64,000 nucleotides of DNA from Guillardia theta CCMP2712 (taxonomy: Eukaryota > Protista > Cryptophyta). The position numbers were made by a program, and so were the translations under genes. The notes beneath the pieces were generated by a model. It was not told where the DNA came from, searched no databases, and saw only the letters and a program-made list of their open reading frames with translations. Position 1 is the first letter of the stretch, and every line of letters starts with the position of its first letter. The stretch covers positions 1 through 64,000 of the forward strand of contig NW_005434664.1 of NCBI RefSeq assembly GCF_000315625.1, in the 5' to 3' direction. Of the stretch, positions 1-64,000 are shown one piece after another.

Positions 1-1235
1 GTGTTGCCGCCGTTGCACAGCCCCTCCATCTCCTTCCTCGTGAAGCGACCAGATGCCGCCGTCGACTTGATGATGATCTTGATCTCCTTGCCGTCCTTGC
101 CGCCTGCCTTCTTCTGCAGTCTTGATGCCTTCTTCAACTTATTTCTGGACACAAAGCGATCGGCTGTCAACTCGACTGCGAGCGCCTCTCTGATCTTCGG
201 GTCCTCGCTGAACAGAGTCAGGTGTACTCCCTCCATCGCTTCGCTCTCTCGGAAAGCTCGAAATGCTGTATCATTCGCCTCTGGGCAGCTCGAGGAGACG
301 ATCCACTCCACCTCCCTCTGTCTCCAGATGACGTTGGCCCCTACAGCGACGAAGCCTTTCTGACCTAAGCCTTTGTGGACTTGCTGGCCTGGCGCCCCAG
401 CGACCAGCATGCCTGCCAGCGGCTGGAGTTGGACCGCTGCAAGGGACTGGCGCAGCAGCTGATAGCGATAGACGGCAGCTATCTCAGCCGTTGTCATGCC
501 GCCCAAGGTTAGCAGGTGAGTCAGCTCTGCCAAGCTGCCCCCTTTGCCCCAGGGTCCTCTCTTGGCTCGAATCTTGAAAGATCGATCGTGCACGATGCTC
601 ACATGTACAGCTGTGAACTTGCGACCATCGATCGCGAAGTCCTCTCTTCCCTGCCAGAGCTTCTCCGCTTGTGCATTGCGGAGGAAGGAAACAGTCACCG
701 GGATCTCCTCAGCACTCGCTATCTCGGGTCTATACGGAGCCTTCCACATGATTGCTTTACTCTCTTGCACTGAGTCTACGATCAGTCCGATCTCTTCAAA
801 TTTCTTCTTCAGCTTTTCTTCATGGTTGACATACACCGAGGAGATGCCCAGGAGAGTCATGGAGATGAAGGAAGTCACCTCGTTGCCTGCTGAGGCGGTG
901 TATGTCTCGACCTTCTCCTTCTTGGCTTCTTCAATCTGCTGCATAAACCACTCTCTGGATGCGTCACTCCATCCAGTCATCGCTTCTTGCAGAAGCTCAC
1001 GTCGTGCCTGCTGACATGTCGAGCGGATGGCTTCTGCGATAGCGTCGGGGGTGCATCCCTCCACAGCCTTGCAAGCCTGGGCTGTCCTGCTGTTCGGATA
1101 ACGCTTCGCGAAGCTCTTCACCCTCTCGACGAGATCAGCTTCGAGGACAGAGGCATCCACAAGTCCGCTCTGCGTGTATTGGCATGATCTCCGATACAGC
1201 AGGTTGCGAACATTTTCATCATACTGAAGAACCAT
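1..1235 (-). CDS. Element ORF, copy A (3' part runs off the window)
   Basis: Same frame as the copy-B ORF, first in-frame ATG at 1235. No stop or indel relative to copy B seen. Confidence 0.8.
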   Translation of the reverse strand, partial: MVLQYDENVRNLLYRRSCQYTQSGLVDASVLEADLVERVKSFAKRYPNSRTAQACKAVEGCTPDAIAEAIRSTCQQARRELLQEAMTGWSDASREWFMQQIEEAKKEKVETYTASAGNEVTSFISMTLLGISSVYVNHEEKLKKKFEEIGLIVDSVQESKAIMWKAPYRPEIASAEEIPVTVSFLRNAQAEKLWQGREDFAIDGRKFTAVHVSIVHDRSFKIRAKRGPWGKGGSLAELTHLLTLGGMTTAEIAAVYRYQLLRQSLAAVQLQPLAGMLVAGAPGQQVHKGLGQKGFVAVGANVIWRQREVEWIVSSSCPEANDTAFRAFRESEAMEGVHLTLFSEDPKIREALAVELTADRFVSRNKLKKASRLQKKAGGKDGKEIKIIIKSTAASGRFTRKEMEGLCNGGN

Positions 1236-1327
1236 ACTTAGAAAGCTATTTGAAGTATACAAACCTCTCGCTTGCAGCTTCCTTGGCGCCCTGGCGGCTT
1301 CCCCTACACCTGGCAAGGGGCCATGCT
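1..1327 (-). mobile_element. Telomere-embedded element, distal copy A (cut by the window edge)
   Basis: Matches 2704-4030 (offset 2703) with 6 substitutions seen. Same junction ...gggccatgct|cctaaa with telomere repeats. Confidence 0.85.
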
Positions 1328-1373
1328 CCTAAACCCTAAACCCTAAACCCTAAACCCTAAACCCTAAACCCTA
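1328..1373 (+). repeat. Telomeric tract (CCCTAAA)n, ~6.5 units
   Basis: CCTAAA + 5x CCCTAAA + CCCTA read directly. Confidence 0.99.
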
Positions 1374-1397
1374 TTATTATTATTATGTGAGTTTATT
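1372..1397 (-). terminator. Polyadenylation signal AATAAA (1397-1392) and (TAA)n tail (1386-1372)
   Basis: + strand reads ccct-attattattattat-gtgag-tttatt. Confidence 0.75.
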
Positions 1398-1548
1398 AGA
1401 ATGCTAGAATGTTGCTCGGCCTCGTTGTGGGCTTGTGCAATTGGATCCTAGTCTAAAGAGGCGCGCGAGCACTGGGAGTACACGGCCTACAATGCGAACC
1501 CTGCTTCTGAGGCGTCTTTCTACTTTCTACTTCTGCTGTCTTCTCTTG

Positions 1549-1756
1549 GCTTCCTCAGCCTCAGTCAGGAGAGTTGCCTCTCCTCACCTTGGCCTTCGGT
1601 CGCCACCTACTCTACCTCCATTCAGCTTCCTCAGCCTCAGTCAGGAGAGTTGCCTCTCCTCACCTTGGCCTTCGGTCGCCACCTACTCGTCCTCCATTCA
1701 GCTTCCTCAGCCTCAGTCAGGAGAGTTGCCTCTCCTCACCTTGGCCTTCGGTCGCC
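1549..1756. repeat. 76-bp tandem repeat, 2.7 copies, in the element 3' UTR
   Basis: Units start at 1549, 1625 and 1701 (gcttcctcagcctcagtcaggagagttgcctctcctcacc...). Each contains the inverted repeat aggagag-ttgc-ctctcct. Confidence 0.97.
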
Positions 1757-1787
1757 TCCTTCCTTCTCTCCTTACCTTGGGCTCAGC

Positions 1788-3938
1788 TCAAGCTCGGTAC
1801 GGGCTCGCCCCGTCTTCTTCCTCGGCGCCCTCGCCTTGCTCTTCCTCCATGTCTTCCTCTTCTTCGTCATCTTCCCTCATCTCCACTCGCAGTCGGTCCT
1901 TCTTGTCCACCTTCAGCGAGCAGGCCAGCACATGCATCTCTGCGAATTTACTCAGTGCTATGAACAGGAAGCTAAGAGATCGACGCTCTATGTCGTCGCT
2001 CTCCGCCTCCTGCTCAAGCTCAGCAGCTGCCGTTGCCCGTGGCGAGAACGCGCTGCCCCTCCTTGCCTTCTTGCTCTCTCCTTGCACGCGAGTCCAGCGC
2101 TTGCTCTGCAGCCACTTCCCCAGCTTCTCCTTGAGAACGTTGCGCCCAACTCCCTGCTCCTCTGGCATCTTCGCCCACTCTCCCAGCGCCATGAACTCCA
2201 GGCTCCCCGGAGAGTAGAAGGTGTCGTGGAGGTTGCCGACGGCCTTGTCCAGGACCAGCTTGATCGGCTCGCTCGTCCCTGCCTCGTTCAAAGAAGCTGC
2301 ATCTTCGATGACTGCTGACAGCTCGCTGACGAGCTGCATGTCCTCTTGGCTTGACGGAGATGCTGCCTCCATTGTGATCCTCTCCAGGTCTGTAAACTCC
2401 AGCCACTCTCCCTCGCTCTCCTCCTGTCGCTGCGCTGCGTCGCTGGTGCCCCGCTGACCAGCCGCCTCAGAGTCAGGCTCCTTGTCGAAGCCGACTGCTT
2501 CGAGCTTGGTTGCTGCGCCTTCGAGATAGAAGGGCAGCTCCTTCATCATGCGTCGAGCATCCTCCGTGGAGCCGAGGAGGATGCATAGCTTGGACCCGTT
2601 CCAGGACTTGGTGTTCAAATCCTCCTCCATGTCGATGCCTTCAACGTTGATCTCGAGCCTGTTAGCGATCTCCAACAAGACTCTCTTGACTCTTGCGATG
2701 GACGTGTTGCCGCCGTTGCACAGCCCCTCCATCTCCTTCCTCGTGAAGCGACCAGTTGCCGCCGTCGACTTGATGATGATCTTGATCTCCTTGCCGTCCT
2801 TGCCGCCTGCCTTCTTCTGCATCCTTGATGCCTTCTTCAACTTATTTCTGGACACAAAGCGATCGGCTGTCAACTCGACTGCGAGCGCCTCTCTGATCTT
2901 CGGGTCCTCGCTGAACAGAGTCAGGTGTACTCCCTCCATCGCTTCGCTCTCTCGGAAAGCTCGAAATGCTGTATCATTCGCCTCTGGGCAGCTCGAGGAG
3001 ACGATCCACTCCACCTCCCTCTGTCTCCAGATGACGTTGGCCCCTACAGCGATGAAGCCTTTCTGACCTAAGCCTTTGTGGACTTGCTGGCCTGGCGCCC
3101 CAGCGACCAGCATGCCTGCCAGCGGCTGGAGTTGGACCGCTGCAAGGGACTGGCGCAGCAGCTGATAGCGATAGACGGCAGCTATCTCAGCCGTTGTCAT
3201 GCCGCCCAAGGTTAGCAGGTGAGTCAGCTCTGCCAAGCTGCCCCCTTTGCCCCAGGGTCCTCTCTTGGCTCGAATCTTGAAAGATCTATCGTGCACGATG
3301 CTCACATGTACAGCTGTGAACTTGCGACCATCGATCGCGAAGTCCTCTCTTCCCTGCCAGAGCTTCTCCGCTTGTGCATTGCGGAGGAAGGAAACAGTCA
3401 CCGGGATCTCCTCAGCACTCGCTATCTCGGGTCTATACGGAGCCTTCCACATGATTGCTTTACTCTCTTGCACTGAGTCTACGATCAGTCCGATCTCTTC
3501 AAATTTCTTCTTCAGCTTTTCTTCATGGTTGACATACACCGAGGAGATGCCCAGGAGAGTCATGGAGATGAAGGAAGTCACCTCGTTGCCTGCTGAGGCG
3601 GTGTATGTCTCGACCTTCTCCTTCTTGGCTTCCTCAATCTGCTGCATAAACCACTCTCTGGATGCGTCACTCCATCCAGTCATCGCTTCTTGCAGAAGCT
3701 CACGTCGTGCCTGCTGACATGTCGAGCGGATGGCTTCTGCGATAGCGTCGGGGGTGCATCCCTCCACAGCCTTGCAAGCCTGGGCTGTCCTGCTGTTCGG
3801 ATAACGCTTCGCGAAGCTCTTCACCCTCTCGACGAGATCAGCTTCGAGGACAGAGGCATCCACAAGTCCGCTCTGCGTGTATTGGCATGATCTCCGATAC
3901 AGCAGGTTGCGAACATTTTCATCATACTGAAGAACCAT
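1788..3938 (-). CDS. Element ORF, putative ORF1/Gag-like nucleic-acid-binding protein (716 aa from first ATG, frame open back to 4031)
   Basis: Long intronless ORF with RRM-like patterns (MTLLGI..EEKLKKKFEEIG..VTVSF..AQAEKL..IDGRKFTAV and LCILLGSTEDARRMMKE), a basic KKASRMQKK patch and an acidic tail. No YxDD RT, APE, GIY-YIG or CCHC motif seen. Confidence 0.75.
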   Translation of the reverse strand: MVLQYDENVRNLLYRRSCQYTQSGLVDASVLEADLVERVKSFAKRYPNSRTAQACKAVEGCTPDAIAEAIRSTCQQARRELLQEAMTGWSDASREWFMQQIEEAKKEKVETYTASAGNEVTSFISMTLLGISSVYVNHEEKLKKKFEEIGLIVDSVQESKAIMWKAPYRPEIASAEEIPVTVSFLRNAQAEKLWQGREDFAIDGRKFTAVHVSIVHDRSFKIRAKRGPWGKGGSLAELTHLLTLGGMTTAEIAAVYRYQLLRQSLAAVQLQPLAGMLVAGAPGQQVHKGLGQKGFIAVGANVIWRQREVEWIVSSSCPEANDTAFRAFRESEAMEGVHLTLFSEDPKIREALAVELTADRFVSRNKLKKASRMQKKAGGKDGKEIKIIIKSTAATGRFTRKEMEGLCNGGNTSIARVKRVLLEIANRLEINVEGIDMEEDLNTKSWNGSKLCILLGSTEDARRMMKELPFYLEGAATKLEAVGFDKEPDSEAAGQRGTSDAAQRQEESEGEWLEFTDLERITMEAASPSSQEDMQLVSELSAVIEDAASLNEAGTSEPIKLVLDKAVGNLHDTFYSPGSLEFMALGEWAKMPEEQGVGRNVLKEKLGKWLQSKRWTRVQGESKKARRGSAFSPRATAAAELEQEAESDDIERRSLSFLFIALSKFAEMHVLACSLKVDKKDRLRVEMREDDEEEEDMEEEQGEGAEEEDGASPYRA

Positions 3939-4030
3939 ACTTAGAAAGCTATTTGAAGTATACAAACCTCTCGCTTGCAGCTTCCTTGGCGCCCTGGCGG
4001 CTTCCCCTACACCTGGCAAGGGGCCATGCT

Positions 4031-4098
4031 CCTAAACCCTAAACCCTAAACCCTAAACCCTAAACCCTAAACCCTAAACCCTAAACCCTAAACCCTAA
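4031..4098 (+). repeat. Telomeric tract (CCCTAAA)n, ~9.7 units
   Basis: CCTAAA + 8x CCCTAAA + CCCTAA. Confidence 0.99.
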
Positions 4099-4102
4099 GA
4101 CG

Positions 4103-4156
4103 GCAGCTTCCTTCGGTCCCCTTGCGCTCTCCCTATGCGCCGCAGAGCAGCATGCT
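4103..4156 (-). mobile_element. Diverged remnant of the element 5' terminus
   Basis: Ungapped 34/54 identity to 3977-4030, with shared ends gcagcttcctt and catgct. Confidence 0.6.
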
Positions 4157-4239
4157 TCTACTAACGGAACGGCGCCTGCCTGAAATAACGGCGCTTGTAC
4201 TAACGGGCCAGTGCCTGTACGAACGGGCCGGTAAACTTG

Positions 4240-4269
4240 AAACCCTAAACCCTACCCTAAACCCTAAAC
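4240..4269 (+). repeat. Innermost degenerate telomeric tract
   Basis: aaaccctaaaccctaccctaaaccctaaac. Confidence 0.95.
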
Positions 4270-4349
4270 GGTTATATTCTTTGAGAAAGTAACGATCAGT
4301 GTTAAAGATGCGCCTGCTGTTGTCTTTGCCTGCCGGGTCGGGGTGCATT

Positions 4350-5846
4350 ATGGCAAGCGGGAACAAGCAGGCTAACAAGGAGGAGCGGCTGTTTAGCTTC
4401 GCTGCTTGTGGTTGGCTAAAGATATACTTATGTAAGTTAAGAGGATGGGTGAGGTGGCAGACTTTTGGGTGAAGGAGGGCTAGCACGCCAACACTAACTG
4501 TGTTTGCTGACAAGGATTGCATCGTGCAAAGCAATCACGAATTTTCTTGCTTACGAAGTGATAAGATTCCTCAACAGTTGGTGTCGCAAAAGCTCTCCAA
4601 GAGACTGGAATGGCTAATAATGCAAAATTCGTTGGTTCATCGGCAGGTTTGAGTTCAACTGTGCTTTGCTAAGTTCTGAACTCATTTCAGGTTCCTTGGT
4701 GGGTTTAGCACTTGCGTTAGATTTGGACTTCGAAGAAATCAAGGAATTCCAGCTTAACTGCGTAAAACGGACGCATGGCAGTATCAGAGGAGCGCTGAGG
4801 CTCAAGGCATACTTGGACGAGATCATGGACCAGATGCTCCCTGAAGGAGCTTGCGATCAGATTAACGACAGGTCATCTCCTGATATTCTATTGAGTGATT
4901 TACCCCAACGCTCTTGACCTATCAGGCTTGAAATTTCAATTTCCACATTGCCATATTGCCGGAACAAGCGGCTTAATCACTTCAGGGACAATGAATTTTT
5001 GCGGCAAAGCGTGCATGCAAGTTGCTGGTTGCTTCTTGTTGCGTTGCAGTTTCCAGAATGTTTCTAAGTGCACCACTAGTATGGCTCCCCTCTGTGGAAT
5101 GCCTTTTGTGCATGATGGAGATTTAGTTTATGATGGAGCAGTTAGTGACTGGTACTTACTCCTCGTTTACACAGTTCCTAACGACATCGGATTGTCAGGT
5201 TTCACAATGGATTATTCACTGCACCAAAGGGTCATCAAAGTTCGAAAAAGAAAGAGATCAGCGTGACACCCTTTTGGTTTTCTCGAGCTGACATAAAACC
5301 CTCACAGGTCATTGCTTCCTTCCAGAGTCAAACCTGACTTTTTTTTGCAGTATATTCCACTATGGTGGGCGTTGTATCCTCCACGAGTCGAAGATTTTGA
5401 ATGGGTTAGTCTTCTTTGAATGTACATTTATTTCCCTCCTTTGCTGCATTTTGGCTGCTGTAAATGTCTATGTTAGATTCGAAACGCAGGTGTATCATTT
5501 GGGATGTCATGATGGAAAAGTATGGAGCATGCAACAACAAGAGAGTTTGGATGGACAAATAACAAGCGACATATTGCTGCATAAATTTGCTGCAACAGAT
5601 GGAAAACCAAAAGGTGCATTTACACGATCATTTGGTTATCGATCAATTTTGAGGCTAGTTCCCTCGTCTGCATTTGATATGGTACGGTTTGCAGTTTGTT
5701 TCATTTGCAGCTGACTACAACCGCAAGTTGTTGTGGTTGATAATCCTCATTGTTGTGAAACCGTGCGCAATTTGGATCATGTATATGGAGCTGTTCTTAA
5801 GATGTCTCTTGCATCCAGACGAGAACAAGAGAAAGCGGTGAAATAA
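4350..5846 (+). CDS. Patatin-like phospholipase (PNPLA/ATGL type), multi-exon
   Basis: Spliced motifs SFAACGWLKIYLFGV (Gly-rich loop), GSSAG (GxSxG) and YDGA (DGx). An alternative in-frame ATG lies at 4308. TAA ends at 5846. Confidence 0.85.
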
Positions 5847-5899
5847 TCTGCTTGGCTCCATGAACAAAATCTGATTCGCTTTCACAAACACAGATCTAG

Positions 5900-7042
5900 A
5901 GTTTGCGCATCAAGGCTGCGATTGCCGTTCGATGTTCTCACCTGCCAGAGGTACATTTCGACGCTTCTACGAACTCTCATTTACATATCCGTAGCAGGTT
6001 TAGGAAGCAAGTACTGGCATCTTGTTTCAAAATCAGTTTTCACCCTACTTTCAGGAAAGCGATGGTCAAAACAAAGTTGTGGTAGCTAAGAAAGAGCTGT
6101 TTGAGCAGGTAAGCATTCTGGTTCTCTAGATTTAGGAGATCGCTCTCTAAAACTATTTTCAGTCATTCGTATTCAGAGTTTGTATCCACTTCCTGGAAGA
6201 TAAAGATCAAAGCAACGCTTTCTTCAAGTGAGAAATGTTGGCGCGGATGTGATTGTGAACGAATTTGTAGAATACATGAAGTAGGGAATTGGAAATGAAA
6301 AACGGACGCCATGTTTTACTACCAGAAGGGTATGATGAAAACTTTACAGGGCAGGAAATAGCATCTTCCAGTCATCCGCTAAAAACAGTAATACCAAAGC
6401 AAATTTGCAAGTTCTACAAGGGGATCTTCACTGAAGGAATGGTCCATGAGTAAGAGCAGTAATGCACTTGATGCGGTTGCTACGTGAGGAGTTACCAAGC
6501 AAATCTCAATTTTGATTTCAACTGACCTGATGTAGTCAAACTGCTCAGTGCAATAATCAATACGCTTGAGATTCTTGTAGATGTTCGGCCATGTCATGAA
6601 CGATGCACCAGTAGGAGGGACATATGTTGGTGGAGGTTTCTGTACAAGGTTCAGGTCAGATAAAACCGAGGTCATGGATTGACAGGAAAACATCGGAACG
6701 TACCGGCACACCATTCATCAGGGATGATGACGAATGATAGCGCTCAGCAGCAGCGCTGTCATCGCTCAATTTCTGTTGCATCAAAAGCTCAAACATCTGC
6801 AGAAGGGAGAGTCAAATCGAGTGTAAGATCATCAGTAGCAATCAACAATGTGCAAGTTCTCCATGAGAACTACAAGTGCCATCAAATGAACTTGCGGTAA
6901 GATTCACGCAAGCCGACAGAAACTCATTATAATTGACAATCAACTGTATTCCGTGCGACTGTTGGTGATCATGGTCTTCCCCTCTTGTCCCTTTCCTCAT
7001 CACTTCTTTGTGCAGTACTTCTTTCTCGAATCGTGAAACCAT
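5900..7042 (-). CDS. Hypothetical multi-exon protein (boundaries uncertain)
   Basis: Several minus-strand coding-like segments (6842-7105, 6379-6714) separated by GT-AG-like gaps. No recognised motif. Confidence 0.35.
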
Positions 7043-7214
7043 TCTACCGCTCCACTCCTCCGCCGTGATGTCTTTCGCACCCGAAATAGATTCACCAGAC
7101 GTCAAAAAAAGAATTGATTACGATAGTACACTTTTATTTTGACTAAAATCTCTCAGGGAGTCTCCGGACTCGCTCTATTTGTGTTTCAAAAAAACACTTG
7201 ACCTCTTTTGATAG

Positions 7215-10200
7215 ATGAAATTCTTTAGCGAGAGTCGTAGACGAAGAGAGGTGTCGATGGCACGATAACAGAGTGACTGTGGAGGTTGATCGAAGAAGAG
7301 GGGATGGACATTCGATCACGTCAAAGTTTTTGGGTTAGAGTTGTTTGTACAGCCATCCTTTTTGTTGTAGCAGTTTGCTTCGTTATTTGCAATAATGCAG
7401 AAAAGCGTAGCACGATATCAAACCTTATCTCAACAGTGTACACCAATGGTGAACTGGTAAGAGACAATGATCTGGACGCGACATTCATCTCAAAAATTCG
7501 AGGGGAAGTTTTGAGCATAGCTCCGTACAAGGAAGGGGCCATAAACTTCTCAGCAGACCCCTGCGACAATTTTTACGAATTTGCATGTGGACAATGGATC
7601 GAAAACACTTCTATCCCGAAAGAAAAGGTAATCATGGAACTATCAGAATTCGCTCTGACACACTCACCAGGCTTCAATCTCCATGATCTGGGACGCAGCA
7701 GAGGATGAGATTGTGCGAGAGATGAACGACCTGATGACGTCTGATGGTCATGATGGTGACGATGCCCAGAGACGCCTAAGAGCTTATTACAAGGCTTGTA
7801 TGAATGTCTCCTTGCTCGATTCTCTAGGCGTGGATCCGTTGCGATTTCTCTTGAACCTGGCAGATAGCATTCAGAGTGTACAAGACGTGCGAGAAGTTAT
7901 ATCTATCCTTCAAGCTTGGAACTTCGACACCTTGATTTCATTGAGTGTCGAACCAGATTCGGCAAACCATTCGAGATACGCTTTACTAATCCGCTCTAGT
8001 GGCCTCAGTCTACCTGACTTCTCTTGGTATGAAGTGATTCCAGGTTCGCCTTTACAGACGCCAAACAATTCACAACCAGACGCCGCATGGAAATTGCAAG
8101 TGATTCAAACACTGGCTAACGACATCAAGAGGATGAACATGCTTGCGGGCTACAGCGAAAACGAAGCTGAACAAGCCGTCAAAGATACCTTCGAGATTGA
8201 GTTGCAATTAGCCAGCATCCTTTCGAAGGAACCGTTTGGTAACATTTTCCTGATAATTCTACACAATCGTTCACTTGACTCCACTGGGTGATAAACAGAC
8301 AAGTATTTGAAAGAAAATCCTGGCGGACTCCCCAATATTGATGTGATGGAATTGCTCAAGATATGTCCAAATTTGCCATGGAAAACAATATTTGATCTGG
8401 TACAAATATTGAGATGTGACGATCACAATTTTGACGCATTGTCATGTAGATTGAATCTCAGTGCCTGAAGTCCCATTTCTCTTGTCTCAATATTGATACG
8501 CTGCAATCAGCAGGGAAAATTATCAACATCAATACACCATTCTACATTGCTCAAATTTCAGAAATGATTCAGCAAACCGATCCGAAGCTGTGGACTACTT
8601 ACTTTAGGACGCACTTGCTTCGTCACTGGGCGCCTGTCCTGAGCAGGTAGTGGATATAGTCCCTTGTTTCGATGCTTGATTGGCTCCGATTCTAGCGCCT
8701 TTTTTGAGCAGCATGTCAAGACCGCACGCGCCATCACAGGAGTCAAAACTGCACCACCTCGTTGGTAACGTTTTAGTTCACAACTCTCATTCGGATTAAC
8801 ATCATCCCTGTTAACTACAGGGAGAAGTGCACAAAAGCTACAATGAATGCTCTGCCTGCTGAAACAAATTACGTTTTCAATCAGCATTATGTCAGTCAGG
8901 TAAAACAATCGAAGTTTCCACGCTAAAATTCACAATGCACAATTACTTAGGGAACCTTGAGAAATGCATCCGTATTGTTGAAGAATGTCAAGCAAGTTGT
9001 ATTGCGTCGTGCATGAATCCAAACATTGATAATTTTCGCAGGCATTTATGCAAAATCTCAAAACGGTCGATTGGTTGGACGAAAAGACAAGTTCAGCTGC
9101 TATCCGAAAGGCAGAGCATATAGGATATCACGTTGGTGGACCAAAATGGTTATTTCACACCAACTTCAGTGTGCTTGAAGACACGTACTTCAACAATTCT
9201 TTACATTCGGCACGAGACATGTTGTTGCGAAGCGTAAGAACACCCTTGTTTCTCTTGGAACATTCCATTCTAGTACAGTAAGTCATTTGAGTGTAGCTAT
9301 TTCGTCTCTGGCAACCTGTTGACAAAGAAGAGTGGAAGTTGCTATGTATGGCTGACACTCTTGGAATGCGTTCTGAATCTATTGCAGCAACATCCGTCAA
9401 TGCGGTCTACGTGAAATTTTCTAATTCAATTTTTGTTCCCGCTGGTGTCCTACAGCCTCCGTTCTTCGACAATGCATACAGCCTTGCTGTTGTTTATGGA
9501 GGACTGGGTTCAGTCATTGGACATGAAATTACTCATGGATTTGATGTAAATGGCGCAAAATATGACGAGGACGCGAATAGAAAGAATTGGTGGACAGATG
9601 TTGTGAAGCAACTCTTTGACAACAAGGTGTAATGCAAGGGCCATACTCTCTCTAACGCGAATGAACAGACTGAATGTCTTCGAAAATTGTACGCAAACTT
9701 TGAAATTGCAGGTCTGGTAATATTCAGACGTGGGTTGATAAGTTGATATTCGACAGGGTCGAAGGTGGATGGTCAACTCACGCTCGGTGAGAATATGGCG
9801 GATCACGGAGGCCTCAAAGTGTCGCTCGATGCATTTCTTGAGTCAGTTAAAGAAGCTCCCCCATGCTCATGCGATGTGGAGTCTCTGATTCGCGTCTTCT
9901 TCATCTCCTACGCTCAGGTAAGAGGGGCAGATGCTCAAGAGCAGCTGATAGAGAAGCTAATGCTGCTCAGCTCTGGTGCACCAAATCGCATCCTGGCCAG
10001 GCGAAGGTGAACGCCATAACGGACAAGCACGCACCTCTTCCCTTTAGAGCCAACGGAGCTGTTTCTCAGAACAGCAAGTTTGCAGAAGTGTTCAGGTGAG
10101 ACTTAGCTAGAACGATTTGGCTAAACAATCTGAGCAGGTGCAAGCAAGGAGCAGCCATGAATCCGATACACAAGTGCAGCGTGTGGCGCGACTCCCAGGT

Positions 10201-10228
10201 CTCGCAGACAACCTCTTCGCTGTGCTGA
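7215..10228 (+). CDS. M13 family zinc metallopeptidase (neprilysin/ECE-like), type II membrane protein
   Basis: N-terminal [25 protein letters not shown] (HExxH), GENMADHGG and C-terminal [10 protein letters not shown]. Confidence 0.93.
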
Positions 10229-10351
10229 CTTCCTCTCAGACAGAGGTGCTGGCTCAAGATGGTATGTAGATTGTTAAATATTTCTGTAAATCATTTTCAA
10301 AGCCCCCCCTTACTGGCAAGAAATAGTCCAGGTTGGCCGAGATCTCAACAT

Positions 10352-13531
<3,180 letters not shown>

Positions 13532-14048
13532 GACCTCAAGTTGGATGCAGTCTTTGATTTGTATGCTTATCTACCTATTTCATATGATTCAATGAAACCA
13601 GACATCATTTCTTCGACATTTCGTGTCAGAATTTCAATCTCGCATCGCACATTCCCTTCGCGTGCTCTCGTCTTCTTGCTCACGCGTTCTTTACTGCAAG
13701 CTCCTTCCACATTGCGACTATCCGAAGCAGCCCGCCTCAAGATTTGTTGCAAGCAAGAATTTGAAATTTTGGTGATTAACATTGTGAATTTTCCTATCTT
13801 GTTTTAAAGAATTCCCCAACAGATCTGTGAATAATCAAATCGAATTTTCTCTGTGGGTTCCCAGGCTTCACAAGTTTTCACTAAGTACCAACGATTCAGT
13901 TACTCACAAGCTAACATTTCAAATTTATTGATTAATATCAAATATATTCTATGATTAGCAATTCCAAACACCGCAGTACGGTATTTCCACCTCTCCTGGG
14001 GTTGTACGCGTCATGCAGGAGGCGCTCGCTAGTGGGGGAAGAGAAGAT

Positions 14049-17000
14049 ATGTCAGCAAGACCATGGCCTGCTCGTTCCTCTTCTCTTCTCCTCGCAGCTT
14101 TTCTGGCGGTCTGTGACGTCAGTAGGTTCGAAAAGATGAACTCACTCTTATGCCGTAGGCTCAAGTGTCCATGTTTCCAGCACATGCCCACCCAATGAGA
14201 GAAAGGCTGGGAACAGGAAAGGTGAACGCAAGCAAACTGCACTTTCCTCTCAGGAACCCCAAGCTATCTCGAAAATCAAGAGCAAACAAGGTATTATCTA
14301 CCATGAATACTCTCATCTGGCTAACAGTTTCATAATTGAAGAATCCAACGCACTGGGGGCTTCTGGCAGACGCAGGAGCTGTGAATCCTGGTCTTCCTCA
14401 GGGTTGGACGGAAATGAAGGATCCGATCACGTAAAATCAAATGTAAACCATTTCCGACAACAGCTTGATGATTCTTTGCCTGCAGGCATCAATCCTACTA
14501 CTACAACGCGGATAACAGCGTGGCAACTTGGACAATGTGAGTCATTGCGTTCTTCCAGAATCGTGCTGATCATCTGCTGTAACAATGACAACCATGTGAC
14601 AGCCCTCAACCTGATATGATTTCTACCATCAAAGAGTGCAAAGATAACGACATCCACACTTCTTACACGAGCTGTGATGAGTCAACCTCGACGAGGTGAG
14701 GGATCTCACTGGCCGTACATTCAAATTGAATTGACAGTGTTTCAAAGGTCTCTGACGTACTTCTATTCCGCTCTTTGCAAGAAAGGAAAGGCACTCCCTC
14801 CTACAGTTGTTAATCTCCCGTGCAACATCACATGCAACGCCGGACAATACCTGCCACTGGGCAAGCCCACTTGTTCACCGTGCGAACCCGGTACCTACTC
14901 TATTGGTGGAGGAGAAAAGTACATGAACTGGGAATCTTTCCCTCCTGGTAATTCTTCTATCCATCGTATTCCATTCCCAACCATCTTTGAGATGGAGTCA
15001 ATAATGATCCTCACAGGGTTTTCCACCAGCTGCAAATTTCAGTTGGAAGCAGACAACGACCAAACCTGCAATGGGTCAACTATACCGATTAAGGGGTTCA
15101 CGTTGATGTGATATGATATTCAGGTGGGTTTTGAATGGTACATATATTCATTCCGGGGAGCTCCGCGGAAAGCGTCTTGTTGATTCAACCCTGACAATGA
15201 AAGTGGAGCTCATAAGAAGTGGATCTGTCACGTTCGAGTATAAGGTAACGTTTTACTGAATCTTGTTTTGAAACAATGATCGTGTCCTTTTTAGGTTGAT
15301 GCTGAACGCCGCTGGGATGGTCTATACTTCGCGGTGGATGGCGAGACAGTGATGCAAATGGATTCCTACGAATTCAAGTACACCCAGTTCACCTGGCCAC
15401 TTGCAGCTGGGCTGCACACTTTGCAATGGGTCTATCACAAAGACGTTGCATACGAGATGGGAGAAGATCGTGCAAGGATCAGATCTGTACAGGCAAGTGC
15501 ACGCAGTGATGCCAAGAATGCAACTTGATTGAAAATTTTGGTTGTAAAAGGTTATTGGAATGCAATACAACACGGAAACTTGCTCAGTCTGCCCAAAGGG
15601 ACACTACAGGTGATGTTACTGTTCTTGCTGTAAAGAAATCTGGCTAGGTGATTTTCCTGATTTTGTGTCCAGCCCCCCTGGAAGTGCTGAGTGCCTTAAG
15701 TGTCCAGTCAATACATATGCTGACAAATCCGGGACGGCTTCTTGCTTGCCGTGTAATCCAGTTGGAGGCCATGACTCTGCTAAATACTCACTTCCCGGAG
15801 CTGTCCAGTGCAAGGTACTTGTGCTGCATTTGAAAGTACTCTCTTTCACCGCGTTGTCAGCCCGCCAAGCCCTGTGTGGAGACCGACATTTTGGTCACCT
15901 ATAGTGAATGCAATAATGGAAAGCGTACGAAGCATGAGTCTTACGTGGAGGTTTTACCTTTGACGGGCTTGTCTACGTTTGTAAAAGAATTTCCAGCCTA
16001 AGATATGCAGTGGTGGTGTCCAACCTAAGCCAGACAAGGAGGTAACACTCTTTGAAAATTCATGCTGAGTTCTAAGTCGAGATTAGGTCGAGTGTTCTCC
16101 ATGTGATAGGGGAGAATATCGCCAGGGAGCTGTGTGCAATTACTGCCCAGCGGGCAAGTACAATCCCAATCCAACAAGGAGTGGAATCGATGTTGTACAT
16201 ATGTCTATGAGATTGATTTTCCTGAGTATTTGGTGAAAGGTCTGCAAATCATGTCCTAAAGGCTTTGTTGCATTGAAGGTACAGCCTCAGTTGACACGTA
16301 CAAGATTCCTTGATCATTTGTGGCAGCTACGATATTACGACCAGCAATTCACCCCTGCGATGTTCAAACGGTTCAAAGAAAACTACATTGGCGTTCCCTG
16401 AATCGTATTTTAGCTACCTTGAAAGAGGAGAAATGCAAACGGGTTGCGCGAATGGCTTTTGTGCACAGAATGGCTGGCGAGCGCTGGGATCTAGTTTAGA
16501 CACTGGTACGTTCAACACTAAGAAAGCTTCCTTTTATGCTTCTTTGTCAGGGGTTGGCAATGGAGATGTTGCAGATATTTGGCTTTCAGTGCGTGTTGTG
16601 TTAGAGACTACAGGGCAGGTGTTCTTCAACTACAGGTAATTGCATGCTCATTCTTGCAATTCCTGCATTCGCCATTGAAAGTTTGCAGTACGCGTGTGAG
16701 AAATTCAGAAAACCGACTCCAATTTTTCGTGGATGATGATCGCATATGGGGTGTTGAAACTCAGCAGGTGATAGATTCTTCTTTGCATCGAGTCGATGAC
16801 CTGTGGTGTAAGCTTTATGCTTATGAAGACAGCGGCTATGAGTCCACGGTGACAATTATCTTGACTTAGCCTTTTAGCCTTGCTTATTCTTCGAATTTTA
16901 GGCTACCAGTGGATTTGAGAGTCGCTTCACATTCGCTGCTGATGTCGATCGTATGTGATGGGCTAGAGGGGAAGCTTAGATGGATTTCAGGTGCCCCCCG

Positions 17001-18788
17001 GGTCGCATGTTCTCACATGGGTATTCCACAAAGAACGCGAGTACTCGTGGATGGAAGGCGATGCCAACTCGCAGGCTGCAAAAGAGGTCGAAATAGATTT
17101 CATTCACTTTCCCTCACTCAAATCAATTAATTTCTGCAGGACAGGGCAGTGATCGATTCTATTGTGGTAAGATAGGTTTGAAACACGCGGAAGGCCTTGA
17201 ATGATATCTCCGTAGGTCACTGGCGTCCAAGACGGCGGAGCCATTGAATGTGTCGCTTGTCCGCCCGGCTTTGTGTCAGATGAGCAGGCCTCCATCTGTG
17301 CACCTTGTCCCCCTGGGCAATTCGCTGCGGGCGGAGGATCCTCGTGTGCACCTTGTACAGCGGGAACTTTCACTGCCACTCCAGGATCGAGCTCCTGCAG
17401 ATTGTGTGGGCATGGAACCTTCAGCCACATCGGCGCCGCTTCCTGCGATGTCTCACCAACTAACTGCCGGTACACGGTTGATGACGAGACCATCTACGAC
17501 CTTGGAGAATTAGCGCGAGTTGGAAAGCCAATGTGGGGGCCAGTGGTGGACAGCAACAACAGCATGAACTATTACATCAACATTTGTAGTCAAAGCCATG
17601 CGAATGGAACTTGCGCGGTCTGACGTTACATTATTGCTTTTGAGATATCTGAATTGTTTCCAGGGGAGAGGAGGAGACGCTGCCAGATCATTTGCTTGTC
17701 AAGAGAGCACGCTCTTCGACGATTTCAATGACAATGCTTTTGCTGTGAGGTCGGTTCTCTGTTTCCTCTGAACTTTTGTTGGTTGTCACCCAATTGATTT
17801 CTATGCAAGTCGACTTCATGTGTTACAATCTGATCAAGTTCCTGACTGCAACGATAGCCTCGGTGATACCATGGCATTTTACACCCTACCGCAACGACCT
17901 CGCAATGGGTTAATGGTTTCTATACAGGTTTCAGCTGCCTTCTTCACATATGCATGCTGAACTTGCTTGCTCAGGGTGGAGAAAAGTGTTGGAATGGAGG
18001 CACACGATCGTTGAACATCACGATGTACTGCGACCCTGAAGCTGGACCTGGTCTTTCTTGAGTGTTGCGGTTGTCTCATCTTATCTTATCGCAGGCTTTC
18101 CATCTCTCATTCCTGGAATGCCAGTCGAACAGAAGAAATGTGGATATGCTTTGCAATGGCGATCGCAGGTGAAGTGATTCTTGTCTCGTTTGCAGCTCAC
18201 AGTGGCCTAGTATGCTTGTCCTTTGTGCACAAATGAAGACATGCGAACACTGCCTGGGGAATGCTCAGTCACTGGAAAGAGACCAGTGCACATGGTGTGG
18301 AAAGAACCCAAGGTTTGTCATGGTAAGACAACTCCAATCTTGCATTTACCTTTGAAAAGTTGTCGTCTTCCTCAGCTTGACATGTTATGACGAAAGGTGG
18401 ACTGGATCTCCCTGAAGTGATCTACGAAGATTGTCAAGCTGTCTTGCTTGACAAGTCAAAGGTGAGTTCATGGGCGTTCGTCTTTGCTGGCTCAGACTGA
18501 TGTAGGTGACAATGATCATCGTATCGGGGGTCTCGGTGTTTGGAATCCTCTTAACAGGATTGATATATCTATACTTCCGCAACAGGAAGATATATAGGGA
18601 GTACAGCGTGTTGAAGGAACAGGTACAACGATTGTGCGAAAAACTTCATCGCTAACTTAGACATCCAGAACGAAGCAGAGATCGAATTGGACAGAATGGT
18701 AGGCTGAAGATTGAGGTTATTGAACATTCGTTGCACTGACTTGACGGGCCGGGTGCAGGCTGGTTTCTCACTGGACGAAGATCACTGA
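14049..18788 (+). CDS. KIAA1324/ELAPOR (UPF0577)-like Cys-rich type I membrane protein with an MRH-like domain
   Basis: Signal peptide MSARPWPARSSSLLLLAAFLA, CNITCNAGQY..CSPCEPGTYSIGGG..W..FPPG, many CxxCPxGxF repeats, YDLGEL..YYINIC (MRH-like), TM near 18510-18575 and a short acidic tail. Confidence 0.8.
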
Positions 18789-19189
18789 TCTGCCGCTGCT
18801 GCGGCTCTCATTCAATGTAATGTAATAACTGAGTAAATTCGTCTCTACCGCTGTTCCCGTTGGCACCAGTCACTGAGTCAGATGAAACATCCGTGGGGCC
18901 GGGCAGTAGTAACGGGTGAGTAACGTAAAGCCACTTGCCACCAAAAGGGTGCGCCTCACCTTGGCTCTTTTACACCTGATCAAGGGTCGTTGCTGACTCG
19001 CACGAGCTGCCCCAAAAACTGTGAAAGAGAGCGTTTTGGAACTGAGCTTTCCCGAGAAAAAAAATGTCCCTTTCAAACTAGAGTGTGGAAATCTTTGACG
19101 AGCACAGCGACAGCAGCGGAAGCAGCAGCTTTCAACACCGTCGCACAGTCAGCTCTGTCAGTCTGGTCAACATCGTCGACATAGTCAAC

Positions 19190-19645
19190 ATGGGTAGTGG
19201 GTTGTCTCGATGCGGTTTGCAAGACAAAACCACAGCAGATGCCGCAAAAAACGGGCGAGGAAAGACTTCTCAAGGGGAGCATGTCGACCGAAGAATGAAA
19301 ATTCATGTTTTCAACCATGAACAACCGAAGAAAGCAGGTCATCAACGAGAGATAAAGCATCAGAATCTAGTCAAATTCGAGAAGCAATTCAAGACTGATG
19401 AATCTGCCTCATCGATCTCTCGCAGTCCTTCATGCCCTATGCAGGTGCAAGCGCCTATTTCTCCTTGTTGCACAAGGGGGGAAGCAGATCAACGGGATTT
19501 ATGGCCGAGGAGGTCACCATCGCGACCTCCGGTCAGCTTCTGCAATCTGAATCAACGTCGAAGGAACATGGAAGCTCAGCTGGCTCAGGAGGAGCTGATC
19601 CTTGCAGTGCTGCAAAACTCCAGGAGAGAGATCCCCTCATACTGA
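19190..19645 (+). CDS. Small hypothetical protein, putatively N-myristoylated, with a UIM-like C-terminal helix
   Basis: First ATG gives MGSGLSRC. C-terminus reads AQEELILAVLQNSRRE. Confidence 0.45.
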   Translation: MGSGLSRCGLQDKTTADAAKNGRGKTSQGEHVDRRMKIHVFNHEQPKKAGHQREIKHQNLVKFEKQFKTDESASSISRSPSCPMQVQAPISPCCTRGEADQRDLWPRRSPSRPPVSFCNLNQRRRNMEAQLAQEELILAVLQNSRREIPSY

Positions 19646-19753
19646 AACTTCTCCGTGACATCCACTGATGGACTTGGTACTTACCCAAATGGACTTTGTA
19701 AAATATCATATCTAGTAATCCCAATCAATAAATTAATATCAATGCAATCTCTT

Positions 19754-22700
19754 CTACTCCTTGATGAGCTCATCCTGCAGCTTCAACGTCAGCGAATGCA
19801 AATGCTGCCGGACCAAATCACCTCCTCCTCGGAGTACTCTGAATCAGAGACGTCATCTTCTCCAGGTACTTGAACCTGCGCCACCCAACCAGGTCACCGT
19901 GGCACCGCGATCCTTCGAAATAGCAGCATACAGGTGCCCAAATCCTTGGTCTCGGCAAGTCAGGGCGAGTTACGGCAGTTTTCAAGTTTCGGATGTGCAA
20001 GTCTGCCACGTTGAATCTGAAAAAACGTTAGAAAGCCTATCCATGCTCCGTCGGCATCACCCGAAATGCAGAGCCAAGCAAAAGCAGATAAGAAAAATGA
20101 AGGCACTGACGATGATCAGAGCGAGAATGGGCGGACTCCACTCAATACAAATCTGTCTATCGGTGTCAATTCTCAAACATGACATTCTGACCATGTTCAC
20201 AGGTGGCTTTCCGTATGGGAGCTCTGGTGAGAATCCACCGCTATCGCCTGCTGGAGGGGTCAGCCATACAAGCGACCGCGATTCTGAATGACCTGTAGGA
20301 TCTGCAGGAAAGTTTGGACTCGCTGGATTGAGCTCGTAGGTTGTTGGGTGAGATCCATACTCTCCGGTAGAGTTTGCAGAGGGAAGACAAGGGCCCATGA
20401 AGCCATAGGGCGCAAGCCACTTGGGCAGTGGCTGATGGATTGGCAGAGGTCAGTTTGAAATCTGCCAAGGCCAAGAAAACCTGTTTGGTCAAGTCTCCTC
20501 TCGTTCTTGCCCAAGCACTCTCCGTCCCCTTTCTGCAGTGATACATTAACGACAGCTTGTAGCCTAAACCTGGATGAACCTTGACAGTGTCGTTTGTTGC
20601 AGGATGGCGAATTCAGCAGAGCAGTCCAAACAATAATTGTGATTGTCCTTCATACAGGACCTATAAACCAAAAGCAAGGTCGCAATCAGCAATCGTCAAT
20701 TACGATGTAGAATACCAGCATCGTCCATAAAGTTGCTTCGTTCCTAAAAAGGTCTGTTGTCCACCTTTTGACCGTTTTCACACATATTGTTTGTCCATGC
20801 AAGGAACACCTTCAAAACATCTCCCATACCAAAGATCACAAGGACTGACTTGAACGCAGATGCTCTTTCCGATTTGACATCCTCTGTCAAATCAATTTGA
20901 ATCATCTGATTGTACTATGAAGCCTTGCAGGACTTACTGGTAGGTACATCCGTCAATTGTGTTTGATCCATTGCACGCAAAATCTTCAGGCTGACAGTGC
21001 CTGCAGAAGATTCATGAAGATCTTGTTGGAGGATGGCCCACCAGCAATGCCAATTGTACTCCACTTGGCAGGATTGAGAGCATCCGTCCTTGGCCACACC
21101 CTCACGAACTTTATCTTGAGCATTCGTTTCTTACTTACCCCATTTATTTGGTTTCCGTCATCGCATTCCTCCCCAGTGTCTGTCTGTTGCATATTTAGCA
21201 AAAGCAAACTTCATTCTGCTTCTTGTTACCTGTGTCTTGCCGTCTCCACAAATCTTGGATTGTAGTGTCGTGACACCTGACACATGTGATTGCTCAAGCA
21301 AGCCGAGATTCATCGTTCACCATCAATAGATATCGCCCTAAACGTTGTCAAATTGACGCCGCCGGGAAATCCTTCCTGTGAATGTTGAATGTCTCAAACT
21401 AGAACCGCGATATTGGTAGCAAAGCGAGTACTTCTCGCATTAATTGATCCACAATGCCTTGACTAAACTTTTGCGCTGTAGATAGTCAACCCCGATCGGA
21501 TCAGTGGGTAGAGTATCGGCCATTGAATCACATACCGATGAGAGCAACAAGAATTTCACTCTTGGCGTCACTAGCAGTTGACACCCGAACTTTGACCTTC
21601 ACTCTTATGACATTTCGCAGGGAAAATGGATCATTTCTACCTCTACATTATTTGATGCTCGAACAAACCTGCAAACCCTTCAATGTTCGTTGACCCTCGG
21701 TAAATTAAGCTACATGCGCTTGACATAATTTGCGAAGCTGTGCCGAGTGAGCTTTGCATGAAGTGGATAAGATCTCTTCGTCAAAGTCAAACAAAATAAG
21801 AAATATGTGAAGCTCGATTACAGTATCGGTTGCTGTAATGATATCGAGGAATATCTAAAAACCAAGGTGTCATTATTCAAAGGGTAGAAGGTTTCGGGAA
21901 GACGATGGCACCTGCGCGATATCGAGTGCCTTTGCAAGTACACCAAGAAAATGAAACTTCCTCTCCCTATTGAAGCTGACGCCACTTTCTCCGTGAACTG
22001 AAAAGCAGGTAATCAATGAAAATTCACAGAACCCTTTGCTTAACCTAAAATGTTCAGTTCAATGCTAGATCTGACAGGCTCAGGGGTTGTTTCAATGATC
22101 TGTGTAGTTGCTGCTGCAGCTGTTGTTGTGATCTGCTGATTCGTAACAGGTTCGCAGGTTCCAGGGCAACCCATGCATGGCTGTCTATCTGAACATCGAA
22201 ACTGCGTCCTGAGAAATGTGTTATGTAACATTCAAAAGTGTAAATAGTCTTACCGGCATGTTTGATTAATCTTTTGAATGGTTTCGTAATATTTCACTGA
22301 TCCTACAGGCCAGCTCTCCCAGTCTCCCTAAGACCTTCGGTCAGCCGTCCTTGCATGTGAAAGCAACTATGCTTTCACTTTGCACATCTCTGACGCAAGC
22401 ATCTTCTCACAAAATCCGCAACACATCTCAAGAAATCCAATGCCCTAGCATGATAATCAAATTCTGCAGGAGTGTACACTGAGAGCATGCATTCAATGGG
22501 GGCTGAAATGTTTGCTTAATGCCTTGACAGTCTTCGTCTCTGTAGCACATCACATGTTGTCCAAGTGAAACCTCTCCCTTTCGAGATGGTCAGAAAGCTT
22601 TAATCGTTTCTTGGTATGCTCGCTATAACTCACCGGGATGGTCTCATATTCTGGTACCACAACATCAAATTTGGTATCCTGAGAGGGCGTTACATGTCGG

Positions 22701-23742
22701 TAAGAGGCATAAGACATACCGTTGCAAACGTCAAAGTTGTTTGAAACTTCGTTGTATTATCAGCTTTGTTCACGTCGTAAAGGGCAGTCAAACTTAATAT
22801 TGATGCGTATTGATCTATCTTTAATGCCAGAGTTTTTGTCGCCAAACTATCTGGAAACGCATTGCCTGCAAAGTTTGTCATGCTTGTTTCAAGAGGGGAG
22901 GTAGCCTACCCATTTGTGTTAGTTTTGCTGTTATGCATGGAATCAAACCGCATGTTGGATTGGCTGCATCATAGATGAAGTAGCCATACGCAATTGACTT
23001 CCAATCTTTCTGACGAGTGAAAAGGTATCGTGGATTTCTTCGACGAGTCGTCAAACGGTAAATCGGTTCCTCTAGAGGGTACCTGCAACATCTTTCCGTC
23101 CCGCTCGCTCGGTCTGTGATTGAGCTGAAAAAACCATTGGCGTTTGAGCAAATGGCAGTATAGTTGCCAGAACATGTCAGCGTATTCATTCCCTCCTGAG
23201 ATTTTCCTGGCTTTAAAAGACAGTTTCCATCAGATCAGGGCAAACGCAAACCAGGGATGGTCGGAGGATGTTGTTGGCATAAAGGGTAGCATTTGCTTGT
23301 GAGGTCGCGCAAACAGCTTTCAAAAAGAGATCAATCGCTGAGAATCACAAGATTTGATTGGTACAAGTGCGAAACACGCTTGGCTCGCTTATGCCATTTC
23401 TGAATGTCAAAATCAGAAACGTAATGTCAGACGTGCCCCTGTACTTGCAAGCAACGAAACCCGAAGTATCCGTGATACATTCTGTTGGCTTTATCAATGA
23501 AAGTGTGCCTCTACATTTGAGATAAGACCTGCTTCTCCACAGTTTGTGTCGGCATCAAAGTTGGAGTAAACCATCGCTGTTGCTTGGTAGCACCGAAAGG
23601 TGTCTGTAATAGCTGGCTGTAGGTAAGGAAATGTCTGGTCAACGGTGGGCTCAACTGCTGGGAGAAAGAGGAGGAGGGAGAACGTGATGAGTGCGAGAGC
23701 GATCGAGCCATCACGCATGAGGCGAAGCTTCATCTTCACCAT
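19754..23742 (-). CDS. Cys-rich type I membrane protein with a Myxococcus-type cysteine-rich repeat, multi-exon
   Basis: Signal peptide (IALALITFSLLLFLPA), Thr-rich linker, GEECDDGNQING/DGCSQSCQVE, TM ILALIIVSAFIFLICFCLAL and an acidic tail ending DELIKE*. Confidence 0.7.
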
Positions 23743-23973
23743 CGCGCCCGTCTCGCTCTTACTTTCCCTTCCCGCCCATTGCTGCTCAAAAAAAAGAAAT
23801 CATTCAGGGTGATGGGAGAGTGATTTGAGGATGAATCAAACTTGTTTCAAATAGTTCGGTTTCATTTGAAATTATCTTGTGAGCGTAGTCGCTCTATAAA
23901 GGGAGGGCTCGAATGCAAGGACGGTAAAGGACTGACGGGTTGAACAAGTCGAGGAGGTAGCAGCAACTGCGTC

Positions 23974-26276
23974 ATGTTCCCCTTGCACTTCATCTCCCTG
24001 CCCTTGGCACTTGCCTTGCTCGCAACCGCAGCCGAGTCTCAAGTATGCCCCACTCAAACTGTCTTCTCCTCCGACAAGGGTTTCAACAATCGAACATTCA
24101 CCATGGCGCTTCACGTGGCTCCGCCGTTTGTGAGTTACAACAAGGAAGTCTCAGGCTCGAGCCGCTTCAGTGGGCTGACCATTGACATTGCGAACCTTCT
24201 GGAGAATGAGCTTTCATGCAAATTTGAATTCATGTTAGCCGATGGAAACAATCCAGAATCTTCTAGAGCAGCAGTGCAATCAGTGGTCTCAAATGCGGGC
24301 AGCAGCCCTCAAGCTCAGGTGAATATTCACATGTCACTTGATCCTCCTTTGAACGTCTCTACTTGCAGATTGCGGGTGGGGCTCTTGAAATCACCACAGA
24401 GCGGTCGAGCATTGCACATTTCACCATTCCTTACTATGACACAGGTCAGATAGATGAATGTTTGCTTGTTTGTTTTATGTACCTTTCAGGATACATCTTG
24501 ATAGTCCAAAGGCCTGCACAAAGTCCCAGTTTATGGCACTTTTTCGGTCCATTTCAAACCACGCTTTGGATAGCTGTCCTTGTTGAGATTGTTGCGGTGG
24601 CTCTTCTGTGCTACCTGATGGAATCTCCCTTTCTTTCCTCCATCAAGGATTCAGATATTGTAGGTGAGAACTTGAGATATTACTTGGATCAGGTCGTTTA
24701 CCTTTCTCTCCTTGTGATTTCTTTGCTTTCAGATGGAGGGTTGGAGGGCTTCGTCGATTCCTTGTATTGGTCATTCACGCTTCTGCTGCAAAATCCAGAT
24801 AAAGCTCCAAGAACCTGGGGAGGGAAGTTGGTGATGATGGCACATGGCTGGTTCATGCTCATAATCGTTGCAAGCTGTACACGTTCATCGTATCTTATTG
24901 AAACAATGACTTTGAATTACACAGATACTGCCAATCTGGCAAGTTTTTTGACCGCTTCGTTTTCCGTCCCGGGAATCAGTGATTGGAGTAGTGTTTTGAA
25001 CAGGTAATCTGCAGTTTGCCTATGTATCAGATGACACGTTGTCGATAGCAAGGGGAAGTTCAAATTAGCACTTCCAGCAGGTGGGCTCCATCAAGCTTTC
25101 GTACAATTCGAAAAGAAACAATATCCAAATGCGGTGTTCAATGTCACCTGGACAGACTCGTGGGAAAGCGCAGTCAAAATGGTTGGTGACGGCTTAGCCG
25201 ATGCTACATTTCACGATGAGCCGATAGTGCAAGTAAGAATGCAACTGATAAAATCAATGTGAAATCATGTTCAAACACCTTGACCAGGATTACATCGTTC
25301 GTGAGGGGCTCAACTGTAAAGTGATGGAAACTGGGAAAATATTCAATGTATTTGGATATGGCTTTGCATTCAACTATGCGTCCCTGGACTTCATACCCTT
25401 CTCACAGGTACGCGTTTTTATGAGAGTTGAAAGGAGGTTGTGTAGCTACACATTGACTGGTCGCATTTTCTAACCATTGATGACGTGACTTGCTGGTGGA
25501 CGATAGGCTATTGTATCTCTAAAGGAAAGTGGTGAAATTGGACAGCTGATCAAGAACTATCAGGTAAGCCGAAGCCTACTACAACATCTGCTCCTGTAAG
25601 AATCATTTTGGTTGTATCCAGGTGGGAACCTTTCAAACCACTTCCACAGAATCGTGTGCGGTCACTTCTGGAGACAATTCTTTTTCTTTTCGAGACATGC
25701 TTGGGCTGTTCTTGATGACAAGTGGAGTGATCTTTGTGGGATTCGTCATAAATGCGTGTGAGCTATTCGTACATGGAAAACTTGCTCTGGGCGGCTGCAA
25801 AGGTTTAGTCTTGCAGCTTAAAAAATCCTCTTGGTTTGACCTCTTTCTTTTGTTATAGGAAAGAAGCAAGAGAACAAAACAAGTACGACGGAGAAGGGCA
25901 GTGAGGATCCCGAAAAGCTTGCGAACGAGCGGATGAGTTTGGCTTTCTCTGAAGCAGTCCGACAAGGTACTTGGGTGTTTCCTTGTGCTTTGACAGGCTG
26001 ATGCGCAATGGGACAGGAATCCTCTTGTCATTGAAGTCAATGTGTGAGACCCTGAGAGACGGCGAGAGCGCACGAGACGTTGATGTCAAATCTGAGCTTC
26101 TAGCATACATCGATGGCATACTGGACTCTAGCAGGCAGAATGGTTCCAAGCCAGAGGACGAGTTTCTGCGGAAGGATTGTGTCGGAGACAGACTTCTATA
26201 CGGCAAGGTGTCGCTGATTGAGCTGGACGACCAAACTTTGAAGCAGCTGCGCATGTATGTTGATGAGTGGCTCTAA
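23974..26276 (+). CDS. Ionotropic glutamate receptor-like channel (iGluR/GLR) lacking an amino-terminal domain
   Basis: Signal peptide, then S1 (VAPPFV, GLTIDIA, ITTERSSIAHFTIPY), M1, P-loop (LYWSFTLLLQ), M3 spliced as IIVASYTANLASFL, S2 (GYGFAF) and M4. Confidence 0.92.
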
Positions 26277-28200
26277 ATTGTAATGTATCTAACACAATCG
26301 TTCCGATTGTAATACGTTGTTAACGAGATTCCAACCAAGGCGAGAAATCTGTTTGTCACACCGATGTATCTACATACCTCTTGATTATCCAACGAGTCAC
26401 TTCGCCAGTGTAAGAGGCAACCAGTATCGCTGAACTCCCTGAACAATATCTTACCATCTTGAAGCGGCTTATTCTTACACATACCATCCGATATCATAGA
26501 CGAGACTGGACCAGGAAGAATTCGAGTTCCCACACACTTAATTTCTCCGTTTGCAAACATCCACATCCGCATATTATGATCTTCACCGGTCGTTATGATG
26601 AAGCTGCCACTGTGACAGGATGAAGTCAGAACGACGCATGCAAACCGGGATGAAATCAGTATATTGCACACATGTCAGTTTCATACCAAGATGCCAGGAA
26701 GGTTACAGAAACTTTGTCTTGATGAGATGAGCTTACAATTCTCCAATCTTGGTCAGAGTCCTGCGATTATGATCAGCTGCAATCGAGCGTGTGAGACGAG
26801 GTGGTACCCGAACTTCGATACATCCTTCTTCCGAGCAGCTAATGACAAACCTAAGACAAGACTGTAAGCAGCATCAATACAACCGATACAATCTACCTTG
26901 ACAGAGTCGTTATGCCAAGGACAGAGCCCTTGTGACCTTCAATCCTCGACAACAGCCTCCAATCGGTCGTGGACCAAATGCAAATGCTCTTGTCGCAAGA
27001 TCCGCTATACAGAAAATCATTGGAGTGCTTCAGGACAAGCACTGAGTCTGTATGCCCACGTAAAACCCTATCACAAGTCCAGCTTTTCTTTCCATCTGAA
27101 ATCTGCCTCCAAATGCAAATGCAATCGTCTGCAGATCCAGTAGCAAATCTTCGTCCGATGACCTGAGCGATCAGAAGCAAGGGGTCAGGAGCTGCAAGCT
27201 TTTAATGTCTTGTTTGATCAATGCATCATACCTCCAGTGCACCAACTCGTTGTGAGTGCTTATCATGTTTCTCCAGAAGGGCAAGCTCGTCCGTAGAAAA
27301 GATGCACACTTTACAATCCGCAGATCCGGTAACTAGTATTTCTTCCAACGAGATCAATCCAAGAACAGCATCACTGTGAGCCTTGATCTCCTTCAAGCAG
27401 GTGTATGTCTTCATGCACCATTTCTTTATTGTACCATCATGCGATCCGCTAAACAAAAACCCTTGTGCAATGGCTAAAGCCCAAATCTGCAGTGCAACAA
27501 AAGTCTTGTTAGATATAATTGTGCTCCATTGCTTGGTTACCGATTCCCTATGCGCAACAAAGTTTTTGTCCAAAAGAAGCTCCCATGATTCAACCGTCTT
27601 GGTCTTGCTCTGTTTGTTTGTCCCCTGTCGCCTAGACTCAATTTGAGTACGCTGTGCATTGTTAGATTTCTCCTTCTTCAGTGCTTTCATCAGAGCTTCG
27701 TCGTCGAATTCTTCTGAGCTCTCTTTCCTGTGACCATAAAGTTCGCCTTGAGTACCAAGAAAGTTCTCGGCTAACAGCATCCCCTTCAATTCTTGGAGAA
27801 GTCGAAGGGATTTGTCGAGGCATGGCGGACTCAAGTCCGATTGATTCAAGCGCGGCACTTCTTGACCTTTGCTGTGATGATGTATCTCGATCAGTTTATG
27901 AACTTGTTTCACGACGACTTTGAAAGGAGCTTCGAAGTCGCACAATAAAGCGCGTGTACTCGCTGATATGGAGGCAGACTCTTTCTCAAGCTTCGCTTTC
28001 AGAGCATTCCACTTGTTCGTCATATCATACACAAGAAGAGAGAGATCGTCATGGATTCTTCCTGCCATAATCTTGGCTGTTAATCTCTCATCATCTTTGT
28101 TCCCACTGCCATCATCTTCGCTTTTCACCTACCGCCACTGTGAGTATGAACTGACTGCATGTTCGCCTGATCCCTTTGCCGCCAAACGCTGTGATATGAT
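26273..28200 (-). CDS. WD40-repeat protein with an N-terminal helical region (boundaries approximate)
   Basis: Repeated LFSGSHDGTIKKW, LVTGSADCKVCIF, FATGSADDCICIW, GHTDSV..LYSGSCDKSICIW. Confidence 0.85.
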
Positions 28201-28466
28201 TTCAAATATGTCGATACATATTGAAATTAAGTGTTAAACAATTCGAAAAGACCCTTGAGATTTGGGCAACCAGTGCATCGAATGTACCGCAACGCACCTA
28301 GTAGTACCGTACCGTAGTACCCAAGTACTCTCAGCACGGGTCAGTTCGCCGAGTCGCCCGGGCCGCCGGTATGATTCAGTAGTGCCAGTGAGCCTTTGAG
28401 AGTGGCAGTGGCCTGCGCCGCAGCTGCCAGCGAGTTTCCTTGAGCGATCTCTATTCAGTTTACCTT

Positions 28467-31219
28467 TCATTCGCTGCACTTGCTAAGCTCATGAAGTTTC
28501 TGCTTAAGCCTAACTGTCTCTCGGTGATGTCTGCCATAGATGTTTTGGAGAACACGAAGCGCCTTGTCGTAGCTAGCGATGGCATCTTGCTTGCTCTAGT
28601 GAAAGACATTCATCACTGCTGACAACGCATGTTACCACTCAAACCGGGTCAGAAGATCTCATCATGGCATCGGCGTAGTGCTGTTCCATCAATGCATGAA
28701 TGGGATGGTTTCTGTGCAGATGATTTTTGGCTGCCCCCAGCACAAGTCGACAATATCTCACAGTTTCGTCATGGAGATTGAGACCCTTGAAAAGTATCAA
28801 CGAACGGTTGATACAAAGATTCCTTACCAGGCATACATCAACGAGCAATTTGTAAATATCAAACATTATCCAGTTGTCGTACATCAGCACACTGCCAACC
28901 TCGTGCAAGGTCTAAATCAAAGGTCAGCTTTTATCTAAACTCAACATGGTCGATCGAAATAAAGCAAGCAACAACACACATATCTTTTGACTGTGTATCT
29001 TCGATGAGGTTTCAGAGACCTGCATGAGAATGAAGTGGCTTGACTTGAGTTGATGAGCTTGGTATTCACGCAAAGCGGAGCTCCAACCTTCCTGGGCCCT
29101 GACGATTGTCTGAATAATTGGATTCGTCACAATTAAAAAGATTTCGGAGAGCGAACATGTATGCATAGGATGTCACCTCCTTTGGGCCGGCAGCGATTCT
29201 AGATTCAAGCGGATGGTCAATGGGCCTGCGACATCTCGAGCATCTACAGAGAAATCCCTTGCGCGAGAGCAAGGCGTCTCTCCTCACGTCCAGAGGAGCA
29301 TACAGCTCGACATATGCTATTGTGATCTCGGTGCCTCGGGGAATGTTCTCAAGAGCTCGAACTACCAATTTGTTTCCATCGAAGGAAATTATTGCATTAG
29401 GCTCACAGCTAAAGAAATAAGTCAAAATATCTTCAATGGCAGAGATGTATTTGAACCTGTGATTAATGAAAGAAGCAAGTGGATACAATCCATGGCCGAA
29501 GTTTTGACCCTTGAGGTCGACTATGCCATGCATATTTCGTTGAGCTTTAGAAATCATGGAAGCAATGACTTCATCTTGCAATTTGAAATTCACATCAACA
29601 AATCTGAGAGAGTTGATTACCATTTGTGTAGCTGCAGAAAACAAAAACAATTACCGATTCACAACACGCGCCATCCCTGAACAAGCCTGTCAGTAATGCA
29701 CAAAATCCAATGCAAGTGCATGGACTTACCTAGAAGGTTGCTATCTTTAGAAGCACTCTTGTCATGCTCAAGCAGATTTAACAGACCTGCACAAATGTTG
29801 CTCCTGGAAAATGCATAGACCAAACGGAGGAACAACCTCAACCCCCGCACGCCTCTCTGCTATTTTATGAATTCGAACAATCAAACTGAGAGAAACAAGC
29901 TACAGCACCTTTTGATTTGCATCTGTCGATTTGTTCCATAGTGATAGAATAGAACATTCTCCGTCGTGATGAATGGAATCAAGCACTTGACATCGTTTTG
30001 AACAGTACAAAACTCCTCCACACTCGTTCGCACACACTACTGATTCTTCCACCTTAACTGAGTTGAAGCAATTTGAGCAAATCATTCCAGAATACTTGTC
30101 ATTTACAACCGCTGCAAGTGCTGATGCTTCCATCAATACTTCCCCTTCTTGCACATCTTGCCTTGACTTGATACACCGCCCTCTTTCATGATCAGTCTGG
30201 AGTTCAATGGGAAATGCTTTTAGACATTCTGAAACGTACTGAATCGCACCCTGCAGGCTACCAGGAACACTTCTGCTCTCCTTGGATGATGCTCTGGAAA
30301 TGCTACATTCTTGAAACTGCGATGTGAGCTGTTTTATCCCTGCCAAGCACCCAGAATGATCAGGCTGTATTCTCAAGGCGACCTGTGATATGACAGACAT
30401 TGGCAATGCAAGCTTCAGGCATTCAATCATCAGGAATGAGATCCAAGCTCACATGAAAGAAATTTTCAGCAGAGATCGAATCTCCCTTGGAAAGGTGAAT
30501 GTCACCCAGACGCTCGTATGCCCTTGCACAATTTGGAAATTTCCTTGTGCATTCCATGCAATCACGAGTAGCATCTTCCAATGCTCCCTGCTTCAGAAAG
30601 CAAAGTGCTCGGTTTGTGTATACAAATTCATCTTCTTGCCAGATCTTGTAATTACAAATCAGTTTGAGCACAAAATCTTCTTCAAACATACCTGAATAGA
30701 CTCGGTATACAGCCTTTGCGCTTCTTGAAAATCCCCTGCTCGAAAAGCTTGATTTCCTTCATTCTTGGGCAACATTTAGACCCAAGGCATGTCATCATAC
30801 TTCAAAGATACCTTGAGCCTAAGTGCATTATTTCTTGCATCAGAATCCAGTTCAACGTGACGTTTCTCTTCTTCTCCGATAGATTTCCATGACTTCGATC
30901 CGCATTCTTGTGCAGCAGCAAGTTCCTCATTCGGGGTAAGAATTGGTGCGAACACACGAAGCATCGAACGATTTCGAATCAATTTTGCCCTGACATGTTC
31001 CTCATTGATCACGTATGGACATCTGCACAAGATTTCATGATCAGCGTGGTCCTTGCCGGTCGATTGACGGAGACAAAAGATGTATGACCCGTCTTCCCCG
31101 TCTTGTTTGATTAAAAGATCCAGGTAGTCTTTACTTGGCACAGCCTCGGACAGTTGAAAGCAAATTTTTACTCCAATCACACTCTCATCCTCCACACAAT
31201 GTTCTATCGTGCATGCCAT
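28467..31219 (-). CDS. SMYD-type SET-MYND lysine methyltransferase with TPRs and a putative N-terminal CS/PIH1-like domain
   Basis: TPR (YTNRALCFLK), GRCIKSRQDV..GEVL, MYND CSNC..C..YCSKRCQ..H..EC, GLYPLASFINH/SCEPN, EITIAY, post-SET CRCSRC and C-terminal TPR YDKALRVL..YGRHH. Confidence 0.9.
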
Positions 31220-31790
31220 GGTTTCCGGCAAAGTGAGCAATGAATGGCTCAGGTCTCAAGATGTTGCTGATCACTTTCCTTTTTCACTTGAAGCATGAAT
31301 TCGTTGCCATGGTCTCACTGCTTGCTTATAATCGTGCAATGTTTTGTCGTCCTTCTCTTCCCCCCTGCATGATTTATGAGCGACGTGCGATCTTCTACCT
31401 GCTCCCCTAAACCCCTCCCCACTTGCGTTGCTTTTTCCCACCACACACTTGCCACCCTACCCCACCATTGCCCTTTGCTCGTTTCATCATGAAAATGACG
31501 GGTGTATCTGGTCAATCCTCTGTATTTCTAGTTGTTGGTCACGAATTTAGCAGCAAAAAAGTGGACAGGAGGAAGTGATCAAGTGAGAGAATCAAGTCGA
31601 GATGGAGGGTTGATTCTACTGAGGACATTCTAGGCGCGATTGTAAAATCACAACTTTCAGTACTTGCTGGGTTCAACATAAATCGTAACAAGCGGCAACA
31701 TCTGCTCCACGATCATATGTCTGAAACCTTATATATATACGCATAAATTGCGATGTACAGCATCGAATGTTGGGGGCTTTACAGCCCTGC

Positions 31791-31861
31791 ACACCGATGG
31801 TCTAGTGGTAGAATACGCCCCTGCCACGGGCGAGACCCGGGTTCGATTCCCGGTCGGTGTA
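31791..31861 (+). tRNA. tRNA-Gly (GCC)
   Basis: Cloverleaf: ACACCGA/TCGGTGT acceptor stem, CGCCC-CTGCCAC-GGGCG anticodon arm, CCGGG-TTCGATT-CCCGG T arm. T5 Pol III terminator at 31878-31882. Confidence 0.97.
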
Positions 31862-32370
31862 CCCGACTGTACAATTCTTTTTACGCTAGGCCTGGCTCCG
31901 AGCTCTGGTTTTTGATCACTGCAAGTTTGAGGCTGGCACGCCATATTATGTCTGGGCCTTCCGTCTAGCATCGCGGCGGTGATCTTAGAGTGGCTTGAAA
32001 AGACAGAGCGAGCCAACCCTCATCCTTCCAACTGCACAATACAGGCGGGGCTCAATAGGCAACAACAACTCGCATTGGAAGGCGGGGCCGCTCTTGAATC
32101 TGAGTCTGGCGCTGCTTGTCGATGATACACGTATTGACGGAAATTACGGCCAGTGAAACTTTCCGAAGCCCACACCAGTCCGAAGGAACAGTGTGGCCAG
32201 TGAACTCGATTGTTAGTCATGTTTTTCCATTTCAAACATGGACAAACCTGAAATAATTTTGCTTATCCATCAAAGCAAATCGATGCTGATAATGAATGCA
32301 AATACACAACAAGATGGCTGCTACACCTAGGTACACTCCCACTATCTCTCATCACAACTCCATCTGTTGA

Positions 32371-33199
32371 TTAATGCAACTCCATCCGCCTTGCAATCAT
32401 AATGAAGTTTGTTTTTGGCAGTCGATTGCAAGATAAAACGAAATCGATTCCCTTCATTTTGAATACTGAGCCATCATTCCTCACTAGATTTATACACATG
32501 ACTTGAGGCGATCATATGTCCTTTTCATCGACGAAGTTGTCTTCGTCGGCAGTAAACAACGCAAGTTGCAGAGTACATTGGATGATTTATGATGTAAGAT
32601 CTTTTGCTCCAGCATATGGATCTAGAGATTTGTTACATTTCTTGAACCTGCGTTGAAATTCATCAGGCACATTGCCCCTCTGCAACAGGGAATCAGAAAC
32701 CGAAACAAGGCAAGAGTGATCGTACCTTTGGTAACGCATTTGGGTCTTTCTTTCTCTTCACGAGCTCAGGGTCCACTGGAGTTGTGCCGTTCAAGAGCAT
32801 TTGCTTCATTTCTTCTGCAACTTCATGGAATTCGTAGTTGGCTCCGCCTTCTGCTTCATCATCCGTGTTTGGAAATTCGTCAAGAAACTTAGAGTACCCC
32901 CCTCTAAGCCTGATGTTTCCTGAATTGCAGTGCATGAACCCATCTGAAGCCGACATGCGGATACCGGCCCCTGCACCTGCACGGATCTCTGACATTGATG
33001 TCGCAAAAGAGAGCGACGAAACTACCAACAGCAACAGCAAGCTGGTCGTTAACGATTTGGTATCAAGCACAGCGCAAGAAAAACCGCTTGAATGCCTCCC
33101 CGGTACATGACTACAGAAGCGATAAGTCCTCTGATGGGTCTGCTGCCTCTCCTGACTGCGGGGCCGCTGCTCCTGTCTCGTTATCTTCCACCCCTCCAT
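32371..33199 (-). CDS. Hypothetical protein with a hydrophobic segment followed by IRLRGG (multi-exon, boundaries approximate)
   Basis: ORF 32693-33457 reads LLLLLVVSSLSFA...GNIRLRGGYSKF. Further exon-like segments lead to TAA at 32371. Confidence 0.5.
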
Positions 33200-33429
33200 C
33201 CCAGCGCGCACTCCTGCAGCGGGAGGCCGAGGTGTCAGTGTGGGGAGGAGGGTTTCACGTTTACAACGGATTTGTAACGGATTCGCATCAAAACAAGATT
33301 CACAATGCACCGTGCACAGAGGACGATTGGCAGATAGTTTTGGAGGACTGAAGCCATTCAATGAGGGGATCTGAGGCTTTGATACCAAACTCAATGTCCT
33401 GCTTGCTTGCCTGCTTTCGATAGAAATAA

Positions 33430-35742
33430 CATGAAGATCTGGTCTGAAGAGTTGCATCAGGATATGAGGAGATGCGACTGGTCAACAAGAAGTGGATTGG
33501 TTCGATATTGCTTCGTCTGATACAACCGCATCGAAAGGCAAAACACGCATGTAATTCAGAGTTTGCCATTTGTCCACTCGTATAACTGCCAGCAAGCATG
33601 AAACTTTTCGACCTCCTTATGACTGTAGTTTTCCTTCTCCTTCTCCAAGAAACCCAGATGAAAGACTCGAAACTGCAAGTAAGCAACAGACATTCAATAC
33701 CAGACAAGGCTAAACGTGACAAAGGAGAGAAGAACTCAGCGTAATGTTTTTAACGCTTGAATCATGACATCTAAGCAAGCTTTCAGGACACTGAAGAATG
33801 AAGGGATCCAAAAATTAGGGTTGAGGCCAAATCCAATCCACACCAGCATTCACTGTGGCACTCGATGTAAAGATATCATTTTTCTTTTGACATGGCATAA
33901 TTTTGCAAATGTGGAAATAGATGCAGTCAAACAGCCGAAACGGGGTAACGAATCCTACCCTGGAATTAACGAATACAACGAATTTGGACTAACAAGAAGG
34001 ATTATGGTAAAAGCTGTCTGCTTTGAATCAAGTTTCATATTAGAATCAGGAAAAAGAGAGGAGAAGAGAAAACTTTCTCCGCGAAGCAAGCAATACCTAC
34101 AGGTTGGTAGAAAAGTGTCTCCTCATAAGTGCCCACCTCTCATTCTATGGAAATTAGAGACAAGATCAAGGACCGAAGGACACTGTTTATTGGTAACCTC
34201 CCCATTGGCCCTCCGCTTCACAGAATCCGAAGCTCACTCCTCAGAGTACTGAAGCAATATGGGGTGCAATCAGAATATTGACGAGCATCATGGAAGCCTG
34301 ATGCAAACTTTGATATAGAAAGTTGAATCCATGCGATTCCGTTCATTTGCTGTATCCAATTCCAAGATATTGAAACGAGAAGCGCTGAAAAGATATCAGG
34401 TACTTCTTGATGTAGAATTTCCTACCTGAATTTTTCATTTTGAAGTTTGGGATGCAAAAAGGCAACATGAATGCGTATGTTGTATTTCTTGATGAAAACT
34501 GTGCGAGAAGCGCTGCAAAAGCGTGCAACGGAATTAATCTTACTATTACGTACAATCGTAAGATTGAGATTACGTATCCACAAGGTTGTTTTACCAGGTG
34601 TGTCAGGAACTGGTGGAGAGCAACAAAAAATCCTCCAAAAGTCCAGCTGTGTAATTCGTTGCGACATTGCAACGGGTGCAAATTATGTCAGCGCCCGCTC
34701 TATATTCTTGGGTATGTTGCTACACGGTACATCTTGGTTCTGATATCTATCAGGAAATGTACCATTCGTAAACGCGAGTGAAGATTCTATCAGGAACATC
34801 TGGCACATTGTCACAATCTCGTTTGACGAATCTTGCAGATTGCTCTTCCGTTCCTGTGGCGATATAGAGAATGTACGGCTAGTCCGCGACAAGATGACGG
34901 GATATGGTGACGAAGACTTGACCGTTGAGAAAGTTTCTAACTTGTTGTGCAGGGAAAGGCTTTGGCTACATACAGTTTGTGAACGAAACTAGCGTCCACA
35001 AAGGTGAAAGGTTCAAGGCATCTGAGAGTATTGAATTGCATTCAACGATGCAGCACTTCAGATGGCCAAGCATCGTCCTCCTAGCCTATGTGTTGGTGAA
35101 AGACGTTATGAGGTCTGATTCGAAAGTACAGTTTCTGAGGTATCACAATCGTACAGCTCAGGATTCAGGCAGCTATGAAGCCGATGCACCTCGAACGAAA
35201 AAAGGTGATGCACATTTCGGATGAACATTTTGTAATCTCTGAATAACCTGCCTTGATGACTTGATGCACAGAAAGTAAAGCAATTCCTGGAGAAAGGAGG
35301 GAAGAAAGCTTACCAAAAACGAATGAAAAGATGGAAGGTAATGTTCAGAGTTTGCCATTCAACTTCTTCGTCTAATTTACTTCACACCCAGGCAAGGAAG
35401 AAGAAGCGTTTCGAGGTCAAGACCGGGGTACGTAAGGTAACAGGCACAAGTGTGGAATGTCAAGTCTGATGAGCAGAAGTCAAAGGACGGGAAAGACTCT
35501 CCACGATCGGAGAAAAGAGCGTACAAGCAGCGTGAGAAATTGAAATCTGATAGCGTAATATGTTTTTCTATCTGTAATTGTGGACTGAAGCGGTTTCCTC
35601 TTTTATTCAGAAGTCAACAAAAGTCCAGGTCGTGACAAAGGGACAGCATACGGCAAAGAAGAAGAAGGAATCAAAATCTAGAATGGCGAGAAAGGGAGAA
35701 AAGAAGGTTAAGAACAAGAAGGTGGGCAGGAAGGGGCAGTGA
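33430..35742 (+). CDS. RBM34/Nop12-like nucleolar two-RRM protein (start approximate)
   Basis: RTLFIGNLP, KVESMRFRS, NMNAYVVF, RSIFLGNVP, ENVRLVRDK..GKGFGYIQF and a Lys-rich C-terminus ending GRKGQ*. Confidence 0.85.
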
Positions 35743-36293
35743 AGCTCCACATTTACATATTGTGCATTTCAACAAAGAATGAACATCATCTGATTTGCAT
35801 ATCTCTGTACGGGCTTGAAACATTTCATCACATCAATGTAATCCAACAGAAAAATCTCTGAAAACCGTATGGTCCGTCGAGGGAAGGGTCTATTGGATGA
35901 GAGCGACATTAGGTCGTCTCAGTAGACTTGTAGTAGGTAGAATGCATTAGACTAATCCCTTGTTCGCGAACCTCTTCAACAATAAGTTGACACGAGGACT
36001 ACGAGAGTCGAAGAGGACCCTGACTACTGTCCCACAGGCCATGTACGGCGAGTAGGACTATGAAATCTTCGGTTTTCCGTTGTAAAGGATAGAATTTGAC
36101 TTTTTTGTTTATGTCAAGTGGGGGGTGGCCATATAATATAGGAGAGCAGAGCGCGTATGCTGGAGGGAGAGTGGGTGGGTATTGAATTTTTAGTCAACTT
36201 ATTGGCTCAACTAAAACTAACTCCTAAAATCTGAGGGCATCAAGGATTCCCTGGCGCATTTGATGTGCGAGATGCGGCCAATGAAGCTGAAAG

Positions 36294-36664
36294 ATGAAGA
36301 CAGGTAAGCATGGGAAGAGCGGAAGACAGGTGGCAAAGGAGGAGAAAGGAAGACATGTAACAAAGGGGAAACAGGAAAGACAGGCAGCAAATGGTGAGAA
36401 GGGAGGCAAGCTTAAGTTGTATTTGAAGTTAGTGAAAAGAATGAAGAAAACATTTTGATCAAACAGGCAACATATTGCAAACCAGAAGGATACGATTGGA
36501 GAGATGATCTCCCCACCGCAGGCATAGATCTACTTTCAGCAGAGAAAGCCTCATATGCATGTTACATGGATCTCAAAGGGTGCGAGCCGATTTATAGCAC
36601 ACTGACGAGGAACTACAGGTTGATGAGCGATCGAAAACAAATTCCTCATCCAAAGATACCCTGA
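36294..36664 (+). CDS. Small hypothetical basic protein (probably has additional upstream exons)
   Basis: K/G/R-rich exon-like segment, then exon ATYCKPEGYDWRDDLP...PKIP*. Confidence 0.35.
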
Positions 36665-36684
36665 GCTGTGAGATTTTGGCCAAA

Positions 36685-39600
36685 ATGATGTCTAGAAGAC
36701 ACTTTGTCCCTCATATGCTTCTTTTGTTGCTTTCTGACGTCGCGGATACATCACGACACGATCTTGATTATGCAAAACCGTATGGGGATGGATTGACAAT
36801 TGCAACTGCTGGTGTCAGGGGACGATATTTGTTGGTATCAAGTGATCTCTCTGCGAACCGATTAAAGGAATTCTCTTCAGCGTTGATTCACGTAACTTGG
36901 TCTTCAAATGAGAAATTCAGATCTCCAATTGTTCGTTATGACTCTGTTTCTATGCCTCAAAGTTGTCCTGATTCTCGTGGATATTGCATTACTGAGATCC
37001 GAATCGTCAAACCAGGAGGAGGATGTTTGACTGGAGGCAAGATTTATGCAGAAGGTGGTGGTGGATCTCAATTTTCGGCAGACTTTTCAATCAATTCTAG
37101 GGGTTCAATCTCAGACGTGCACATCATTGACCCTGGACATTCGTATACATCAAGCCCTACGATCTGGATTGCGCAAGGAGGAGATGGCTGTGGTGGTTTT
37201 GAATTCCTTCCAGTGATAAGCCGCGGGGATGAGCATTACGTAGATTATCTGATCACGTTGAGTGGAAAGTTTTTGATTTTACACAAGAAGTTGATTCAAG
37301 GCGGATTGGGATTGAATCTCGGAAATTTTGAAAATGGAAATTGGATATTCAGTAAAGTTGATAGAAACAATTGGTTTTCCAGACGAGAGTTCACATATGA
37401 TTTCAGCAACATTTCAGGAGAGTGGGCTGGCAAGCTACAGTCGTTACAGGGTGGCAATGTGATGTTCACAGTAAGGACAAGCTCTAGCATCAGGCTTTGG
37501 ATCAATGGCGAGGTTGTCATTGACACCATCTACAAAGACCACTCAACAATTTCAAAGGCATGTACAACGATTGATAGCGCCTTTTACTTTCAAGTAATTT
37601 CAGATTTGGATAGAGGCGTTCGTTCATTCACATCAATGAGTTGCCCTATGAAATCATTACAAAGTGCAGCCTCATCTTCTGCAAAAATACATGAATTTCA
37701 ATTTCAAACCTTGTTGTTGCCAGCCATGTCTGTACATAAAGTTGACATCCTGGAACCTGGTGTGATTGGGATAGCAAGAGACGGAGTCGTGATATATCAT
37801 TTGGGCATGAACTCTGGGGCAGTACCCTCGATCGATTCATGTGGAGGCGTTCTGTTTGCGAGTGGACTATATGCCTATGTGAAGTATCCGTCTTGTCTCC
37901 TTCCAAATCCGGAAGTCGCACACTCACCTCTGGTTGGATTCATGTTAGATGGAATTCCAATCTACGGTCCACTCGATGTCGGAGGTGCAAAGGCGGAGGA
38001 CATTCATGGTCGCTATCAACTCGACGAATGTGGAGGCCATGTGGACTCTCAAAACAACTTCTATCACTATCACTACAGGTCGAAGTATCCTTTCTCCATC
38101 TCGTGCTTCAGGGCCTGTCTATTCCAGCCAAATCTGATTTACCGGAATCCGTACGTTGCTAAAATTAGCCAAGATTGCAAGGATTCCGATTTGAAGTACA
38201 GTTACCATCCTCTTGACAATCTTGCTATTTCTGTCATTAACAATTTTGACCCTCAAGCTCATCTAAAATTGTCCGTGTTTCATGGCGGCAGGAACATGAC
38301 TTACGGCAAGTTTTATGATTTTAAGTTACAATTTGAAGATGTTGGAATCGGAAGTTTCTTTGACCTCAAATGGGCTAACGAGTACCAATCGCCTACACAC
38401 ATTCCCGATGCTTTATTCTTTTTCTCTCAAGACATTATGAGCAATGACATTTCAATGTTGATTTTGCCGGGCTTGGCTTCAACAGCAACATCGACGACCT
38501 CGGCGCAGAATGGCAGCTCGTATAGGGTTGGTATCTGGAATGCCGAAGTGGTTACGAGGGATAGATACGGAAATAGATGCTCTTCGACGAACTTGACAGT
38601 AGTTTCGTGGATTGAGTTAAACGCCTCTATCGTGAATTGCACCGTAATTTACCAGGGCAGTGGCAATTATCGCGTTTCGGCCCTCGTCACACGATCAGGG
38701 TCCTGGAACTTCAACGTACTTGTCAATGAACGACTGCTTGACGATTCACCCAAGGTTTTGATCTTCGAACCAGGCTCCGTCGACGCAAAAATTTCGGCTG
38801 TCATTGGAAACTGTAATGGAGGCCTTGAATTCATTATGACTAGAGGCCAAGTTGCAAACTTTCTGATTCAACCGAAAGATTCCTTTGGTAATAATGTCAC
38901 AACTACCTCTGGTGTTGGGTTCTCTGCATGGTTGCGGAAAGATCTTACCGTACACAATTACTGTCCTATCTATCAACTCCTCCCTTCACTCTACTCAGCA
39001 TCCTGTCTTGCTTACACCCCGGGACTCATTTCGCTGGAAGTTGTCTTCCAACTCCATTTTGTAGGCTCAACTCCTTTGCAAGTCTACGTCGAAGCTGGAT
39101 CAACATGTGCAGGGACTAGCAGAGTGTATGGGCCACTTCTTACTCTTTCAACAGTTGGCATTGAAACATTCTTTTTCATAGAAACCCGTGACGCCCTGTA
39201 TTTCAACAAGAATGCAGGTGGCGACCAGTTTTTTGTTTCCTTCAATTCTACTGCTGCAAACGCCACTGGATCTGTCCTAGACGCATCTATGGATCGTTTG
39301 AATTTCACTTGCAACAGACCATCAAGCATGAACAATCCTTCTATTGAGTTAGGAATACTGCAGGCCACGCTTGAGGTATTCGATAAGCAGATGCTTTACC
39401 TCCGGACTGGAAAATCGTTTGCATCCTTTGGAGATTTTATTCTGATTGACTCTGAGATCATGTCAGTTGTCTCGAGTTCCAGCAATTCTCTTGTCGTTCA
39501 ACGAGGACAGTTCGGAGGTGCTGTTGGCATACATCTTCCTGGCTCCCTTATCTATCTCTTCCTTCCTAATTGTGAAGCGGGAAAGTACGTCACCTACGTG

Positions 39601-42402
39601 CAGCTCACCGTGTCCGGCACTTATGTTGTGACTGTGAGCTTGGGAGGGTTTTATCCACTCCACGGCTCGCCCTTCGTTTTAAGGGTGAGGCCAGCTGCTT
39701 TCTCGTTGAGCAACAACAAGGTTGTGGGGGAGGGCCTGACCTTGGCTACTGCTGGTTTCAAATCTCATTTCCAAGTTTTAGCAAGAGACTTGTATGGAAA
39801 TGTTATTGAGGCTTTTGATGATCAAATCGTGAACTATCAGATCTTTGATACATATCTGCAAGTCGTGTTCAACGGATCATACAGTCTCATGTTCTCAGAA
39901 GGGATGCAGCTACCTGTCTTCCTGGTCCAATACTATCTTGAAAAAGGTTCCTGCTCTTGCTTCAGCCACTCTCTGAAGATCAATGGCACAGATATCATTC
40001 CAGACCTGCAGGCATTGTGCTTGACTGTGGTTCCGCAGAGAGCGTCACTTTCAAACTCATTCTTCCCTCAGTTGACCAACAGAAACTTGAGCGTTGGAAC
40101 CCCTGCACTACAAGTCATTGATGCCTTCAATTCTGCTGGACAAGTGCAATGTTTAAATCGCATTGCTTCCGTTGAAATCCTTTATGATCAGGTCCAAGGT
40201 GCTTTGGTAGACGCATCTCAAGTGAAAGTGGATGTGACCTGTATCTTGCCTTGTACTGGAAGCGGCTTCAGCGCCACCTTTGATGTGCAGCAGGGCGAGG
40301 TCGGGAACGTTCGAGTACTTGATTGTGGATGTGGCTACGATCCAAAATTTCCTCCCCAGATAGGGAACGCGACATTTGCTCCAGGCGTTATTTTCAGGCC
40401 TGTGTTCCAAAGTCAGTCATTCGAAAGATGGAGCATCACTTATTCTGCCTTGTTGGTGTCTGGTTTGCGTGCAACCTTCTATGAGAGTGAGGAATTCACC
40501 GTGCCTGCGTTTTCCGGGCCCTGGTCAAATAAAGGAGTGCAGGATGTTCTTTGCCTTACATCAGGCTCCATCAGGACAAAGGAGTCACTAGGAAATCATC
40601 TGAATCCTTCCGTATTTGGTGACTTCAAAGGTTTTTTGATACTGCCCAATCAAGGTTACACCTCCATCTCTTTTGCTGCAACTGGATCTGGACAACGAGT
40701 AAAGCTGTGGATAGATGAAAGCATCGTGATAGATACATGGACGAGTCTTGGTGCATGGATAATGACATATTCCTTCACGCCATCCCAAGCATCCTCTGCG
40801 CATGAAATTCATATCCGTTACAAAGGAACCCCGCTTGATTGCTTGAGCTTGAAATGGAATGTCACAACAATAGAAGAATTGATTCCGCTTCAAGCTTTTG
40901 CTTCTCAATTGCATGTGACTCACCCAGTTCTTTCAGACATGAGAAATGGTTCGTACCAAATCGAATTTTCAAGCACAAAGTCTGGAATATATTCGAACGC
41001 TCTGGCTTTGACTTACAGAGGTGGTCTTTCGGCTACGTACATTCCAAACAAGTTGTGGCAGCTGACAGGGAATGAGCTGCGACGAGTCGATCCTGAGGTG
41101 AACTTTGTATGGGGATCGAAAGCACCGATGGCAAATTTCCCTTCAGATGACTTCAGCGTGATTTGGGAAGGATTTCTTCAACCCAAGGTAGATGACATCT
41201 ACCAATTGCACTTTATTGCAGATGACTCAATCGTTGTCTACTTCGACGGACAAAAAGTCTTGAACACTTCACAGGAAGAAATGAGAGTCGAATACGTATA
41301 TTTTGTGACATATCCCCTATTAGCGCAGAACTTGTATCAAATCAAAATTCTCTACAAAGAAGAGCAAGTGCATGCCAATGCTAGAATGCTTTGGAGCACA
41401 AATTCGATGGCGAAGGAGCTTATTTCATCTTCTTATCTGTTTTACTCTACCGAGCCATCCAGATATTTTGATTCATATATCCTGGCTTCAAATTTGAACA
41501 TAGATTTTACGGCCTCGAAAGCTGTCGGTCAAGTGCCCTCCAAAGTGACAGCAGGAGATTCTGCAACTTTCACAGCGTTCTATAAAGATCAATTCTTCAA
41601 CCCAACTTTCGGTGCGAATCCCGATGGGTTTTTCTTCGTAGCAAGAGCTCTTCCTGTGGCTGGTGGTATCCAGAGCTTTCAGATCGATATTGTGAACGGT
41701 GGATTGAATTACATTCCTGGATCTCTTCGAATTGAAGTCTGCAGTCAATTATTTTACTCCAACTTCAATGTCAGCAGCGTTGGATCTATCAACAGCATCG
41801 ACAACACTTTTTTCGATTGCGGAGAAGTTTCTCATGAACATGGGCTCCATGTAACTCCTCTATACTCTACTACAAACACGCTTCAAGGAGGTTCCGTTAC
41901 ATCAGTATCTATTTCTGGAACTGCCTCTCTACCATACAAACATGAGGGAAATCTTATTTGGAACTGTTCAGGCATAACCGATTGTGAGGGGTTTGGGCTG
42001 GCTGGAATTTGTTATGCCGCTTCCGGCAATGTCACCAGTGTCGTGCTTATTGATCACGGTAGCAACTTCTCATCAATAGCAAAGCCGTCTGTTTACTGTG
42101 AGGATGGATCAGGGCAAGAGTTCCAAGTCAACATCGCCGAGGGAGCATTGTTTCTTCCGATGTACGAAGCACCAATGCAGAAAGCAATCTGCAACTCTTC
42201 CGATCCCTGTGCAGACATGAATGTTGCTTCGCTCTCCCTCAGCGTATCACTCACTCGAGCTGGAACGATGGAGTTTTCGGTAGCCACAGCGTTTTCTGGA
42301 GGATTGCAGGCGACATATTATCTGTGTTCTTACTCAGAAGAGTTAGCATTGGATTGTGGAACTCCAGCTAAGACTGTAATTGACGCAGAATCGATTTTCT
42401 AG
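36685..42402 (+). CDS. Giant secreted/surface protein, part 1: signal peptide, filamin/Ig-like repeats, PA14 domains, YHYH domain
   Basis: ~1905 aa uninterrupted ORF. GLTLATAG..F.V.ARD.YGN filamin motifs, GLxATY..DFSVIWEGFL PA14, and HSPLVGFMLDGIPIYGP..LDECGGH..YHYH. Confidence 0.9.
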   Translation: MMSRRHFVPHMLLLLLSDVADTSRHDLDYAKPYGDGLTIATAGVRGRYLLVSSDLSANRLKEFSSALIHVTWSSNEKFRSPIVRYDSVSMPQSCPDSRGYCITEIRIVKPGGGCLTGGKIYAEGGGGSQFSADFSINSRGSISDVHIIDPGHSYTSSPTIWIAQGGDGCGGFEFLPVISRGDEHYVDYLITLSGKFLILHKKLIQGGLGLNLGNFENGNWIFSKVDRNNWFSRREFTYDFSNISGEWAGKLQSLQGGNVMFTVRTSSSIRLWINGEVVIDTIYKDHSTISKACTTIDSAFYFQVISDLDRGVRSFTSMSCPMKSLQSAASSSAKIHEFQFQTLLLPAMSVHKVDILEPGVIGIARDGVVIYHLGMNSGAVPSIDSCGGVLFASGLYAYVKYPSCLLPNPEVAHSPLVGFMLDGIPIYGPLDVGGAKAEDIHGRYQLDECGGHVDSQNNFYHYHYRSKYPFSISCFRACLFQPNLIYRNPYVAKISQDCKDSDLKYSYHPLDNLAISVINNFDPQAHLKLSVFHGGRNMTYGKFYDFKLQFEDVGIGSFFDLKWANEYQSPTHIPDALFFFSQDIMSNDISMLILPGLASTATSTTSAQNGSSYRVGIWNAEVVTRDRYGNRCSSTNLTVVSWIELNASIVNCTVIYQGSGNYRVSALVTRSGSWNFNVLVNERLLDDSPKVLIFEPGSVDAKISAVIGNCNGGLEFIMTRGQVANFLIQPKDSFGNNVTTTSGVGFSAWLRKDLTVHNYCPIYQLLPSLYSASCLAYTPGLISLEVVFQLHFVGSTPLQVYVEAGSTCAGTSRVYGPLLTLSTVGIETFFFIETRDALYFNKNAGGDQFFVSFNSTAANATGSVLDASMDRLNFTCNRPSSMNNPSIELGILQATLEVFDKQMLYLRTGKSFASFGDFILIDSEIMSVVSSSSNSLVVQRGQFGGAVGIHLPGSLIYLFLPNCEAGKYVTYVQLTVSGTYVVTVSLGGFYPLHGSPFVLRVRPAAFSLSNNKVVGEGLTLATAGFKSHFQVLARDLYGNVIEAFDDQIVNYQIFDTYLQVVFNGSYSLMFSEGMQLPVFLVQYYLEKGSCSCFSHSLKINGTDIIPDLQALCLTVVPQRASLSNSFFPQLTNRNLSVGTPALQVIDAFNSAGQVQCLNRIASVEILYDQVQGALVDASQVKVDVTCILPCTGSGFSATFDVQQGEVGNVRVLDCGCGYDPKFPPQIGNATFAPGVIFRPVFQSQSFERWSITYSALLVSGLRATFYESEEFTVPAFSGPWSNKGVQDVLCLTSGSIRTKESLGNHLNPSVFGDFKGFLILPNQGYTSISFAATGSGQRVKLWIDESIVIDTWTSLGAWIMTYSFTPSQASSAHEIHIRYKGTPLDCLSLKWNVTTIEELIPLQAFASQLHVTHPVLSDMRNGSYQIEFSSTKSGIYSNALALTYRGGLSATYIPNKLWQLTGNELRRVDPEVNFVWGSKAPMANFPSDDFSVIWEGFLQPKVDDIYQLHFIADDSIVVYFDGQKVLNTSQEEMRVEYVYFVTYPLLAQNLYQIKILYKEEQVHANARMLWSTNSMAKELISSSYLFYSTEPSRYFDSYILASNLNIDFTASKAVGQVPSKVTAGDSATFTAFYKDQFFNPTFGANPDGFFFVARALPVAGGIQSFQIDIVNGGLNYIPGSLRIEVCSQLFYSNFNVSSVGSINSIDNTFFDCGEVSHEHGLHVTPLYSTTNTLQGGSVTSVSISGTASLPYKHEGNLIWNCSGITDCEGFGLAGICYAASGNVTSVVLIDHGSNFSSIAKPSVYCEDGSGQEFQVNIAEGALFLPMYEAPMQKAICNSSDPCADMNVASLSLSVSLTRAGTMEFSVATAFSGGLQATYYLCSYSEELALDCGTPAKTVIDAESIF

Positions 42403-45400
42403 TCTTGGATCTGCGGGAGACATAACATGGCCGACTGAATCCAATCTTCCGTATGAAAATTACGCTTTGAGAGATGCAAATCCGTTTCGAGCCCGTTGGT
42501 TTGGATGGTTATACACGCCTTTCCTGCAGGAGAGGTTTGAAATACATTGCTCCATAGCAGAAACTGATGAGCGACTGCGTTTGTGGCTCGACAACATCAT
42601 GCTCATTGATCAGTGGAATAGTCTGGATGATCTCAACCTCTCAGCCTCTTTCCGAACGACAGATGCACGTCCGATATCACTCCAGCTCGAATACCAGGAA
42701 TTGGAGGGCTCTAGGAAACTGCAGGTGTCCCTGAAGCATGAGGATAATATCATGGCTTTGGGAGGAATTTATGCTTACTATGAGAATTATTTCAAAGGAG
42801 CAGAGCCCACTTCAATTGTCGTTGAAAGTTCGTCTACTTGTGCGTCGAGTTCAATCGTAATAGGCAATTTTCTACGGGCAAAGTTCGACAAAGTTGTTGA
42901 AATTTCTATTCTAGCAAAGGACAGCTTTAACAACATTGTGACCTCTCCCTCTGAGAATTTTGGTGCACTTTTGGTCAATGAAGACAATACTACAATCAGC
43001 AAATTCTTAATTTCAGAAATCGTGAATAGCACTTTCTACACAAAAATTTATGGAATCAACGAATCAATGTCAAGAGTCATGGTCATGTACTTTTCTCGAG
43101 GTTATATTCAAATCGATGTGGGCAATTTTAGTGAAATTTTTCATATTTCATCATCAATGTGCAGTCCTGTTCCATCTGGCTTAAAGAATTATGGCAGCTT
43201 AAGATGGAGCTTCTACATAATTCCCACAATCACTGGTCAGTACACGTTCACGTCAACAAGACTTTCATATGAAGATGAAATTTCGATATGGTTGGACGAT
43301 CATCCTTTGATCCTGAACAGGCTGACATCTTGTCTAGAGAGAGAAGTTGATATTTATCTATGTGCTGGCTGCTTGTATAGTGTTGTCTTGCTACAATCCA
43401 GCTATTCAGCTTACCACGACATTCCTTTGCGCTGGCGGTTTGAGACATCAAATGAATTCGTGTGTATTCCTCCTAGCGTTATTTACTCGTCTTTTGCTGT
43501 CAGCCAAGGGGCATACGAACTTCCGGCGGGGTCTCAATTGACTTCAAATACCTACAGCTGCGAGGGTGACTTCTTGACACTGACAACTGCTGGAGTACAA
43601 GCTTCGTTCACCTTGTTGGCGAACAGAGAGGGATTTGCAAGTGGGTCTGGGGATTCCAGTTGGTACCTTGTAGCATGGAAGGAAAGAAATCCGCCGCTGC
43701 TTATGTTTTATCCAGCTGTACAGCAAGCAAACTCCAGCTACTCCATACAGTACATGCTCACTTTGTCTGGATGGTATTTTACGTCCATCAAGCGCTACAT
43801 TCCTGGTGGTTTGATGTTCACTTCGACGATACCAAGCACTTTGACGAGCACACGATCTATCACATTGTTAGGATTTGAAAACGTTCTACAGAATGGTTCG
43901 AGCTGCTCATGGGAGGGTTTCTTGAGGCCAACATACTCTGAATTGTATTCTTTTATTGTTGATTGTGACAACTGTGCGCCAAGTCTCATAATTGACAATC
44001 AAGAGCTGTTCTCAGATGCTCAGTATTCGGTACATCGAATACAATCAGGCAAAGTTTTCTTGAATGATTCGCAAGCAACTTACATTCGTTTTCAAATAAG
44101 GTACACGCTTTCTGAAACACAATTACATCTTTATTGGATGAGTCGATCCCAAATGCTTCAGGAAATACCTTCAAGCAGATTTATGTATCCGGTTGAAACA
44201 GCATGCGAACAAGCCAGCATCCTTAATGTTCTTCCAACAAGCAATTTATGCAAGGATCTGGCAATTGTTACCGGATCAAGTCTGACATTGGCAACAGCAG
44301 GACAAACTATGACTTTCTCTCTGTTTCTTAGAGATACTTACGGCAACACGATTCAGAATCCAAGTGAGGGTGGCTCAATACTTAAGACGTATCTGGAATC
44401 TCACGAAATGAATGTTGATCTGTATTCAAGACCATTGATGCAAATACCAGTAGTCAACATTAATTTGGACTCATTTCAGAAGTCTATTGGTCTAGACACA
44501 GATAAATTTTTGAAATCGACAGGAATTATGCTGGAGGAAGATTTATCACCTGATGTCTCGTTTGCAAAGGTTGTGATGAATGCATCCAATTTCAGTCTTT
44601 TGCGCAAAAATATCTATATTGGTGGTGAGATCCTTTACGTAAAAAGCTTTTCGAATTTGAATGTGATTCAGCTTGTACGTGGAATTTTAGGTACGTATCC
44701 AGATTCCCATCCAAAAAATTCTCGAATTTACTCCTATATCGGCAAACCTGAGTCAAATTTTGCAATCAGCGTCCAACCATGCAAATTCACGCTTGCAAAT
44801 GTTTTTCAAAGCAACCCATTTCCAAGTCAATTGAATACTTTGACTGTAATACTAAGGTGCAATTGCAAACTGAATATTGCTGATGAAATCATCCTACAGG
44901 GAATGACTGGGAGCTCAACTAATGACGAATACATCGAAGTATTTCAAGAATACCTGGTCTTCAACCAAAGCGCTAATTGGAACTCTACCTCAGGGACCCT
45001 CTCATTATCACTCACGGAAGAAATGCTTCCAGACGAACATTATCAATTTTCTTTCTCCTTGAGGAATTCAATGAAGGGACAGCAGGCTCAAACAATAAAC
45101 GTGAAGACCAGCAACAGATTTTTTTCAGGCTACCTGGAACTGGCTTTCGAGGAGTATGGATACGCGAGGTCGGTCATCGGCGAGTTACAAAATGACTTCT
45201 CTTCAAACTCTCAAGTACTTGTGTTTCAGCCAACATCCTCAGTCAAAATTGGCGACCAGCTGCAAATCGACAGCGAGCGATTTCAAATAGTAAACGAAAC
45301 AGTCGGGTTTTTCGTGGTCGAGAGTCTGATGGAATTTCCACACATGAGGCCACATGCAAAGGGATCCCTGGTATATCAGATCCTGCAAGGAAGCAAGGAA

Positions 45401-48400
45401 GGCGACTCGGCTCCAATGAAGATCTATCCACCAACATTTCTGCTGAGCATAATTTCCCAATCAACCAAAACTCCATGCTGGACACCTTGTACAAGTGAAA
45501 ATCTCATCACTGTAAATCTAAAGTTGAGCATAAATCTTACAAATAGGTCGCAGTTGGTTTTTTCTGGTATTCTCAATTCACAAACAATTGATGCATATAT
45601 GACAGTACGACTCAATGAGTACGGAAGAAACATTTCAGCGAACGAGACAATTTTACATGTTCTATCACCTGTAAATGTCACATTGCAACAAGGACAGTTT
45701 TTAAGGATCGAACAAGAACTTCTTGTTATCAGATCAATCAATAAGGAAACTTTGTCGCAAAACTTTTCTGTCATCACCATTCTTGACTCATGGTTAAATC
45801 TCTTTCTACCAAATACGTACGCAAAGCTACACAATGGTATCATAGTTTTGGGCAATGATAACTTTGGAATAGGAGAATCTTTTCTTGTCCAACATATTGA
45901 ATGGGGTGACAGTTTACCAGGGCACTTGGATACCATCCAGTATCTGGATGCAACGTTGTTGGTCAACGGTATAGATACTGCACAAACTGAAATTTCTGTT
46001 ACTAAATTGGATATGAGAAGATTGCAAGTCAACTGTTTTCTTGCATTGAATGATGAGATTGTGAAAGTCGTATCAATCTTGTATGGAACGAATACAATCG
46101 AAGTCGCTCGAGCTCAAGCAGGAACTTCTGCTCAGACGCACACTTCAGATTCGATCGTTTCTGTCGAGCGATATTTCATCCTCATGCAAGATCTCAACGA
46201 AACCTCCACCACTTTGACTTTGAATTATGACTTTGTTCAATCCGTGCGGGCTGGGGAGGTTTTGCAGGTGCTCGATGAATCGATCTTGGTTCAAAACGTT
46301 GCAGTGATTGAGGATGAAACATCCATGAAATACTCAATAAGTTGCTTACGTGCGTATGGCACATCTACCTCATCATCTTACCAATCAAGCACGCCAGTTG
46401 TGAAAGTCGAAAGATCTTCGTTGTCCATGAGTTTGAACGAAAATCAAACAAAACTCCATATCCTCTCTAATTTGAGTGTTGCAACATCTGTCAGATCATT
46501 TCTGAAAATTGGGAATGAAGTTGTCAAGGTGCTTGGAGTGAATGGTACAGAGATAGTGATACAGCGTGCCCAAGGCAACACCAGAGCTACATATCACGTT
46601 CAAGGCGAAAATATTCACGTCTTGCCTTGTTCGGCCTTAGATCTAGCAAATGCTAGTGTTTTGGAATATGACACCTCGCGATTCCAAGTTGTTCCCGGTG
46701 TCATCGACATACGGCAAGGCTCAATCATTCAGATAGGAGCCGAAACGATTCGCGTGCTTGATGTGAGTAATTACACGGTCACAGTATCTAGGGGAGAGCT
46801 TGGGACCTCTGCAACACGACATACCAATGGAGACTTAGTTTGCCTCATTCCGCATACTTACCTTGACTTGAGGTTTTCCGGAAACCTTAGTTCAGCATCC
46901 ACAGTCATTCCAGTGATTTCTGTCCTTGCAGCAGATATTTTTGAAGGAAGCTTTATAATGATCGAAAGCGAGATTCTGTTTGTCTCAAAAATAACGGATG
47001 ACAATCACCTTGAAGTCGTTCGAGGTCAGAACGGAACTCTGGCATCAGAGCATGATTACAGATCGTCTATTGCTATCATTACATCTTCCAAAATCATCAC
47101 GCGAGATGTGCTTTCTGTTGAGCGAGGACAGGGTTCAACTGTAGCTTCCTCTCATCCAGACCTGGCCAAGGCGTCTTTAGTGGTTCCGATTTTCGATCTT
47201 GCAAATGTTGAATCCGGGTTTGGACAGTGGAGACAAAAAGAAGGAGAACTGATTTTTCACACCAAGGCAGACAATTTGGTTGCTGCTGGGACTGAATTTT
47301 CATTTCAATTCAATCTCAAAAACCCGAAGGCTGCAAACCCTGGGAATGTTGTATTTGTTTCAATGATTGAAGATCAAAAGAATGTAATCTATCCCACCCC
47401 CATGAATTCTGGACTCAATTTTTTCGTTATTGATAACCCGACCTTCGATGTTGCACAGTATTCTTACGGATTCCAATCATCCAGAACTTATATCCATTTA
47501 ACTTTGCGCTCAAATGTGGACCTTGAGGGTCCAGCAATTGTGCGAATCTATTTCGCTGACAGTCAGATGTTTGATGGGATTCTGTTGGTACTGCTGTCAG
47601 ATGGTTCCTCACCATTTGGTGGGGAAGCTAGTTGGGATTCTGTGTTGTTTGCATTAAAACTTCACATAAATGATACACAAAAATTGATTGCTGGAGTGGT
47701 ATACAACACGTCTCTGCTGATCAATCGCAAGGATGAGACACTTACTCAGCCAACCATCGAGGCTTATTCTGAAAGATCTGGTCTGAGAATTTTACGACAA
47801 AACCTGCAGAAGACAGGATATGACTACCCATGTCAGATGTATGTTCAATCTGATCAGAATCTCACCAACACCAGCGATATTTTGCCTTACGCGATGATAT
47901 ATCAAAACTCTTCATTTCCTGGTGAAATGAATAAGATAACTGTGATGCTTTGTTCATCCATCACTTTAGAAGGGACAATCATCTTTATTGAAGGGCTGCG
48001 TGGAAGTACGACCATTGATTCGATACTTTACTTGCAATACGAGCCTGAAGACGGAATATCCCGTTGTCCATTCAATGCTAATGCAACCTGGAGTAATGCA
48101 GCTGGGCGATGTGTCATGCAATTAGAATCAAATGTGTCCTTGATTGCAGGTACATTATGCAAGATTTCATTCGTCATAAGGAATAACATAAGCAGTCAGA
48201 TAGCTCAAAAACCATACATTGGCGTGGCTGCATTGAGTGGTAAATATGAAATGCGAACTGCAACACAGCTGTCCACTAGTATGTTCGGCAGCTTTTACAA
48301 CCTGCCTATGCTGATTCAAAGAGCCAGCTTTTTGTACCTTGCTTTGCAGCAGGACAGCACATTTCCAAATTCGAAGAACAATGTAATATTTTCTTTGATG

Positions 48401-51400
48401 ACCAATTGCAAGCTGAAAGGAACAGACAATTCTTCCTTTAAGATAAGGCTGACTCAGCTGACATTTTCTACTTCACAGGCGATTCATGTAACCTATGTGC
48501 CAGTTATGAAGGGATTGGTGTTGGACATCATTTCAAATTCAGTATACAGACTAAGTTTTGATATTATGATGCTCAAAGTTGATTTTAAAAATTACTATAT
48601 CTTCATCAGGACAAACATGTCTGGTATTTTTGGTTCTCAAATTCATGTAAGAAGTGTGATTTCGTTGTCACGTGATGGAATCGTGACATTGAATGCATCT
48701 GTGCCTGATTTAGTTTCAAGAATCTCCGAATATTGGGTTCAATACTATCTTGAAAATCCGTTGGAGCCAATTGCAGAAGTAGACTTGAATCAAAAATTAA
48801 TCACCTTGAGATTGCTTTCAAACGCGTATATAGAGGCTGGAGTTATTTCTTCGTTCTCAATTCAAGTTGTTAACCTTCCTTTTCAGTCATTTCCTTCATC
48901 AATATTCGTAGAGGCTGGAGGGTCGTTTGAAATTTCGCCAAGAAGATATGAATATGACTCGCTGGGGATTCCAAGAACGCTGATTGCGTATTTGAATGGA
49001 TCATACAATATTTCTGAAACCATCCTTGACTTTCTGCATCCTAGGTTTGACAACATAAGCGTCGGACATTACATTCAAGTAGACAGCGAGTTGATGATCG
49101 TGCTTGATGTCATCGGAAACATTTTGTCAGTTCGGAGGGGATGTATGGGAACAATCAGTCAACCTCATCAAGATGGTGCACAAGTGTATTTGGCTCTCCT
49201 AGGCTCATCTTTCGGAGATTCAGAACCCTTTCGTGTGTTCGAGCCAAAGTTCATAAGAGCAGACATTGGACAATCTCGAATCGATACCGGAGTGTCGAAT
49301 TCTATTTGTGTAACCTTCGCTCTGAATGTTGATATTTTTGTTTCCGAAAACTTTACGATCAAGATCGGAAACTTAAGTGGAATTACTCATCCGATCGGTC
49401 CCATTCCAATCTATTCATGCGATGATTTGAGGATTCCTTCACATTCGGCAAGCATGGACATCGAATTCTCATCTCTGAGCGTAAATCTCGAATTCAACTT
49501 GCACAAGGGTATTTCATATGCGTTTGGATTTGACGTGGTAAATCCCACAACTCCCCAGTCATCACCAGATATTTACATAATGGCAGTCGGACCTTACAAT
49601 GTGAAAATGAGCTATTTTCAAACAATCCTTCCTAATCTTCCGGTCATTTCTCGCTTTCGATTGACTGTGCAAGTTGAAAACTGGTGGACCACGGAAATTT
49701 TCGTTCCAGAGAATCATGATTTGCCTTTGTATTCGTACGTTCGAATAGGAGATGAGCTTATGACCATTGTAGAATCGACGGAGCGTGAGGTTATAGTTCA
49801 AAGATGTGTTCACAACACAGTTTGTACCAAGCACATAGCTGGCGAAACTGTTTTTGCTTACGCTGTAGGAGCGCGCATTGGTGATTCAAGGCCATTGCAA
49901 GTTCGAAATGGTTTCATATTTGGTATGCTTAGACAAAGCAGTCCAAACCCTTCCGAATTGGATACAATCGAACTTTCTCTGATATTTGTTGCCAAACCAA
50001 ACAGCACACAGAAGATTGTCATAAGTGGATTGATTGGCTTTGAAGATTCTAGCAATAGCCAATATCCAATATTTGTGAAACAACGAAATGAGAGCAGCAC
50101 AGCATTTGGCAGCTTTGCAGTTTGGTCAAGAGAACATGGATCAATGACTGTGTCTTTTACCATGAATGATTCGAGTGCCTTACACCCGTTTCAGATAAGC
50201 TTCACCCTTCAAAATCCAATTCCTACAAACCAAAGGATGGATCGAGTTGAATTTAGCCAAGTAAACGGCACAAATATTTATCAGGCGACTCCACAGGTTG
50301 CGTCAATGTTTGACTTCTTTTTGGGATCGAAAATAGAAGGTTTACTCGCAACTTACTATGTCGATTCCTCGTTAGATAATCCCTCGTGCAACATAGAAGC
50401 AGCTTCCATTGGAGGAAATCTTAATCCATGTCCAACATCATACATGGGATTCAGCACTTATTCACGTCTGCAGGGATATCTGAATGTTGAGAGTGCTGTT
50501 TATGCAACCTGCAATTTCGTATTTGGCAGTGCTATGGATCGTGCACGACTGTGGATTGAAAATGTTTTATTGATCGATCAATGGGACAGCTTGGAAACAA
50601 TCACGACCAGTATCAAAACTGATTTGACAGCGCATGAGACTTACTTTCGTTTGGAACAGCAAGTGCTACCGACTGGTACCGGAAATGCTATATCTTGGTA
50701 TGATGTTAGGGGTAATGGTTTAAACGCAACATTCGATTTCATAAGATTGTTTGTCAGCGAACTTCAAATCACGATTTATCCAGCATTTCCGTGTGCTTCA
50801 ACGAGCTCATGTACAGGAAGTTCACTATCAATACAGACTGCAGGAATACAAGCAACCTTTACCTTGGTAGTGAGAGATGAATTTGGCAATGTTCGATATC
50901 AGCAGACTGATCAAATATTTTCTTTCGGGGTTCTGTCTTACTTCAAACTTGCTGACAATTCAACTCCTTTGCGCCCCCTTGTCAAAGTCAACTTGGGTCG
51001 TTTTCATTATGAGTACCTGAATACCAGAGCTGTGGAACAAAAGATATACAGTTGCATTGCACTTTCAGGGGGCTTGTTTGCAACATACTACCAGAACTGG
51101 TTGCCACATACAACAAGCATAGATTCAACTCTTGACTTTTCTAGAGACGTTTCCATCGAGCAAGCAGCTCACTGGCCAAACTCTCAGCTATCTTTCAATA
51201 CGATAAATGGTGCATTTGAAGCTCGATGGCAGGGCTTTGTACGTTCAAAGCTGTTCAGTCTGCACACCTTTTACGTGAATTTTGGTGCGACACGAGACCC
51301 CATGGACCGTATAAAAGTGTGGATTGACAACAAAATCGTAGTTGAACAATGGTCTTCTTTGCAAAGCGCATTCATCACAGGAACCATTTCCCTTCAAAAC

Positions 51401-54400
51401 CCAGAAACTTTGTACGAAATCAACATCGAATATCGCAATGGAGGGAATTCTCAATCCTACCTGCAATTGTTCTGGAATTTTGACGAAGACTACAACTCTG
51501 GAATTTTTGTCATCTCCTCTTCTAGACTATATTCCTGTCATCTTGTTCGCAATTCACCTTTCAATGTCAGGACGGTTGCCAACGTCGTTTCGCCAGACCA
51601 AAGTTTGATTTCCACGAATAATTTGCCATTCGAAAATGTTGGACAACGAGTCAACATCACCATACAATTAAAAGATGCTTACGGAAATAATATCACATCA
51701 AATGCATTCCCGTTTGAAGGTCATGAAGTCGGCATAGCTTGCCGAGTCAGCGATATTTCTTCGACACACGATTTGCAAGAATATCGATCATGTGCAGTCT
51801 TGCACGTTGGAAAGTGTTCTCTAATAGGAAGCTGTGATAACAGTTACATTTTGGGTGAAGTTTTGAAAAGAAATATCAATATATCGCTATCACTCTTTAT
51901 TAACGGGGGGTTAACAGAAACAACATATCGAGATCTCAATCTGAGTAGTCCAGTGAATGCTCTAGTTATAGAAAACATTGACTTCTCATTCGACCGACAT
52001 TCACCCAGAGAAGGATCGAACATTCCGAATGACTTTTTCTCATTGCGATGGTCTGGCGGAGTACGCACGGAATATGCAGATCACTATACATTCAAAATTG
52101 AGACTTCACCGACGATAGGAATGGACGGAGGACTCCGTCCTTACACTTACATACGACTTGATGACGAGACCATGCAAACTCTCACTGTCGAGAACACATC
52201 CTTTACTGGATCAATATTGTCCAGAATAAACCTGTATCGACAAGTCTTCCCCTTCTCAAAAAGTGTCCACAAATTGGGAACTCAAATGCAAGTTGTCATG
52301 CCAATTTTCGAATTGCCTTTGCTCAAGGGCCGTTTCTTTCTGACGAATTTCACAAATTTTTTGACAATTGAACAAGACATGGAAAGAATTCAATTTGACT
52401 CACTCAGAATAATTAGAATAGACTATGATGGTGATCCGGAAACTCAAGAAGATGCAGAAGTCCGCATTATCACTTCAGTTTCGAATATGCACACATTACA
52501 ACTTGAGGAGGCGCTCAAGTATCAGATCATTCCAAATGTTTCAACTTATGAAATATTTTCGGCATTTGATAGAATCTTTCAAAATCTCGGAGACTGGACA
52601 CGGTCTGATGGAAATCTGACTTTAAAAATGAAACCTGGAACCTCATTGTTGAACGACATCGATGAAAACACACAGGATCTGATCCTTCTGGATACGATCT
52701 CTCCACAAATTGTTTCAGGCAGTTACATTGTGATTGACGATGAGATCTTGTTGGTTTTGAATATAATTGAGAATAAAGTTTTCTCAATGAGGGGTCAGAT
52801 GAAGACAGCAAGAGCGAAGCACTCTGCCGGTACCTTGGTCGCAACATGCCTTGCTCCTGGTAGAATATATTCTTTTGCATTTCCGTTGCAGAACAAGGAT
52901 TCAGAACAATCAGGTCAAACGATTCATGTTGTGACCAAGGGTGCAGCAAATGTCTCTGAAGTGTATGACGAAGACATCAATGCCACTTTGCCGTTCCTAC
53001 TATCACAAAAGGGCGATACGTCTCCGATGAAAACCTATGGACTTTCTTTCCTAGTGAAAAATATTGGACAGAGCTCAACAGGGCCGTGCGCATCCTACGA
53101 TCCAACTTTATGGTGCTTCCAAGGAAATGAAATTACAATAACAATTGCATTCAACCACAAATTAGGTTCAGGATCTATGATATCAGTTACAGGTTTGACT
53201 GGTTCTCAAACTGAGACTGCAGATGACAGAGAAATAATTCTCTTGCACAACATTAAATCAAATGACACAGATGCAACAGTAAATGTTTTGAGCAATCTGT
53301 CAATTACTTCGGGATCGTTTTGGAAGATAGACGAGGAATTAATTTTGGTGACAAAGGTAGCATGTTCTGACATGAGTCATTGTTCCTTGAAAATGGTCCG
53401 TGCACAAGCAAATACTGCGGCAACATTTCATTCTGCTCTGACAAGTTTCAGACAGAGGCTACCAATTTTTGATAAGCCTCTGATTGAAGGCATAATTATC
53501 AATGCCAACTCAGATTCAGTGGTTAGCGTGAAATTCGACTCATCAGATATCGCTCCATTGATGAATTTGTCAAATTATGTTATACAGGTAGATTTTGATG
53601 GGGATCCTTCAACACCCGATGTTGAGACATCACTCATTTCTAAACAGATTTCGTCAGAGCTTTACCTTTACCAAGGCTTGTCACAAATGCCAAGCAATGA
53701 GTCTAGATTTCAAATTTTAAGCAAATCTTCCATTCTCTTTGGGCAAAGCTCTACTTGGTATAGGGAGACTGGAAATCTTTCATTAAAAGTTGGAGATGGT
53801 CTTGTGGGAATGAAACTTGAGAAATCGATGGACTCAAAAAACAACACGTTGTGTATACAGAATGTAAATTCTGAGTTGGACATGAGAGGATTGTACGTCC
53901 AGATCGATGAAGAGATCATTCTCTTGATAGCACAGGAGGGAAACTGCTTCATTTCACTGCGAGGGGCAGCGAATTCGTTGATTACAGGTCATTCTCAATT
54001 AGCCCGAGTCGATGCAATCATGATGGCAGGAGTGGTATATAAGTTTTCTTTCCAACTCACGAATTCCTGGAACGCTCAGGACTCATTGCCGATTTACATT
54101 CAGACTCATGGCAATATCGATTCCACCCGCGAACGAATGATTCGAGATCAGATTTCTCTCACTTCTGACATGGGTTCGATTCCTGGGGATGCAGCGCCAT
54201 TGAAAACTTATAAAGGATTCGTGAGTGGTGGGAAAGATATTGGACAAAACAATCCAAATCCAGGTTCATTGAATACGTTGACTGTTACCTTGGGAATGAA
54301 TCTATTCTTAGCTTCAAACAATATATCAGACCTTGGAAATGTCGTGATAGAAGGACTTAGTGGGAGTGCAAGTCCAGATGGAGACTTGGAAATATTGGAT

Positions 54401-57400
54401 TCATCGTTCTTGATTGAACAAGGTCATCTTTCAAAAATAGATCATCAGAACCCATCCAGGGTTTTGTTTCTGGCTAGCAATGCATCAAAATTTAGCGGGG
54501 CATACGTGGGATTTAGGATTTCAGTACAGACTGGAGCATTTCCGGCTGAAGAAAGAATGATTGTTCAATATCTCAGTAGAGAAGTCACTCTAGATAACGA
54601 ACTTGTCCATTTGCCTTCGATTGATTCTACCTATCAGATCTTCAGCCTGGCGTCCACTGTTTTGAATCTACAGGGCACCTGGAGTCAAGCAGAAGGTAGA
54701 TTGGAACTTTCTGTAAAACCAGGCAGAGCTTTTTATCCCGATGTCCTGTACAGCTTTTATTTCACTCTGTTGAATCCGGTATCGTTTCCAAACAATGTCA
54801 AGCAAGAATCTCCACGGATCTTCATCTCTGCCAACGGAACTGCCCACATCCCAAGAACAGAAATGCAGAGGGATTTCGCAAGAATCTTAGATCAATTGGC
54901 AGCACAGCCAGGAGATGCCTTGCCTCTCAGACTGTACAATAACAGGTTCAGGAAAGCTTTGTTGTTTCAAAATTCAACAATTCCATTTGGTACAAATAAC
55001 ATTAAGGTTCTGATCTCGACCAATGTCCCATTGTCCTCTAGAATTCCGAATTCATTGATCATTGCTGGACTGTCCAGTATGAGATGTAGTAGCTTTGTTG
55101 AAATTTTCAATTATCCTGTTCAGACTGGGCAAATAGGCAAAGTTTTCAGCCAAAGTGAATTTGAATTGCTTCCGTTTTCATCATATTTGCAGAACATTTC
55201 GCAATCTTATGTCATTTCGATTCAAAACGAGAGTAGAGTCATCCAATTAGCCATGGATGGAAGCAGAGTAAAGGTTTTCTACAGTTTTTCCAACAATGTC
55301 ACTGAACGTGATCACTACGAAATCTCGTTGAATGTTGAAAACACAATAGCCCACCATGCGCGATGCGATGAGCACCTTGGCACTGTGGAAATTTCGTTCC
55401 AAGATATTTCATATCTGGCAGAAAGTGTGAATCTTTCCAGTTCAATCATCCTGATCGAGAATGTATCAACGTTTGAAGTAGGTGTCGGATCGTTCTTGCA
55501 AATAAATCAGGAGATAGTCCAGGTTTTGACGATTTCAGGTCACGCATTGATTGTTCATCGGGGGTTAGGCTCTAGCTTATTGTCATCCCACCAGATTGGT
55601 GACGTAGTTTCTAAGATCCTGCCACCTGATCTGGGGATCATAATTGCCTTCAACCTCTTTAACCCTTCTCAAGTGGTCACCAATCAAAGCCAGATCACGA
55701 TCAAGGCGACAGCACCCCTGCGCAGCATCGAAGTAGATAGCTTTGGCCGTGGTTACATTGATGGATCAGTACTTTTGTACGGAGGCGATGGATATGGAGC
55801 TTCTGCAGTCTTTTCTGTATTTCCCAATGGATCCATTGGAGCCACTGAAATTACCAACGTTGGACATGGATTTACCTTGGCACCCAATGCAACATTAGAA
55901 TATTTCAAAGGCAGCCTTACGTCCAGTGCAACTTCGTATGACCAGATTCTAAATGTTTCGAATTTACTACAATGTAACTTTGTTGTCGGGGCACTTCTGG
56001 TGATTGAAGGTGAAATTGTCCAAGTTGCTGAAATCGACATCGCAGGTAGCAGTCTCAGGGTTGACAGAGGAATACAAGGTACATTGGCTATGTTTCATCC
56101 TCAAAATGTTGAAGTACGATGGTTGAGAAATCTTATGACAAACTCAATAACCCACATCAAAATTATTTCAACAGGATTGAACTTTGTGTCCGGTAGTATT
56201 CGTGTCCTTGGAGGTTGCGATCCTGCAGTATGTAGTCAAGCGTACGCAATATTTGAAGTGGACACGAATGGATCCGTAACAAACATTGAGATATACGACC
56301 ATGGAGCCGGATATCTCCGAGATCCTGCAGATGATTATGATCCCACGTATAAGCCATATGTAATCGAGGTGTTGTATGCAGACTCTGGGAGCATTCAAAT
56401 GAATTCGATATCCGACTTACAAATACTTGGCTCCAACATGACAGGATGCAGTGCAGGGATTCACATTTATGCTCTTTCTGGAGGTGGCTACAGATTTGAT
56501 GCTGTTGTCAGTGCAGCTCAAGATGGTGCAATAACAGCTATCACTGTTTTAGATCATGGTGTGGGTTACCAACAGGATCCTGATTTGGTATCCGATGACT
56601 CTGCATGCAAGTGCAATGGAAGAGATTCTAGCATCACTGGTGTCTTAAATGAATGTTTGAAGGTAAGACGCGCATCTGGCTTATCGCTTGAAGCTGTTAG
56701 GGCTTCTGGTGCTTTGGTTCACGCTTTGGTGGATTATGGAACAATTCCAAAGACAGGCTTCTCGTCGTCGATTCTTGTTCAAAATCCTCACTTTGAAGGA
56801 ACAATTTCACAACAAACAGATGCTCCAAATTCTTTGAATGTGATTTCAATTACATTCTCTGCCAATTTTGCTATCTCTGCTGGAACTATAATAGAATTTT
56901 CAGGTTTTGAGCAAAGAAACATTTTTGTTCTGTCGGCAAAAATTAAACTCAATTCGATAAGAAGTAGATCCTCATTTTTTATTGACGATTCATCACTCCA
57001 AGAAGACGATGCGTATCTTGGATACTTGATGGAAATTAACGGAGAAATACGCGAGATTGTCAAGTACACGCAGGCAAGGAGCGTTACAGTATATCCCTCC
57101 TTCTCCAACTCTCCATTGGAGGGCACAAAGTTCATGATATGGCTTGCGGGCAACAACGCATCGATCAACACTTGCGTATCTGAATCGACTTCCAGTCTGT
57201 GTAGATCGTTTTCTCCCATATCGAATGATCAAACAGGTATGGGTAACTGGGATGAATCGGCCAAATCTTTAAAATTGATGGCAGTTGCATGGATACCAGC
57301 TTTCGAAAACATCACAATCTCGTTTCAAGTCATGAACAGAAACCAGCTTACATCAAGCCTAATCCAAATACAAAGCCAAGGAAATGAGTCGGTTCCTCCT

Positions 57401-60400
57401 CAAGTTTTGAACTCCAGCACTGCATTGCCCATTTCGTTCGCTCAATTCACTACAAAATCAATTGGTCAATCCTCGCCATGGCCCGGGGCTAACAATACCT
57501 TGTCACTCACTTTGGCTTCAAACGTCCTTTTGAGTTATGACGAAGTCATTTCTATCAAAATTTCAAACCTGACTGGTGCTGTCATCAACTCACAGCATTT
57601 TGCATTAACAGACCGAGCGTTATATACCGGAGTGGTGATCAGCGTTTACAACCAGTCTGCAATCCAAATAGACAACCGATGTGATTCGTATCAATATTAC
57701 AGAATTTTCTTCGACATTGACGGCATTGACTCCACTCAAAGCGATCGGTACTCAGATATCATTCAGAATTGCATGGATGGATCTGTCGTATTGCTCACAA
57801 AGGATCTTCCAGTGCAGGCCAATTCAAACTCTACATATGCGATTTATGGGGCATCAGCAAAGATTTTTGGATATCATGGTTTTTGGGACTTGAACGATAC
57901 TACTGCAACATTCACCTTCGTAGAGGATGTTCAGATGAAGGAAGATATTAGCGAAAGTTCGAATACGTTTGAACTGGACTCGGTGGATTTGATTGAAAAG
58001 GGCATGTTTCTTCGAATAGACAGCGAAATCATGCAAATCACAGATTTGATCAACCAATCTGTTTATGTTCTGCGTGGATTATACAATAGTGTAGCTACGA
58101 TACATTCGAAGGAAACAAAATCCTATCCTATCCTACCCGCCACTATGAAAATTTTATTTTCCTTTGATCTACAAAATTTTGAATACCCTCAAGAGTCGCC
58201 AAACATTTACATCAGGGCTATTCCAAGAATCTACGGTTTTACATTTTTGCAGTCTGGTTCAAACTTCATTCCTGGCATCATTCAAATAACAAGCATTGGA
58301 AGAAGAGGCATTGAGGAGACAGTCGCCTCGTTTTCCTTTTATGTGGCGTACTCCATTGCGACTGCAAAGGTCATTTCTTCCGGAGTCAATTGTACTCCAT
58401 CCAATATCACTGCTGTAGATGGCGATGGACAGGGATTTTCAGGTCGCGTTTTGGCAACTGCTGGAGCGATATATTCGGTGGAAATATTCAATCAAGGGAA
58501 CAATTACTTGTACGTTCCATCTGGAAACTGCAGTGGAAACTGCATTTGCGTTCAGAATCAGGCAATCTGTGACGATGCCCTTGACACCAACAACAGTTGT
58601 ATTTGCAGATTGCCGTCTGCAAGAATCACAGATCAGTATACATCTTGTAGGGACTATCAAATTGAATTGAGTCTCTCTGGCACATTGCCAATAAAATCGG
58701 GTACTCTTCAATATTTCAAAAGGAATGAAACGCAAAGTTCATATGGAGGTTCACTCAATGCCAAATTTTTGTATGAAGGTTTTCGTCGATGTGGGATGGA
58801 CGACGTCCTTAAAAGTGATTGCTTACAGGAAAGCACGATAACATCTGTCTCCTTTCAAAATTATGGGACAGGATACACGTCGGCTGAGATTAGAACTGGA
58901 GGACCTGAATTGGGCTTTCTCGCTACTATCGGGGTCAACTTGAATGGATCATTGCAGCCTGAGACTTTGGTGATTGAGAATCATGGATCGGGATACAGTG
59001 TTGGAGCAACCGGTATTTTGTTCTATCCTGGAACACAAGATCAGATGGAAAATACAATCACATCGATTGTCATCATAGCATCAGGAAGTAATTATATTGA
59101 TGGAAACCTTTTGGCTGTTGGTGAGTCTACTACAACTCCGTTTCAAGGAACATATACGGTCAATGGCAACGGCAGTATTGCAGGCACCACTATTAAATCT
59201 CGGGGTATATATCGCAGCTCTGACCCATCAATTCTCATGACATACCCTTTCAGTTCAGCTTGCGCAATTGACAACTCTGCTTGTACTAGCACTGTTCAAG
59301 ACAAGACTATCACTGGAATGGTCATCAGGACAAAAGGATCTGGATACCTTCCTGGAAGGATTATTGCTATCGGCGGAGGAGGCACAGGATTTGAGGCAAA
59401 CTTTGATGTCGATGCACAGGGTGGTATCTCAGCCATCTACTTTCAACAAGCTTCAAGCCATGGATCAAATTATGTTGAAGATCCAGAATATTTTGTGATA
59501 TTGTATTTGGATACTTCCTTATGCAATTACTCTTTGGCTCTCAATAATTCCATCTGCACTCAAGAAGGAAGCATAGCTTCTGTAAGATATACGCAATTTC
59601 AACTTCCCGACCTTCCACTCTATCCAGTTGAGTACGTGCAAGCATATACAGATTGTTCGAATACGTCCAATTGCACGTCCTCAAAGAATTGCTCCCTTGA
59701 TCCAAATTGTACTGGTCAAGGGTTTCAGGGCCTTTGTAAAATCGTGAAAGGATATCAAGGGTCGGGTGAAGATTTGATCATTGAAGTATCAGTATCAGAT
59801 CATGGAGTTGGTTATTCATGTTTGGATCCTCCCAAAGTTTTTTGCGATGGCTATGATCAAGTGTTTGAAGCTGTTGTACCTTGTGGAGCATCGGTGATAC
59901 CAAAGCGAGCAGATGGAGGAATTCTCCAAGCTATTCGAGCGCATGGAGCTTCATTCAAACTTCACGTTGCAGGAGGCAGCCAAGCTCTTATTATCGTGTC
60001 ACCTGCAGATATACAGCCACAAGAGTTGCAGGCTGACCGAAGCAGTATCCTATCATGGATCTCATCAGTTAAGGGAGATGCAGCCCCCCTTCGGATTCTG
60101 AAAAAAGGATTGATCCTTGCACTTGGAAGCCAGTCAACGGCATATCCAGAAGCTTACAATACATTACAATTTTCATTTGCCATCAACTTTCAACCCAAGT
60201 GGCCATTTATCCTTCAGGTAAGTGGACTGATTGGCACTGAAACTGCTTCAACCATCGGGGCACCTTCTGCGTATCTCATACAGGATATATCATCCTATGA
60301 CCAAAGTCTATACTTGAACACGAGAATATCATCAGAGTTACCTCAAACTTCCCATGGATATATCCGTGTGGACCAAGAAATAATGATGATTGTGAATATC

Positions 60401-63400
60401 AAAGAAAACATGTTACAAGTTATTAGAGCGATAGGAAATTCTGTTGCAAGTGAACATTCCAATCAGACGAATATCACTTTTGTTTTGCCAATTAATCCAG
60501 TTCGAGAATTTCTCTGTGAAGGGACGATAGCATGGTTAGACACAACAGTATCAAATACAACTTTCCGTGTTGCAGGGTGTTACATGCAGAATGAAATCAC
60601 CATGTCACTTCAGATAAGTCTTGTCGTCGGACCACTTGCTGAAAGTAGGAATGTTATTTCGTATCATAATGGTATCGTTGTTGTGTCCCATGAATTTTCA
60701 TTTTCGTTCGAAGTTGGAACTGAATTTAAATTGTATAGCCTGGTTAGCCTTGATTATTCGTCAACAAAACTTTGGAATCGTGCCTCAGGGATTTTGCAAC
60801 TTCAATTTGAACTGCCAATAGTAACGAACATTACGTATTCATTTGCAATCATCGTGAAGAACACCAATTCTTTTCAATCTACGAAGACAAACATTTCTAT
60901 CCTAACATCGATGAGTGTTTATGAAGCTGAGCTGCAGCCAATTTGTTGTCAAGTACAATCTCAATTCCCTTCAAGGGAGGTCACAACGCTTCAATACCCA
61001 GTGGGGAAATCAGACCACGAGATTTACGTTCAGAATGGCAGTGATCCTGGACTGTCTGTTGGTGGGTTGATCTTTGTCGGAGAGGAAATCATGAGAATTG
61101 TGGGAGCGAATGGAAGCATGCTACAAGTTGAGCGAGGAATCAACTTCTCTCTTGTTCAAGGCTACATCGAACAAGTAGACCCTTCTGTTCCAGAGTTGAA
61201 TTTTCAGTTGTCTAGCAATGCGTCAACCATACAAGGAGCATATATTGGTTTTGAGATCATTGTTACGACAATTTTTGGATCAGAAGAAACTCGAATAATA
61301 ACAGGTTACAGCGCTCAAAGATTTGTGGAGATCTCTGATCCGCTAGATTTGAAACCGATAGCACTACGAAGCAAATTTGAAATCGTCACAAATTCTAAAT
61401 GGACACCTCAACTTCACCCGGATAAGTCACCCGTTTGGTTGATACAGACAGGAGGATCTCCTGGAGACAGAACTGTCCTGAAGATTTATGGATCTCAATT
61501 TAATTACAAGATTGCGTCTCAAACAAATCCATACCCAGCTGCACGAAATACTATTATCATCACTCTAAGTGCAAATGTTGAGCTTTCAAAATCTGCTTCA
61601 ATATCTTTGAGTGGATTTCTTGGAGCATTTGATATTCAAGATTCTCTGCAAATTTTCGATTTTCCAAGTCTTGATCAGGACAATTACTTCAGTTCGTTTA
61701 TGAACAGGTCCAATGTAGGTTACGGAAATTGGAATGATCGAACAAAAAATTTAACTTTGTTTTTGATTCAACCTTTACCAGCCGGCAAAATCTACCGATT
61801 TAGCTTCAATATCTATAATCCAATAGATTCTCAACTTTCACCGTCAATAGTTGTAGAAACTAGAGTTGGAATCGATTTCGTTGAGGTCCAAAATACTGGT
61901 ATTGGATACATCGCAGGCGAAATTTTCGCGGTAGGTGGAGGAGCATACGATTGGGCTTCTTGGTGTAACCCAGCTTGTGGAGGCTCAGGATTTGAAGGAA
62001 CGTTTACTGTCGAAAAGGTAAAAGAATATGTTGATACGCAAAATCAACCAAGAGAGATTTTTGGAATAAGTTCTGTTGAATTGACAAATCATGGATATGC
62101 ATTCAATTCGTTACCATCCATAATCCCTTACTATTTAGGCGGATTTCTCAACATGTCGCTTCAGGCTACAAGCACAAGTCTAAAGCTGAATTCTGAAGAT
62201 GTTGCCAAACTTGGCATTGTTCCAGATTGTCAGCTATTGCTTGAAAACGAAATAGTTCTGGTTCAATATGTTGATGGAAATAATTTGACCATATCTAGAG
62301 CACAGGAGGGCACGATTGCAGATTCTCACCCCGAAGGAACCAGAGTTTACCCATACCCACCGGAGATGGAGAACAGTATAACATCCCTGGTCGTGCTTGA
62401 TGAAGGAATCAATTACATACCTGGGATCATCGTACTTGAAAATGCAGTGCATGGATTTGGTTTCAGAGCAAGGTTCAATGTCTCTGATGGCAAAATAAAG
62501 CAGGATCTTATAACATTGTCGCGCCATGGAAGTGGCTTCCTTGTTGACCCTTTTGCTGAACCTTACTATGTTGACACGGCTGAAAAGATGACTGATTCTA
62601 TTGTTTCGATTGATATATTACAACCTGGGAGAGGATATACTGTCGGAGTGATCGGAGCGACGGATATAAATGGGTCAAACTTCTCAGCCTCTTTTGAAGT
62701 AAGCTCCGGGATTTTCGATGCACAAAATTCTTCAATAGTATTTGCAAGAGATAGAGGACAAATCGTCAATGTAGGGATTCTGCAACATGGGACCAATTAC
62801 ACGCGTAATGCGAACCTTCAGATTCTCTATCCTGGTTCATCTGTACTCATGACGCAGTCATTGACTGAGGTTTTGCAATATTCTTTTGCTGATGTAAATT
62901 TGGAAGGCTGTAGGGTGATCGCTGATGTGATTCATGCCGAAGATTCAACCGGGAATGGTCTGAGGGCTGTTGCCCAGCACGTTACGTCGAAGGCATTTCT
63001 TCTTGAGCCATATTCTTTCATTGTGAAAAGCATTGGACAAACTTGCGATTTTCCCAACGCAAGAAATTACATCTCATTGACACTTGTTACCAATACGAGA
63101 TTGACATCAGGTACTACGATATCTATTTTTGGATTGACTGGAACAGCGTCAGAAACTTTGAATCTTGCAAATTTCAAGGATTATGAATGCAATCAAGCTA
63201 TCATGCAGTGCCCTTCCCGTCTCTTTGACTTCGGTAATGCCATATGGTCAATGCAGTCAGGTTTCCTATCGTTTTCCATAGCAGAGGGACAAAACTTTGA
63301 ACCGTATCATGCATATAAATTTACGATGGCTGTGCTGAATGGGCCACAAGCCCAAGATTCTCCCACTGTACGAATTGCTGCAGACGGCGAGAATTCTATT

Positions 63401-64000
63401 GCAAGGACTACGATGGATTCCGATGTTGAGAGCGTGTTGGGATTCCTCGGATCCACGATTGGAAATGCAGCTCCTCTTTACATTCAAGATCAAGGATTCA
63501 TTGCTTTGGAAATCAGCCAGAGTCAAAAAATGCCAGACAAGATCAATTACTTGACAATCGGTTTTGCCTCCAACATAGATATAGCTGTTCATGAAAACAG
63601 TGCGATTCGTTTCGAAATCACAGGGATGAATCTATTCCATCTAAAGAATTTGTGCGATCCGAACAGTTTGTTGTGTCCCCTGGAACTTTCTGGTACGTAT
63701 GCGCATATGTTTGAAGACATCACGTCAAATCAATCTGCGATTGCCAATTACAACATTTCAAGCAATATTGTGTACCTGAACCCTACAGCTTCAATTCAAT
63801 CCAACAAACTGATTGAAGTGGTCATCAAGGTATATAACCCACCCTTGAGTCAAGACTCTCCCACCATGTATATGGCATGCTACAACCTCTCTGCCAACGG
63901 AAATCCCATCCTTCCAAAGACGGCTGCAAAAAGCAGTCAACTTCCTTTCTACAAGAATTATACAATTTTACGCTCAAACATATCCAGTGAACCAAGTACT
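42380..64000 (+). CDS. Giant protein, part 2: frame apparently open for ~7,200 codons to the window end (PA14, filamin/Ig and other repeats)
   Basis: After TAA at 42377-42379, every line I sampled in this frame was open (e.g. FRARWFGWL at ~42485, LLATYY at 50342, IGQSSPWPGANNTL at ~57460). The ORF track lists no terminated ORF in this frame, consistent with no stop before the window end. Confidence 0.85.
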   Translation, partial: MTQNRFSSLGSAGDITWPTESNLPYENYALRDANPFRARWFGWLYTPFLQERFEIHCSIAETDERLRLWLDNIMLIDQWNSLDDLNLSASFRTTDARPISLQLEYQELEGSRKLQVSLKHEDNIMALGGIYAYYENYFKGAEPTSIVVESSSTCASSSIVIGNFLRAKFDKVVEISILAKDSFNNIVTSPSENFGALLVNEDNTTISKFLISEIVNSTFYTKIYGINESMSRVMVMYFSRGYIQIDVGNFSEIFHISSSMCSPVPSGLKNYGSLRWSFYIIPTITGQYTFTSTRLSYEDEISIWLDDHPLILNRLTSCLEREVDIYLCAGCLYSVVLLQSSYSAYHDIPLRWRFETSNEFVCIPPSVIYSSFAVSQGAYELPAGSQLTSNTYSCEGDFLTLTTAGVQASFTLLANREGFASGSGDSSWYLVAWKERNPPLLMFYPAVQQANSSYSIQYMLTLSGWYFTSIKRYIPGGLMFTSTIPSTLTSTRSITLLGFENVLQNGSSCSWEGFLRPTYSELYSFIVDCDNCAPSLIIDNQELFSDAQYSVHRIQSGKVFLNDSQATYIRFQIRYTLSETQLHLYWMSRSQMLQEIPSSRFMYPVETACEQASILNVLPTSNLCKDLAIVTGSSLTLATAGQTMTFSLFLRDTYGNTIQNPSEGGSILKTYLESHEMNVDLYSRPLMQIPVVNINLDSFQKSIGLDTDKFLKSTGIMLEEDLSPDVSFAKVVMNASNFSLLRKNIYIGGEILYVKSFSNLNVIQLVRGILGTYPDSHPKNSRIYSYIGKPESNFAISVQPCKFTLANVFQSNPFPSQLNTLTVILRCNCKLNIADEIILQGMTGSSTNDEYIEVFQEYLVFNQSANWNSTSGTLSLSLTEEMLPDEHYQFSFSLRNSMKGQQAQTINVKTSNRFFSGYLELAFEEYGYARSVIGELQNDFSSNSQVLVFQPTSSVKIGDQLQIDSERFQIVNETVGFFVVESLMEFPHMRPHAKGSLVYQILQGSKEGDSAPMKIYPPTFLLSIISQSTKTPCWTPCTSENLITVNLKLSINLTNRSQLVFSGILNSQTIDAYMTVRLNEYGRNISANETILHVLSPVNVTLQQGQFLRIEQELLVIRSINKETLSQNFSVITILDSWLNLFLPNTYAKLHNGIIVLGNDNFGIGESFLVQHIEWGDSLPGHLDTIQYLDATLLVNGIDTAQTEISVTKLDMRRLQVNCFLALNDEIVKVVSILYGTNTIEVARAQAGTSAQTHTSDSIVSVERYFILMQDLNETSTTLTLNYDFVQSVRAGEVLQVLDESILVQNVAVIEDETSMKYSISCLRAYGTSTSSSYQSSTPVVKVERSSLSMSLNENQTKLHILSNLSVATSVRSFLKIGNEVVKVLGVNGTEIVIQRAQGNTRATYHVQGENIHVLPCSALDLANASVLEYDTSRFQVVPGVIDIRQGSIIQIGAETIRVLDVSNYTVTVSRGELGTSATRHTNGDLVCLIPHTYLDLRFSGNLSSASTVIPVISVLAADIFEGSFIMIESEILFVSKITDDNHLEVVRGQNGTLASEHDYRSSIAIITSSKIITRDVLSVERGQGSTVASSHPDLAKASLVVPIFDLANVESGFGQWRQKEGELIFHTKADNLVAAGTEFSFQFNLKNPKAANPGNVVFVSMIEDQKNVIYPTPMNSGLNFFVIDNPTFDVAQYSYGFQSSRTYIHLTLRSNVDLEGPAIVRIYFADSQMFDGILLVLLSDGSSPFGGEASWDSVLFALKLHINDTQKLIAGVVYNTSLLINRKDETLTQPTIEAYSERSGLRILRQNLQKTGYDYPCQMYVQSDQNLTNTSDILPYAMIYQNSSFPGEMNKITVMLCSSITLEGTIIFIEGLRGSTTIDSILYLQYEPEDGISRCPFNANATWSNAAGRCVMQLESNVSLIAGTLCKISFVIRNNISSQIAQKPYIGVAALSGKYEMRTATQLSTSMFGSFYNLPMLIQRASFLYLALQQDSTFPNSKNNVIFSLMTNCKLKGTDNSSFKIRLTQLTFSTSQAIHVTYVPVMKGLVLDIISNSVYRLSFDIMMLKVDFKNYYIFIRTNMSGIFGSQIHVRSVISLSRDGIVTLNASVPDLVSRISEYWVQYYLENPLEPIAEVDLNQKLITLRLLSNAYIEAGVISSFSIQVVNLPFQSFPSSIFVEAGGSFEISPRRYEYDSLGIPRTLIAYLNGSYNISETILDFLHPRFDNISVGHYIQVDSELMIVLDVIGNILSVRRGCMGTISQPHQDGAQVYLALLGSSFGDSEPFRVFEPKFIRADIGQSRIDTGVSNSICVTFALNVDIFVSENFTIKIGNLSGITHPIGPIPIYSCDDLRIPSHSASMDIEFSSLSVNLEFNLHKGISYAFGFDVVNPTTPQSSPDIYIMAVGPYNVKMSYFQTILPNLPVISRFRLTVQVENWWTTEIFVPENHDLPLYSYVRIGDELMTIVESTEREVIVQRCVHNTVCTKHIAGETVFAYAVGARIGDSRPLQVRNGFIFGMLRQSSPNPSELDTIELSLIFVAKPNSTQKIVISGLIGFEDSSNSQYPIFVKQRNESSTAFGSFAVWSREHGSMTVSFTMNDSSALHPFQISFTLQNPIPTNQRMDRVEFSQVNGTNIYQATPQVASMFDFFLGSKIEGLLATYYVDSSLDNPSCNIEAASIGGNLNPCPTSYMGFSTYSRLQGYLNVESAVYATCNFVFGSAMDRARLWIENVLLIDQWDSLETITTSIKTDLTAHETYFRLEQQVLPTGTGNAISWYDVRGNGLNATFDFIRLFVSELQITIYPAFPCASTSSCTGSSLSIQTAGIQATFTLVVRDEFGNVRYQQTDQIFSFGVLSYFKLADNSTPLRPLVKVNLGRFHYEYLNTRAVEQKIYSCIALSGGLFATYYQNWLPHTTSIDSTLDFSRDVSIEQAAHWPNSQLSFNTINGAFEARWQGFVRSKLFSLHTFYVNFGATRDPMDRIKVWIDNKIVVEQWSSLQSAFITGTISLQNPETLYEINIEYRNGGNSQSYLQLFWNFDEDYNSGIFVISSSRLYSCHLVRNSPFNVRTVANVVSPDQSLISTNNLPFENVGQRVNITIQLKDAYGNNITSNAFPFEGHEVGIACRVSDISSTHDLQEYRSCAVLHVGKCSLIGSCDNSYILGEVLKRNINISLSLFINGGLTETTYRDLNLSSPVNALVIENIDFSFDRHSPREGSNIPNDFFSLRWSGGVRTEYADHYTFKIETSPTIGMDGGLRPYTYIRLDDETMQTLTVENTSFTGSILSRINLYRQVFPFSKSVHKLGTQMQVVMPIFELPLLKGRFFLTNFTNFLTIEQDMERIQFDSLRIIRIDYDGDPETQEDAEVRIITSVSNMHTLQLEEALKYQIIPNVSTYEIFSAFDRIFQNLGDWTRSDGNLTLKMKPGTSLLNDIDENTQDLILLDTISPQIVSGSYIVIDDEILLVLNIIENKVFSMRGQMKTARAKHSAGTLVATCLAPGRIYSFAFPLQNKDSEQSGQTIHVVTKGAANVSEVYDEDINATLPFLLSQKGDTSPMKTYGLSFLVKNIGQSSTGPCASYDPTLWCFQGNEITITIAFNHKLGSGSMISVTGLTGSQTETADDREIILLHNIKSNDTDATVNVLSNLSITSGSFWKIDEELILVTKVACSDMSHCSLKMVRAQANTAATFHSALTSFRQRLPIFDKPLIEGIIINANSDSVVSVKFDSSDIAPLMNLSNYVIQVDFDGDPSTPDVETSLISKQISSELYLYQGLSQMPSNESRFQILSKSSILFGQSSTWYRETGNLSLKVGDGLVGMKLEKSMDSKNNTLCIQNVNSELDMRGLYVQIDEEIILLIAQEGNCFISLRGAANSLITGHSQLARVDAIMMAGVVYKFSFQLTNSWNAQDSLPIYIQTHGNIDSTRERMIRDQISLTSDMGSIPGDAAPLKTYKGFVSGGKDIGQNNPNPGSLNTLTVTLGMNLFLASNNISDLGNVVIEGLSGSASPDGDLEILDSSFLIEQGHLSKIDHQNPSRVLFLASNASKFSGAYVGFRISVQTGAFPAEERMIVQYLSREVTLDNELVHLPSIDSTYQIFSLASTVLNLQGTWSQAEGRLELSVKPGRAFYPDVLYSFYFTLLNPVSFPNNVKQESPRIFISANGTAHIPRTEMQRDFARILDQLAAQPGDALPLRLYNNRFRKALLFQNSTIPFGTNNIKVLISTNVPLSSRIPNSLIIAGLSSMRCSSFVEIFNYPVQTGQIGKVFSQSEFELLPFSSYLQNISQSYVISIQNESRVIQLAMDGSRVKVFYSFSNNVTERDHYEISLNVENTIAHHARCDEHLGTVEISFQDISYLAESVNLSSSIILIENVSTFEVGVGSFLQINQEIVQVLTISGHALIVHRGLGSSLLSSHQIGDVVSKILPPDLGIIIAFNLFNPSQVVTNQSQITIKATAPLRSIEVDSFGRGYIDGSVLLYGGDGYGASAVFSVFPNGSIGATEITNVGHGFTLAPNATLEYFKGSLTSSATSYDQILNVSNLLQCNFVVGALLVIEGEIVQVAEIDIAGSSLRVDRGIQGTLAMFHPQNVEVRWLRNLMTNSITHIKIISTGLNFVSGSIRVLGGCDPAVCSQAYAIFEVDTNGSVTNIEIYDHGAGYLRDPADDYDPTYKPYVIEVLYADSGSIQMNSISDLQILGSNMTGCSAGIHIYALSGGGYRFDAVVSAAQDGAITAITVLDHGVGYQQDPDLVSDDSACKCNGRDSSITGVLNECLKVRRASGLSLEAVRASGALVHALVDYGTIPKTGFSSSILVQNPHFEGTISQQTDAPNSLNVISITFSANFAISAGTIIEFSGFEQRNIFVLSAKIKLNSIRSRSSFFIDDSSLQEDDAYLGYLMEINGEIREIVKYTQARSVTVYPSFSNSPLEGTKFMIWLAGNNASINTCVSESTSSLCRSFSPISNDQTGMGNWDESAKSLKLMAVAWIPAFENITISFQVMNRNQLTSSLIQIQSQGNESVPPQVLNSSTALPISFAQFTTKSIGQSSPWPGANNTLSLTLASNVLLSYDEVISIKISNLTGAVINSQHFALTDRALYTGVVISVYNQSAIQIDNRCDSYQYYRIFFDIDGIDSTQSDRYSDIIQNCMDGSVVLLTKDLPVQANSNSTYAIYGASAKIFGYHGFWDLNDTTATFTFVEDVQMKEDISESSNTFELDSVDLIEKGMFLRIDSEIMQITDLINQSVYVLRGLYNSVATIHSKETKSYPILPATMKILFSFDLQNFEYPQESPNIYIRAIPRIYGFTFLQSGSNFIPGIIQITSIGRRGIEETVASFSFYVAYSIATAKVISSGVNCTPSNITAVDGDGQGFSGRVLATAGAIYSVEIFNQGNNYLYVPSGNCSGNCICVQNQAICDDALDTNNSCICRLPSARITDQYTSCRDYQIELSLSGTLPIKSGTLQYFKRNETQSSYGGSLNAKFLYEGFRRCGMDDVLKSDCLQESTITSVSFQNYGTGYTSAEIRTGGPELGFLATIGVNLNGSLQPETLVIENHGSGYSVGATGILFYPGTQDQMENTITSIVIIASGSNYIDGNLLAVGESTTTPFQGTYTVNGNGSIAGTTIKSRGIYRSSDPSILMTYPFSSACAIDNSACTSTVQDKTITGMVIRTKGSGYLPGRIIAIGGGGTGFEANFDVDAQGGISAIYFQQASSHGSNYVEDPEYFVILYLDTSLCNYSLALNNSICTQEGSIASVRYTQFQLPDLPLYPVEYVQAYTDCSNTSNCTSSKNCSLDPNCTGQGFQGLCKIVKGYQGSGEDLIIEVSVSDHGVGYSCLDPPKVFCDGYDQVFEAVVPCGASVIPKRADGGILQAIRAHGASFKLHVAGGSQALIIVSPADIQPQELQADRSSILSWISSVKGDAAPLRILKKGLILALGSQSTAYPEAYNTLQFSFAINFQPKWPFILQVSGLIGTETASTIGAPSAYLIQDISSYDQSLYLNTRISSELPQTSHGYIRVDQEIMMIVNIKENMLQVIRAIGNSVASEHSNQTNITFVLPINPVREFLCEGTIAWLDTTVSNTTFRVAGCYMQNEITMSLQISLVVGPLAESRNVISYHNGIVVVSHEFSFSFEVGTEFKLYSLVSLDYSSTKLWNRASGILQLQFELPIVTNITYSFAIIVKNTNSFQSTKTNISILTSMSVYEAELQPICCQVQSQFPSREVTTLQYPVGKSDHEIYVQNGSDPGLSVGGLIFVGEEIMRIVGANGSMLQVERGINFSLVQGYIEQVDPSVPELNFQLSSNASTIQGAYIGFEIIVTTIFGSEETRIITGYSAQRFVEISDPLDLKPIALRSKFEIVTNSKWTPQLHPDKSPVWLIQTGGSPGDRTVLKIYGSQFNYKIASQTNPYPAARNTIIITLSANVELSKSASISLSGFLGAFDIQDSLQIFDFPSLDQDNYFSSFMNRSNVGYGNWNDRTKNLTLFLIQPLPAGKIYRFSFNIYNPIDSQLSPSIVVETRVGIDFVEVQNTGIGYIAGEIFAVGGGAYDWASWCNPACGGSGFEGTFTVEKVKEYVDTQNQPREIFGISSVELTNHGYAFNSLPSIIPYYLGGFLNMSLQATSTSLKLNSEDVAKLGIVPDCQLLLENEIVLVQYVDGNNLTISRAQEGTIADSHPEGTRVYPYPPEMENSITSLVVLDEGINYIPGIIVLENAVHGFGFRARFNVSDGKIKQDLITLSRHGSGFLVDPFAEPYYVDTAEKMTDSIVSIDILQPGRGYTVGVIGATDINGSNFSASFEVSSGIFDAQNSSIVFARDRGQIVNVGILQHGTNYTRNANLQILYPGSSVLMTQSLTEVLQYSFADVNLEGCRVIADVIHAEDSTGNGLRAVAQHVTSKAFLLEPYSFIVKSIGQTCDFPNARNYISLTLVTNTRLTSGTTISIFGLTGTASETLNLANFKDYECNQAIMQCPSRLFDFGNAIWSMQSGFLSFSIAEGQNFEPYHAYKFTMAVLNGPQAQDSPTVRIAADGENSIARTTMDSDVESVLGFLGSTIGNAAPLYIQDQGFIALEISQSQKMPDKINYLTIGFASNIDIAVHENSAIRFEITGMNLFHLKNLCDPNSLLCPLELSGTYAHMFEDITSNQSAIANYNISSNIVYLNPTASIQSNKLIEVVIKVYNPPLSQDSPTMYMACYNLSANGNPILPKTAAKSSQLPFYKNYTILRSNISSEPST

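Follow-up and report, generated by a model that had tools for sequence, protein, structure and literature searches.

Probable ORF1-only non-LTR retrotransposon units embedded in the telomere repeats of the cryptophyte alga Guillardia theta and probably mobilised in trans by co-resident LINEs

The DNA analysed here (the window) comprises the first 64,000 nucleotides of a contig of Guillardia theta CCMP2712 (G000:C10:1-64000) and opens with an array of retroelement-like units at positions 1-4266 (Table 1). Two units stand head to tail, positions 1-1327 being 99.55% identical to 2704-4030, which gives a period of 2703 bp. A first-pass annotation, made from the letters alone, had described these ~2.66 kb units, the pure telomere tracts bounding them (1328-1373 and 4031-4098), and a complete unit with one long intronless ORF, a 3' UTR, AATAAA, and a (TAA)n tail, all of which are located in 1374-4030; its remark that the unit is richer in GC than the neighbouring intron-rich genes likewise holds (55-57% in the first 4 kb vs 40-48% across the rest of the window). 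The two-unit layout was correct as far as it went, although a third element, the stub at 4099-4241, had been missed. This stub, in which degenerate 5' repeats and ~57 nt from the start of the 5' UTR survive, was assigned by alignment to subfamily 5' ends at two other loci (L008 and L013). The distal copy ends at position 1 through the contig start, not through biology.

Table 1. Parts of the telomeric array at the start of the window (positions refer to the window)
Feature	Position	Strand	Remarks
Distal ORF1-only unit, incomplete at contig start	1-1327	(-)	99.55% identity to 2704-4030
Distal unit, ORF1, first 411 codons	1-1235	(-)	
Distal unit, 5' UTR	1236-1327	(-)	5' junction as in complete unit, without 5' repeat
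Interstitial telomere tract between the two units	1328-1373	.	6.6 units; TRF, 100% matches
Complete ORF1-only unit	1374-4030	(-)	2657 bp; flanked by two telomere tracts
Complete unit, 3' tail	1374-1385	(-)	(TAA)4; constant phase at entry into telomere repeat
Complete unit, 3' UTR	1386-1787	(-)	
AATAAA	1392-1397	(-)	Within 3' UTR
Conserved terminal motif and predicted stem-loop	about 1395-1460	(-)	Within 3' UTR
76 bp tandem repeat, 2.8 copies	1549-1760	(-)	Within 3' UTR
Complete unit, ORF1	1788-3938	(-)	716 aa + stop; intronless; counted from conserved ATG
Complete unit, 5' UTR	3939-4030	(-)	7-codon upstream ORF at very start; without 19-nt 5' repeats
Interstitial telomere tract	4031-4098	.	9.7 units, pure 7-nt; TRF
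Stub of a third, diverged ORF1-only subfamily	4099-4241	(-)	3'-truncated; capped by tract 4031-4098
Short degenerate telomere tract	4242-4266	.	Proximal array edge

The unit is widespread in the G. theta CCMP2712 genome, where no fewer than 41 copies reach a length of 2.2 kb or more (97-100% identity); they lie at 31 contig ends on 30 contigs, with the sense strand running towards the nearest contig end in 40 of the 41. The distribution proposed at first reading, namely copies embedded in telomere repeats at many chromosome ends and in some cases 5'-truncated, was recovered, and the contrary possibility of a merely local assembly duplication is contradicted by the number and spread of these near-identical copies. 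The window does begin at a contig end, inside a copy, and the tandem pair could on that account be suspected of being a collapsed or duplicated repeat; nevertheless, such an artefact is extremely improbable, and for the family as a whole it is refuted by the copy count (at least 41, over 30 contigs), by the mutual distinctness of all 31 full-length CDS recovered, and by the same architecture on independent public contigs. A Hanusia-like contig carries the same telomere-to-5'-end junction. The arrays house a community of two autonomous LINEs with apurinic endonuclease-type (APE) and reverse transcriptase (RT) domains and at least three ORF1-only subfamilies, spread over dozens of chromosome ends; the ORF1-only element is its most abundant member, and the different families are interleaved, in varying order, within single arrays. 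Contigs C72 and C176 hold inverted arrays.

Copies differ at their ends, and this variation is of the retrotransposition type. Tails range from (TAA)3 to (TAA)8 among 32 3' ends, and the number of 5' repeats per copy ranges from 0 to 39; these 19-21 nt units, each of which opens with AGG, begin directly after the telomere repeat, and the 5' junction points vary and show microhomology. Inserted between telomere tracts are a 5'-truncated fragment of 149 nt (at L003) and a tail-only fragment of 6 nt (at L013), other 5'-truncated copies begin at element positions q1748 (at L014) and q1915, and some copies are eroded from the 3' side and then capped by telomere repeats. The phases of the junctions fit a target-site duplication of 0-4 nt, the definition of which is precluded by a target that itself consists of 7-nt repeats. 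The uniformity of tails and junctions that the first-pass annotation had associated with an ordinary host gene amplified along with subtelomeres is contradicted by these variable ends.

Recombination between telomere tracts surely adds to the spread of the units, and the window pair itself could stem from local duplication or unequal exchange. Taken further, the units might be a subtelomeric cassette comparable to yeast Y', spread and homogenised from end to end solely through break-induced replication or recombination of interstitial telomere tracts, without current reverse transcription. The telomere tracts of variable length that separate the units, the 98-99% identity of copies across ends, and the private variants and repeat-less 5' ends common to both window copies would suit such a cassette, and Y' likewise forms tandem, ORF-bearing subtelomeric units with telomere tracts between them. 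Y', however, encodes a helicase and spreads by recombination, whereas the ORF examined here is a LINE ORF1 homologue that resides together with intact APE- and RT-bearing partners with the same ends; the variable tails, the tail-only and 149 nt inserts, the 5' junctions with microhomology, and the varying order of interleaved families also speak against this alternative, which we regard as unlikely.

The 2657 bp unit contains a single long sense ORF, intronless in contrast to the intron-rich host genome, and searches of Pfam, PHROGs, and PDB sequences detected no reverse transcriptase or endonuclease within it. Against Pfam, the ORF1 protein gave only one sub-threshold match (HEAT), with neither a CCHC domain nor, at E values up to 1, a Transposase_22 match; searches of PHROGs, PDB sequences, and a protein atlas with ORF1, and of Rfam with positions 1376-4030, likewise returned nothing meaningful. 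Only 57 proteins emerged when 1.84 billion representatives were searched with a profile, and the five that were checked were all G. theta, Hanusia phi, or metagenome/Logan records; an exact-protein look-up of a subfamily member of 57% identity gave no match. An AF2 model built from a 13-sequence alignment was unusable (pLDDT 45), whereas a more diverse alignment yielded a model (pLDDT 66) that matches the four-RRM protein Prp24 (Foldseek E 9e-6) and in which residues 380-491 match many RRMs (Z 7-8.3, rmsd 2.3-3.0). The ORF1 protein thus models as tandem RRM-like domains; neither a nuclease fold nor a nuclease motif was seen in it, which speaks against a restriction-like endonuclease in this ORF.

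Intact reading frames are present in 29 of the 31 distinct CDS, as against ~9 broken frames expected under neutrality (P=0.0015) in a mutation simulation seeded with the majority-codon ORF consensus; together with a pN/pS of 0.17 and segregating sites distributed 19/9/52 over the three codon positions, this shows strong purifying selection on ORF1. Sequencing runs that contain the element exist, but their RNA origin is only a guess. The transcriptome of Hanusia phi contains proteins for both ORF1 and ORF2, and the ORF1-only sequences, Hanusia phi members included, form a clade apart from the ORF1s that are joined to an ORF2. Given these Hanusia phi members, the ORF1-only lineage appears to be old. 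Constraint of this kind, with nearly all frames open and a separate clade that extends to Hanusia phi, would also be found in a host gene family that descends from a LINE ORF1, has been domesticated and lost its mobility, and persists in many subtelomeric copies for the sake of its protein, for example a telomere-binding or capping protein. Such selection is equally expected of active retroelement lineages, however, and the units retain the tail, 3' motif, and 5' repeats of a mobile element, are accompanied by truncated, dead-on-arrival copies, and are placed in one orientation between telomere tracts, for which a host gene has no need. Domestication is accordingly judged very unlikely.

The best RT matches in the genome also lie at contig ends, in the same orientation as the ORF1-only units. 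The two autonomous LINE families are here called F1 and F2. A 10.8 kb copy of F1 (C15:1035717-1046528) encodes an ORF1 of 703 aa and, no more than 10 nt beyond it, an ORF2 of 2500 aa with APE (447-630) and RT (1165-1418) domains and a weak C-terminal zf-RVT; at least 4 full-length copies of F1 are open. F2 comprises L057 and G. theta copies of 82-86% aa identity. The partner nuclease is of the Exo_endo_phos (APE) type and lies N-terminal to the RT, and domain searches detected no restriction-like endonuclease (RLE) in the partner elements. The partner RT is only 22-28% identical to its nearest named relatives; a word-index search returned only a Hanusia transcript and weak LINE matches, the atlas gave unnamed RT clusters, and R2 and L1 matched with similar strength among PDB entries. 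By sequence, the window ORF is a LINE ORF1 homologue, aligning end to end with the ORF1 of F1 (29% identity, E 2e-84) and showing 31% identity to that of F2. Because these identities are so low, the ORF1-only element is not a recent deletion derivative of either family.

In its build, F1 resembles the ORF1-only unit, with 19-21 nt 5' repeats, a 3' stem with AATAAA, a trinucleotide tail, and the telomere repeat. The common order at the 3' end is a 17-nt block with AATAAA, 6-8 nt, (TAA)n or (TAC)n, and the telomere repeat in the same phase. Only the 17-nt block is common to the ORF1-only element and F1. F2 has the (TAA)n tail as well and agrees at 13 of the 14 nt in front of it, the remaining 3' UTR differing in both cases. 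MFE folds of three families have the same closing stem, the stem-loop z-scores being weak for two of four families. For the autonomous partner postulated at first reading, an RT- and endonuclease-bearing element with the same last ~400 bp, the arrays do contain candidates whose ORF1 is homologous; the predicted extent of the 3' identity is not borne out, as only ~15-20 terminal nt and the predicted stem are shared.

Taken together, the unit is probably a non-autonomous, ORF1-only non-LTR retrotransposon that is specialised for the telomere repeats of G. theta and receives RT and endonuclease in trans, and the 2.66 kb element is most likely copied by the RT of the larger LINEs in the same arrays. 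Its RNA would encode a protein of ~700 aa with multiple RRM-like domains, which presumably coats that RNA, while the 10-11 kb LINE families (ORF1 plus an ORF2 of 2500 aa) would supply the enzymes. In the telomere repeat, the APE would nick the C-rich strand and thereby prime reverse transcription at the trinucleotide tail beside the conserved 3' stem, so that sense strand and G-strand run on without a break, as in SART, whose sense strand also lies on the G-strand (PMC7265360). The 5' end might then be joined via the AGG that opens each 5' repeat, and telomerase, the gene for which is present in the genome (TERT RBD match), would add repeats distally and cap elements eroded from the 3' side. 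In this scheme, we infer the RNA intermediate, the strand nicked, the RT responsible, and the binding of RNA by the ORF1 protein. Two other routes, copying of the element RNA by telomerase and end priming as in HeT-A, each predict that the antisense strand would lie on the G-strand, contrary to observation. The initial proposal of a telomere-targeted, RT-less element mobilised in trans is largely upheld by the anatomy, the distribution, and the ORF1 homology to autonomous LINEs, with trans-mobilisation itself as the inferred part. Of its suggestion that the element elongates or parasitises chromosome ends, elongation fits less well than parasitism or buffering, since the sense orientation on the G-strand fits endonuclease-dependent insertion into repeats made by telomerase.

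Close parallels are found among insects, whose telomere-specialised retrotransposons are well studied. SART1 and TRAS1 of Bombyx mori (APE-type LINEs of the R1 clade) also insert in fixed phase into telomerase-type repeats in a host that keeps a TERT gene; the orientation of SART is that of the G. theta elements, the partners share the layout of an ORF1 and an APE- and RT-bearing ORF2, and reverse transcription probably needs a 3' UTR element to start. By contrast, the window element lacks an ORF2 and is hosted by a cryptophyte alga, the G. theta tails are (TAA)n or (TAC)n instead of poly(A), the 5' ends bear arrays of 19-21 nt repeats, and the partner ORF2, at about 2500 aa, is twice the usual size. 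With HeT-A, which accompanies TART and TAHRE in Drosophila, the system has in common a Gag/ORF1-only element that dominates head-to-tail telomere arrays and would depend on the RT of co-resident elements. HeT-A, however, joins the chromosome end, its poly(A) pointing towards the centromere, and its host genome lacks telomerase repeats, whereas the G. theta 3' ends point outward and the units sit between telomerase repeats in a genome with a TERT RBD match; there is no sequence homology between the two, and Pfam detects no CCHC Gag motif in the G. theta ORF1.

Further systems match in single traits. HAL1 (half-L1) of mammals is likewise a non-autonomous LINE derivative that kept only ORF1, but it has an L1-type ORF1 (Transposase_22) and dispersed copies, whereas the G. 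theta ORF1 has no Pfam match and the element is telomere-specific. MoTeR1 and MoTeR2 of Magnaporthe oryzae form a telomere-embedded autonomous/non-autonomous pair with short 5' repeats beside the telomere tract and a 3' end that abuts telomere repeats, as in G. theta; the MoTeR1 nuclease is a restriction-like endonuclease, in contrast to the APE domain of the G. theta partners, and the lack of a detected RLE sets these partners apart from RLE telomere elements of the MoTeR and GilM/GilT type. The Drosophila I factor, a LINE, also ends in a short (TAA)n instead of poly(A) but is not telomere-specific.

A literature search yielded no account of retroelements at the telomeres of Guillardia or any other cryptophyte (Repbase and Dfam lay outside its scope), and, to our knowledge, only a few cases exist outside insects, namely Zepp in Chlorella, GilM/GilT in Giardia, and MoTeR in Magnaporthe. 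A bolder reading, which we put forward as conceivable though doubtful, sees in the ORF1-only units an old mutualist lineage, HeT-A-like and dating from before the split of Guillardia and Hanusia, the ORF1 protein of which gives the whole community of telomere LINEs its telomere targeting or capping; arrays and telomerase would then act as a buffer renewed through erosion and re-capping, and the 19-21 nt 5' repeats, which open with AGG, would arise at each insertion from reiterative template jumping onto the telomeric G-strand. If this reading is true, retroelements would have come to assist chromosome ends a second time and independently, here in a telomerase-positive protist.

Finally, G. theta offers an algal parallel to the SART/TRAS and HeT-A/TART systems of insects, in which a SART-like insertion into telomerase repeats is united with an abundant, HeT-A-like Gag-only element. 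Dozens of gene models annotated as 'hypothetical protein' in G. theta are accounted for by these elements, and so are the points at which many contigs stop. As a culturable, telomerase-positive organism, G. theta is a system in which the evolution of telomere-repeat target specificity, the persistence of an RT-less element, and the protection of eroding ends by such arrays can be studied.

The window covers the left end of contig C10, and the parts of its telomeric array are named from the unique sequence outward, which means leftward on the plus strand and in the 5'-to-3' direction of the minus strand (see table). As the first-pass annotation had described, two head-to-tail, near-identical units (99.55% identity, period 2703 bp) are set in telomere repeats, the array is richer in GC than the rest of the window (55-57% vs 40-48%), and the complete unit carries a single long intronless ORF, a 3' UTR, AATAAA and a (TAA)n tail. 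The sense strand of this unit is the G-rich telomere strand, along which a 5' UTR of 92 nt, the ORF, a 3' UTR of 400 nt containing a tandem repeat, and a terminus of AATAAA, 6 nt and (TAA)4 are followed by telomere repeat. By alignment, the stub belongs to the 5' end of a diverged ORF1-only subfamily; it ends approximately 57 nt into the 5' UTR, telomere repeat continuing from there. An upstream ORF of 6-13 codons, with its ATG a few nt from the last 5' repeat, is present in every family, its position being kept and its sequence not.

Features of the telomeric array, the autonomous families F1 and F2, and further loci
Feature	Location	Strand	Remark
Short degenerate telomere tract	window 4242-4266		innermost part of array; adjoins unique sequence
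Stub, 143 bp	window 4099-4241	minus	
Pure telomere tract	window 4031-4098		between stub and complete unit
Complete ORF1-only unit, 2657 bp	window 1374-4030	minus	
Upstream ORF	window 4007-4027	minus	
ORF, 716 aa	window 3938 to 1788	minus	intronless
76 bp tandem repeat	window 1549-1760		3' UTR; 2.8 copies, 97% matches
Second telomere tract	window 1328-1373		between the two units
Second ORF1-only unit	window 1-1327	minus	interrupted by contig start
Upstream ORF, other loci	L033:1299-1322; L057 about 213-248; L060 about 31-72		
Complete F1 element	C15:1035717-1046528		after an ORF1-only unit
F1 5' side			telomere tract, ~29 copies of a 20 nt repeat, 5' UTR
F1 ORF1, 703 aa			ORF2 begins 10 nt later
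F1 ORF2, 2500 aa	residues 447-630; 1165-1418		APE-type endonuclease; RT; weak C-terminal zf-RVT
F1 3' side			500 nt 3' UTR, (TAC)3, telomere repeat
Complete F2, 5' side	L057		ORF1-only-type 3' end, 3 telomere units, one 20 nt 5' unit, F2 ORF1
F2 ORF1, 713 aa	L057		
F2 ORF2, 2575 aa	L057:2443-10170		then (TAA)3 tail, long telomere tract
Peptidase_C48 domain of F2 ORF2	residues 156-270		E 2.8e-9
Weak Peptidase_C48 match	L036:1301-8803, residues 144-256		
Telomerase_RBD match	G000:C21:562211-562372		51 bits
Chimeric insert, 237 nt	L024 (G000:C134:170596-176220)		between telomere tracts
Inverted insert, 13 nt	L017 (G000:C19:2089-7724)		within telomere tract
Wrong-way elements	G000:C72:427489-441117; G000:C176:12304-19806		

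The expectation that copies would lie at many contig ends was borne out by a DNA search of the G. theta CCMP2712 genome (87 Mb, 669 contigs), which gave at least 59 matches to the ORF1-only unit, a lower bound given that part of the candidates were scored. At least 41 of these are 2.2 kb or longer, with 97-100% identity, and are distributed over 30 contigs and 31 contig ends. All but one of the matches on the query strand lie no more than 25 kb from a contig start, and those on the opposite strand all lie no more than 30 kb from a contig end wherever the length is known; the sole exception (C72:438481) lies 17 kb from the right contig end and is directed inward. Given this placement and strand bias, the family is telomere-associated and fixed in orientation, with its 3' end outward. 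On C72, an ORF1-only unit and the ORF2 of an F2 element converge at a distance of 17-31 kb from the contig end, and on C176 an F1 copy close to the left end is directed right; these wrong-way elements may represent end-to-end fusions, inversions or scaffold misjoins.

All 31 full-length coding sequences recovered are distinct and 29 are intact, whereas a neutral simulation with the same substitution numbers predicts approximately 9 broken sequences against the 2 seen (P=0.0015). The pN/pS ratio is 0.17, and variable sites are apportioned 19/9/52 among the three codon positions. A second AlphaFold model of the ORF1 protein (pLDDT 66, pTM 0.48) was matched by Foldseek to yeast Prp24, a four-RRM protein (E 9e-6), the remaining matches also being multi-RRM proteins. 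Many single RRMs can be superposed on residues 380-491 (Z 7-8.3, rmsd 2.3-3.0 over 75-80 residues), and ACT domains, which share the ferredoxin-like fold, score similarly against this segment. The predicted structure thus suggests a multi-RRM-like protein that would bind RNA, in line with known LINE ORF1 proteins.

The strongest genomic matches to RVT_1 lie at contig ends, in the orientation of the ORF1-only unit and within open frames of 2000-2500 aa. They include the family F1, whose RT matches structures of R2 and L1 ORF2 and of which at least four copies retain the full open frame, others being 5'-truncated or interrupted by contig ends. The window ORF aligns over its whole length with F1 ORF1 (29% identity, E 2e-84). 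An F1 element is also found in two ENA "metagenome" contigs (L058 and L059, PRJEB17505, 10.4 kb); its ORF1 is identical to a G. theta copy, so that G. theta, or a strain very close to it, is present in these samples, which do not constitute independent evidence. A second family, F2, is known in complete form from a metagenome contig (L057) and is represented at G. theta contig ends by open frames of up to 2261 aa (82-86% amino acid identity); F1 and F2 share 45% identity in ORF2. N-terminal to its APE and RT domains, F2 ORF2 contains an Ulp1-like cysteine protease domain scoring above the Pfam cut-off, which recurs weakly in L036 (E 0.094 in F1) and which is not known from LINE ORF2s.

In all families, the 5' end consists of an array of 19-21 nt units, family-specific in sequence, each opening with AG(G), and the array directly follows telomere repeat. 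At the 3' end, a 17 nt block including AATAAA is common to the ORF1-only element, F1 and one further family, and the predicted minimum-energy folds of these three share a closing stem around a variable hairpin. Of the 14 nt preceding the tail, 13 are identical between F2 and the ORF1-only element, which also have the (TAA)n tail in common; this being the closest 3'-end match, F2 is regarded with moderate confidence as the likeliest RT source. Candidate partners encoding RT and endonuclease, as anticipated, are present, but the 3' sequence shared with them amounts to these short blocks rather than the last ~400 bp that had been proposed.

Copies vary in tail length (3 to 8 TAA units at 32 3' ends) and in the number of 19 nt 5' units (0 to 39 at 42 5' ends), and 5' junctions mostly fall at one telomere-unit phase, with several elsewhere in the 5' unit, where microhomology is present. 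Inserts that are 5'-truncated yet keep the tail lie between telomere tracts, reduced to the last 149 nt (L003) or to 6 tail nt (L013), and another copy begins at position 1748 of the query unit, preceded by 9 nt of telomere repeat. Such variation in tails, junctions and truncations is indicative of retrotransposition and not of blocks being duplicated. The chimeric insert in L024, in which ~80 nt of F1 3' UTR lies inside ORF1-only type-A 5' repeats, hints at RT template switching between F1 and ORF1-only RNAs. The 13 nt insert in L017 matches a segment of the element's 5' UTR in reverse complement. Copies that are 3'-truncated and then pass into telomere repeat at varying phase (L004, L006, L025, L027 and the window stub) would be the expected remains of chromosome-tip erosion and telomerase healing; the genome probably has a TERT gene, to judge from a single Telomerase_RBD match that exceeds the Pfam cut-off.

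Since the sense strand continues the G-strand, first-strand cDNA would be primed from the C-rich strand, a step that would need an internal nick in that strand, for which the APE domain would be suited. This orientation agrees with the SART arrangement, in which the sense strand likewise lies on the G-strand (PMC7265360). Neither HeT-A-like priming from a terminal 3' overhang nor telomerase copying of element RNA would be consistent with this orientation.

In the ORF1 tree, ORF1s with an ORF2 downstream, from F1, F2 and an additional contig, make up one clade, and the G. theta ORF1-only subfamilies together with Hanusia phi sequences make up the other, the split being supported at 100/99 under midpoint rooting only. 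A Hanusia-like contig opens on telomere repeat abutting AGG, and its ORF1 stop is not followed by an ORF2. Taken together, the tree and this contig suggest that the ORF1-only lineage may be older than the split between Guillardia and Hanusia. No published account of the Guillardia telomere-element system was found in the literature searched. The unit, rightly suspected at the outset of being telomere-specific, is a real and abundant non-LTR element that encodes ORF1 only and for which probable APE+RT partners can be identified.
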